Source of the DNA: Felis catus
Taxonomy: Eukaryota
Length of the DNA: 64,000 nt
Assembly (NCBI RefSeq): GCF_018350175.1
Contig: NC_058368.1
Coordinates: 85,066,001-85,130,000, forward strand
Direction: 5' to 3'
The translations under genes and the position numbers were made by a program. Position 1 is the stretch's first letter, and each line of letters begins with the position of its first letter. Positions 1 to 64,000 of the stretch are shown here, piece after piece. The notes beneath the pieces are model-generated. The model was not told where the DNA came from, searched no databases, and saw only the letters and a list, made by a program, of their open reading frames with translations.

Positions 1-1
1 C

Positions 2-553
2 CCATTGCGTTATCCCATTATTATGAGCCCCAGGTTCTGTATGCACATGGTTTTAGGTTGTTGGATTGGAGGCTCTATAAGTTCATTTATCCATACAGTC
101 TACCCTATGCATTTTCCCATCTGTGGGTCACGGGAGATCCACCACTTCTTCTGTGAGGTCCCAGTCCTCATTAAGCTCTCCTGTGAAGACACTTCAGTGT
201 ACCAGTTAGTGGTGGTGGTGACAAGCATTGTGTTGCTTGTTGTACCTTTCAGTCTCATCACAGTTTCCTATACTCTCATCTTCCTCACTGTATTTCGTAT
301 GAACTCTGTCAAAGGCAGGAAAAAAACTCTGGCCACTTGTTCTTCCCATCTAACTGTGGTGAGTCTCTTCTTTGGCCCAAACATATTTATCTATATGACT
401 TTCACTTCCTCCCATAGTGCAGAGGAGGACCAAGCTCTTTCTGTGTTCAGCAATATCCTAACCCCCATGTTGAACCCCCTCATCTACAGCCTGAGGAACA
501 AAGAAGTGGTGGCAGCTCTCAGGAAGTTTATGGGAAAATGTGTGACATTTTAG
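2..553 (+). CDS. Olfactory receptor, C-terminal part (from the loop after TM3 through TM7); 5' part lies outside the window; family OR2-like
   Basis: Open frame PLRYPIIM...HFFCEVPVLIKLSCEDT...GRKKTLATCSSHLTVV...PMLNPLIYSLRNKEV ending TAG at 551-553; no disablement in the visible part. Confidence 0.93.
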   Translation, partial: PLRYPIIMSPRFCMHMVLGCWIGGSISSFIHTVYPMHFPICGSREIHHFFCEVPVLIKLSCEDTSVYQLVVVVTSIVLLVVPFSLITVSYTLIFLTVFRMNSVKGRKKTLATCSSHLTVVSLFFGPNIFIYMTFTSSHSAEEDQALSVFSNILTPMLNPLIYSLRNKEVVAALRKFMGKCVTF

Positions 554-1544
554 TGCTTGAAAACTGCTCCCCAGCTGTGAAAAGGATATATGTATAGCAT
601 GGGAAAAGATACAGTTGAAAAACAATTTGAAATACTGTTGCAGGGAGTATGGACAGAGAGGCAAAAGATGAGTCCACAAAGTGCGGTTAAGTGAAGGTCC
701 TCATTCTCGAGTAGGAATGAGGCCCCGACTCCAGAATGAAGCTTCTTTTTATTAGGATAATTGCTAAAGACTACATGCATAAAGTCAGCTAAGCAAGTGT
801 ATTAATCAATCTAATGGTTTAGCTTTTCAAGGTTGAATTTCAAGTTAATTGGTTTCTATAACACCAGGAAGGGTCAGGTGTGAAGGAGGATCCGGCCCTG
901 GCCAATGTTAATGGTTCTAGATGTTCCTTATGAGCCTCAGTGTTGTTCAGCTGTGTAAACATGTCCTAAGGCCTTGCACTTTCTCCCTCCCTTCCCTTTT
1001 AAAGTCTTTTTCTTTGATGCTTCTCTCCTGTATCTCCCACAAAATACCAACATGATGTTGTGTGGTTTCAGGAAACCAAGGTGATTGTGGCTTTATGTAA
1101 AGAGAACTTTTCATGTATGATTTTCTAGTATTCCAATGCAAGTTTCTTTACTTATAAATGTCATTGTGACATTATTAAGTTAAAAAAAAAGTTAATATTT
1201 TTTTTCCTTCAGAATTAAGTTTTCTCTGAAATCTCTGACATTATAAAGTTTTCTTGTAAATAAAATAAGAATCAATGTCTGGGACTCAAACTGAACACAG
1301 ATTTCTTGACTTTGGCATTAGAAGTAGCAAGTTTAGAGAAATGTAAGAGGAGAATGGAATAGCAGCATCTGGAGCTTGCCTCCTACCATGGACACAGTGA
1401 GGTAATAGCTACATCTGTGCAACTATCTCAGAAAACAACCTGGATACAACTGGAAGAAAAATATTCCACAGTTAATCATAGAGAGAAGACCACATCAAAA
1501 AGGGAAAGACAGGAAAAGACTTGGTTAGGAATTTCAGTGAAATT

Positions 1545-1584
1545 AAGAAAAGAAAAAAAAAAGAAAGAAAGAAGAAAGAAAGAA

Positions 1585-1616
<32 letters not shown>

Positions 1617-1695
1617 AAAAGAAAGAAAGAAAGAAAGAAAAGGAAAGGAAAGGAAAGGAAAGGAAAGGAAAGGAAAGGAAAGAAAAGGAAAGGAA
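1545..1695. repeat. Compound polypurine microsatellite (AAAG)n/(AAAGG)n
   Basis: About 150 bp of A/G only. Confidence 0.95.
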
Positions 1696-2769
1696 CATCA
1701 CAAGCATAAAGAAGCAAGAGGATCAGCCTCCACACCAGGCACCCTTGGTCCTGGAGACCTGCATTGGGAAGAAGTGTCCCCATAACTTTTCACTTTAAAA
1801 ACCAGTGGGGCTTAAAGTTAGGGGCTTGACAATTAGCTGGCTAAACTCTAAGGTAGCTGATGGGTAATAGCCAATGAATTCCACACTTTTAATGAGTCAT
1901 AACACTAAATAACTCAGCCCAAGACACAGCATAGAAATAGCAGTTTGAAAACTTGTATGGTGATGATTTATTGACTAATCTTAGAATGTGTGTGTGGGGG
2001 GGCGTGGGCAAGGACCTTTAGATTTCTCTAGGAACAAAAGTGCTAGCAGGTTCCATATATTTTCCCCTCACATGGCCAAGATACCTAGAGGCTTGAAGGA
2101 TACAGAAATAGCACTCTCCATCAAACTTGTTATAACTGTGCACCCTGTCTTGGTATTCTCTTGAAGACCTGCATCATCCAAACCTCTCACCTTGGTATGC
2201 ATTTTTCTAAAATGACTCCTGCCCTGGGGAGCGGGTGGAGATATCCCCACAGACCACCATGCTTGCAGTTCTAACAACCTTGTGTCTTAGCAGGCTGTGC
2301 AGGAAGAAAGACCTGCCATTTGGTGCAGTCACAACTGTGACTAGTTGCTTACAGCTAGGCTAACTGACAGCCCTCCCCACCAGCAAGCCCACAGTGGCCT
2401 CATTCATGTCTTTCATCGGTTCAGGGATGAAGAAATGCCCACTGCACCCACAGAAGCAAAGTTAGTCATTGCAGAGAGCTGAGCTGAAGGCAATTTCAGC
2501 TCAGCTATAACAGGAGACTGAATGCTGTCCTCACAGTGGACACCCCTGGAGCACTTGGTTCTAGTGACCAGGGAAATGCTTTATAAGACAGTCCAGGACA
2601 TCTTCTACACATGACCACTACACTCAAAACCAGGGAATATACCTGACCTATTTAATACATAGAAACAAACACAAAGAATCAAAATGAGGACACAGAGAAA
2701 TATGTCCCAAATGAAGGAACAAGGAAAAAAAAAGTAAAAAAGATAAATGAAGTGGAGATAGCAATAGGT

Positions 2770-2975
2770 CTTTTTTTTAAGTTTATTTTGAGAGAGACAG
2801 AGATAGCAGAAGTGGGGGAGGAGCAGGGAGAGAGGGAGACAGAGAATCCCAAACAGGCTATGCACTATCAGCATGGAGCCTGATGTGGGGCTTGAACTCA
2901 CAAAACCGTGAGATCATGACCTCAGCCAAAACCACGTGTCAGATGCTTAACCGACTGAGGCACGCAGGCATCCCA
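2770..2975 (-). mobile_element. Can-SINE inserted in L1 ORF1
   Basis: T-tail, (GA)n, gagatcatgacctcagcc...cttaaccgactgagg. Confidence 0.9.
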
Positions 2976-4907
2976 ACAACATGTCTGATAAATAAAGTAA
3001 TGGACAAAGATATTCACTGGACTTGAGAAAAAAGTGGATGAACTCATTGAGAACAGCACAGAGATAGAAAAAAAAAATATATATATATATATATAGGGTC
3101 TGGATAATGCAACAAGTGAAATAAAAAATACAGTAAAGGGAATCAGTAGTAGATTACCGAATGCAGAACAGGTCAGTGATGTGAAAAACAGAATAATGGA
3201 AATAAACCAAGCCTGACACCAAAGTAAATAATAATAACAATAACAATAATAATAATAATAACAATAAAAATAATAATAATGCAATAGGTTAAGAGAATTC
3301 TGTGATATCATTAAGCATAATACCACTCACACGATAGGGATCATAGAAGAAAAGAAAGAAATGGGGCAGAAAACTTATTTGAAGACATAATAGCTAGAAC
3401 TTTCCCTAATAATAAGAAGGAAACAGGCGTTAAGATCCAGGAAGCACAGTGAACCTCTAATAAGATGAACCAAAGGAGGTCCAAGTCAAGATACATAATA
3501 ATTAATATGACAAAAAGTAATTATGAAAAGAAAAATTTAAAAGCAGCAGTAGAAAAGAAAACAGTTACATACAAGCAGAACAACATAAGGTTATCATCTG
3601 GTTTTTGTTGTTTTGTTTTGTGTTTTTGTTTTTTGTTTTGTTTTGTTTTGTCTTTAGAAGATACTTAGCAGGACAGAAGGGAAAGTCATAATATACTTAA
3701 AATGTTAAAAAAATAAAACAAAACAAACAAACAAAAACCTAGAACAAAAATAGTCTACCAAGCAAGGTTATCATTCAGAATTGAGGGAGAAATAGGTTCC
3801 CAGACAAGCAAAAGTTAGCATTTCATCACCACTAAACCTGGTATTTAAGAAATGTAAATAAAATTGTTTAAATGGAACGAAAAGGCCATAACTAGATGTA
3901 ATAAACCATAAAAGTTAAAATTTTCAAGTTGAAGCAATCACATAATAAAAGTAGTAATCACGTAGGAAGATAGTATAAAGGTTAAAACATAAATAGTAAA
4001 ATCAATTATATATTTTAAAAAGGCAAAACACTCATAATTTTAAAAATGTGAAATACACACACACACACACACTACATGACACACAATATATAAAATGCAT
4101 GTAGAAGGGGTAGTAAAAATTTAGTGCTTATAAAATTTCTTCAAATTTAAGTGACCATGAACTACATAAATGACCATACACATAATATATCATATATGAA
4201 CCTGATGGTAACCACAGATCAAAAACTTACAATATATACAAAAAATACTAATAAAGAGAAAAGGATCCCAGATTAACACTAAAGAAAATCATCAAACAAC
4301 AAGGGAAGAGAAAAAAGAAGAAAGAAAGTCAAAAGATATAAACAAAAATAACAAAATGGCAATAAGTACATAACTACCAATAATTACCTTAAATGTAAGT
4401 AGACTAAATGATCAATAAAAAGACATAAGGTGACTAAATTGGTTAAAAAAATAGACTTATCTGTATACTGCCTACAAGAGATTTATTTGAGACATAAATC
4501 CACATACAGACTGAAATTTTAACAAATGGAAAAACATAACATGTAAATGTAAGCAAAAATATAGCTGAGGTGGCAATACTTATGTCAGAAAAAAATAAGC
4601 TTTAAAGGAAAACCTGTAACAACAGGAAAAGAAATTTATTATATAATGATAAAAAATATTAATTCAACAAGAGCATAAAAGATTGTAAATAACTATGAAC
4701 CTGACACAAGAACAAGAACAAACATAAAGCAGATATTAACAGAAGACAGGGAAATTAACTTTCCACCTACATCAATGCATAGATAATCCAGACAGAAAAT
4801 CAATAAGGAAAAAAAATGGTATTGAACAATACATTACATATGATAGACATAACATATATATAATATTACATCCCAAAACAACAGAATGCACATATTTTAT
4901 CTTATTT

Positions 4908-5205
4908 TGTTGGAGAAGTAAATAAAGTATGCCAAAGACGGCCAATGGGGCTAAAATAGATTCTGGTCTCTAGCTTAGAGACACCTCCTCTGGGTTCTTC
5001 TTCCTTTGTTTTCTGTGCATGTGAAAACCCCCACAGATATGGAAGCTGACAATGGTAAATTACCCTCCCCAATTGCATTCCGGGCTCAGACCTTTGGAGA
5101 AACAGTTTCCTCTGGGCCCACTGGTGTTAAATAAATCTCCAATCCACCAAGATCTCTGAGTGCCTCTTGGTTTTTCTGCCAGTGTTCCAGCCTGGTTCCC
5201 TAACA
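4908..5205 (+). mobile_element. ERV 5' LTR
   Basis: TGTTGG...CTAACA termini; AATAAA at 5130-5135; aligns ungapped to 12870-13167. Confidence 0.95.
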
Positions 5206-5209
5206 TACT

Positions 5210-5227
5210 TGGTTCCCAGACCAGGAA
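5210..5227 (+). promoter_or_regulatory. Primer binding site, tRNA-Glu
   Basis: TGGTTCCCAGACCAGGAA versus the tRNA-Glu 3'-end complement TGGTTCCCTGACCGGGAA (16/18), 4 nt after the LTR. Confidence 0.85.
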
Positions 5228-5555
5228 ACCCTACCACGCTGGCCTATTGTTGCCACCAGTTTGGGAAAACAGTGAGGCAGTGACAGAGTGAGGGATCGCA
5301 AGGGAGAAGGTGTGCCCTGACTGAATTTTGGTAGTCTCCTCAGTTGCCTGGGGCCAGCCCTGCTCCATTGTTCCCACCAAACTCAAAGACACCTGGTAGG
5401 TGAGGACCTGGGCCTGACATCAGAACTGGTAAGACCAGGGCCCCAAAGAAGTCAGACCCACCCAAAAGAGTAGAAGGGGGACCTGATCAATCCCTGGAGG
5501 CCTTAACAGGTCTCACAGGTAGAGAATTTTGCAGGAAGGAATGTAATAGACTTTG

Positions 5556-5558
<3 letters not shown>

Positions 5559-5595
<37 letters not shown>
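5559..5595. repeat. (TG)n microsatellite in ERV leader
   Basis: Direct sequence. Confidence 0.9.
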
Positions 5596-5598
<3 letters not shown>

Positions 5599-5910
5599 AA
5601 TGTGCAGCTTGGCCAGGCTTGCCAGTAGAGTTTGAGTTTGTGGCTCCAGGGACGGGCATGCTTAAGGTCCCCAAAAGTCTACAGAGTCTGAATGAGCTTT
5701 CCTGTGTCCTGGTGAGCCTATAAGGTCTAGGGTGGTATCGGATCAGATTCTGATCACAAGTCACAAAGCTGAGTCTGCTATGACCAAACCTCACCTAAAG
5801 TTTCCCTCAGTAATGTGACCAGAGGAGTATCTGATTGGTCCTCTCATTCGAGGGGGTAACCTCCCTTTGTCTTTCTTTGCAACACCGAACATGAGAAAAA
5901 AAAATTAATA

Positions 5911-7538
5911 ATGGGATCAAAACAGAGTAAGCCTATGATTTTAGAGATCATGCTCAAAATTTTAAAAAGGGATTTTCAGGTGATTACAGGGTGAAAATGA
6001 CACCGAGGAAGTTAAGGACCTTTTGTGAACTAGAATGGCCCATATTCAATGTAGGATGGCCATCAGAAGGGACAGTAGATGCTCAAATAGTGCAGCAGGT
6101 TTGGCTAGTAGTCACTGGGAACCCAGGCCACCCTGAACAATTTCCATACATCGACTCCTGGCTTGAAATTGCCTGAAACCCCCCACCTTGGTTGCTATTC
6201 ATCATTAGCAAACGGATCCAGGCAAATGTTTTAGCCACTTTATCCAGAGGCTCACCCAGGGAGCCAAAGAAATGGCCCACCGCTCCTTTAATATTTAAAG
6301 GAAACGTGGAGGATGATATTGTCTTTCCACCTCTTTATGACTCTCCAAGCTTCCTCCCCACTCTTCCTGAGCTTGAAACTCCTCCCCCATCTGTCTCTCC
6401 CCTGCAGCCACAGTTGCCAAGGCCTCAGTAGCCTTGGCAGTGGACACCACTGCAACCACCACTGCAGTCAGCACCACCTATCTTCCCGCCCCTCTTGAGC
6501 TGGAGAATCCTACCCCACAAGGGCCAGCAGCCAGACTGCACCCCAGATCCAGACCTCAAGCTGTCCAAAAACTTGTAAGGGAGACAAGAGAGCCTGAAAG
6601 ACAGAATGAAGACAGAAGAGTCCAGCCCAGCTGTTCCATGATGTATTATCAAACTTCCTCTACAACCGACCTCCTCAATTGGAAACACAACACTGAAAAG
6701 CCACAAACAGTGGTTGACTTGATGGAGTCCCTCTTCCAGACCCACTGACTGACTTGGGAAGATTGTCAATAGTTACTTCGTACTCTGTTTAATACAGAAG
6801 AAAGAAGAAGAAGGAGAGAAACGCAACAGTACCTAGATCATGCACCACTGGGGATTAATGACCCTGCTGTCTGGGCTCAAGCTGCCATGCCTGAAGAACA
6901 CCCAACATAGGATTATACCACAGAAGAAGGACAGGCCTCAAGACAATACCAGGAAGCCCTCCTCCAGGGAGTCCAAGCTGGAGCCAGAAAGCCCATGAAC
7001 ATGACTAAAATATCATCAGTCACACAGCACCCTGGGGAGTCTCCCAGAGACTACTATGAAAGATTATGTGAAGCATACTGTGTATACACCCCATTTGACC
7101 CCGAGGCACCAGAAAGTCAACAGATGGTAAAGACCTCTTTTGTGGCACAGGCTGCCCCAGATATCAGAAGAAAACTCCAGAAGTTGGAGGGCTATGCTGG
7201 AATGCATATCACTCAGCTGATAGAGGTCACCAGTAACGTTTTCATGAACAGAGAAGTCGCAGCCGAAAGAGAAGCTCAGAGAAGACTAAAAAAGAAGGCC
7301 ACCCTTCTGAACAGCAGCACTAAAAGAAACAGACGCTGCAAAGATGGGAAGACCCCAACCACAAAAATGGGGGAAGCCCAGAGCCCCCTTAGCAATGGAC
7401 CAATGTGCATACTGCAAAGAGAATGGACACTGGAAGAATGAATGTCTGAATCGGAAGGGGCCCTCAAAACCCAGCCGATATTGGAAGGAACTTTGAGGCA
7501 AGAACCTCATTGATCTGTTTGGGGTAAAATCAGACTGA
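5911..7538 (+). pseudogene. gag: ERV gag (MA-CA-NC), frameshifted and with stops
   Basis: MGSKQSKP myristoylation start; LRTFCELEWP..VGWPSEGT; DLLNWK; MHR-like QHPGESPRDYYERL; zinc knuckle CAYCKENGHWKNEC (7404-7445); TGA at 7536-7538 in frame with pro. Confidence 0.92.
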
Positions 7539-10500
7539 GGGGGAATGGGATCTTTCTCTCCTAACCCCCATGAGCCCACAATCAAAATGAAGGTAGGGGG
7601 ATGAACAATAATTTTCATGGTTGATACTTCCCCATTGTTACTCCATTGTTACTTCCCCAGTGGAACCCATAAGCCAAGAGATGGCAATCATACTTGGGGC
7701 TACTTGGGACAAGGGCAATGCAGCAGCCCTCTGTCAAGCTCGACAATTTGAACTTGGGGGTCACAATGTCCGGCATGAGTTCCTCTACTTACCTGACTTA
7801 CCGATTCCTCTTTTGGGCCAGGATCTGCTCTCCAAATTTGGGGCCTAGATAGCTTTTGAACCCACTGGACACACTAGCCTCCAATTAAACCCAAGACAGA
7901 AGGAAACCCTAGTCTTGGCGATTACCCTGCCAAGGGAAGAAGAATGGAGATTATTCTGCCCCCATGCCCTACCCTGTAGACCCTCAGAATTCAGGTTTAC
8001 ATTTCCCTTCATATGGGCTGCAGATAACCCACCTGGACTAGCATGGAGTCAGGCCCCCATCATTGTTGACCTGATCCCTGGAGCCCAACCTCATACACAA
8101 AGGCAGTACCCCCTTCCACTCAAGACTAGAATGGCTATACAAGAGCACCTGACCAAGCTCAGAGAAGCAGGTATTCTAATTGAGTGCCATTCAGCTTGGA
8201 ATACACCACTCTTGTCAGTCAAGAAGCCAGGAGGAGGATACAGACCACTACAGGATTTGAGGACCATTAACAAAGTGGCTGTTTCCTTACACCCAGTGGT
8301 TCCAAACCCGTATAGTCTCCTCAACCAAATACCGGGGTCAGCCAGATGGTTTACATGCCATGACCTAAATGATGTTTTCTTCTACCTCTACCTGGCTCCT
8401 CAAAGTCAACCATTGTTTGCCTTTGAATGGACTGAGCCCGTTACAGGGCGCCAGATGCAGCTTACCTGGACACGACTTCCCCAAGGTTTCAAGAACTCAC
8501 CCACTCTCTTTGAGGAAGCACTATCTGCAGACCTCACCAATTTTCCAAGGTAAACCACAGGGTGTGTCCTCCTCCAATATGTAGGTGACCTCCTCCTTGC
8601 CAGTGACAACCAAGAAGACTCTATGAAATGTACCAAGGCCCTCCTGCAGCAACTGACCTACTCAGGGTACTGGGCCTCTTGGAAAAAGGCACAAATTTGT
8701 CAGCAGCAGGTCTAATATTTAGGCTTCTTCCTCACAAAAGGAAAAAGAGAACTAGGACCGGAAAGGAAGATAGTTATCACCACACTGCCACAGCTCCAAA
8801 CAAAATAAGGCTTGCATGAATTTTTAAGGGCCACAGGGTTCTGTCGCATTAAGATTCCTGGATTCTCAGCAATAGCAAAGCCCATCTATGATCTGTTGGG
8901 AGGGCCAGATGAGGAGCCCCCTCGCATGGACTGAGTAGGCAAGGGCCGCTTTCACAGAAATAAAGTTGGCTCTGGGGTGAACCCCAGCCCTGAGTTTGCC
9001 TGACATAGAAAGACCTTTTAACCTCTTTGTACATGAAAAGGACAAAATAGCCCTTGGAGTGCTCCTTCAGAGCATGGGGCCAGTGGCCTACCTGTCAAAA
9101 AAACTTGATCCTGTGGCTGCAGGATGGCCACTATGCCTCAGAGTGCTGGCAGCCACAGTTCTGCTCATCAAGGAGGCAGACAAACTCGCACTGGGACAAA
9201 CACTTAATGTTAAGGTCCCACAAGTGGTCATGTCCCTCATGAGCACCCAAGGATATCGTTTCCTCTCCAATTCTCAGCTGACACAATACCAAGGCCTTCT
9301 CTATGAAAACCCAAGGGTCACTCTCGAAACAGTAAGAACACTAAACCTGGCCACTTCCCTTCCCGTGGAGGAGGGAAAACCCGACCATGACCATTCTGAA
9401 GAAGTGAACGAAGTCTATGCCAGCCTCCCAGACCTCCAAGACCAGGCTACCACAAGCCTGGAGATCACCCTGTTCAGTGATGGGAGCAGCTATTTACAAG
9501 AGGGCAGCCTAAGAGCAGGATATGCAGTAACCACAACCACTGAAGTTCTGGAAGCCAAGACCTTGCTGGAAGGATGGTGGGCACAATGGGCTGAACTGTA
9601 TGTCTTAACCCAAGCCCTCATCCTTAGCAAAGGTAAACGAGCTAACATCTACACTGATTTCCGGTATGGCTTCACTACTGTGCACGTGCACAGGGCTGTC
9701 TATAAAGAAAGAGACCTCCTTACTGCTGCAGGGAAAACTATCAAAAACAAGGAAGAAATACTAAAGCTTCTTGAGGCCGTATGGCTGCCAGACAAGGTAG
9801 CTATCCTACACTGTAAGGGATATCAGAAAGCAGACAACCCCATAACTCAAGGAAATTGCCTGGCTGACGAAACAGCCAATGCAGCTGCCTGTGGTGACCT
9901 AGGGGAAGCTCCTACCTACACTATGACTTTTGCGCCCCAGAGGGAAGCCTCCCTTCCCCTGTACACAAATGAAGAAAAAAGTTGGGCCTCGACAGAATGG
10001 AGCACACTAAGCAAAGAAGGATGGTGGGTCATGCCAAATGAGCACTTCTTTGTCCATTGTCTATGGGAAAACAACTAGTGAAGGAATATCACCGACTTAT
10101 GCACCTAGGGAAAACTCCACTGGAGGCCCTCCTCAAAAAGAACTATATCAGACAGCTGCTGGCATTATGCTGAGCTGTCAGTGAACAATGTGTAACGTGT
10201 GCCAAAAACAATGCTTGGTCTGCCCCACAGCCCCTGCCTGGCACGCAAAGGATGGGAGCCACCCCTTTTGAAGACTTAGAGGTGGACTTTACCCACATAC
10301 AACCAAATAAAGGGTTCAGGTACCTTCGTGTAATAATCTGCACATATTCAGGATGGGTCGAAGCATTCCCGACCAGAACAGAATGAAGTTGCAGGGTGGC
10401 CAAAACCTTTCTACGTGAGATTGTGCCTCAGTTTGGTCTACCCTTAACCATACACAGTGATAACAGACCTGAATTTGTGTTAGACATTATACAAATCCTG

Positions 10501-11090
10501 GCAAAATCCCTCAACATTACCTGGAAATTTCACACTGCTTACTGACCCCAGAACTCAGGGAAACTAGAGCAGATGAATCACACCCTCAAGGAAACCCTGG
10601 CTAAGTTCCACCAAGAGACTAATCCTGCATGGCAAGATTTACTACCACTGGCCCTCCTGCTTGCCAGATGCATGCCTGGGGCACTGGTATTCTCCCCTTT
10701 TGAGTTATTATATGGGCGACCCCCCCCCCATGTTTATGAAAACTTCCAGGAGACCTACACGAGATTGGAGACAAGAGAATAATAGAACAGATCCAGACTT
10801 TCAGGGAAGTCCTAAATAAGTTACAGAGATACACCATAGTGAAGGCCCCAATTTCCTTAGGGACCTCCATTCACCCTTTTCAGCCAAGAGACTCTGTGTG
10901 GGTCAAAGATTGGAAAATGGATGCTCTTAGACCATGGTGGACTGAGCCTCATACTGTTATTCTAACAACTTCTACAGCCCTTAATATTTCAGGTTTCACC
11001 CCATGGGTCCATCACTCCAGAGTTAAGAAGGCAAACTCAGAACCCACAACCTGTGAAGTGATCCAGATCCAGTTAACCCATTTAAAATGA
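7539..11090 (+). pseudogene. pol: ERV pro-pol (PR, RT, RNase H, IN), disabled
   Basis: FMVDT protease remnant; WNTPLLSVKK, QDLR, LPQGFKNSPTLF; YVGD (8578-8589) in place of YVDD; FSDGSS RNase H; VDFT, WVEAFP, SDN, EQMNHTLKETL integrase. Confidence 0.95.
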
Positions 11091-11358
11091 CCCTCAAAAA
11101 GGAAAGTATCCCCTGAGACCTTCAGCCCTCTTTCAGCCACACCCCAGAAGCTGGCTGGCCTGCATACAGCAGAAACCTGATGAATCAACATGTGAACCTA
11201 GCCCAGGAGTTTGGATGCAACTCTGCCAGCCCTTGTCCCTTACTGGTGCCATGGCCCTCATCTTACTTCTTAGTCTGTCAGCAGTGCTGATAGGGACTGC
11301 ACCAACAAGCTGGACATGGGACAAAAGATGCATGCTGACTCTCACACACCTCCTCTGG

Positions 11359-12834
11359 ATGGGAGGATTATTATTAAGTATTGCCTGTATATTATGATAA
11401 CCTCCTCACCCTCACAACTGCCTTTTACCCACTTTGCCCCCAGAATTGTTATATGACAATAAGGGGGTCAAAGGCATTCAGCGCCTTCACCTCCCTCCAC
11501 AAATATTGCTACAAGGGAAAAACACCCACTCTGTGTCAGTTACCCCATGCCCCAAGGGCTAAGTATTGGACCATAGAGATAACCCAAAATGTCAGGAACC
11601 CATGTCATAATAAGGGCCTCAAGAGAGGGAAGCAAGCTTGCTACACTTACCTTCCTCAATGGGGTATCTCGGATGGGGGAAGGGTGCAAGTCAGGGCCCT
11701 TCAAAAGGTTATGAAGGATACCCAGGACAGGGTAATAAAAGCCATAAAGGCAACCACTCCCCTTGCAGCCTGCCAAGGTTTGAACATTTCAGCCCTCAAT
11801 CAGATGCTTACCAACCCTACTCCAGCGTCAGGCCAACACTACTCTACAAGTCCTCCATAAAATAAAGAATCACACCCAAACCTGCTGGATGTACTTTACC
11901 CTCACCCAGAGGGCTTACTTAGCCACTACTATCCCTTTGACCTAAGAAGATCCTGAAAATCTCAAAACCAACACCTCTGTCTTAATTGGACCACTGGCCA
12001 TAGGGGTCTGTCTCATAAATTACAATAATCTAATCTGTACAGTCCCTGAAGGTATGAACGCTACCTCTCTATGTGGAAAAAATTAACCTTAAAGAGGAAT
12101 ACAACCCTGTGTTCAACCCCTGGGGTGTTCTATCTGTGTTCTAATTCTGCCTACCAATACTTAGAGGCCAACTGGACTTAGATATATTATTCTGTCTTCC
12201 TAACCCCAGAGATATCCATATACACTGAAGATCAGCTCCTAACAGACTTTAGCCCCAAGTCCCGGACTAAACAGGCAGTCCTGCTACCCGTTTTGATAGG
12301 AGCAGGAATTGTGACAGGAATAGGAACTGGAATAGGGGGCACAGTTTCATCCATAGAACTATACAATAGACTATCTCAAGAGCTAAATGAAGACATGGAA
12401 TGGGTGGCAGATTCTCTGTTAACCTTACAAAACCAAATAAACACTCTGGTGGCAGTGATCCTGCAAAATAAGGAAGCCCTTGACCTCCTCACTTCAGAAG
12501 GAGGGACTTGCATCTCTCTGGGGGAGGAATGTTGCTATTTGGTAAACCTGTCAGGAATAGTTATAACTAAGGTTAAGCAACTCAAAGAAAGAATTCAACA
12601 TAGACAACAGGAAAGTATCAATCAGTGGAAAGGATGGGCTCTCATGGATTGGGATCCTGGCTTCCTTCCCTGGCAGGGCCCCTCTTCTCCATAATTTTAC
12701 TTGTCTCCATTGGTCCCGGTATACTGAATGTCGTGGTACATTTTATTGAAAACACTGTTGTTCGCCAAACTATTGTACGTATCTTAGCCCTCCTAGAGTA
12801 TCAACCTGTAAAACTGAAAGGTGATGACTACTAA
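11359..12834 (+). pseudogene. env: ERV env, HERV-W/syncytin-1-like (RDR group), disabled
   Basis: Signal-like MGGLLLSIACIL; SDGGRVQV motif; CWMY; RTKQ cleavage remnant; fusion peptide IGAGIVTGIGTGIGG; ISD LQNKEALDLLT; CX6CC CISLGEECC; TM anchor; TAA at 12834. Confidence 0.93.
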
Positions 12835-12858
12835 AAGTTTTTTTTTTTAATAGTCATC

Positions 12859-12869
12859 AAAGGGGGAAA
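12859..12869 (+). promoter_or_regulatory. Polypurine tract
   Basis: AAAGGGGGAAA directly before the 3' LTR. Confidence 0.9.
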
Positions 12870-13167
12870 TGTTGGAGAAGTAAATAAAGTATGCCAAAGA
12901 TGGCTGACAGTGCTAAAACAAACTCTGGTCTCTAGCTTAGAGACACCTCCTCTGGGTTCTTCTTCCTTTTTTTGCTGTGCACGCAAAACCCCCCACAGAT
13001 ATGGAAGATGGTGACTATAAATTACCCTCCCTACTTGCATTCCAGGCTCAGACCTTTGGAGAAACAGTCTCCTCTGAGCCCGCCAGTGTTAAATATATCT
13101 CTAACCCACCAAGATCTCTGAGTGCCTCTTGGTTTCTCCCCCAGCATTCCAGCCTGGTTCCATAAAA
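12870..13167 (+). mobile_element. ERV 3' LTR
   Basis: Copy of the 5' LTR; terminal CA mutated to AA; AATAAA mutated to AATATA. Confidence 0.95.
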
Positions 13168-13171
13168 ATTT

Positions 13172-13385
13172 GATTTTTAAATTTTTATTTGTTTATTTTT
13201 GAGAGAGAAAGAATAGACAGAACATGAATGAAGGAGGGACAGAAAGAGGGAGAGAGAGAGATAGAGAATACCAAGCAGTCTCCATGCTGTCAGCACAGAG
13301 CCTGATCCAACCTTAAGAATGTGAGATCATGACCTGAGACAAATCAAGAGTTGGATGCTGGAACGACTGAGCCACCCAATAGCAT
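13172..13385 (-). mobile_element. Can-SINE whose T-tail (starting at about 4895) was split by the ERV
   Basis: SINE body followed by TSD copy cagaatgcacat at 13386. Confidence 0.88.
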
Positions 13386-13397
13386 CAGAATGCACAT

Positions 13398-13605
13398 TTT
13401 TTAAAATTGTTAATGTTTATTTATTTTGAAAGGAGATAAGGAGGAAGCAGGGGAGAGGCAAAGAGAGAGGGAGACAGAAACCCTAGCAGGCTTGGCACCA
13501 TCATCATGGAGCCCGATGTGGGGCTCTAACCCACAAACTGTGAGATCATGACCTGAACAGAGAATCAAGAGTCGGGAATATAACCAATGAGCCACTCAGG
13601 TGCCC
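13398..13605 (-). mobile_element. Can-SINE, tandem with the previous one
   Basis: SINE body ending ggtgccc, then cagaatgcacat at 13606. Confidence 0.9.
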
Positions 13606-14796
13606 CAGAATGCACATACTTTAAAAGTGCACATGGAACGTTATCCTGAATAAATCCATGGCCCATTTTAGGCCATATAACAAGTCATTTAATAAACTTA
13701 AGAAGATAGAAATCATATCATGAATCTTTTCTGACCATAACTGTGTAAAATTAGCAATCAATCTCAATGGGGAGAAATGAATAAAACACAACATATGAAG
13801 GCTAAGCAACAATACTACAGAACCAGTGGGTTAATGAAGAACTCAAAAAGAAAATTTAGATATATCTGGAGGCAAATGACAATGAAACAACAGTCCAAAA
13901 TCTTTGGGACACACTGAAAACAGTTCTAAGAGGGAAGGTTTAGTAATACTTAGTGCAAAAACAAAACAAAACAAACTAACAAACAAACAAAAACAAGAAA
14001 AAACCCTAGGAAAAATACATAAAAAGAAGTATAAAAAGAACAAATAAAGCCCAAAAGCAGAAACAAATGTCTTAAAGACCAAAGTTAAAAGAAGTATAGA
14101 AAAATTCAGTGACTAGAAGAGCTAGTTTTTTTGTAAAAACTGAAATTGATAAACTTTTAGCAAGACTCATGAAGGAAAAAAAAAAAGATAGAAATCCAAA
14201 AGTGCAATCAAAAAAGAAAGAGGAAAAGTTACAGATGGCATTAGGAGTGACAAAAAATTATAAAATAATATTATGAAGAAGTATATTCCAAAGAAAATTG
14301 TACAATTTAGAAGAAATAAAATCATAGAAACATACAATTTTCCAAAACTGAACCAGAAAGAAAATCTAAACAGACCAATCACTTGTATATAAGTTATATC
14401 AGTAATAATAATTTTATTTGTTTATTTATATTTTTGAAGTTTATTTATTTATTTTGAGAGAAAGAGAGAGCATGAGGAGAGAAATGTCAGAGACAGAAAG
14501 GGAGAGAGAGAGAATCCCAAGCAGGCTCCATCCATTCTCTCAGCACAGAGTTCTATGAATGACTTGAACTCATGAACAGTGAGATCATGACCTGAGCTGA
14601 AACTATTAGTTGGAGGCTTAACTGACTGTGCCACCCAGGTGCCCCAGTAATAATAATTTTAAAAATACAAGAAGAAGAAGAAGAAGAAGAAGAAGAAGAA
14701 GAGAAGAGGAGGAGGAGGAAGAGGATGATTAATAATAATCCAGGACTAGATGGATTCACAGGCATACTCTAGTGAAGTTTAAAAAGTGTTAATACT
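13606..14796 (+). mobile_element. LINE-1 copy A continuation (ORF2), containing a minus-strand Can-SINE at about 14415-14645
   Basis: aagtgcacatggaac continues the EN domain; SINE has TSD cagtaataataatttt. Confidence 0.85.
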
Positions 14797-17700
14797 GAGA
14801 AAGGGAGGATGGCAGTGGAGTAGGAGGATGCTGGGTTTGTCTCCTTCCAGGAACACAACTAGATAAATATTAAATCACCCTAAATACCCTAGAAATCATC
14901 CTGAAGACTGATAGAACAAACTCCACAACTCACAGGAGAGAAAAATTAACACTGAAGAAGGTAGGAAATATGAAGTTTTGGTTTAGTGGGGAAATGGATC
15001 ATGGATGCTGAAGAGAAGAGGGAGCCATGGTTGTAGAGAAAGGCAAGAGAGAAAGAAACACAGGGAAACACACAAAGAGAAGTTTCCCAAGACCATTGCT
15101 TTAGAAAATGAGAGAGGCTAAGTTACATGAGTTCTTGCAATCAGCAGGGCTTAAAACCTAGAGACTTATGGGTGGCAGACTTTGCTGGGTTACAGCTTGG
15201 AGGACACTGTCCTGCTCCTGGAAATAAGGCAGGAAAAGAAACCAGGAGCACAAGGCGTGGAATCAGTAATCCGAAAGAGGTCTGGGGCACACATGGATAA
15301 ATTATTACCTCTTTTCAGAGTGCTTCCGGAGAGACAGCATTAATGAAGATAACTCTCCATAACAAAGAAGCTGAATGGTACCACTTCCCTTCCCCACCCC
15401 TCAGCACAAACACAGAGCCACCAGAAGGAAGCAGCATACTGCCTACACTAGTTTCTTAACTTGCTTACACCAAGACCAACAACCGTATGCTCTGGCAGGA
15501 CTTGCCTTCTCAGTCTTGCTTGCCTCAGTTCCAGTGTGTCAGACCCCTCTCCCAGAAGACATGCTACTAATCAAAGAATATATCAACCAGAAAATTAAAG
15601 AAATGGAAAAAAATACATAGAAACAAAAAGATGAAAACAGAGCATTCCAAAATATTTAGGATGCAGCAAAAGCAGTATAGGAAGGAAGTCTATACAATAG
15701 AGGTCTACCTCAAGAAGCAAGAAAATTTCAAATAAACAACGTAATTTTACACCTGAAGGAGTTAAAAATAGGAAAAAAATGAAACCTACATCTGGAAGAA
15801 GGGAAATAATTAAGATTAGAGCAGAAATCAGTGATATAGAAACAAAAATAAATAAAATGCACATATCAACGAAATGAGGAAGGAGCTGGATCTTTGAAAA
15901 AAAATTAATAAAATTGTTAAACCCCTAGTGAGATATACGACAAAGAAAAGAGAAAGAACACAAATAAAATCATAAATAAGAGGAGAAATAATAACCAATA
16001 CAACATAAATACACAAAAATATTTAAGAATATTATAAAAAACTATATGCCAACAAATTGGACAACTGGGAAGAAATGGATAAATTCTTACAAACTACCAA
16101 AAGGGAAGCAAGAAGAAATAGAAAACTTTAAAAGACCAATAACCAGTAAAGAAATTGAATCAGTAATCAAAAAACTCCCAACAAACAAAAGTCCAGGACC
16201 AGAAGGCTACACATGTAAATTTTACCAAAGCTTTAAAGAACAGTTAACCTATTTTTTAAACTATTCTCAAAAAACAGAAAAGGAAGAAAAACTCAAATTC
16301 ATTCTATGATGCCAACATTACCCTGATACCAAAACCAGATAAAGACAGCACAAATAAAGAACTACAGGCCAATATCTCTAATGAACATTGAAACAAAATT
16401 TTTCAATAAAATATTTAGCAAACTGAATCTAACAATATATTTAAAGAATCATTCTCCACACACAAAAAATGAGATTTATCCCTGGGTTGCAAAGGTGATT
16501 ACTATTTGTAAATCAATGATTGTGTTATGCCACATTAATAAAAGAAAGGGTAAGAACCAAATGATACAGAAAGAACATTTGACAAAGTACAACATCAATT
16601 CATGATAAAAGCCCTCAACAAAGTAGGGTTAGTGGGACTGCACCTCAATATAATAAAGGACATCTATGAAAATTCCACAGTTAATATCATCCTCAATCAG
16701 GAAAAATTGAGAGTTACTCCTCTACAATCTAGTACAAGAGAGGGATATCCACTCTCACCACTATTTAACATAGTACTGGAAGTCATAGTCACAGCAATAA
16801 AACAAACAAACAAACAAACAAAATGCATACTCATAGGCCAGGAAGAAGTAAAACTTTCAATGTAGGCAGATGACATGATACTCTTTATAGAAAACCCAAA
16901 AAACTCTAAAACTGATAAAACTGCTGTAACTGATAAATTCAGTAAAGTGGTAGGATACAAAATAAATGTATAGAAATCTTTTGCATTTCCAAATACCAGT
17001 AATAAAACAATAGAAAGAGAAATTAAGAAAGCAATACTTTTATTATTATACCAAATATGTTAAAATACCTAGGAATAAACTTAACCAAAGAGGTGAAAGA
17101 CCTGCACTCTGAAAACAATAAAACACTAAGTAAAGAAATTGAAGATGACATGGAGAAATGGGAAGGCATTCCATTCTCAAGGATTGAAAGAATAAATACT
17201 GTTAAAATGTTTATACTACCCAAAGCAATCTACACATTTAATATAATCTCAATCACAATGTCACCAAGATTTTTCACAGATTTAGAACGAACAATCCAAA
17301 AATTTGTATGGAACCAGAAAAGACTCTTAATAGCAAAAGCAACCTTGAAAAAGCAAAACAAAGCTGGAGGCATCACAATTCCAGACTTCAAGTTATGTAG
17401 CAAAATTATAGTCGCAAAGCTGTATGGTACTGGCACAAAAATGGACATGAAGATAAATAGAAAAGAATAGAAAATCCACCAATTAACCCACAACTATATG
17501 ATCGATTAATCTTCAACAAAACAGGAAAGAATAGCCAATGGGAAAAAGAGTGTCTTTTCAACAAATGGTGTTGGGAAAACTGGACAGCAACTTTAAAAAG
17601 AATTAAACTACACCACTTTCTTATATCATACACAAAAATGAATTCAAAACAAATTAAAGATCTAAAATGTGAGAACTGAAACCATAAAAAATAATAGAGG

Positions 17701-18511
17701 AGAACACAGACAGTAACTTTGACCTCGCCTTAGCAAATTCTTTCTAGAGGGAAGGGAAATGAAAGCAAAACTACTGGGATTTAACCAAAATAAAAATTTC
17801 TTTATAGGGAAGGAAACAATGGAGAGAACTAAAGGCGAACCTGTGGAATGAGAGAAGATATCTGCAAATGACATATCTGATAAAGGGTTAGTATACACAA
17901 TGTATAAGTAACTCATGCAACTCAACACCCAGAAAACATAATCCAATTAAAATCTCAGCAGAAGACATAGACATTTTTTTTTCCAAAGAAGATTCCCAGA
18001 TTTCCAACAGACATATGAAAAGATGTTCAAATCACTCATCATCAGAGAAATACAAATGAAAACTGCAATGAGATACCACCTCACACCTGATAGGATGACT
18101 AAAATCAAGAACACAGGAAACAGCAGCTGTTGACAAAGATATAGATAAAATGGAACTCTCTTTCACTATTGCTAGGAATGGAAGCTGGTGCAGTCACTGT
18201 GGAAAACACTTTGGAGTTTCTCAAAACATTAAAAATATAACTATCCTATGATCCAGCAATTGTACTACTAGGTATTTACCCAGGGAATACAAAAATGCTG
18301 ACAGAAATGGATAAATGTCCCCCAATGGTTATAGCAGCATTGTCTACAATAGCCAAATTATAGAGAAAACCCAAGTGTCCATTTACTGGTGAATGGGTAA
18401 AGAAGAGTTGGTATACATACACAATGAAATATTATTCAACAATAAAACATTAAAATCTTGCCATTTGCAATGACTTGGATGGAAGTAGACAGTATTATGC
18501 TAAGCAAAATA
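14797..18511 (+). mobile_element. LINE-1 copy B: 5'UTR joined directly to post-EN ORF2 at about 15560
   Basis: 5'UTR start ggaggatggcagtggagtaggagg; ORF2 peptides KSPGPEG, YLGINLTKEVKDL, GGITIPDFK. Confidence 0.88.
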
Positions 18512-18574
18512 TGGCAAAGGTCCCAGCAGAACCCAGAGAACAGCCACATTTGCTGGTGTTGGAAGAAGGACTTT

Positions 18575-19324
18575 TGTGGGGAATAAGCTTAGAAATTCCC
18601 TGGGCTTGCACCAATGGGTTAACATGGTATAAAGAATTACAAAGACATAGGACGCTCACACCCAAGTTTGGGTAAACAAGATTAGGCGAATAAGGATAGA
18701 GAAGGGAGGCTAAGGCCCTCAGAATAGAGAGGGGGGGCAAAGACCCCCAACACAAAGTATATGAGGTAAATAAGATTACGAATTGAGGGCAAAAGTGTCC
18801 CCCAATTTAGTACTATAGCAGAAAGCTGCTTTCACAGGAAGGAAGGACCAAATTAGGTAAATAGGTAAATAGGGCTATAGACTGCTGTTGTGGAGAGGAA
18901 GCTGCCCAGAGTGGAGCTCATTAACAAAGGAAAGATGTCTTGTTAACCCTGAGGTTACTTGCTCTGTCTTATACCCTAGGCTAGCTAAGATAAATGGAGG
19001 TGGTGCCTCATGTTTGCTGTAAACAACCTTGTGCCTGGCCACCTGGCACCAGGATTTTGTTTTGTATTAACCCAAACCCCTAAACCCGAATATCTTCAAG
19101 ACCCCCTTTCCCTCATGTCCACGAGTTAATGTTCACAGTTTCATTGTCTCTTTGTACACATCCATCACCATGTTTGTAAGCCTTGTGATCCTAATAAAAA
19201 TATGACAAGGACCCTTATTTGGAGCTCTTGTTTTTTCCTGGACATTAGCCATCTCTCACATTTTAATCCTGCATCCTACCATCTTGCTAGATAAGAAAGA
19301 ACTTTAGATCCAGAGTCTACGACA
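18575..19324 (+). mobile_element. Solo LTR (about 750 bp) inserted in the 5'UTR of L1 copy C
   Basis: TGTGGGG...CGACA termini, AATAAA near 19193, flanks rejoin as L1 5'UTR; imperfect 6-bp TSD GACTTT/GACACT. Confidence 0.7.
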
Positions 19325-20158
19325 GACACTAAGGGTGAAGTCTGTCTCCAGATGTATGTTGATTTACCATAATCTCTGAAACACTGCTGCTACACTATCC
19401 CACAAAATCTTTCTGGGGTGGGCTGATACCTGGCTATAGTCATAGGGCATCTGTAGCAGCATGATCCCAAGAAAGTCTTCTGGGGTGGGCTGACACCCAG
19501 GCATTGCTTAGCGAGTCCCTCCCCCAGAGGTTCAAAATGGTTCAAAGCCAACAGGCCCCAGAAGTGAGGGGTTTGGAAACACAGCCATGTCTGAGATAAA
19601 ACTCAGGGGGGAGGTGCCACTTGGCAGGCTAATGGCTTGGTCTCGAACAGCATAGAAGCAGAGAGTGGATGGAAGTCAGAGACAAAGGAGGGGTGCTTAA
19701 TTGCCAGTCCATAAGAGAAGAGAGTTCTGATACTAGAGACTAGGTAGCTGGGTGAGGCCATTTTCACCCCTCCTGCACATGTGCACACATGGGTACACAC
19801 ACCACAACCATCCACCCCAGTAAATTAGCAGGGCCATCTAGTGGAGACTGGAGGTGTTACACTAAGCCTTGTCCAACTGCGACAAAGGCACTCTAGTGGA
19901 ACACAAGTTTTTCCATGTGCTAAGCTTATAGACTATAAAGTGTTTCATAGTTTGACTTCTAGGGGAAATTGGATGCAATGTCAATTGTATTTTACTCTGT
20001 TTGCTGGCCTGTCTATTCATTTTTTTTCCCTTTTGCTTTTCTTTTACTATTCTTGAATACAGAAAGAGGAAAAAATATTTTTATTTTACATTTTTATAAA
20101 AGAAAGTTTTTTTTAATTTTTTCTGCTATATTCTTTTGTAATTTAAAAAAAATGTTTA

Positions 20159-20370
20159 GGGGCGCCTGGGTGGTGCAGTCGGTTAAGCGTCCGACTTCAG
20201 CCAGGTCACGGTCTCACGGTCCATGAGTTCGAGCCCTGCGTCAGGCTCTGGGCTGATGGCTCAGAGCCTGGAGCCTGTTTCTGATTCTGTGTCTCCCTCT
20301 CTCTCTGCCCCTCCCCTGTTCATGCTCTGTCTCTCTCTGTCCCAAAAAAATAAATAAACATTGAAAAAAA
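20159..20370 (+). mobile_element. Young felid Can-SINE inserted in the tail of an older minus-strand SINE (body to about 20610)
   Basis: 18-bp TSD atttaaaaaaaatgttta (20141-20158 / 20371-20388). Confidence 0.93.
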
Positions 20371-23300
20371 ATTTAAAAAAAATGTTTACTTTTGAAAGAG
20401 AGAGAGACAGAGTTCAAGTGAGGAAGGGACAGAGAAAGAGGGAGACACAAAATCTAAAGCAGTCTGCAGGCTCTGAGCTATAAGCAGAGCTGTCAGCACA
20501 GAGCCCCATTGGGGCTTGAACTAATGGACCAGGAGATCGTGGCCTGAGCCAAAGTCAGAGCTTAACCAACTGAGCCACCCAAGAGACCCTCTGAGCCACC
20601 CAGGTGTTCCTGTATTTTCTTTAAATTATATTTTACTTTTATCATTTCATTTTATTCTGTTTTATTGAATTTTTGTTCAAAATTTCAAACATTTTCCTTT
20701 CTTTTCTTTCCTTTCCATTTATTCTCTATAGTATCAAGCTTAATTCAACAACTAGTCCAAAAAAAACCTAGCATCTAGCATCCTGTATTTAATTGTGTGT
20801 GTGTGTTTTTTTTAATTTTTAAATATTTATTTTTATTTTATTAGTTCTTTTCATCCTTCCAAATGACGAAATGAGGGAATTTACCCCAAAAGAAAAAAAC
20901 AGGAAGAAATGACAGCCAAGGACTTAATCAACACAGATATAAGCAAGATGTCTTAACCAGAATTTAGAATCACAATAATAAGAATACTAGCTTGGGTTGA
21001 AAGAAGCACATAATCCCTTTCTGCAGAGACAGAAAGTAGTAAAATCTAGTCAGAATGGAATTAAAAATGTTATAACTGAGATGCAATCTTGAATGGTTGC
21101 CACACTGGCAATGATCAGTGAAGCAGACTAGCAAATCAGTGATATAGAGGACAAACTTATGGAGAATAATGAAGCTGAAAAAAAGAGGGAAACTAAGGCA
21201 AAAGATCATGCTATAAGAATTAGAGAACTCAGTGACTCATTGAAAAGGAATAATATCCAAATCATAGGGGTCCCACAAAATGAAGAGAGAGAAAAATGGG
21301 TGAAATATTTATGTGAACAAATAGTAGCAGAAAACATTCCTAACTTGGGGAAAGGCACACACATCAAAATCCAGGAAGCACAGAGAATTCCCATTAGATT
21401 CACTAAAAATAGATCATCAGCAAGGCGTATCATAGTAAATTCACAAAATACACAGACAAGGAAAGAATCATGAAAGCAGCAAGGGAAAAGATGTCCTTAA
21501 CCTACAAGGGAAGACAGATCAGGTTTGCAGCAGACCTATCCACAGAGACTTGGCAGGCCAGAAAGGAGTGGCAAGATATATTCAACGTGCTGAACTGGAA
21601 AAATAGGCGGCAAAGAATTCTTTATCCAACAAGGCAGTCATTCAATATAGAAGGAGAGATTAAAAGTTACCCATACAAACAAAACAAAAGGAGTTTGTGA
21701 CCACAAAAGATCCCTGAAAGAAATTTTAAGGGGAACTCTCTGAGGAGAGAAAATATAAAACAAAACAAAAAATACCAAAACCAACAGACTAGAAAAGACA
21801 AAATAACACCACCAGAAACTCCAACTCTACAGGAAACATAATGGCAATAGTACTCACTCTAAACGTCAATGGACTAAATGCTCCAATCAAAAGACATAGG
21901 GTAACAGAATGGATAAGAAGACAAGATCCATTTATATGCTGTCTACAACGGACCCATTTTAGATGTAAAGACACCTTCATATTGAAAGTAAGGGGATGGA
22001 GAAACATCTATCATTCTAATAGTGGCCAAAAGAAAGACAGAGTAGCCATACTTATATAAGACAATCTATATTTTAAAATAAAGACTGTAACAAGAGATGA
22101 AGAAGGGCATTATATCCTAATTAAGGGGCCTATCTACCAAGCAGACCTAACAATTGTAAACATTTATGGTCCCTACCTTGGAGGGAGAAAAATATATGAA
22201 TCAATTAATCCCAAACATACAGAAACTCATTGATACCATAATAGTAGGGGATGTCAACACCCCACTTACAACAATGGACGTATCATCTAAGCAGAAAATC
22301 AGCAAGGAAACAATGGCTCTGAATTGCACAATGGACTGGATGGACTTAATAGATATATTCAAAACATTTCATCCTAAAGCAGCAGAATGCACATTCTTTC
22401 CCAGTGCACAAAGAACATTCACCAGGATAGAAGACATACTGGGACACAAATCATTCCTCAAAAAATACAAAAAGATCGAGATCATACAGTGCATATTTTC
22501 AGACCAGAATGCTATGAAGCTCAAAATCAACCACAAGAAAAAAATTTTGGAAAGACAACAAATACTTACAGACTAATGAACATCCTACTTAAGAATGAAT
22601 GTGTTCACCAACAAAAGAATATTATGAGCAATTATATGCCAATAAATTGGGCAATCTGGAAGAAATGGACATTTCCTAGAAACATATAAACTACCAAAAC
22701 TGAAACAAGAAGAAATAGAAAATTTAAGCAGACCCATAACCAGTAAAGAAATTGGATTGGTAATCAAAATTCTACCAAAAAAAAAAAAAGAAAGAAAACA
22801 ACAAGATTCCACAGCTGGATGACTTTCTGGGAAAATTCTATCAAACATTTAAAGAAGAGTTAACACCTATCCTTTTGAAGTTGTTCCAAAAAAATAGAAA
22901 TGGAAGGAAAACTTCCAAACTCATTCTATGAAGCCAGCATTACCTTGATTCCAAAACCAAACAAAGACCTCAGTAAAAAGGATAACTACCCACCAATCTC
23001 CCTGATGAACATGGATGCAAAAATTCTCAAGAAGATACTAGTCAACTGGATCCCACAATACATTAAAATAATTATCCACCACAACCAAGTGGGATTTATA
23101 TCTGGGATGCAGATATAAATTGCATCCCATATATACATATAAATTGTTGGTTCAATATATGAAAAACAATCAATGTGATATACCACATCAAAAATAAAGG
23201 ACAAGAACCACATGATCTTCTCAATAGATGCAGGGAAAGCATTTGACAACATATAGCATCCTTTCTTGATAATAACCCTCAAGAAAGTAGGGATAGAAGG

Positions 23301-23792
23301 ATCATACCTCAAGATCATAAAAGTCATATATGAAAGGCCCACCACTAACATAATCCCCAGTAGAGCAAAAGTGAGAGTTTTCCCCTGAGGTCAGGAGCAT
23401 GGCAGAGATGTCCACTCTCGCCACTGATATTCAACCTATTGAATAGCCACAGCAAAGACAAAGGAACAAAAGGCATCCAAATCGTCAAGGTGGGATTCAA
23501 ACATTCACTCTTTGCAGAAGACATGATACTCTATATGGAAAACCTAAAAGATTCCATGAAAAACTGCTGGAACAGATCCATGAATTTAGCAAAGTCACAG
23601 GATACAAGAGCAATGCACAGAAATCAGTTGTAATTCTAGTCACAATAACAAAGCAACATAAGAGAAGTCAAGGAATGGGTCACATTTGCAATTGCCCCAA
23701 AACCCATAAAATTCCTAGGAATAAACCTAACCATAGAGGTGAAAAATCTATACACTGAAAACTATAGAAAGCTTATGATAAAGAAATTGAAG

Positions 23793-23823
<31 letters not shown>

Positions 23824-26226
23824 TTAAAAAAATATATCCCATGCTTATGGATTGGAAGAACAAATATTGTTAAAATGTTGATACTGCCCAAAGTAATCTA
23901 TGTATTAAATGCAATCCCTATCAAAATAACACCAGCATTCTTCACAGAGCTAGAGCAAACAATCCTAAAATTTGTTTGGAATCAGAAAATACCCCTAATA
24001 GTCAAAGCAATCCTGAAAGAGAATACAAAAGCTGATGTCATCACAATCCTGGACTTCAAGATGCATGCTTTAATCAACAATATGTATGGTAGTGGCACAA
24101 AAACACACAGTTAGATAAATGGAATAGAATAGGAAATCCAGAAATGGACCCAGAATACATTGCAAACTAATCTTTGACAAAGCAGGAAAGAATATCTAAT
24201 GGAATAAAGACAGTCTTTTCAGCAAATGGTGTTGGGATAACTGGACAGCAGCATGCAGAAAAATGAACGTGGATCACTTTCTTACACCATACATAAAAAC
24301 AAATTCAAAATGGATTTAAGACCTAAATGTAAGACAGGAAGTCATCCAAATCCTAGAGGAGAATGTAGGCAAAACCCTCTTTGACCTCAGCTGCAGCAAC
24401 TTCTTACTCAACACGTCTCCAGAGGCAAGGGAAACAAAGGCAAAAATGAACTTTTGGATTCATCAAGATGAAAAGCCTCTGCACAGCTAACCTAAAAGAA
24501 ACCAACGGAGTGGGAAAAGATATTTGCAAGTGACATATCAAATAAAAGGCTAGTATCCAAAATCTATAAAGAACTTATCAAACTCAACACCCAAAAACAA
24601 ATAATCCAGTGAAGAAATGGGCAGAAGACATGAATAGACACGCTTCCAAAGTAGGCATCCAGATGGCTAACAGACACATGGAAATATGCTCAACATCACT
24701 CATCATCAGGGAAACAAAAATAAAAACCACAATGAGATACCACCTCACACCTATCAGAAATGGCTAACATTAACAACTCAGGCAACAACAGATGTTGGTG
24801 ATGATGCGAAGAAAGATCTCTTTTACACTTCTGGTGGGAATGCAAACTGGTGCAGCCACTCTTGAATACAATATGGAGGTTTCTCAACAATTTACAAATA
24901 TAACTACCCCATGATCCAGCAATTGAACTAGTAGGTGTTCATCCAAAGGATACAAAAATGATGATTTGAAGTGGCACATCACCCCAGTATTTATAGCAGC
25001 ACCATCAACAATAGCCAAAGTATGGAAAGAGCCCAAATGTCAATCGACAGATGAATGGATAAAGAAGATGTGATGTATAATATACAATGGAGTATTACTC
25101 AGGGATCAAAAAGAATGAAATCTTGCCATTTGTAACTAAGTGGATGGAACTAGTGGGTATTATGCTAAGCGAAATTATTCAGAGAAATACAAATATCATG
25201 AGACTTCACTCATATGTGGAATTTAAGATACAAAACACATTGACATTAGGTAAGGGAAGCAAAAATAGTATAAAAGTAAGGAGGGGGACAAAACACAAGA
25301 GATTTCTAAATACAGCGAAAAACCTGCAGGTTGCTAGAGGGGTTGTGAGTGGGAGGAAGGGCTAAATGAGTAAGGGGCAGTAAGGAAGACACTTGTTGGG
25401 ATGAGCACTGGATGTTATATACAGGGGATCAATCACTGAAATCTGTTGAAATCATTAATGCAGTATATGCTAACTAACTTGGATGTAAAATAAACAAATA
25501 AGTAAATAAATAAATACAATTTAAACCATTTGAATAAAATTATTCATCATTTTAATGAATATGTGTTTATTAGTCATATTGAATACAATTATATTTAATA
25601 CAAGAGATGTATTAAATTGAATATATACTTTTTTTAAAAATGACTTTTCTTTTGCTTTTTAATATTCATATCATTATTTAATATACACAGTATTGTCCAG
25701 AGCATATTTACTGAATTATAATAGTGATCACCTTTTGTTCTGATTTTAATGGCGATCCTAGTAGATGTTTAATTATGTTAACAAAAATTTTTACAGGACT
25801 AATATTTCATCACATAAGATATACTACTCACAAGGCAAGATTGCAAAATTTTATAAGGATATATTCAGCTTTACACAATCTTAGCAAATATTTTGAACTT
25901 CAATTTCTCCTGATAAAATAACCCCTATTCTAGTCACTTCCATATATATTTCATAATGTATATATTGTCAATTGTTAAAATGCATGTTGGAGCAATTAGG
26001 ATTTGACATCTGTCTTTTCCAAACCTCAGTCCCTAGGTTTATCATATTTTCTTGAGAAATGTGGACATTGGAGAAGGTGAAAGGAGACAAAAGAGATATC
26101 AGCCCATAGTCACCCTGGATTCACTTCATTTGAAGTGCATGCTCACTCTTTCCTGGTGTTGGAGAATTGGAACCAGCAGTCACAGACTTGACTGCATCTT
26201 GTCAGCTCTAGTCATTCATACACATA

Positions 26227-26689
26227 TTGGTTTATTTTTTTTATTGATTTTTAATTTTTTTAATTCAAGTCCAAGTTAGAGAGCTAACAGACATATGAAA
26301 AGATAATCAACATCACTCATCATCAGGGAAAAAAAATCAAAACCACAATGAGATACCACTTCACACCTGTCAAAATGGCTACTATTAACAACTAAGGCAA
26401 CAGAAGATGTTGGCAAGGATACAGAGAAAGGGGAACCCTTTTGCACTGTTGGTGGGAATGTGAACTGGTACAGCCACTCTGGAAAACTGTATGGAGGTTC
26501 CTCAAAATTTAAAAATAGAACTACTCTACAACTGAGCAATTGCACTACTAGGCATTTATCCGAAGGAAACAAAAAGACTGATTTGAAGGGGCATATGTAC
26601 CCCAATATTTATAGTAGCACTATCAACAACAGCCAAATTATGGAAATTTCCCGAATGCCCATATTCTGATTAATGGATAAAGAAGATGT

Positions 26690-26728
<39 letters not shown>

Positions 26729-27035
26729 CTGTCATATATGTATATATACGTATATATATACATATATATACGTATATATACATATATGACAGTCTTTTCA
26801 GCAAATGGTGTGGGGATAACTGGACAGCGGCATGCAGAAAAAAATATATATATATCAAAAATAATGAAATCTTAATATTTGTAACAATTAGATCCAACTA
26901 GAGTGTATTATTCTAAATGGAAATAAGTCAGTCAGAGAAAGACAAATATATGACTTCATTCATATGTGGAATTTGAGAAACAAAGCATGAACACAGGGGA
27001 GGGGAAGGAAGATAAGAACAGAGAGGAAGGCAAAC
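26227..27035. mobile_element. Short twin-primed (inverted) L1 insertion
   Basis: TSD catacacata (26217-26226 / 27036-27045); T-tail and short antisense 3' end, then a sense-oriented L1 3' piece. Confidence 0.8.
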
Positions 27036-28090
27036 CATACACATACTCTTGACCACTATTGCATTCATGGCATACTGAACATCTATTATTTCCTCAAAGT
27101 GAAGTCTTTATAAGTTCCATCCCATTGTTCTCTAGGGAAGTGTGACAGTGTTGATAGTGTTTCTGTGATATTTTTGGAACTGCAGGAAATGTGATATCTG
27201 TGGCCACTCATGCCCACACAATCCCTACTGTTATTCCCCTTCTATTTGACAGGAGGCATATCTTATTTGCCCTAACAGGGCTACCAGGTGGGAAAACCTC
27301 AAAGTCACATCTACACCGCTCTAAGAATGCTGCCTGCAAGCTTCCCACAAACATTGCCACTTACCTTATGCCACTTACCATAAACTTCTCCGTTCTCAGG
27401 AAAATTCCTTTATTTTTGTTTTTGTTTTTTTTATTCTTGGTTTACTTTTCAAGTTTTCAGTTTAAATTCCAGTTAGTTAACACACGGTGTAATATTGGTT
27501 TCAGGTGTAGAATTTAATAATTCAACAATTGCATACAACACCCTGAGCTCATCAAAACAAATGCATTCCTTAATCCCCATTACCTATTTAAACCAAACTC
27601 ACACCTATCTTTCTGGTAACCATCAGGTTGATCTCTATGGTTAAGAGTCTATTTTTTTGGTTTGCCTCTCTAATATTTCCCATATGATCATTTATCTCAT
27701 TTCTTATTTTTTTACGTGTATTTATTTTTGATTGATAGAGAGAGACAGATCACAAGTGGGGGAGGGGCAGAGAGAGGAGACACAGAATCAGAAGCAGGCT
27801 CCAGGCTCTGAGCGGTCAGCACAGAGCCCAAAACTGGGCTTGAACCCACAAACTGGGAGATCATGACCTGAGCCGAAGTCGGACGCTTAACTGACTGAGC
27901 CACCAGGTGCACCTAATTTTTCTCATTTCTTAAATTCCACATAAGAGTGAAATAATGTCTTTTGTCTTGAAATAATGGCATTTGTCTTTCTCTGACTTAT
28001 TTCATGTAGCATAATAGTTTCTAGCTCCATCCATGTTGTTGCAAATGACAAGATTCCATTCTTTTTTTTTTTTTATGGGTGAGTATATAC

Positions 28091-28125
<35 letters not shown>

Positions 28126-29377
28126 CACATCTGCTTTATCCATTCATCAATTGAAGGACATTTTGGCTCTTTTCATAATTTGGCTTTTATAGGTAATGCT
28201 GCTGTAAACGTTAGACTGCACGTATTCTTTTGAAGTCATATTTTTGTATTCTTTGGGTACCTGGTAGTGAAATTACTGGATCATAGATTACTTGCATATT
28301 TTGCTTTTTGAGAAACCTCCATACTGTTTTCCAGATTGGATGCACCAGTTTGCATTACTCCCAAAACTGCAATAATGTTCCCCTTAACCACATCCTTTCC
28401 AACACATTTTGGTTCTTGTGGTGTTGATTTTAGCCATTCTGACAAGTATGTGATATTTCATATTTCATTGTAATTTTGATTCGTATTTCCCTTATGATGA
28501 GTGGTCCTGAGCATCTTTTCATGTATCTGTTGGCCAATCTTTATGTCTTCTTTGGAAAAATGTATATGTATGCCTTCTGTTCACTTTTTAGAAGTTTATT
28601 TATTTATTTTGACAGAGATAGAGCACAAGTGGAGGAGGGGCAGAGAGAGTGTGAGAGAGAGAGAGAGAATATATGTTAGCACAGGCCCTGATACGGAGGT
28701 TGAACTCACAAACTGTGAAATCATGATCTGAGCTGAAATCAATAGTTGGAAGCATAACAGACTGAGCCCCCCAGCTGCCCCTGCCTATTTTTTATTGGAT
28801 TATTTGTTTGTTGGATATTGAGTCTTATAAGTTCTTTATGTATTTTGGATATTAACCTTTTATGAATCATATCATTTGCAAATATCTTCTCTCATTCCAT
28901 AGGTTGCCTTTTAAGTTTGTCATTTCCTTCAGTGTGCAGTTTTTAATGTTGATTAAATTCCAGTGCTTTATTTTTGTTTTTGTTTTCCTTGCCTTAGGAG
29001 ACATATCTAGAAATAAGTTGCTACTGCCAATGTCAAGGAAATTACAGCCTGTGTTTTTATTTTTGATGGCTCCCTATCTCACATTTAGGTGTTTAATCCA
29101 TTTCGATTTATGTTTGTGTAATAAAGTGATACAGTTTCATTCTTTTACACGTTGCTGTACAGTTTTCCCAACACCATTTGTTTAAGAAACTTTTACTCAT
29201 TGGATATTCTTTCCCTCTTTCTTGAAGATTAATTGACCATACATTTGTGGGTACCTTTCTTGTTTTTCCATTCTGTTCTATTGATATATGGCCTATACTG
29301 TCTTCATCACTATAAGTATTAGAACTTTAAGTCTGGATTTATGTTGCCTTTATCTTCTTCTTCTTATTATTATTTTA

Positions 29378-29451
29378 ACAACCCTGTGTCAAGGGCTGAC
29401 TTTCTACAGATCGCAGTGGAGGGAGCTGCTCTGCTACATATGAAACCCCGA
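29378..29451 (-). pseudogene. Retrocopy of the 28S rRNA 3' terminus (SINE28-like)
   Basis: Matches the reverse complement of the 28S end GGGGTTTCGTACGTAGCAGAGCAGCTCCCTCGCTGCGATCTATTGAAAGTCAGCCCTCGACACAAGGGTTTGT; T-rich tail at 29353-29376; TSD tgccttta (29345 / 29455). Confidence 0.9.
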
Positions 29452-30384
29452 GACTGCCTTTACTTATATTCTTCACAGTTGCTTTGGTTATTCAGGGACT
29501 TTTGTGGTTCCATACAAATTTTAGGATTGTTTGTTTTAGATATGTGGAAAATGCTGGTGATATTTGGTAGGGATTGCATTAAATGTAGAGATTATTTTGG
29601 GGAATATAGACATTTTAACAATAGTGTTTTTTCCAGTCCATGAGCATGGATGCCTTTTCATTTCTTTTTGCCATCTTCAATTTCGTTCTTTGGTATTCTA
29701 TGTTTTTTTCAGAGTACAAGTATTTACATCTTTGGTTAGGTTTATTCCTAGGTAACTAATTGTTTTTAATGCAATTGTAAGTAGGGTTGATCCCTTGACT
29801 TATTTTCCTGCTGTTTCATTATAGGTGTATAGATGCTCACCAGATTTCTGCACTATGATATTGGATCCTGTGACCTTACTGAATTTGTGTTTCAGGTCTA
29901 TCGAGCAATTTTTTGATAGAGACTTTTGGATTTTCTTTACAGAATATCATGTCAACTTCAATTAGTGAAAGTTATACCTCTCCCTTGCCAATATGGATGA
30001 CTTTTATTTCTTTTTCTTGTCTGATTGTTGTGGTTATGTCTTCCAGTACTATGTTAAATAACAGTAGTTAGGTGGACATCTGTCTTGTTCCTGTCCTTAG
30101 AGAAAAAAAAAACTCTCCATTTTTCCCCATTGAAGATGATATTAGCTATGGTTTTTCATATATGGCTTTTATGATGTTGAGGTATGTCCTCTCTAACATT
30201 TGTGGAGGATTTTTATAATGAATGGTTGTTGTACTGTGTCAAATGCTTTTCCTGCATCTATTGAGAGATCATATTTTTCTCATACTTTCCCTTACTAATT
30301 TGCTATATAATGTTGATTGATTTGTGAATATTGAACCATCCTTGCAGCCCAGAAATAATTCCACATGGTTGCGGTGAATAATTC

Positions 30385-30599
30385 TTTTTTTTTTTTCAAC
30401 GTTTATTTATTTTTGGGACAGAGAGAGACAGAGCATGAACGGGGGAGGGGCAGAGAGAGAGGGAGACACAGAATCGGAAACAGGCTCCAGGCTCCGAGCC
30501 ATCAGCCCAGAGCCTGACGCGGGGCTCGAACTCACGGACCGGGAGATTGTGACCTGGCTGAAGTCAGACGCTTAACCGACTGCACCACCCAGGCGCCCC
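30385..30599 (-). mobile_element. Young felid Can-SINE
   Basis: TSD gtgaataattctttt; many CpGs retained. Confidence 0.95.
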
Positions 30600-31766
30600 G
30601 TGAATAATTCTTTTAATGTACTGTTGGATTCAGTTTTGCTAGTGTTTTATTGAAAATTTCAACATCTATGTTCATCAGAGATATTGGTCTGTATTCTATT
30701 TTTTTACTTGGGTCTTATCTGGTTTTCTTATCAAGGCAATACTGGCTTTATAGAAGGAATTTGGAAGTTTTCCTTGCTTTTCTATTTTTTGTAATATTGA
30801 GATGCATGGGTATTAACTCTTCATTAAATGGTTGCTAAAATTTGCCTGGAAAACAATCCAGCCCAGGGCGTTGTTTGTTGGGAGATGTTTTATGATTGAT
30901 TTATTTTCCTGGATGGTTATCACTCTGTTCAAGTTTTCTAATCCTTACTGTTTGACTTTTTGTAGCTTATATGTTTCTTGGAATTTATCCATTCTTTGCA
31001 GGTTGTCCAATTTGTTGGCATGCAGTTTTTCATAATATACTCATAATTGTTTGCATTTCTGTGGTGTTGATTCTTATTTCTCCTCTCTCACTTGTGATTT
31101 GCTTTATTTGGGTCCTTTCTCGTTTTTTTCAAACATAAAAAAAAGTATTTATTTATTTTGAGAGCAGAGGGGTGGGCACACATAGAGAGAAGGAGAGATA
31201 GAATACTAAGTAGGCTCTATGCTGTCATCACAGATCCCAGTGCAAAGCTCAGTCTCAAAAACCATAAGATCATGATCTGAGCCAAAATCAAGAGTCAGAC
31301 TCTTAACCACTTGAGCCACCAAAGGAACCCCTGTTTCCCTTTTGATAAGTCTGGCTAAGAGTTTAAAAATTTTATTAATTTTTTCAAAGAACTACCTCCT
31401 GGTTTAATTGAACAATTCTGTTGTTTCATGGGTATTTTTAGTACCTATATCATTTATTTATGGCCTAATCTGTACTATGCCCTACCTTCTGCTGAGTTTA
31501 GGCTTCATTTGTTGTTATTTTCTTGCTCCTTTAAGTGTAATGTTAGGTTGTTTATTTCAGATTTTCTTTGTTTCTTAAGGTAGGCCTGTATTGCTATATA
31601 GTTCCTTCTTAGGACTCCTTTAGCTGTATCCCAAATGTTTTGGACTATAGTTTTTTCATTTTTATTTATTTACATGTATTTTTATTTTTTTTAATTTAAA
31701 TTCAAGTTAGTTAACATACAGTGTAACAGTCTTGGCTTTAGTTGTAGAACCCAGTGAATCATCTCT

Positions 31767-31989
31767 TTTTTTTTTAATTTTTTTTTCAACGTTTATTTAT
31801 TTTTGGGACAGAGAGAGACAAAGCATGAACGGGGGAGGGGCAGAGAGAGAGGGAGACACAGAATCGGAGACAGGCTCCAGGCTCTGAGCCATCAGCCCAG
31901 AGCCTGACGCGGGGCTCGAACTCCCGGACCGCGAGATCGTGACCTGGCTGAAGTCGGACGCTCAACCGACTGCGCCACCCAGGCGCGCC
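31767..31989 (-). mobile_element. Young felid Can-SINE
   Basis: TSD gtgaatcatctctt; CpG-rich. Confidence 0.95.
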
Positions 31990-32337
31990 GTGAATCATCT
32001 CTTATATATATGACACCCAGTTCTCAACCCAAAACATGCCCTCCTTAATGGCCATCAACAATTGAAACTATCCCTTCCACCTCCCTTCCAGGAACCCTCA
32101 GTTTATTCTCTGTAATTAAAAGTCTCTTATAGTTTGCTTCCCTCTCTGATTTATTTTACTTTTCCTTCCCTTCCCCTATGATTATCTGTTGTATTTTCCA
32201 AATTCCACATATGAAAAATCATATGGTATTTGTCTTTATCTGACTGAATTATTTTGCTTAGCATAATACACTCTAGTTCCATCCACATTGTTGCAAATGA
32301 CAATATTTCATTGTTTTTCATTGTGGAGAAGTAACCC

Positions 32338-32380
<43 letters not shown>

Positions 32381-32796
32381 CATTTTTTATCCATTTATCT
32401 GTCGATGGGCATTTGGACTCTCCATGATTTGGCTATTGTTGATAGTGCTTCTACAAACATTGGATGTATCTGCCCCTTTGAACCAGCATTTTTGTATTTT
32501 TTTGGATACATTCCTAGCAATGCAATTGCTGGGTCACAGGGTAATTCTATTTTTAATTTTTTTGAGAAACCTCCATGCTGTTTTCAAGAGTGGCTGAAAC
32601 AGTTTGCATTTCTACCAACAATGGAAAAGGACTCCACTTTCTCCATATCCTTACCAACATCTATTTTCCCCATTGTTAATTGTAGCTATCTGACAGGGGT
32701 GAGGTAGCATTTCATTGTAGTTTTGATTTTTATTTCCCTGATGATGAGTGATGTTGAGCATGGTTTCATGTGCCTGTTAGCCATCTGGATGTCTTT

Positions 32797-33004
32797 TTGA
32801 ATTAATTATTGTTGTTTATATATTTTTTAGAGACAGAGAAAGAGCATGATCAGGGGAGGGGAAGAGGGAGACACATAACCTGAATCAGGCTCCAGACTAT
32901 GAGTTGGCAGCAGACAGCCTGATACAGGGGTCAAACTCACAAATAGAGAGATGATGAGCTGAGCCAAAGTCAGACACTTAACTGACTGAGTCACCCAAAT
33001 GTCC
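32797..33004 (-). mobile_element. Older Can-SINE
   Basis: TSD ctggatgtctt. Confidence 0.85.
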
Positions 33005-34261
33005 CTGGATGTCTTCTTTGCAGAAGTGTAATTTCGTGTCTTCTGCCAATTTATTCACTGGATTATTTGTTTTTTTTTTTTGTGTATTGAGTTTGATATG
33101 TTCTTTGGATATTAACCCTTTATCCGATATGTCATTTGCTAATATCTTCTCCCATTCTATTAGTTGCCTTTTAGTTTTGTTGATTATTTCCTTCACTGTG
33201 CATAAGCTTTTTATCTTGATGAGGTCCCAATAGTTCATTTTACTTTTATTTCCCTTGTTTGGAGACATGTCAAGTAAGAAGTTGCTGCAGACCCAGTCAA
33301 AGAGGTTGCTGCCTATTTTCTCCTATAGGATATTGATGGTTTCCTCTCTCATATTGAGGTCTTTCATCCATTTTGAGTTTAGTTTTGTGTATGGTCTAAG
33401 AAAGTGGTCCAGTTTCATCCTTCTGCATGTCACAGTTCAGTTCTCCCAACACCATCTGCTACAGGCACTGTCTTTTTTCCACTGGATACTCTTCTTCTCA
33501 GTCAAATGTTAGTTTGCCATATATTTGTGAGTCCATCTGTGGGATCTCCATTCTACTCAATTTACCTGTGTGTCTGTTTTTGTGCCAATACCATACTGTA
33601 TTGATGATTACAGTAATACATCTTAGCGTCCAGAATTGTGATGCCTCCAGCTTTGATTTTCTTTTTCAATGTTGCATTGGCTATTCAGAGTATTCTGTGG
33701 TTCTAGACAAATTTTAGCATTATTTCTTCTAGTTCTGTGAAGAATGCTGGTGTTATTTTGATAGGGATTACATTGAATGTGTAGATTACTTCGGTTAATA
33801 TACACATTTTACCAATATTTGTTCTTCCAGTTCATGAGAATATAATGTTTTCCCATTTCTTTGTGTCTTTTTCAATTTATTTCAAAGTTTCTATAGTTTT
33901 CATCATACAGATATTTTATCTCTTTGGTTAGGTTTATTTGCTTAACTATTTTACGGGTTTTGATGCAACTATAATTGGGATTGATTCCTTGATATTTCTT
34001 TCTGCTGCTTCATTACTGGTGTATAAAAATGCAACAGATTTTGTTACGTTGATTTTATATTCTGTAAGTATCTTGAATTCATGTATCAGCTCTAACAGTT
34101 TTTTTTTATGGAGTCTTTTGGGTTTTCCTTGTAGAGTATCATGTAACCTGTGAAGAGTGAATGTTTGACTTCTTCCTTGCCACATTTTATGCCTTTTATT
34201 TCGTTTTGTTGTCTGATTGCTGAGGCTAGACTTCCACCTGTATATTGAATAAAAGTAGTGA

Positions 34262-34461
34262 GGGGCGCCTGGGTGGCGCAGTCGGTTAAGCGTCCGACTT
34301 CAGCCAGGTCACGATCTCGCAATCCGTGAGTTCGAGCCCCGCGTCAGGCTCTGGGCTGATGGCTCAGAGCCTGGAGCCTGTTTCCGATTCTGTGTCTCCC
34401 TCTCTCTCTGCCCCTCCCCCATTCATGCTCTGTCTCTCTCTGTCCCAAAAATAAATAAACG
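34262..34461 (+). mobile_element. Young felid Can-SINE lacking a terminal A tail
   Basis: TSD ttgaataaaagtagtgag (34245 / 34462). Confidence 0.93.
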
Positions 34462-35325
34462 TTGAATAAAAGTAGTGAGAGTGGAAATCCCTATTAAGTA
34501 CCTTATCTTAAGGGGAAAAGTCTCAGTTTTTCCCCATTGAGGATGATATTAACTGTGGGCCTTTCATAAATGGCTTTCATGATGTTAAGGTATTTCCCTT
34601 CTATCCCTACTTTCTTGAGGGTATTATCAAAAAGGATGCTGTATTTTGTCAAATGCTTTTTCTGAATCTATTAAAAATATTTATTAAAAAATATCTTATT
34701 CTTTCTTTTATTAATGTGGTTAATTAATCACACTGACAGATTTGTAAATATTGAATCAGTCCTTCAGCCCAGGAATAAATTCCACTGTCAAATATTGTTC
34801 CACCATGGGGAACAATATTTTTGATGTACTGTTGAAATCAGTTTGTTAGTATCTTGTTGAGAATTTTTACATCCAGGTAAATATACAGATATATTGGCCT
34901 GCAATTCTCCTTTGTAGTAGGGTCTTTGTCTGATTTTGGAATCAGGTTAATGAGTTTGGAACTCTTCCCTACATTTCTATTTTTTGGGACAGTTTGAGGA
35001 GAATAAGTATTAATTATGTTTTAAAGTCTGGTAGAATTATCCAGGGAAGCCATCTAGCCCAGGACTCTAATTTGCTAGAAGATTTTTATAAACAACACAA
35101 TTTCTTTGCTGGTTATGGGCCTGTTTAAATTTTCTATTTATTCTTGTTTGTGTTTTGGTAGTGTCTGAGTGTCTGTAAATTTGTCTATTTCATGCGGGTT
35201 GTCCAGTTTGATGGCGTATAATTTTTCACAGTACTGTCTTATAACTGTTTGTATTTCTGTGGTGTTGGTTGTGATCTCTCCTCTTTCATTTGTGATTTTA
35301 TCCATTTTGATCCTCTCCCATTTCT

Positions 35326-35686
35326 TATTTTATTTTATTTTATTTTATTTTATTTTATTTTATTTTTATTTTATTTTATTTTTTTAGTTTTTAAAATTTA
35401 CATCCAAATTAGTTAGCATATAGTACAACAATGATTTCAGGAGTATATTCCTTAGTGTCCCTTACTTATTTAGCTTATCCCCCCTCCTACAACCCCTCCA
35501 GTAACCTTCAGTTTGTTCTCCATATTTATTAGTCTTTTCTGTTTTGTCCCTCTCCCTGTTTTTAAATTATTTTCATTTCCCTTCCCTTATGTTCATCTGT
35601 GTTGTGTCTTAAAGTCCTCATATGAGTGAAGTCATACGATTTTTGTCTTTCTCTGACTAATTTCACTTAGCATAGTACCCTCCAGG
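35326..35686 (-). mobile_element. 5'-truncated L1 3' stub
   Basis: (TTTTA)n tail; TSD-like tcct(c/t)tcccatttctt on both sides. Confidence 0.85.
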
Positions 35687-37365
35687 GTCCTTTCCCATTT
35701 CTTCTTTTTGAGAAGTCTAGATAGGGATTTATCAATTTTGTTTATTCTTTCAAAAAACCAGCTCTTAGTTTCATTATCTCTTGGTGTTTATTTATTTTTT
35801 TGATTTTGTACCATTATAATATATAAATATATGCTTATCGTTATAATTTCCCTTCCTCAGCTGTCTTTGGGTTTTATTTGCTGTTCTTTTTCTAGCTCCT
35901 TTAGTTGTAAGGTTAGGTTGTATATTTGGGACTTTACTTGCTTCTTGAAATACGTCTGAATTGCAATGTATTTTTCTCTGAGAACTGTCTTTGCTGCTTC
36001 CCTAAAATTTTGGACAGTTATTTCTGTCATTTTCATTTGATTCCATGTGTTTTTTGATTTTCTGATTAACCCATTCATTCTTTAATAGGATGTTTTACAA
36101 TCTCCACGTACTTGAGGTCTTTCCAAATTTTTCTCGTGGTTGATTTCAAGTTTCATAGCATTGTGATCTGAAAAAAAAAATGCATGGTATGATCTCGATC
36201 TTTTAGTACATGTTGAGGGCTCTTTGTGCCAAGTATGTGATCTATTCTGGAGAACATTCCATATGCATCCTATGCACTGCTTTAGAATGTGATGTTCTGA
36301 ATATTTCTGGTTAGTCCATCTGGTCCACTGTGTCATTCACAGCCATTGTTTCCTTGTTAATTTTCTGCTTAGATGATCTGTTTAGTGTTGTAATTGAAGT
36401 ATTAAAATCTCCTACAATTATGGTATTGTTATCAGTTATTTTACTTATTATACTACCCTTCTTCATCTCTTGCTATTGTCTCTTTTTTAAAAGCTAGGTT
36501 GTCTGGCTTTTTGGCTTTCTTTTGATGTCCATTAGCATTATAGATGGTTATCCATGCCCTTATATTAAATCTGCATAGGTCTTTAGGTGTAAAATGAATC
36601 TCTTGTAGGGAACATATAGGTGGAATTTTTTTTCTTTAATACATTCTGATGTTCTATGACTTTTAATAGGGAAATTTAGTGAATTTACATTCAGAGTGAT
36701 TATTGAAAAAAAAGATATGAATTTAGTGCCATTGTGTTATCTGTAGATTTAGTGTTTGTGGTGATGTTCTCTGGTCCTTTTTAGTCTTTGCTGCTTTCCA
36801 CCCACAGAGTCTCCACTAGAACTTATTGCAGGGCTGGTTTACTGGTCATGAACTCCTTTAGTTTTTGTTTGTCTGGAAGAGTCTTTGTTTCTCCTTCTAT
36901 TCTAAATGAAGCCTGGTAGGTTAAAGGATTCTTGGCTGCATATCTTTCCTATTCAACACATTGAATATTTCCTGCCACTCTCTTCTGGCCTGCCATGTTT
37001 CATGGGGAAGGTCTGCTACTAATTTATGTGTTTATGCTTGCAGGTTAAGGATCTTTTTCCCTAGCTGTTTTCAGAATTCCCTCTTTATTATTTATTATTC
37101 CCTCTTTATACTACCTTTTTATTTTGGAAGTTCCACTATGATATATCATGGTATTGACCTGTTTTTGTTCATTTTGGAGGGAGTTCCCTGCACTTCTTGG
37201 ACTTGGATGCCTGTTTCCTTCACCAGATTAGGGAAGTTCTCAGCTATAATTTGTTCATATACACCTTCTGCCTCTTCTCACTCTTCTACTTCAGGGACTC
37301 CTATGATATAGATATTGTTTTATTTTATGTTATCACTTGGTTCTCTGATTCACCCCTTATCTGTG

Positions 37366-39168
37366 TAGAGATCTGTTACTAATCTTATTGATCTTCCCTT
37401 GTGAGTTGGAGACTTAAAGTTATCTTGCTGTTTCTAAGATTTTTTCTTTACTCTATATTTTACAAATTTAACTACAATATGGCGTGTTGCCTGCTTTTGT
37501 TGATTTTAATGGGATATCTCTGTGCCTTTTAGAACGGGATGTCTGTTTCCTTCCCAAGACTAGGAACATTTTCTGTTATTATTTCTTCAAATAAAATTTC
37601 TGTCCATTTTATCTCTTCTTCTGGGACTCCTATAATATGAATGTTTTTACATTTGGTAGAATCACAGTTCATTTAATATATTCTCATGTTGCATACTTCT
37701 TTTTTATTCAGTTTTATTACCTTCCATTATTTTAACTTCTAGGTCACTAATTTATTTCTCTGCTTCTTCCAGCCTGGTTTCAATTGCATCAAGCCCATTT
37801 CCAATCTTGTTCATTGGACCCTTCATCTCTGATTCATTCTTTTTGAACTCTTTTATCTCTGTGGTAAGGGTCTGACTGATGTTGTCTATTCATTTATTGA
37901 GCCCAGTGAGTATCCTTATGCTTGTTAGTTTCAGTTCTCCATCAGAGAACTTATACTTATGTACTTATATCTGTTTCACTTAGATCTTTGACTGTGGCCT
38001 TATCTTTTACTTTCATTTTGGATATATTCCTCTGTATTCACATTTTATCTAAGTCCTTGCCTTTTTTGTGTTAGAAAAACTAGTTATATCCCCTGCTGCT
38101 GAATGCAATGACCTTGTAAAGAAGAGGTAAAGAAGTGCCCAGGGCCTGGTGCTTCAGGAGGTGTCACTGTCATGTGCTGCATGTGTTCTCTTGTTATGTT
38201 TTGGCTGCTCTTTCATGTCAGTCATCTTCAGAGGCTCTTTTTGTCTGATTTGCACAGGTTTTGTCTCTTGCTTAAATGTATGAGTTTTAACTAGGTGTGA
38301 TATGGTCTGCTTGTGAAAATGAGACCTTTCACCACCTCCACCAGATTTGAAGCCCTGGAGAAACCTCTTGTGTGGATACTTGGTGTGGGCAGAGATTTCT
38401 GCTGCTTTCTGGGTCAGAGGCCTACCCTAATGGAACTGATGCTAGTGTGACTGAGAAGGGCAGTTCCACCAGAGAGTAGGGGTGTAGGGCTTTATGTGTG
38501 CAAGTTAGGCAACGATTGTCAGTGCTATACTCCTTCTTGCAGGTGGCTTTGTGTTTATGCTGAAGGTAAGGGGAGAGAAGTGGTTCTAGTCAGCTATATT
38601 GTTCCTGGAAAGGTGACTTCCCAAAAACTGACTCCCAGGGACCCACTCTGAGAAGTGCGAATAATCTCCTCACTGTGTGCCCCAGTTACTCTTCCAATCT
38701 GTGTTTCCACATTGTGTGCCCCCAGGTTGTTTGCCTGCCTTCTCTCCAGGAGAAACCCTGCACCCGCTAGGCTCCATTTCAGTCAAGCCCTTTGACTTAC
38801 AAGACCCTAAGCCCTGCTGGTTGCAAAAACTCTGGGAAATCAGCCCCTCTTTTTTTCCCAGCCAATAAGTTCAGGGAAATGTTCTCAATGTGCATTCCCC
38901 TGTGTGCTCCTCTCTCTCTTTCCCTTCTCCCCTATTACAGCTTCCTCCCCTCCACATTGTCTGGGATCCCATTCTCTGCTAAAACACCTCTCCACACTTT
39001 CTACCTTCTTTGATGTAGGTTTTTCCCTCACTTTATTTGTGGAGTTTGTTCTGTCAGTATTCTGGTTGATTTTTGAGGTATTTAGGATGATTTGATAGTC
39101 ATCTAGTTGGTTTTGTATGCTGAGGTGAGTCTAGGGTCCTCCTATCTTTCTGCCATATTCCTGTCTCT
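37366..39168 (-). mobile_element. LINE-1 ORF1 and 5'UTR (possibly the 5' end of copy D)
   Basis: Second ORF1-like block; ends ctcctatctttctgccatatt (L1 5' start on minus). Confidence 0.8.
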
Positions 39169-40029
39169 CTATTCTGAAAATATTTAATTTAATATGTAGG
39201 CTACTAACTACATTAATGGGGATTGGAGAAAAATAAATTACCATAAGACACTTTGTTATGAGACTATGTGAAATGTAAAATATATTTTCTTCTTTTACCA
39301 TTATATATTTTTCATTACTTATTAGAAATTTGAGTAAATGTAAGAGTTCAATATGAATAGTCTAATTTTTTTAATATTGATAATTGAAAAAGAAGTTGAT
39401 AGAGAAAAATAGGTTAAAGATGAGAAACATAATTGGTAACTTTTTTTATTGTTGGAAGTAAAATATCAAGTTGATAACATATTCTAAAAAATTCCTTCTC
39501 CCTCTCCATTTATTTTTTTCATTATAGACATCTTTTGGTTAATAATAATGTTTAATTACAACTTTCATGTAAATAATGAATTATTACATAATCATAGATC
39601 TATGCATGCATAGAAAAAAATGGTTTTTCCCATACTTTGAGATGTAACACAAAAATTGAAAAAGAGATATTTGAAAAGTGCTGCTAATGGGGACCATATG
39701 CTTATTATAGGCAGTTTACATTAGCATCATGTTGATGCATTTAGAGAATATTTTATTCAAATTTTGTGATATTTAAAAAGATAATATCAATAAAGAAGAA
39801 TGACTTGATAAAGACAAAGGAAATTAGTGTAACAATGACAAATTCAAATGAAGCTGAAGGAAATTTAGCATTGGTTTAAGAGAAAATGATTTTCATTTCT
39901 GTGACTAAACATTACTTTCTGAGACTCAGAAGGTTACTTCAATTTAAGTTGATATAATTAAATAGGGGGAAAAAACATGTTGACTCTAAGGAGGTATATA
40001 GCAAATTTGTACTTGGGACATCCTGTGGT

Positions 40030-40775
40030 GGACACATGAAAAGGTACTCAACATCACTAGCCATCAGAGAAGTGCAAATCAAAACCACAATGAGATATCA
40101 CCTCACATGTGTTGAATTGGTTATCATCAAGAAAATAGTAACATTTATTGGAGGGGATGTGAGAAAAGGGATTCCTTGTACAATGTTGGTGGGAATGCAA
40201 ATTGTTTTATCTACAATGCAAACAGTATAGAGGTTCCTTGAAATATTAAAAATGAAACTACCATATTATTTACCATAATTTCACTTCTGTGTATATATCC
40301 AAAGGAAATGAAAACAGCATATCAGAAAATATCTCCACTCTCATGTTTATTGCAACAACATATTCACAATAGCCATGATATAGAAACAACCTAAAGTGTC
40401 CATCAATGAATGAATGGATTAATAAATATAAACATGTATTATGTATTTATATATTTTTATATATCATCAACTATGAGAAAGAATGAAAGTCTACCATTTG
40501 AGAAAATATGGATGAACTAAGTGAGATAAATCAGAAAAGAAAGACAAATATTGGATAATACCACTTATATGTGGAAACTATAAGGCTGAACTTGTACAAA
40601 CAGAGAATAGAATGGTGGTTACCAGAGGCTGAGGGAGTGGGGGAATTGGGGAGATGTTGTTAAAGGTTATAAACTTGCAACCAGGAGATGAATGTGTTCT
40701 GAAAACATAATGGACAACATACTAACAGTCAAGAATACTGTAATATGTCCCTTAAAGTTGCTAAGAAAAAAAAAT
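40030..40775 (+). mobile_element. Old L1M 3' fragment
   Basis: aaaaccacaatgagatatcacctcaca; ggtggttaccagaggctg. Confidence 0.85.
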
Positions 40776-40816
40776 GTATTTGACTTAAACCCACAATAGA
40801 CGTAAGCCCAGATATA

Positions 40817-40857
<41 letters not shown>
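40817..40857. repeat. (CA)n microsatellite
   Basis: Direct sequence. Confidence 0.9.
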
Positions 40858-40860
<3 letters not shown>

Positions 40861-41879
40861 TTCAAGCCTTCTCTCTTTGTAACCTACAAAGGAAGAATTT
40901 AGTGATCTTATAAATTGTTTAATTTATTTATCTAGTCCCCTTATCTCAAATGGTGTTTCATGACTCAGCCTCATGCTTCATCTTATGAAAATGCAGTTTT
41001 CCTTTGTGAGTGCGAGACTGTGTTGAGCGAAAATAAGGAAACTTCTTTATCTACTGTGATCTCATTAAAATATCTGGGAAACCTATGTTGTGATTATTTC
41101 AGCAGAAAGTTTCTCATGATTAACCCTTAGGGTAACTTGGCCATTTATATTCTTGTCTATGGCTTCCAATTGCTTAAAATAACTATGTCCACATATTAAC
41201 AACTGATCCAAATGTATTTTTGGTATAGAAACAAAAATGTGTAAAATGAAAATAGAAGTAAATTAGTCACTTGTTTATCCAAATAAGTTGGAACTTAAAC
41301 TACGGTCAGATTTCTTCCCTAAAAGTTTCTCAACAGGGTCTGTAAATTAAATTTAATAAATTAAACCAATATACTTTAAGTTTCTTATATTAGCCTGGAA
41401 CAGTAATAAAGAGTGTGGATCACTAAAAAAATAGATAAAGTTTATGATATCAGTAAACAGTTAGATAAACAGTACACAGAGCATATGAAGGAGGGATATT
41501 TTTAAGGCTTCTGTATAAAAAGTTATATAATATGGCTATCCTAAAATAATTTAACTGATGCTATTTGAAAATAATTCTATTGAATATCTTGTAAACTTTG
41601 AACAATAACAGAAATAAAACACAATAGTTCATTACATATATGTTGGTTCTAGTTTCATTTGATCATTACTAAAATTTGACTGTAAATCATGAAAGAAAGC
41701 TTCCTTGAAGCAATAGAAACATTATTTTGTAACTAAGAATACTCTTTTGTTTCAACATTGATAAAACTAGGCCCAAATGTTTACAATGTTGGGTTAATAT
41801 TTCAACTCAAACTATCTAAGTCTTGTAGAGCTGTTGCCCCTTCATACTATTGTCTAAGAATGTTTAGCTAGAATTATTT

Positions 41880-42501
41880 CAATTATTTCAAATCCCTCCT
41901 AACATCATAGTCTCCTGCAGGGATGTTTCAGAACACAACAGAACATGTAAAAGAAGATGGATAGTTCAGATAAAATATAGTAAGAAAAGAGGAAGGAGTT
42001 GAAGGATACAGACTGGAAGGATTGTGAGACAGAGAAAAGTACCATGGAGACAAAAAAGCTGATGATCCTGGCCCCCAGAGCTAGTGTTTTGCATACATAC
42101 CAGTTCATGATGAGCAGATTATATCTGTGAGTAACAAATAGTTACATAACGATCTAACGTCATCATTGCAAGGAGAAAGTTGTCAGTTGTCTCCATGAGT
42201 ACAGTAATATAGGCCTAGGCAAGGCAGAATTTGTAAGGTATGACTTTTCTGCTTTCAAAAAAGATGAAAAAATGCCTTGGAGACCATAAATGTATTAAAA
42301 AAATGTTAAAAAGTCAGATCATAGATGACAAAATTCTTAGAAAGAGGAATGAAGAATTACTAAAGTTATGATGACTGTTCTAAAAATATTAGGCAAGGAG
42401 GACAAAGAGAAGAGGAAATTGAGAAAGATATCAACCAGGAATATTTACAAAATCCAACAAGTAATGGCTCACTTAACATTGGCTGAATTCTTATGTTCCA
42501 T
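41880..42501 (-). pseudogene. Heavily decayed, 3'-truncated olfactory receptor pseudogene
   Basis: Across frameshifts: MEHKNSANV/SEPLLVGF; KVIPYKFCLA*AY; TDNFLLAMMTLDRYVTIC; IMNWYVC; SETSLQETMM. Confidence 0.85.
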
Positions 42502-42524
42502 TTCATCTATTAAAATTCCCCTCC

Positions 42525-42712
42525 CGCCTTTTTTTAAGAGAGAGAGAGAACATCAAAGGGGGAAGGGCAGAAGTGGAGCAAGAATTCCAAGTAGGCTTCA
42601 CGCTGTCAGTGTAGAGGCTGACACGGGGCTCAAACTCACAAAATGTGAGATCATGACCTGAGTCGAAATCAAGAGTTGAATGCTTAACCAACCGAACCAC
42701 CCAGGCACCCCT
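42525..42712 (-). mobile_element. Can-SINE
   Basis: gagatcatgacctgagtcgaaatcaagag...caggcacccc. Confidence 0.88.
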
Positions 42713-42894
42713 GGAATTTACCTCTCTAAAGAATGAGAAGGAGAAAATAAAAATAGTTTATTGACAATTTCAAGGTTAAATAGATTGTCTTTCACATCAA
42801 GTGCAATGCCAATGACAAATGTGTGTTAAATAGGAATAACAAGTATTTGTGAAATTGTATTGGGCAAATATTTGATTAAAAAAATAAGATCCAA

Positions 42895-43910
42895 AATACA
42901 CAAACTGGAATTTATTAAAAGAAAAAAAACGCACCTTAAAAGTTGCTATCAAGAGAGTATAAAATGCCACCTATAGAATGGGAGAAAACATTTGCAAATA
43001 ATATGTCTGATAATGTTTTAATATTCAGAATATATAATGAGCATCTACAACTAAACTTAATAATAAGCACAGAACATCAACAAACATTTCTCCAAAGAAG
43101 CAAGTGACCAATAAATATACCTGACAACATTAGTCATTAGGAAAATATTGATCAAAACTACAGTTAGATAACACTTTACATCTACTACAATGATCATAAT
43201 AAAAATAAATAGTAGCAGTTTTTGGCAAAGATTGAAAAATTCTATAACTTGTGCATTGCTAGTGGGCATGTAAAATGGTGCAGAAAAACAGTGTGAAATT
43301 TAATGACGTAAAGTGGTGCAGAAAAAGTTAGGAAAATCTTTAAAAAGCTATGTATGAATTACCGGATGATCCAGCAATACCACTCTTAGGTACATATGGA
43401 AAAGAAATAAGAACAAGAACTCTCAAAGATAATTGTAGATGATTGTTTATAGAAGGATAGTCACAGTAGTCAAAACCTGAAAACAACCTAATTGTGTATC
43501 AAAAGATAAATAAATAAACAAAATGCAGAATATAAAAACAAAGTGTTATTCATTCATAAAAAAGAATGGAGTTTTGAAACATGCTACAATCAGTATTTAA
43601 TTTGAAAGCATTGTGTTAAGTAAAATAAGGCAAACATGAAAGGACAAATGTGTATAATTCCTTTTACATGAACTATCTACAATAGTCAAATTCACAGAAA
43701 TATGACATAAATTAGTGATTAGGAGGGGATAAATAAGGAAACAGAATTATTGCTTAATGTGTCTAGACTTGGGGTGATGAAAAATTTTGGAAAGAAGTAA
43801 TAGTGATGTTTGCATAATATTGTAAATGTAATCAATGCCACTGAAATGAACGCTTAAATTGGTCAAAATGATTAATTTTGTATATTAATAAAACAATAGA
43901 AAAATAATAC
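42895..43910 (+). mobile_element. Old L1M 3' fragment
   Basis: agaatgggagaaaacatttgcaaat; gatccagcaataccactcttagg. Confidence 0.8.
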
Positions 43911-44086
43911 AACTACAAATTAAACTCTGAATTACCTATGTTTGAAAAATAGACCAGCAACTTTTTAATGTAAAACTGGGAATTTCATCTACTTCTACAA
44001 ATTTCTCATATATATAATACAACACTTCCCTTTATTTGACTAATCAAACATTATTTTTAATTTTTTTAAAAAAGAACTATTGGTTC

Positions 44087-44220
44087 AGGGGTGCCTGGGT
44101 GGCTCACTTGGTTGAGTGATCCACTCTGGATCTTAGCTCACGTCTTGATCTTAGGGTCATGAGTTCAAGCCCCGACAATGGGCTCAGCATTGGGCTCAAA
44201 GCCTGCTTGAAACAAAAAAC
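44087..44220 (+). mobile_element. Short Can-SINE variant without a CT tract
   Basis: ggggtgcctgggtggctc...gagttcaagcccc...cctgcttgaaa. Confidence 0.8.
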
Positions 44221-45287
44221 GGAGCTTGCCAGGGGCCAACATGGTGGAGAAGTAAGGGTATCTTCCCGTGTTTCTCAAAGAAGAGCTAAAGCCAAAGGAC
44301 TTTGAACCCCAAAGTCTGGGAGGAAAAGAGACTGTACCTACCAGGAAGAAAATGGGAAAACTGGAGAAAAGATAGGTGTGTGATTGTGAACTGGGGGAGA
44401 TAAAAAAGGTCAAGTGGGTACAGAGGGGAGGGACCCCCTTTGGCTGAGAGACAAAGGGAAGAGAAAGAGCAGCTAGGGAAGTGTGGGGCCCTATCTGGAC
44501 AGGAGAAAGACCTTGGACTGAGACTGAGAGGGATCCTATCTCTAACTGTGGGGCTTTCTTAAGACTAGGGCTGGCTCCCTGTTTGTGCACCTGGGGGGAG
44601 GGGAGCCAACCCTAGGTGCGGTCGTAGGTCAGGGGTGCAGTCCACAGTAGCAGAAAGCAGTACCTTCCCTAAAGGGCTGTGAGATAGTACAAAGTCTGCG
44701 TGTGCCATCCCCAGACTCAGTGGGTGGGCTGAGGGTACAGTCCACAGTAGGAGAAAGTGGCCCCCTCCTGAAGTGCTGTGGGAAAATACAAAGCCTGCCT
44801 GTGTCTTCTTGTGTCCACCACCCAGGGCTCAATGGTGAGGTTGGTGACACATTCCACACTAGTAGAAGGCAGTCCTCCCTGAAGTACAGTGGCACAAAGC
44901 CAGCCAAGACCACATATCAGGCTGCACTGAGAGGTACTTCCACAATGCCAGAGTGCACAGAGCTGGACTTTGAACCCTCGCCAAGCACAGGGTCAGGGGA
45001 GTTGGCAGAGTGAGAAGGACTGCCTTGTCTGCGCCCAGGGCACAGTGAGGACAACTCAAATGGAGTCCACTGGGTCTGGCTCTGTGAAGAGACTGGAGGA
45101 TCGCCATCCCCCCCCCCCACCACCAAGGCAGGCCCTCAGGCATCAGTCCTGGGGCTCATAGTGGAGGTGGGTCCAAACTTCAACAACAACAACAAAAAAA
45201 AAACACCTTCGCACCAAGGAACTGCGTATTCACTGGAGTTGGACAGACCCTGCAAACAGCTCCCCCAGACCATCACTGCAGCACTAC

Positions 45288-45327
45288 CTGAATTAACTGA
45301 ATTAACTGAATTAACTGAATTAACTGT
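45288..45327. repeat. 9-bp tandem repeat (CTGAATTAA) x4
   Basis: Direct sequence. Confidence 0.9.
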
Positions 45328-48300
45328 AGGTAAATTCTGGATGCATGGATATATTCTCCCCCTCCCCATTTCTCCTTCTTATCTCTTCCGTCCTATAGGT
45401 TGGTTATTCAGGTTATTGGTTTGTCTAAACAGACATATTTAATGCATTTAATGTTCTACACCACCTTCTTTACATTCCTTTCTCTCTCTCTGGAATAATC
45501 AAGCCATATAGTTTCCTGTCTGGGTAACTTTATTTTCATTTCTTTTTCCCCATCTCCTTCTTTATTTTCCTTTCTCTCTCTCTAGATTAAGCCTTTTAGT
45601 CTCTCTGCATAGTCAATGTTTATTTTTCTCTTTTTCCCCACCCCTGTCATTTCTCTCTTTGTATGTGCTCTTCCAACAGCATTGCCTCCACCCTGTTCTT
45701 TACTTGTCGTTGGTGTTTTTGGGTTTTTTGTTTTTAGTTTCTAGTTTTTTGTCTTTGTTTATTTGCTTGTTTGTGTTATTCGCTTGTGCATTTGTGTGTT
45801 TCTGTCTCCTATTAGCCTATCTGTTTTCCTTTACAGGGATACTCCAAGGTACATATCAAAGCACACACATTGGAGGGTCCAAAATATCCCTACAAGTAGG
45901 GAAATAAAATAACCAAAATCATAGCAACAGAGAGCAAGTAACAATCTCCAATAAAACACCTCCTAAGGTCCAGGCCCTGGAGAGCGTATGACCCCCGCCC
46001 CCTTTAATATACCAGTGCTCACAGGTGCAGAGCACACAAAAAACTTGTAAACGCATAAGTGACAGAAAAGTAGCCAAGATAACGAAACAGAAGAATTTTC
46101 CTCAAAGGAAACTCTAGGAAGTAGCAAGAGCTAATTATTTGATCAAAACGAATTTAAGCAATATAACTAAAGAATTTATAAAAATAGTCATAAAATTAAT
46201 TGCTGGGCTTGAAGAAAACATAGAGGACAGCAGAGAATCTATTTCTACAGAGATCAAGGGAATAAAAAATAGTCATGATGAATTAAAAAATTCTATAAAT
46301 GAGGTGCAAAATAAAATGGAGGCAGCCACAAGCACAAATTGAAGAGGCACGGGAGAGAATAGGTGAATTAGAAGATAAAATTATGGAAAAAGAGTAAGCT
46401 GAGAAAAAGAGAGATAAAAAATCCAGAAGTATGAGGGGAGAATTAGAGAACTAAGTAATGCAATCAAATGGAACAATATCCATATCATAGGAATTCAAGA
46501 AGGAGAAAAGAGAGAGAAAGGGCTGAAGGTGTACTTGAACAAATCATAGCTGAGAACTTCCCTGATCTGGGGAAGGAAAAAAGCATTGAAATCCAAGAGG
46601 CACAGAGAACTCCCTTCAGGCATAATTTGAAACATCTTCTTCACGACATATCACAGTGAAACTGGCAAAATACAAGAATAAAGAGAGACTTCTGAAAGCA
46701 GCTAGGGATAAACAGACTCTAACTTACAAAGGTAGACACATAAGAGTAGTCACAGACCTATCTACTGAAACTTGGCAGGCTAGATAGTCACAGACCTATC
46801 TAGAAACTTGGCTAGAGCCCAGAGGCTCTGTGCTTGCAGCACAGAGCCCGGAGGCAGGAAATCTTCTAGGCAGGCTAGAATGGCAGGAAATCTTCAATGT
46901 GATGAACAGAAAAAAATATGCAGCCAAGAATCCTTTATTTAGCATGTCTGTCATTCAGAATAGAAGGAGAGATAAAGGTTTTCCCAAACAAACAAAAACT
47001 GAAGGAATTCATCACCACTAACCTAGCCCTACAGAAGACCCTAAGGGGGACTCTGTGAGTGAAATGGTCAAGGACCACAAAGTACCAGAGACATCACTAC
47101 AAGCATGAAAACTACAGATAACCCAATGACTCTTAACACATATCTTTCAATAATAACACTGAATATAAATGGATTAAATGCTCCAAACAAAAGACATATG
47201 GTATCATAATGAAAAACAAAAAAACAAAAAACAAGACCATATATTTGCTGTCTACAAGAGACTCATTTCAGACTAGATAGACTAAGAGGAGAGAAAAACA
47301 CATTTAGACCTGACACCTTCAGATTGAAAGTGAGGGGATAGAGAAGTATCTATCATGCTGCTGGAAGTCAAAAGAAAACCAGAGGAGCAATACTTATATC
47401 AGACAAACTAGACATTAAATTAAAGGTTGTAACAAGAGATGAAGAAAGGCATTATATAATAATTACAGAGTATATCCATCAGGAAGAATTAACAAGTATA
47501 AATGTCTATGCACTGAATTCAGAAGCACCCAAATATATAAAACATTTAATCACAAACATAACCAACCTTATTGGTAAGAATGTGGTAATTGCAGGGGAAT
47601 TTAATATTCCACTTATGACAATGGATAGATTATCTAGACAGAAAATCATTAAGAAACAATGGCCCTGAATGATACATTGGACCAGAAGAACTTGAAAGAT
47701 ATATTTAGAACTCTAGATCCTGAAGCAGCAGAATTTACTTTCTTCTCAAGTGCACATGCAACATTCTCCAAGATAGATCACATACCCACATAGAGTATCA
47801 TGTCATCTGTGAAGAGAGAAAATTTGACTTCTTCCTTGCTGATTTGGATGCATTTTCTTTCTTCGTGTTGCCTGATTGCTAAGGCAAGGACTTCTAACAC
47901 TGTGTTGAACAACAGTGGTGAGAGAGGATATCCCTGTCATGTTCCTGACCTTATGAGGAAAGCTGTCAGTTTTTCCCCATTTGGGATGATATTAGCTGTG
48001 GGTCTTTCATATATGGTCTTTACGATTTTTTATGTTATATGCCTTCTATGCCTACTTTCTTGATGGTTTTTAATCAAGAAAAGATGTTGTATTTTCTCAA
48101 ATTATTTTTCTGCACTTATTGAAATGATCATGTGGTTCTTATCCTTTCCTTTATTAATGTGATGTATCACCTTGATTGATTTTCAGATATTGAACCAACT
48201 CTGCAGCCCAGGAATAAATCCCACATGATCATAGTGAATAATTCTTTTAATATATTGTTATGTTTCATTTGTTAGTACTTTACTGAGAAAATTTGCACCC

Positions 48301-48962
48301 ACATTCATAAGGGAGATAGGTCTGTAACAATTCTTTTTTGTGGGGTTTTTGCCTGGTTTTGGAATCCAGGTAATGTTGGCCTCATAGAATGAGTTTGGAA
48401 GTTTCCCTTCCTTTCCTATATTTTGGAACAGCTTCAAAAGAATATATATTAACTCTTCTTTAATTGTTTGGCCATCTCTTCAGCAAATGGTATTGGGAAA
48501 ACTTGAAAGCAACATGTAAAAGAATCAACCTTGATCACTTTCTTACACCATACACAAAAATAATCTCAAAATGGATGAAAGACCTAAATGTAAGATAAGA
48601 ACCATCAAAATCCTAGAGGATAAAATAGGCAACAACCTCTTTGACCTCAGCTGCAACAATTTCTTCCTAGATATATCTGCTGAGGCAAGGGAAACAAAAG
48701 CGAAAATGAACTATTGGGATTTAATCAAGATAAAAATTTCTGCACAGCAAAAGAAACAATCAACAAACTAAAAGGCAACCAATGGAATGGGAGAAGATAT
48801 TTGCAAATGACATATCAGAAAGTTGGTTAGTATCCAAAATCTATAAAGAACTTATCAAACTCAACACCCAAAATCAAATAATCTAGTGAATAAATGGGCA
48901 AAAGGCATGAACTGACACTTTTCGTGGTGAATAGACACAGATGGTTAATAGACACATAAAAA

Positions 48963-49419
48963 TTTTGGCTACTGTTGGTAGTGCTGCTATAAACATGGGG
49001 GTGCATATGTCCCTTTAAAACAGTACACCTGTATCCCTTGGATAGATGCCTAGTAGTGTAATTGCTGACTCATAGGGTAGTTCTATTTTTCGTTTTTTTT
49101 GAGGAATCTCCATACTGTCTTCCAGAGTGGCTGTACCAGCTTGCATTTCCACCAACAATGCAAAAGAGATCGTCTTTCTCCGCATCTTTGCCAACATCTG
49201 TTGTTGCCTGAGTTGTTAATGTTAGCTATTCTGACAGGTGTCAGGTGGTATCTCATGACAAAACAAAAGATATTCATAAATATGGAGAACAAACTGAGGG
49301 TTACTAGAGGGGTTGTGGTAGGGGGATGGGCTAAATGGGTAGGGGGCTCTAAGGAATCTACTCCTGAAATCATTGTTGCACTATGTGCTAACTAATTTGG
49401 ATGTCAATTTTTAAAAATA

Positions 49420-49455
<36 letters not shown>

Positions 49456-49486
49456 AAAATGTAAAGACAAAAAAATAAATTAAAAA
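48963..49486. mobile_element. Twin-primed L1 nested in L1 copy F
   Basis: 16-bp TSD aatagacacataaaaa (48947 / 49487); antisense 48963-49256, sense 49257 to (TAAA)n. Confidence 0.9.
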
Positions 49487-50056
49487 AATAGACACATAAA
49501 AAGTTGCTCAATATCACTCATTATCAGGGAAATAAAAACCAAAACCACAATGAGATATACCTCACACCTGTCAGAATGGCTAAAATTGACAACTTGGGAA
49601 ACAATAGATGTTTTCAAGGATGCAGAGAAAGGGGAATACTTTTGCACTGTTGGTGGTGATGCATTCTTGTGCAGCCGCTCTGGAAAACAGTATGGAAATT
49701 CCTCAAAAATTTAAAAATAGAGATACGCTATACCCAGCAATTGTATCACTAGGTATTTATCCAAAGAACACAAAAATGACGATTCGAAGGGGCACACGCA
49801 CCCCAATGTTTATAGCAGTTCTATCAACAATAGCCAAATTATGGAATGAGCCCAAATGTCCATTGACTGACCAATGGATAATGAAGATGTAGTATTTATG
49901 TATACAATGAAATATTACTTGATGATCAAAAAGAATGAAATCTTGCCACTTGCAAAACCTTGGATTGACCTAGAATGTATTATGCAAAGCAAAATAAGTC
50001 AGTCAGAGAAAAGGAAATACATGTTTCCTCTCATGTGCTATTTAAGAAACAAAACA

Positions 50057-50500
50057 GGGGTGCCTGGGTGGCTCAGTTAAGCGACTGACTTTGGGTTCAG
50101 GTCATGATCCTGCAGTTCGTGAGTTTGAGCCCCAGGTCGGGCTCTGTGCTGATAGCTCAGAACCTGGAGCCTGCTTCGGATTCCGTGTCTCCCTCTCCTT
50201 CTGTCCCTCCCCTACTTGCACTCTGTCTCTGTCTGTCTCAAAAATAAATAAACATTATTATTATTTTTTTTTTAAAGAAAGAAACAGAGCAGATGGGAAC
50301 ACCTGGATGGCTTAGCTGGTTAAGCATCCGACTTTGACTCAGGTCATAATCTCATGGCTCATGAGTTCAATCCTGCCATCGGGCTCTGTGCTGACATCTC
50401 AGAGACCAGAGCCCACTTCAGTTTCTATGTCTCCCTCTCTCTTTGTCCCTCACCTGATCATGCTCTCTCTCACTTCAAAAATAAATAAACATTAAAAAAA
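50057..50500 (+). mobile_element. Two tandem Can-SINEs (about 50057-50255 and 50295-50500)
   Basis: Two SINE heads, CT tracts and AATAAA tails. Confidence 0.88.
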
Positions 50501-51035
50501 ATCAGGTGAACATAGGGGAAAGAAAGGAAAATAAGATAAAAGCAGAGAGGATGGCAAACCATAAGAGATGCTTAAATACAGAGAAAAACTGAGTGTTACT
50601 GGAGAGGTTTTGGGTGGGGGGATGGGCTAAATAGGTGATGGGCATTAAGGAGGGCACTCTGGATGAGCACTGGGTGTTGTATATTAGTGATGAATTACTA
50701 AACTCTAATCCTAAAACCATTATTACACTATATGTTAACTAACTTGTATTTAAATTAAAAAAAAGTTTTTAAAAAAGCCTCAGAATTTACCCAATATTTA
50801 TAATCTTGTGAGCGTGAGTGCATATGTGTGTGTGTGTGTGTGTGTGTGTAAGTGTGTGTCTTTCTTACAGAACCATAGAGCTGAAAAATTTATTTCTTCT
50901 GAAATTGGAAAATGTAAAATTAATAAAGAGACACACACACATATATACCTTTATTATTACACTACTATTACTTTAACTACATTACATTGTTAAGCAGAAC
51001 TACTGACACCACCATAAGGACTATATTATAATAGT

Positions 51036-51165
51036 TATATATATATATATATATATACATATATATGTATATATATATATACACACACATATATATTTAC
51101 TTATTTATATATATATATTTACTTATTTATATATATATTATATATATAATATATAATTTATATAC
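51036..51165. repeat. (TA)n-rich compound microsatellite
   Basis: Direct sequence. Confidence 0.85.
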
Positions 51166-51235
51166 ATTACTATCACCAATACCAAAACACTTTTCTTTCA
51201 TGTTTATTCAATCACTTTAAAATATATGATACATC

Positions 51236-51447
51236 GGGGCGCCTGGGTGGCGCAGTCGGTTAAGCATCCGACTTCAGACAGGTCACGATCTTGTGGTCCG
51301 TGAGTTTGAGCCCCGCGTCGGGCTCTGGGCTGATGGCTCAGAGCCTGGAGCCTGTTTCCGATTCTGTGTCTCCCTCTCTCTCTGCCCCTCCCCCGTTCAT
51401 GCTCTGTCTCTCTCTGTCCCAAAAATAAATAAACGTTGAAAAAAAAA
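51236..51447 (+). mobile_element. Young felid Can-SINE
   Basis: TSD tttaaaatatatgatacat. Confidence 0.95.
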
Positions 51448-51606
51448 TTTAAAATATATGATACATAAATCCAGTTTAACTATGTTGTTATGATTATAAA
51501 TAATAAAATCACATAAAATATCCTTTCTCCATTTATGATACCAATTTCAGCACTCATTCTCTGAAAAAATAAAAATACTCAGGTTTGGAAGTATTCAAAG
51601 ATACTA

Positions 51607-52562
51607 TCAATTTAATCCCATCCCCTTGAGGAAGTTCTGGCCCTTGGCCAAGGTTTTCTTCAGTTAACTTTTCAAGGTTTTTTTTTCTGTATACTGAAGA
51701 TGAAGGAATTCAGGAGAGGTGTCATGACACTAGAGATGATAAAGAGGATCTTGTTGATATGTAAAATGCTCTTCTGGGAAGGGTAGACATGTACAAAAAT
51801 GGAGATCCCATAGCCCATGGAGACCACAGTGAAGTGAGAGGCACAGGTAGCAAAGGCTTTGTGTTGACCTTGACCTGAGGGTATCTTCAGAATGGTGGAG
51901 ATGACATAAACATAGGAGACCACAGTGAGGGAAAGGAAGCTGATGAGCAGGACAAGGGAGCTGAGGAAGCCCAATATTTCAAAGATGGGGACATCAGCAC
52001 AGGTCAAGTAGAGGAGGGGGGCACTGTCACAAAAAAAGTGACCAATTGCATTGATGCCACACTATGGCAGCCCCACCTTTACAGTGGAAAGGATAATGAG
52101 GGAAAAAACATTCACCAGGAGGGGATAACAAGACACATACAATGAGGTGGGCATAATCACCAGGTACTGAAGGGGGTTGCAAATGGCCACATAGCAATCA
52201 TAGGACAAGACTATAAAAAGGATAAACTAAGTGTATCCAGAGAGGAAGTAGAAATAACACTGGGTGAAGCATTCACCAAAGGATATGCTCTTTCTGTCTG
52301 ACAGGAAACCTGCCAGCATCTTGGAAACAGCACCGGTTGTGGTTAGTACTTCAGTGAAAGAGAGATTGCTGAGGAAGAAATATATGGGTGAGTGAAGCCT
52401 GTAATCCACGAGAATCAGGGTAAGGATAAGGGTATTTCCAAGTACTGTCACCAAGTAATACAATTAAAAAAAAATCAGGAACAGAAGGGCACGAGAATTT
52501 CTAGTGGTTGGTATCCCTGTAAGATTGATCTCTGTCACCATGGGCCAGTTCTCCCTCTCTAT
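51607..52562 (-). pseudogene. Near full-length olfactory receptor pseudogene, OR6-like
   Basis: (ATA)ERENWPMVTE; GNTLI; LHSPIYFFLSNLS; stop at 52227; SYDCYVAICNPLQY; HFFCD; KAFATCASHFTVV; PLLNSFIFS; several frameshifts. Confidence 0.93.
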
Positions 52563-53681
52563 GCTGCATGGGAAATCTCTTCCCTTAATTTTGTCAAGGA
52601 AGTGAAAGAAGCAACATGTATTACTACGAAGGACACACTATTCTAAGATATATTAAGTTGAGCATCATTTTATTTCTAGCAAAAATACACATTATTGATA
52701 AATGTGTTGGGCTTTCATTTTCCTTATAATGTACATATAACTCTTATAACATCCCTATTAAATTTAATATTCTTAATAATTAGCATGGATAAAAATCATC
52801 TTCTCTAACACTTTTTTTAAACCTCTACATCCCTATTTAATAACCCAAATGATAAAAAGGCAATGACTACAATTTACTCATATTCTAACTATATATATTT
52901 ATCATTAATAATTTTTGTAAAAATATTTTGATCAATGCAACTAATAAATAGATATTTTTAAACACTTAAATGTATTTAATTGATAACAGATTAAAATGTC
53001 AATTTTGTAACTGATTTTTGCTTTCAGAAAACCTTACTTGCATTAGACATTTGAGATGCTTTCCAGTTTACACAGATTATTTAATGGAGTCAAATATACA
53101 GAATCAAAATTTTTACTCCTATAATATTTAAATTTTATTGTATTTAGTAACTATTATGTGAAGAGGAATTTTATAAATTAAAAATGAGTAAATATCTAAA
53201 GGAAACAAAATAAGTAGGGTATTAACCATTTAAAAGATTTCTTTTTCTAGAACAATTTTTTAAATTAACTAAATATTCATTGACGATGTTTTGGAATGAC
53301 TATACACATGATTGTGGGTGTGTTATTAATAAGCTAAAATGTGTGAAAGTACACTTCTATATTGAAATTCACATTAGAATTGGTCTCATTGTACATAATT
53401 AAAATAAATTGGAACAGTGAAAAAGGAGAAAAACACCAATTCAAATTTTATGGTAATTAAATATTGTTTCCCTTAAATGGAAAAAATTGACAATAACATA
53501 TGATTTTGGTAGGACAAAAAAAAATTAAAGGATATCGTCAAACCAAAAATAATATGGTAAAGTTAAAATTTTGAATCATAAAGTAAATATAGGATCAAGA
53601 AACATTAAAAATTGGCATTTACTATAGAAAGCCAATATGTAAATTGTATTAAAATGTGATTAGATTAAAAAGAAATTTCAA

Positions 53682-53890
53682 GGAGTGCCTGGGTGGCTCA
53701 TTCAGTTAAGTATCTGACTCTCAACATTGGCTCAGATCATGATCTCATGGTCGTGGGATAGTCTCATGTCAGTCAGGCTCTGTGCTGAGCATGGAGCCTA
53801 CTTGGAATTCTCTCCCTCTCTCTCTCTCCCCTCCCCTCTCTCTGTCTTCTCTGCCCTTCCTCCTCCTCACCCCTTACAATAAACATTTTC
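53682..53890 (+). mobile_element. Can-SINE
   Basis: SINE head, CT tract, AATAAA. Confidence 0.87.
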
Positions 53891-53904
53891 TAAAGAACAT
53901 TTAG

Positions 53905-54525
53905 TGAAAGTTTTACTTCTTTCTTTCTGATTTGGATGTCTTTTATTTCTTTATGTTGTCTAATTACTGTGGCTAGGACTTCCAGTACTGTGCTAAATAA
54001 TAGTGGTGAGAATGGACATCCCTGTCTTGTTCCTGACCTTAGAGGAAAATCTCTCAGTGTTCCCCATTGAGGATGATATTAGCTGTGGGGTTCTCATAGA
54101 TGGTCTTTATTGTATTGGGGTATGCTTCCTCTAAACCTACTTTGCTGAGGGTTTTTATCATGAATGGATGTACTGTGTCAAATGCTTTTTCTGAATCTAT
54201 TGAAAGGATCATAAGTTCTTATCCTTTCTTTTATTAATGTGGTGTATTCATATGTATAATTTAAGAATTAAAACAAAGGGAAAAAGAGAGAGAGAAAGGC
54301 AAACCAAGAAGCCCACTCTTAACTATAGAGAACAAACTGATGGCTACCACAGGAGAGGTAAGTAGGGGTATAGGTTAAATAGAGGATTAAGGAGTGCACT
54401 TGCTGTAATGAGCCCTGGGTATTGTATAGAATTGCTGAATCACTATAAGATATATCTGAAAGTAATATTACACTGTATGCTAACTAACTGGACTTTAAAT
54501 TAAAGACTTTAAAGTAATAATAAAA
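53905..54525. mobile_element. L1 fragment with inversion (antisense ORF2 53905-54247, sense 3'UTR after)
   Basis: Orientation switch at ggtgtat|tcatatg. Confidence 0.8.
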
Positions 54526-54576
54526 TATAATTGTACTCATTTTCTAAAAAACACAAAAATGAAACAAATCAAAATC

Positions 54577-54619
<43 letters not shown>

Positions 54620-55399
54620 CTATGTCAGGGAACTTTTAAAATAATAATAAGAAAAGAAGATATCCTAAAACAAGCAGCTGACAAATTAGAAATCAAGAGA
54701 GAGTGAAAAAAAATTTCTAGCACAAAACACAAAGAAGTTAAGTTGATACTGTAGAATAAATAATAAATTTCCACTGAAGATAGAAATATCCATGAATTTA
54801 TATAAAAACTGAGATAGTATCATGATTTTCAAAATAGATTTTGGGAATATAGGAAGTACTGGAAAATAACAAAGGAATACTAAAATAAATTGACATACTG
54901 CCATGCATTTTTATCAACATAATTAAAATTGAACACTATATGAATATAATTTTAATATTAGTATCAAACATGCATAATTAAATTATAGAAATATACCCAA
55001 TGTGCTGACGAGTGTGTGTTAATTGAATAAATACAAAGAAGGAATCTATTCTTTGATTTGGAATCAATATTGCAAATTTTAAATTAATTCTAAAATATGT
55101 TAGTATATGCATTTTAATTTCTATCAATTACCAGCATGACTTTTAATTCTGAAACTGATAAATGTAAATTAAATGCAATCTTACAGAACAGGCAATGCCA
55201 TAAAATATGTAGCCATGATAATATGTTATTACAATACATCAACTTAGATCAAATATTTTAATATATTTGAGAACATTTATATATTTTATTTCATTTACAT
55301 TGAAATTTTAAAAAATAAAAATTTCAACTCAACACAAAATGACAGTCCAGTAGAGCATATTTTGGTATTTGTCAACTGCTTTAATTTAAATATCTTCAT

Positions 55400-55649
55400 A
55401 TTGGATTCTCCCATTTATTATAATATAGTAGCGTTTTTCACCTCTTGTTGCAGTCTTTGTCTTAAAGTCTAGTTTTCTGATACTAGTATTACTACTGTGG
55501 CTTTCTTTTGGCATTCATTGTCAAAATATGATTTTGATCATATTTTATCACACTACAATTAATGTTTCTCCATCCACTCAGTTTCAATCTGCAGATGCCT
55601 TTTGGTCCAAAATGAGGCTCTTGTAGGGAGCAAATAGATGGGTCTTTTT

Positions 55650-55690
<41 letters not shown>

Positions 55691-56975
55691 GTGTGTTTTT
55701 AATCCATTCTGGCAACCTATATCTTTTGATTGGAGCATTTAGTCCGTTTACATTCAAATTAATTACTGATATCTAGGGACATTTTATTACTTGCTTTGTC
55801 ATTCTTTCTGGAGATTTTTCTGATCCTTTCATATATTTGTCATTTTTCTTCTCTGCTTACCACTCAAAAAGTTTCCATTAATCTTTTCTGCAGGGCTGGT
55901 TTAGTGATCACAAACTCCTTTGGTTTTGGTTTGTCTGTGAAACTATTTCTCATTATTTTCTGAATGATAGCCTTGCTGGATAGTTCATTCTTGGCTGCAG
56001 ACTTTTCCCATTCAATACATTGAATATATCATGCCACTCCCTTATGTCTTGCCAAGTGTCTGTTGAGAAATTTCCAGTTAGCCTTCTGGTTTTTTCCTTG
56101 CAAGTTAAGGACTCCTTTTGTCTTCCTTATTTACAATTTTTTTCTTTATCCCTATATTTTGCAAAATTAATTACAATATGTCTTGGTGTTGGCTTGTTTT
56201 TTTTTTGTTGTTGTTGTTTTGTTTTGTTTTTGATGGGCGTTCCCTGTGCCTCCTGGATGTGGATATTTGTTTCCTTCCTCAGATTAAGGAAGCCTTCAAC
56301 TATTATTTCCTAACATAAATTTTCTGTCCATTTTTCTCTCTTCTTCTTCATATGGGACTCCTATAATATGAATATTATCACATTTTATACAGTCACTGAG
56401 TTCCTCAAGTGTATTCTCATGTATTTTTTTCTCTTTTTTGTTCAACTTCATTATTTTTCATTATTTTTCCCTTTATGTCACCAATGAATTCTTCTGCTTC
56501 TTCCAGCCTACTATTCATTTCATCAGTGGTATTTCTAATATCGTTTATTGCATTTTTCCTCTGTTTTTTAAACTCTTTTATCTATGTGATAAGGGTCTTA
56601 CTAATGTCTTTATTCTTTTCTCAAGCTCAGTGAATAACCTTTTGATTTAATTTTTGCTTTAAATTTTCCATCAGGCATGTTACTTATATCTGTGTTGCTC
56701 AAATAGCTGGTTGTTGCCTTACCTTTTTCTTTTGTTTGGGATAAATTTTTGCATCTTGGTATTTTGTCTAGGTCTCTGACTTCTCTGTTAAAAAAGCCTG
56801 TTATGTCTCTTGCTCCTCAGATGTGGCCTCTTGTTTCCCTTTAGTTGTGGAGGTTGTTCTGTCAGTGTTCAGGTTGATTTATGGGGTATTTAGAATGATT
56901 TGATAGTTATCTAGTTGTGTTTGTGGGTCAATACTAGCCTAGGATCCTCTTATCCCACCTTCACCTTCCTCCCAT
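55400..56975 (-). mobile_element. L1 5' part (start of EN, ORF1, internally deleted 5'UTR)
   Basis: ttttgattggagcatttagtcc; gaatatatcatgccactccc; 5' start sequence at 56860-56970 similar to 39050-39160. Confidence 0.83.
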
Positions 56976-57309
56976 ACCTAGTAAATTCTCCTTAGGTTAG
57001 TCAATGGTTGATGGACAGCAGGTAGTAGTAAGCTATATTGTGGTCCAGAAGTCTGTTCTTCAAACTCACACTATCCATAAGGAAAAATTCCAATAGCCAA
57101 AGTGCAAACTCCAACTTCAGCTGTAAAAAGTGCATCCACAGTGCATCACCAAGTCTGCTTGGCAACACCAGGTGGAAGGCAGCGCTCTCACTGTCACTTT
57201 GCAGCTGAGCAAATTGAGTCTTCAGGTGAAGACCAATAAATAGATCAATCCATCATGTGCTCAAGATATGGAAGGGAGAGATTCAAGTCCTCAAGGGTTT
57301 TAATGTCTT

Positions 57310-58575
57310 TGACTAAAGATTTAAATGTAGATTTTAATCTGTAAAAACCTAGAAGAATACACAGGAGAAAAGGTCGATAACATTGGTCTTGCCCAATTAC
57401 ATTATGAATATAATGCCCAAAGCACAGGCAACAAAAGTACAACAAAATAAATGTGACCACAACAAAATATACTGTTTCTGCCTAGCAAAAGAAATAATCT
57501 ATAGATGAATAGTAACCTACAGAATGGAGACAATATTTGTTAAGAGGTTAATAGCTTAAATATATAAGAAAAAGAAAACTCATTAGAAAATAACGGCACA
57601 ATTATAAAATAAGCCAAGATCTGAATAGATATATTTCCAGGAAGAAATTCTAGTGGACTAGTATAGAAAGTTGTGCAACATCATTAGTCATAAAGGAAAT
57701 GTAAATCAAAGTGACAATGAGACCACTATAAGATCTTTTAAAATAGCTTTAATCAAATGGAAAAGACATAAAAAGTGTTGATGTGGAGAATTATATAAAT
57801 TTGTGCAGTCAATATGGAAAACTTTATGGAGCTTTCTCATAGTATTAAAGATATAACTACCATATGATCCATAAATTCCACTTCTTAATATATATCCAAA
57901 GGAAATGAAATTACTATCTCAAAGAGATATTTATAGCAATATATTCGTCGCAGAATCATTCAGAATACCGAGCTTTGAAAATAATCTAAATGACCATCAA
58001 TGGTTATATAGATTCAGATGTACATAAGTATGTGTGAGTGTGTGTGTGTGTGTGTGTGCATGCGTGCATGTGCATATGTATGGCTAAATAACAGCCATAT
58101 ATATATTAATACTCATATATATTTTATGCATTCATAATACTCATATATTTAAATACTAATATATGATATTTACATATAAATATTATTTAGCTATGAAAAA
58201 TGACAGAATCCTTTCACTTGTTACAACATGGATAAACCTGGGAGACATTATGTTAAGGGAAATAAGTGAGAAAGGAAAGAAAAATACTGTATGATATTAC
58301 TTTTATGTGAAATCTAAGAGTTAAAATGATAGAAATAAAAAAATAGAATAACAGTTGCCAGAGACTGGGGGAGAGAAGTGGAGAACTTCTGAGGAAAAGC
58401 TATTTGAAAGATGAATAAATTCTGAGCATCTAATGTACAACCATGGTCATTAAATTAATGTTATATAATTGAAAGATGAAAATAATATAAATCTTAGAGT
58501 TTTCCACTACTAATAAATAGATCAATCAATCAATCAATCTTTGTGAGGTGATGAATGTGTTAACTTGATTGTGGT
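57310..58575 (+). mobile_element. Old L1M 3' fragment
   Basis: ccatatgatccataaattccacttc; acatggataaacctgg. Confidence 0.78.
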
Positions 58576-58579
58576 TTTC

Positions 58580-59980
58580 TGGGTATAATACTCTTTAGAG
58601 AATTGGCAGTATTTTTTTTCTTTCATCACTTTGAATATATCATCAAACGTCCTTCTAGACTGCAAGGTTTCTGATTATTTATTTATTTATTTATTTGCTC
58701 AGTCTTATGGGTGGGGGTTCCCCTGTATGTAACAATTTGATTTTCTCTTTCAAATTATCTTTTTATTTAATTCTTGACATTTTGATTTCTCTTGGTTTAG
58801 GTCTGTCTTTATTCTTATGTCATTTCTCTGGAACTTCCTGGATATGGATATGTATTTCCTTCACAAATTTGAAAGTTTGTGACCATTATTTCTTTAATTA
58901 AGCTTTGTGTTATCTTCTGTCTCTCTTTCCCCCTGTGACTCCCATAATAAATGATATGGGTCAATTTTCCAGTATCCGGTAAGTCCCTTATGATGTCTTC
59001 AAACTCTTTACTGTTCCTTTTTGTTTTTCTTTTTTGTTCCTCTGGGTGATTTCTAGTGACTTATCCTTCAGTTCACGGATTCTTTCTTATATTTTATCTA
59101 GTCTTTCATTGAACCCCTTTATTGAATTTTTGAGTTCAGTTATTCCTTTCCAGTTAGGTGATCCTTGTTGGGTATTTTTAAAACTATTTTCTATCTTCCT
59201 TTTGAAGTACTCCCTTTTGGTAATGTATTTCTGTCCTTATCTTGGTTGCCAGATCCATGACTGTTGTTTAAATTATGTGTTGGGCATATTACTTATCTCA
59301 ACTTAATCAGTGTGAGTTTCTGAAGATGTATCTTATTCTTCTTTTAGGATTATATTTCTGTTTCTTCATTTTCATTGTCTTTGTACTGGCTTCTAAACAT
59401 TAGATAAAGCAGCCACATTTTCTAAATTTGACATGCATAACTTGTATAGGAAATTAATCTCAACAAACACCCCAGTAAGAGATTATGCATGGCTTTGAAA
59501 CCTATGTACTTGTCCTAAATGCTGTCTTTTTTTCTTAGTGGTTCCCGGATGTTGGACTGCACTAAATCCCAGCAATGCCACAAAGGGAGAGAAATTATCT
59601 GCATGCCTAATCAGAATCCTGCAGGATTATAAATTGCCTGTCCCTTTAGCTCCCAGATTGAGATAATTGGAATATTGACCTTTGGGCAGCATCTGGGAAA
59701 ATCTGAATATTAATATAAAGTCTATCCCCTTCCAAGGTGAAATTAAATGCTGTGTTTTTGCCTACTTGCTCTGTGCTGATTTAGGGGGAATAGCCACTGG
59801 GTATTCTTGTGTACCCATTTGAAGTATAATCATCATTCTTTGTGATTCTGGATACTCATTAATTATGATTCCCATTAATATCCAGAGATATATGATAAAG
59901 AAGCCAGTCTCCTGGTTTTCAGCCATGAAAGTTGAGCTGCTAGACGTGTGAACAAATTTCACCTAAGGAGAAGCTGGAGA
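58580..59980 (-). mobile_element. Old L1 ORF1/5' region
   Basis: cactttgaatatatcatc...ctgcaaggtttctg; gactcccataat. Confidence 0.6.
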
Positions 59981-59984
59981 CTTG

Positions 59985-60222
59985 TTTGTTTGTTTGTTTG
60001 TTTGTTTTTGTTTTTAATGTTTTTATTCTTTTTTGAGACACACAGAAGGACAGAACACTAGCAGGGTAAGGGCAGAGAGAGAGGGAGACACAGAATCTGA
60101 AGCAGGCTCCAGGCTCTGAGCTGTCAGCACAGAGCCAGATGCAGGGCTCAAACCCAGAAACCTCGAGATCATGACATGAACTGAAGTCAGACGCTTAACT
60201 GACTGAGCCACCCAGGCACCCC
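59985..60222 (-). mobile_element. Can-SINE with (TTTG)n tail
   Basis: TSD agacttg. Confidence 0.9.
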
Positions 60223-60267
60223 AAGACTTGCTTTTATTACTGCAGTGAGCTGGGATAAGAAGTGAGT

Positions 60268-60300
<33 letters not shown>

Positions 60301-60692
60301 CTTCTGAAAGACTATTAGTTAATTTACCTGTCAGCTTCCAGATGAAAGCTAATTAGAAACCAGATCTTTACGTAGCAATGAGAACAAATTGTAGAATCCT
60401 ACAATCTGTTCCCAATGTATTTGTGTATTAAATTATCACATTGCATACCTAAAAATTACACATCATGTTATACAACTTAAAACTTTATAATTTTTATTTG
60501 TTAATCATACCTCAATAAACCTGGAGATAAAATAAATTTTAAAGAACTTCAAATATAAAAAATGAATAAGAACCATTTCTCTTTAAGAGCTCTGAGATCT
60601 GATTCACTAAATTTGAGGGTTGGAATCATTTTACACTGTGGGAGCTAGTTTGCAGATATCAACCAATACTTCTTGGTATTTAAAATCTAAAT

Positions 60693-60970
60693 AGGGTTGT
60701 CTGGGTGGCTCAGGCAGTTAAGTGTCTAATCCTTGATTTAGACTCAGGTCATGAAATCACAGTTTGTGACTTCAAGCCCTGCATCAGACTCTGTGCTAAC
60801 AGTGGAGAGCCTGCTTGAGATTCTCTCTCCTTCTCTTTCTTTTCTTACCCTGCTCACACTTACTGTCTCTCAAAAATAAATAAACATAAAATAAAATAAA
60901 GTAAACTAATAAAATAAAATAATTCAATTAAGTTAAACTAAACTAAATTAAATAAGATACAACAAAATAA
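60693..60970 (+). mobile_element. Can-SINE
   Basis: SINE head and long A-rich tail. Confidence 0.85.
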
Positions 60971-60994
60971 ATTCTGTATAGTCCCCTACCTCAT

Positions 60995-61465
60995 TGTACC
61001 AGTTAGTGTATGTTATCAATATAATGAGATAGATATCATGGTATATATCTTTTAAAGTTATAGAAGACTGTGGAATTCATTTTGTACTCTCTCTGTCTCC
61101 TTCTTATTTAGACCACTCACTTGAAAAGTCAGCTGCCATGTTGTGACCAGTCCTATTGACATACCCACGTGCCTAGGAACTGAGACCAATAAGCAACACC
61201 AGCAAGGAACAAAGTACAGTAATCAATCATTCAGATTAATTTTGTAGTAGATCCTCCACCACAAGTCAAGCCTTCAGATGAACACTGACCTGCCTAACCT
61301 GTTTATTGAAACCTCAGGACCTGTTGATTGGAACCTTGATCCAATAGCACTCAAGCAAACTGCTTCCAGCTTCCTAATCTGCAGAAATGTGTGCACTTGT
61401 ATGTTTTGTGTTTTGTGCTAAGGTTTGGAATAATCTGTTATACAGTAATATATGCTGAATGCATA
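60995..61465. mobile_element. MaLR LTR (MLT1-like)
   Basis: cagctgccatgttgtga...ccacgtg...ggaactgag; aagccttcagatga; ctaaggtttggaataatctgttatacag. Confidence 0.7.
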
Positions 61466-62146
61466 AAAATAAAATAGATCACCAAAAATAAGAGTACAAA
61501 TAATGAGTGTAAGATGGCAAAACTAAGTAAATATTGAATTAGTTTCAAAATAAATTACATATAAAATGACTTAAACGACATTTATAAAGATGGATATGTT
61601 TAAATAAGCTTTAGATGCAGGGGAGAGAAGAAAACACATAAATGTAGAAAAGAATTTGAACAGTGTTACATCAGTAGGAATAAATTCTGTTGCATTTATT
61701 GTAATCATTCTAACTATAGACATTTTAACTGGATTTTCAGTTTATTTCCAGTTTGTCTACAAAGACTATTTTTTGGATGGCTCGGGTGATTTTTAAAATA
61801 TAGATTATATCCTACCATGTAAACTTACATAAGCAAGTTGAATTTGGAGCAGAAAGAATTAGCCCATTTAGTCAGTGTTCCAAGTTTCTAGGCTTTCACA
61901 ATATAGCCAATCTGCTAACAAAAGTAGAGTTTCGATCATCTATCTCATGTTTATCTCCTCGTATCAAATGATTTACAAGCTCTACTGATAAACTTGTGAT
62001 AAACAGATGCTATGATTATGTATAAACAGATGGCATAATTCTCCATATGATAACCAAGGAGACTTGCATTTTGTAAGTCCTCTATATGAATTTTTTTTTC
62101 TTTGATGTAGTTTCTATTCACTCATGTATTTCAAATATAGGAAGGT

Positions 62147-62362
62147 TGGGGTGCCTGGGTAGTTCAGTCAATTAAGCACCCAACTCTGGATTTCAAAGTC
62201 ATGATTTCAAGGTCATGATCTCAAGGTTCCTCACTTCAAGCCCTGCATTGGGCTGTCTGCTGTCAGCACAGAGTCTGCTTTGGATACTCTGTCCTCCTCT
62301 CTCTCTCTCTGCCCCTCCCCTGCTCATGCTCTCTGTCTCTCAAAAAAAAATAAACAAAAAAT
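62147..62362 (+). mobile_element. Can-SINE
   Basis: TSD ggaaggtt. Confidence 0.9.
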
Positions 62363-63459
62363 GGGGAAGGTTTATGTAATTTTCAACCATGTATACTAGA
62401 TACCAACAGCTTTTTTTTTTTTTTTTTGCAGTTGAGTTTTCTAAAATTTGTCCAGGACTATGTCTATCACTTTTCTTGTAAACACCTGTGAGGCCCATTA
62501 TTTAGTCAGGATGCAAAATGCAAAACTCAAATTTATAAAGTCATAGATGAATAGTCAGTTTCATGAACAAAGCCTGTAAAATATTTACCTTTCTTTTATG
62601 TGTTTGAGGTCAATACGCTAAAGACAAAAGAATGGAATTCAAAAGTCACATATACACTCTTATTGTGATTATAAAATTAGCTTTTACTCATTTTGGAAGC
62701 ACCTAATTGTGTTTCATTTCCCTTTTCCTCTCAATCCCCTTTATTCAGCATGGCTGCATAAAAGCTAACAAGGACCCGAGGGATGGGGACCTGATTGTTT
62801 TTAATGTCTGAAAATACAGAGATGTATTACCTGTCCTTAACTATGTATGAAACAAATACAAAATATGCATACTTATATACATATCATCTTATTTCAGTCC
62901 TCTATTCTGCGGAAGATGAGGAAACAGTCAACATGGGTAGTTCAAATATGAGTCAGGGAGATAGATCCTGGGTATCACCAACTCCAGTGAGACCGAGGGC
63001 AGACTCCTTTCATCAATGAAATTTCTGCAGAGACAGGAAAAATCAACACATCAAGACATTTATTAATAATAACTATGAGTGAATCTTAATAAGAAACAGA
63101 TTTTCATTTGTTTCGTGTCCCTTCTCTCTGAAGACTCAAGTTGTCACCATCCCTGCCTTTTATCAACAGCCAAGAAAAACTACAATCTCCAAATGGTAAC
63201 AGGACAAGTCATTTTAAATTTTCTATTTTTCATAAGTGTGAGATTTATTTAAGTTATAGTATTAGTATTATTTATAAGTTTTTCCTGAGAAGAGACTCTT
63301 GCACATGTTCCTGGATTAAAATTATATGACATTGCCATTTCTAGAAATGTTACTACCTGTATTTGTGACTGAATTATGGCACAAAGGAAAACAGTGATTA
63401 CATAATTATTGTGCTGTTGTTTTCAATGTTAAATTGAATTTCTGATAATCAAGACAGCT

Positions 63460-63665
63460 CTAGATTAAAGAGTATAAATCAGAGCCATCCTCTCTTGCTT
63501 TGAGCCCTAGTATCAACAATAACTAATTGCAGATAATTTTCAAATACTACAATCTTTGTAGCACAGTTTTCCATTGCAGAATAGAAATAAAAATAAAAAC
63601 CACATCATATTATTATTTGTGAAAATTAAATTAATCCAAATAAGGAATTTTATAAGTGTAAGAAA
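63460..63665 (+). mobile_element. Degenerate MIR
   Basis: cagttttccattgcagaatagaaataaaaataa...gtgaaaattaaattaat resembles the MIR core. Confidence 0.45.
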
Positions 63666-64000
63666 ACAAATTTACAATAGCTGTATATTTACTATTATAT
63701 CATGAGTATGATTCTCATTTTATTGTGGATAAAATAGTTTCAAAGTACTTCAGTTTTTCTGTTGTTATTATTTATCGTGTTATAACTTTTCCATAAATAA
63801 CGTCGTGCCATTTGGAAGAGCCAAAGAGGTATACAGTGGATATAGAGTGTGTTTTGGAATTACAAAATGGTTTAAATTTATACATATTGAGAGGTGAATA
63901 CAATGGGTATATTTAAAAAATATTTTTATATGTGATTTAAAAGAGACTGGGTAGTGCATTACTTCAAGGCAAAAGATTTTCTTTCTGCCAGAGATGGTTC

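Follow-up and report, generated by a model that had tools for sequence, protein, structure and literature searches.

A defective class I provirus of Felis catus joining an ERI-type gag-pro-pol backbone to a syncytin-1/ERV-W-type Env ectodomain

Analysis of a 64-kb stretch of the Felis catus genome (64,000 nucleotides, hereafter referred to as the window) indicates that it harbors a defective provirus with an ERI-type gag-pro-pol backbone, a tRNA-Glu primer-binding site (PBS) and a W-type Env ectodomain, probably descended from an infectious recombinant in which the cytoplasmic tail was likely still that of the backbone and which would likely have entered cells through ASCT2. We confirmed that the 8,260-bp element at 4908–13167 (Table 1) is complete but dead, with every gene broken. 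Its LTR-PBS-gag-pro-pol-env-PPT-LTR order and gamma-type domains are those of a class I (gamma-like) provirus, and no second copy was found elsewhere within the window. The original prediction had correctly located a provirus, at 5210–12834, but left out both LTRs. These have TG...CA ends and are identical at 259 of 293 aligned bases (K2P 0.128), a divergence that would place integration at about 5–28 My ago. Two SINEs, which we take to be of the carnivore (feliform) type, flank the provirus, and it is seated in the T-rich tail of the nearer one; the target-site duplication is uninformative, with 3 of 4 or 4 of 5 bases agreeing inside a T-rich tract. A Pfam search of the left-flank L1 region returned no match, and the L1 presumably continues into the right flank, where Pfam, PDB and local blastn searches gave no confirmation of it. 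Syncytin-like co-option was considered and rejected, since both SU and TM are interrupted by stops and frameshifts and the broken env ORF leaves no sign of it. No intact product is encoded by the present-day copy, which is most likely neutral. A 4-nt spacer separates the CA end of the 5' LTR from the predicted PBS (TGGTTCCCAGACCAGGAA), in which 17 of 18 bases agree with the tRNA-Glu(CTC) entry in supplement 6 of Vargiu 2016 (PMC4724089).

Table 1. Features of the provirus and its host flanks (positions in the window).
Feature	Position	Strand	Remarks
Decayed LINE-1 ORF2 endonuclease region, host flank	4358..4893	+	E 2e-14 to L1 endonuclease structures
5' LTR, TG...CA	4908..5205	+	298 bp
PBS, tRNA-Glu(CTC) type	5210..5227	+	17/18 bases
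gag: MA, CA, one CCHC knuckle	5911..7538	+	Stops and frameshifts; ERI-type; TGA 7536-7538 ends gag
pro-pol: protease, RT, RNase H, integrase with MLVIN_C	7539..11110	+	Broken; ERI-type; 3' end approximate
Inferred 5' crossover interval; env leader and signal peptide	11185..11460	+	Candidate ATGs 11180, 11215, 11251
W/syncytin-1-type env: SU, TM ectodomain, ISD, CX6CC, membrane anchor	11460..12729	+	Stops and frameshifts
Env cytoplasmic tail, 34 aa, YQPV motif, likely ERI-type	12730..12834	+	L001 ranks 4th of 103 (z 5.5), W-like P0123 49th
Polypurine tract	12859..12869	+	
3' LTR	12870..13167	+	
Two SINE copies, host flank	13168..13617	-	Bounded by repeated 12-mer at 4882, 13386, 13606

The backbone was assessed through Gag, genome collinearity and RT. 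The MA text quoted in the original prediction is present and matches Pfam Gag_MA (E 1e-15), and among the consensus Gags compared its NFKKGF motif occurs only in HERVE and taxorder-10250 (HERVI). Window DNA is collinear with the ERI-type genome L001 at 5929–6174 (66%) and 6693–11026 (58%), while three MLV/RD114/REV-like genomes align only as shorter blocks. In the RT tree (28 rows, none of them a W-type RT), the window and three relatives form a group (support 100/99*) adjoined by horseshoe-bat ERVs (98/94*), with the MLV group apart; the enclosing clade with L001 and orangutan P0056 has a support of 87/88, unstarred. P0056 reads by eye as HERV-E and is about 55% identical to the window RT, which lies nearer to beaver-cluster ERVs, too, than to HERV-E. 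By hand count, 48 of 77 RT-core residues match the published HERVE consensus versus 45 for HERVW, so raw RT identity barely separates the two. The W/9 motif QGFRDSPH was found in none of the 120 RT matches listed, and the window shows neither W/9-type gag-pol nor a Trp or Arg PBS (judged partly by eye). The predicted GAC-TGA-GGG junction is present at 7533–7541, joining NC to protease in frame, but we rejected it as a HERV-E group marker because the HERV9 consensus, by eye, likewise has D-stop-G there. PBS usage has been termed 'relatively unstable' (Vargiu 2016, PMC4724089), and PBS type and gag/pro junction are both weak group markers. Clustering of Pol with ERV-E/3/1/I and the ERI-type MA and CA support a placement in the HERVERI supergroup broadly, closest to bat ERVs; the PBS is that of HERV-E, but Pol does not nest with HERV-E proper. 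Of the 'HERV-E/ERI-type' gag-pol originally proposed, the ERI-type part thus stands and HERV-E itself does not.

Song 2013 reportedly distinguished the felid lineages FcERV gamma1 and gamma3. Compared by description, the pol lineage of the window has probably been catalogued already, as Mata lineage I or III, or Song gamma1 or gamma3. In the available parts of Mata 2015 (PMC4373062), lineage I (gamma1) has elements of 8.1–8.3 kb with LTRs of 294–298 bp and a K2P of 0.084–0.131, which by description fit the size, LTR length and divergence of the element, and lineage III (gamma3) is old with a bat sister group, fitting the window RT. These likenesses would also favor the view, which we find somewhat doubtful, that the whole architecture has been described for this family in Repbase, Dfam or Song 2013; however, as far as the available parts go, those felid studies define lineages from pro-pol and do not type env. 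Literature searches found no description of an ERI-plus-W architecture. The proposal of a 'poorly described carnivore ERV1 family' is plausible.

The discordance between this ERI-type backbone and env agrees with the predicted env swap between class I lineages. The TM piece has as its top PDB match the placental protein syncytin-1 (E 7e-48), which is also the sole PDB match of the SU piece (E 7e-8). Identity over the TM core is 57% to the W-like Env P0123, 62% to dog P0273 and 32% to L001, to which Env similarity over the ISD region is 33%. The ERI-type ectodomain with ISD YQNRLALDYLL is absent, and a W-type ISD was found in none of the 12 human ERI env subgroups compared. TM trees are poorly resolved: the window and W-like Envs fall together in a polytomy of 13 rows, unstarred, and the starred clade enclosing it includes FC1 Envs as well. 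Taken by similarity, SU and the TM ectodomain are confirmed as syncytin-1/ERV-W type, as originally proposed. SDGGG is the receptor motif of the RDR group, and in the window the SU receptor-binding motif has decayed, 7 of 10 residues agreeing with syncytin-1. The available parts of PMC8220723, PMC9967133 and PMC6407205 contain no mention of the SDGGG motif. Receptors of the RDR interference group are ASCT2/ASCT1 (PMC9967133), and by analogy the recombinant virus would likely have entered cells via ASCT2.

ERI likeness extends to 11058 in the L001 alignment, with no similarity past 11060; a comparison by eye with published passages carries it on to about 11185. W likeness begins at about 11460. 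The predicted breakpoint at 11.1–11.35 kb overlaps the resulting interval. At the other end of env, L001 ranked 4th of 103 (z 5.5) by similarity to the tail, W-like Envs 24th and 49th (P0123) and dog P0273 70th; for the adjacent membrane anchor, in contrast, L001 ranked 99th. The 34-residue tail is therefore likely ERI-type, and two crossovers, at about 11.19–11.46 kb and about 12.73 kb, are probable. With the second, only the ectodomain and membrane anchor would be W-type, which narrows the whole-env swap originally implied. The backbone's tail may have been kept because its matrix and protease require a compatible one. A single crossover replacing all of env, with the ERI resemblance of the tail due to chance or convergence, appears rather unlikely to us. 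Env tails are variable and of little length (Hogan and Johnson 2023), and the likeness is to one ERI reference, with 11 of 32 identities and a score attained by 1 of 200 shuffles; it was spotted by eye before testing and loses significance if corrected for 103 comparisons, and the 3'-end DNA match is not significant (23 of 300 shuffles). Against a single crossover stand the opposed rankings of tail and anchor, as well as the dog W-type Env P0273, which has a backbone-type tail too and scores much more strongly: named ERV-FC1 Envs take 3 of the top 5 places of 99 for its tail, although its ectodomain is 62% W-like versus 45–54% FC1.

The dog Env also bears on the direction of transfer. The W-type ectodomain could be old in an ERI sub-lineage that donated it to, for example, carnivore ERV-Fc1 or primate ERV-W, since identity of the window TM is slightly higher with the dog Env (62%; 66% for the relative P0122) than with W-like primate-type Envs (56–57%), an AU test does not reject a clade uniting the dog Env with the window family (p 0.42), and the available parts of the ERV-Fc1 literature name no donor for its env. 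That clade, however, lacks support in either TM tree, and L001 and the 12 human ERI subgroups compared have non-W envs. We regard donation from ERI as unlikely.

TM relatives with 71–80% identity were found in other records (P0122, P0127, P0128, P0131, P0139, P0167, P0281), as were RT relatives at 66–78%, which together suggest a multicopy family. P0131 combines a W-type TM and the window's tail within one protein, and P0131 and P0167, in other records, have the same leader and TM as the window. Copies linking pol to env were sought among TM-bearing contigs, both metagenomic (two scans, with 317 and 182 pattern matches) and viral (13 pattern matches), and none was confirmed in either set. A word-index search for full-length Envs returned 0 of 874 and then 1 of 399, and an ESM Atlas search gave matches under 0.8 only. 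As a lead only, 20 indexed runs from two organisms contained 0.40–0.44 of the element's words, a share that would be expected at an identity of about 97%. An artefact of assembly, or a one-off chimera that arose after integration when two ERVs underwent ectopic recombination or conversion, would fit the lack of a further pol-env-linked copy in the contigs scanned. Either is highly improbable given the single matching LTR pair, genes in their proper order and spacing, an Env whose signal, anchor and tail are in register, and the shared leader and TM of P0131 and P0167 (in P0131 also the tail).

We therefore favor a scenario in which an ancestor with a HERVERI-type backbone gained a W-type ectodomain through template switching, likely retaining its own tail by two crossovers. 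The product would have been an infectious recombinant, its likely ASCT2 use being drawn from knowledge of the RDR group, that spread as a multicopy family, one copy of which would have inserted in the tail of a SINE lying within an L1. Env swapping is common ('env snatching'; Vargiu 2016, PMC4724089), and W-env capture in carnivores is already known from ERV-Fc1 (PMC4798954, PMC6407205). New here is an ERI-type-looking tail on a W-type ectodomain; ERI joins the backbones carrying the promiscuous W/RDR envelope, and the provirus offers a second carnivore setting for it. Because the phenomenon is common, TM junctions are known from FeLV-D and the copy is dead, the gain is confined to paleovirology and classification. 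Hogan and Johnson 2023 speculated that protease/R-peptide incompatibility limits env acquisition, a speculation that would gain fossil support if tail retention is true both here and in ERV-Fc1. A further proposal, which we hold to be improbable, is that the W/RDR ectodomain moves as a cassette from signal peptide to anchor, always leaving the backbone tail, and that the carnivore ERI lineage was the source of the ERV-Fc1 env; if so, these fossils would be a natural test of protease/R-peptide compatibility as a limit on env capture.

Among known systems, the HERVERI supergroup (HERV-E, HERV3, HERV1, HERVI; Vargiu 2016, PMC4724089) and L001 share with the provirus the MA motif, collinear gag-pol, the protease-RT linker motifs REEEWRL and WAxDNPPGLA, QGFKNSPT and likely the Env tail, and HERV-E also the Glu PBS; the provirus differs in its W-type ectodomain and ISD and in an RT nearer to bat ERVs. 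ERV-W/syncytin-1, with an RDR interference group Env, resembles it in the SU N-terminal region, an SDGG motif (decayed in the window), the TM ectodomain, ISD type, CX6CC and a similar anchor, whereas gag, pol, PBS and tail of the provirus are not W-type and its env ORF is broken. Carnivore ERV-Fc1/CfERV-Fc1(a) (Diehl 2016, PMC4798954; Halo 2019, PMC6407205) likewise has a class I backbone that captured an env of W type, and dog P0273, which by inference belongs to this lineage, shares the trait of a backbone-type tail. ERV-Fc1 nonetheless has ERV-Fc gag-pol, a Phe PBS, caniform hosts and ORFs in younger copies, in contrast to the Glu PBS, ERI-type Gag and non-FC1 tail of the provirus. The FeLV-D and RD-114 env recombinants (Kawasaki and Nishigaki 2018, PMC5923473) also captured env, with 3' junctions inside TM, but are recent and involve MLV-group backbones and other Env donors.

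Two LTRs bound the defective class I provirus, and their divergence (K2P 0.128) dates it to 5.3, 12.8 or 27.8 My, one value for each of the three rates applied in Mata 2015 (PMC4373062). Gag_MA, Gag_p30, RVT_1, RNase H, rve, MLVIN_C and TLV_coat scored above Pfam cut-offs, with zf-CCHC and RVP slightly below; all seven stretches counted carry one to three stop codons, and the reading frames are repeatedly frameshifted. The primer-binding site is of the tRNA-Glu type, as originally observed. A (GT)n microsatellite occupies the proviral leader 5' of gag.

Features of the provirus and its flanks (window positions)
Feature	Position	Remark
Full-length provirus	4908-13167	bounded by two LTRs
LTRs	4908-5205 and 12870-13167	identical at 259/293 aligned bases
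PBS	5210-5227	17/18 bases match tRNA-Glu(CTC) PBS
(GT)n microsatellite	about 5560-5597	proviral leader
Env cytoplasmic tail	12730-12834	34 residues
Two SINEs	4882-4907 + 13168-13617	minus strand, in tandem

An L1 endonuclease region forms the left flank. The two SINE copies, nested in L1, are delimited by a 12-mer present at 4882, 13386 and 13606, a common 12-bp target duplication. Since the provirus inserted within the T-rich tail of the first SINE, with L1 sequence flanking, the order of insertion was L1, SINE, provirus, and this nesting provides a relative dating. The SINEs are of a carnivore, feliform-like type; this and a hyena TM protein (P0133) at 62% identity point to a carnivore host, likely feliform.

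Of the predicted HERV-E/ERI-type gag-pol, the ERI-type affinity is borne out by several lines of evidence, in the broad sense of the HERVERI supergroup and not as HERV-E itself. In the portion of the Vargiu 2016 supplement consulted (PMC4724089), two consensus Gags carry the proviral motif NFKKGF, that of HERVE and that of taxorder 10250, which Table 4 of the paper names HERVI; HERVT is similar. Supplement 3 labels as herv4 entries with taxorders 10250 and 10410, which are HERVI and HERVIP in Table 4, an apparent labelling slip. Compared by eye with the available consensuses, the protease-RT linker and QGFKNSPT agree with HERVE, HERV3, HERV1 and HERVI, unlike HERVW and HERV9. Counted by hand, 77 residues of the RT core match HERVE at 48 positions and HERVW at 45; RT identity therefore carries less weight in the assignment than Gag, the linker and collinearity. 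Among 19 retroviral genomes recovered by scanning viral contigs, L001 has an ERI-type ISD and was used as linked reference. It matches the window at 5929-6174 (66%) and 6693-11026 (58%), while its Env shows 33% identity over 89 residues. L001 itself seemingly has no 5' env portion following the end of integrase (about 6150-6300 of L001). The RT tree (28 rows, including 18 picked from 120 hits and nine of the 19 loci, with W-type RT outside its sampling) clusters the window with three unnamed relatives (100/99, starred), adjoined by Rhinolophus ERVs (98/94, starred), within a clade containing L001 and orangutan ERV-E-like P0056 (87/88), separate from MLV-like viruses. A quick 55-row tree agrees.

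The SU and TM ectodomain of the envelope are W-type, as had been proposed for env: syncytin-1 is the best PDB match for TM (E 7e-48) and the sole one for SU (E 7e-8). Identity over the TM core is 57% to W-like P0123 and 62% to the dog Env P0273, versus 39-44% for named ERV-Fc1 (FC1) Envs, 41% for loci of RD114/REV-like type and 32% for L001. A W-type ISD is absent from all 12 human ERI env subgroups that the Vargiu 2016 supplement (PMC4724089) was seen to display. In separate trees, RT falls in the ERI clade, and Env joins W-like and dog Envs in an unresolved group whose enclosing starred clade also contains FC1 Envs. A clade of the window's Env family and the dog Env was not rejected (AU p 0.42), nor did the trees support it. 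A non-ERI origin of the Env is better supported by the Env trees than the identity of its donor.

ERI likeness extends to 11058 by local alignment with L001, with no L001 similarity found 3' of 11060; visual comparison with the HERVE and Harlequin passages available carries it to about 11185. W likeness begins at about 11460. The predicted breakpoint (11.1-11.35 kb) overlaps the resulting interval (about 11.19-11.46 kb) for the putative 5' crossover. When 103 Env ends were ranked against the window tail, with L001 as the single ERI reference, P0131 and P0206 came top, followed by P0233 and then L001 (z 5.5, reached by 1/200 shuffles); W-like P0279 and P0123 ranked 24th and 49th, and dog P0273 70th. 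For the adjacent membrane anchor, L001 ranked 99th. The tail is likely ERI-type, a grade chosen because observation by eye preceded the test and one ERI reference was used; a second crossover, near 12.73 kb, is accordingly probable. P0233 clusters with FC1 Envs and P0206 has a W-like TM, each with a tail resembling that of the provirus; either may be another case of an ERI backbone with a swapped ectodomain.

A HMMER search with TM returned 896 relatives, the best 150 of them listed. Seven unnamed proteins at 71-80% identity, together with four RT proteins at 66-78%, indicate additional copies of similar age. In P0131 and P0167 the env leader is fused straight to TM through loss of SU, suggesting an amplified env-deleted subfamily; the tail of P0131 is that of the provirus. 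No record joining pol to env was found among the metagenome and viral contigs with TM that were scanned.

Env recombinants arise via co-packaging and template switching, according to the part of Halo 2019 consulted (PMC6407205), and RDR-group Envs, which use ASCT2/ASCT1 as receptors, have moved among lineages (accessible sections of Hogan and Johnson 2023, PMC9967133). An ERI-type virus may have acquired a W-type ectodomain while retaining a tail suiting its own matrix and protease, and the recombinant would have invaded a carnivore germ line repeatedly.

The original observation is confirmed, and its interpretation is supported with refinements. No description of an ERI backbone with a W env was found in a literature search reaching a minority of subscription papers. 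The dog Env P0273, recorded as syncytin-1-like and by inference belonging to ERV-Fc1, mirrors the provirus: its ectodomain is nearer W than FC1, whereas, with its own cluster excluded, named FC1 Envs take three of the top five places of 99 for its tail (z 13.8-16.9). The fox Env P0125 likewise has a W-type ectodomain and an ERV-Fc-type tail. No mention of such tail retention was found in the accessible parts of Diehl 2016 (PMC4798954) and Halo 2019 (PMC6407205), or in a similarly bounded wider search. By description rather than sequence, in the portion of Mata 2015 consulted (PMC4373062), lineage I agrees with the provirus in size, LTR length and divergence, and lineage III with its bat sister group. 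Env snatching is termed common (Vargiu 2016, PMC4724089, in part), and W-env capture by ERV-Fc is described in carnivores and tarsier (Diehl 2016, PMC4798954, in part).
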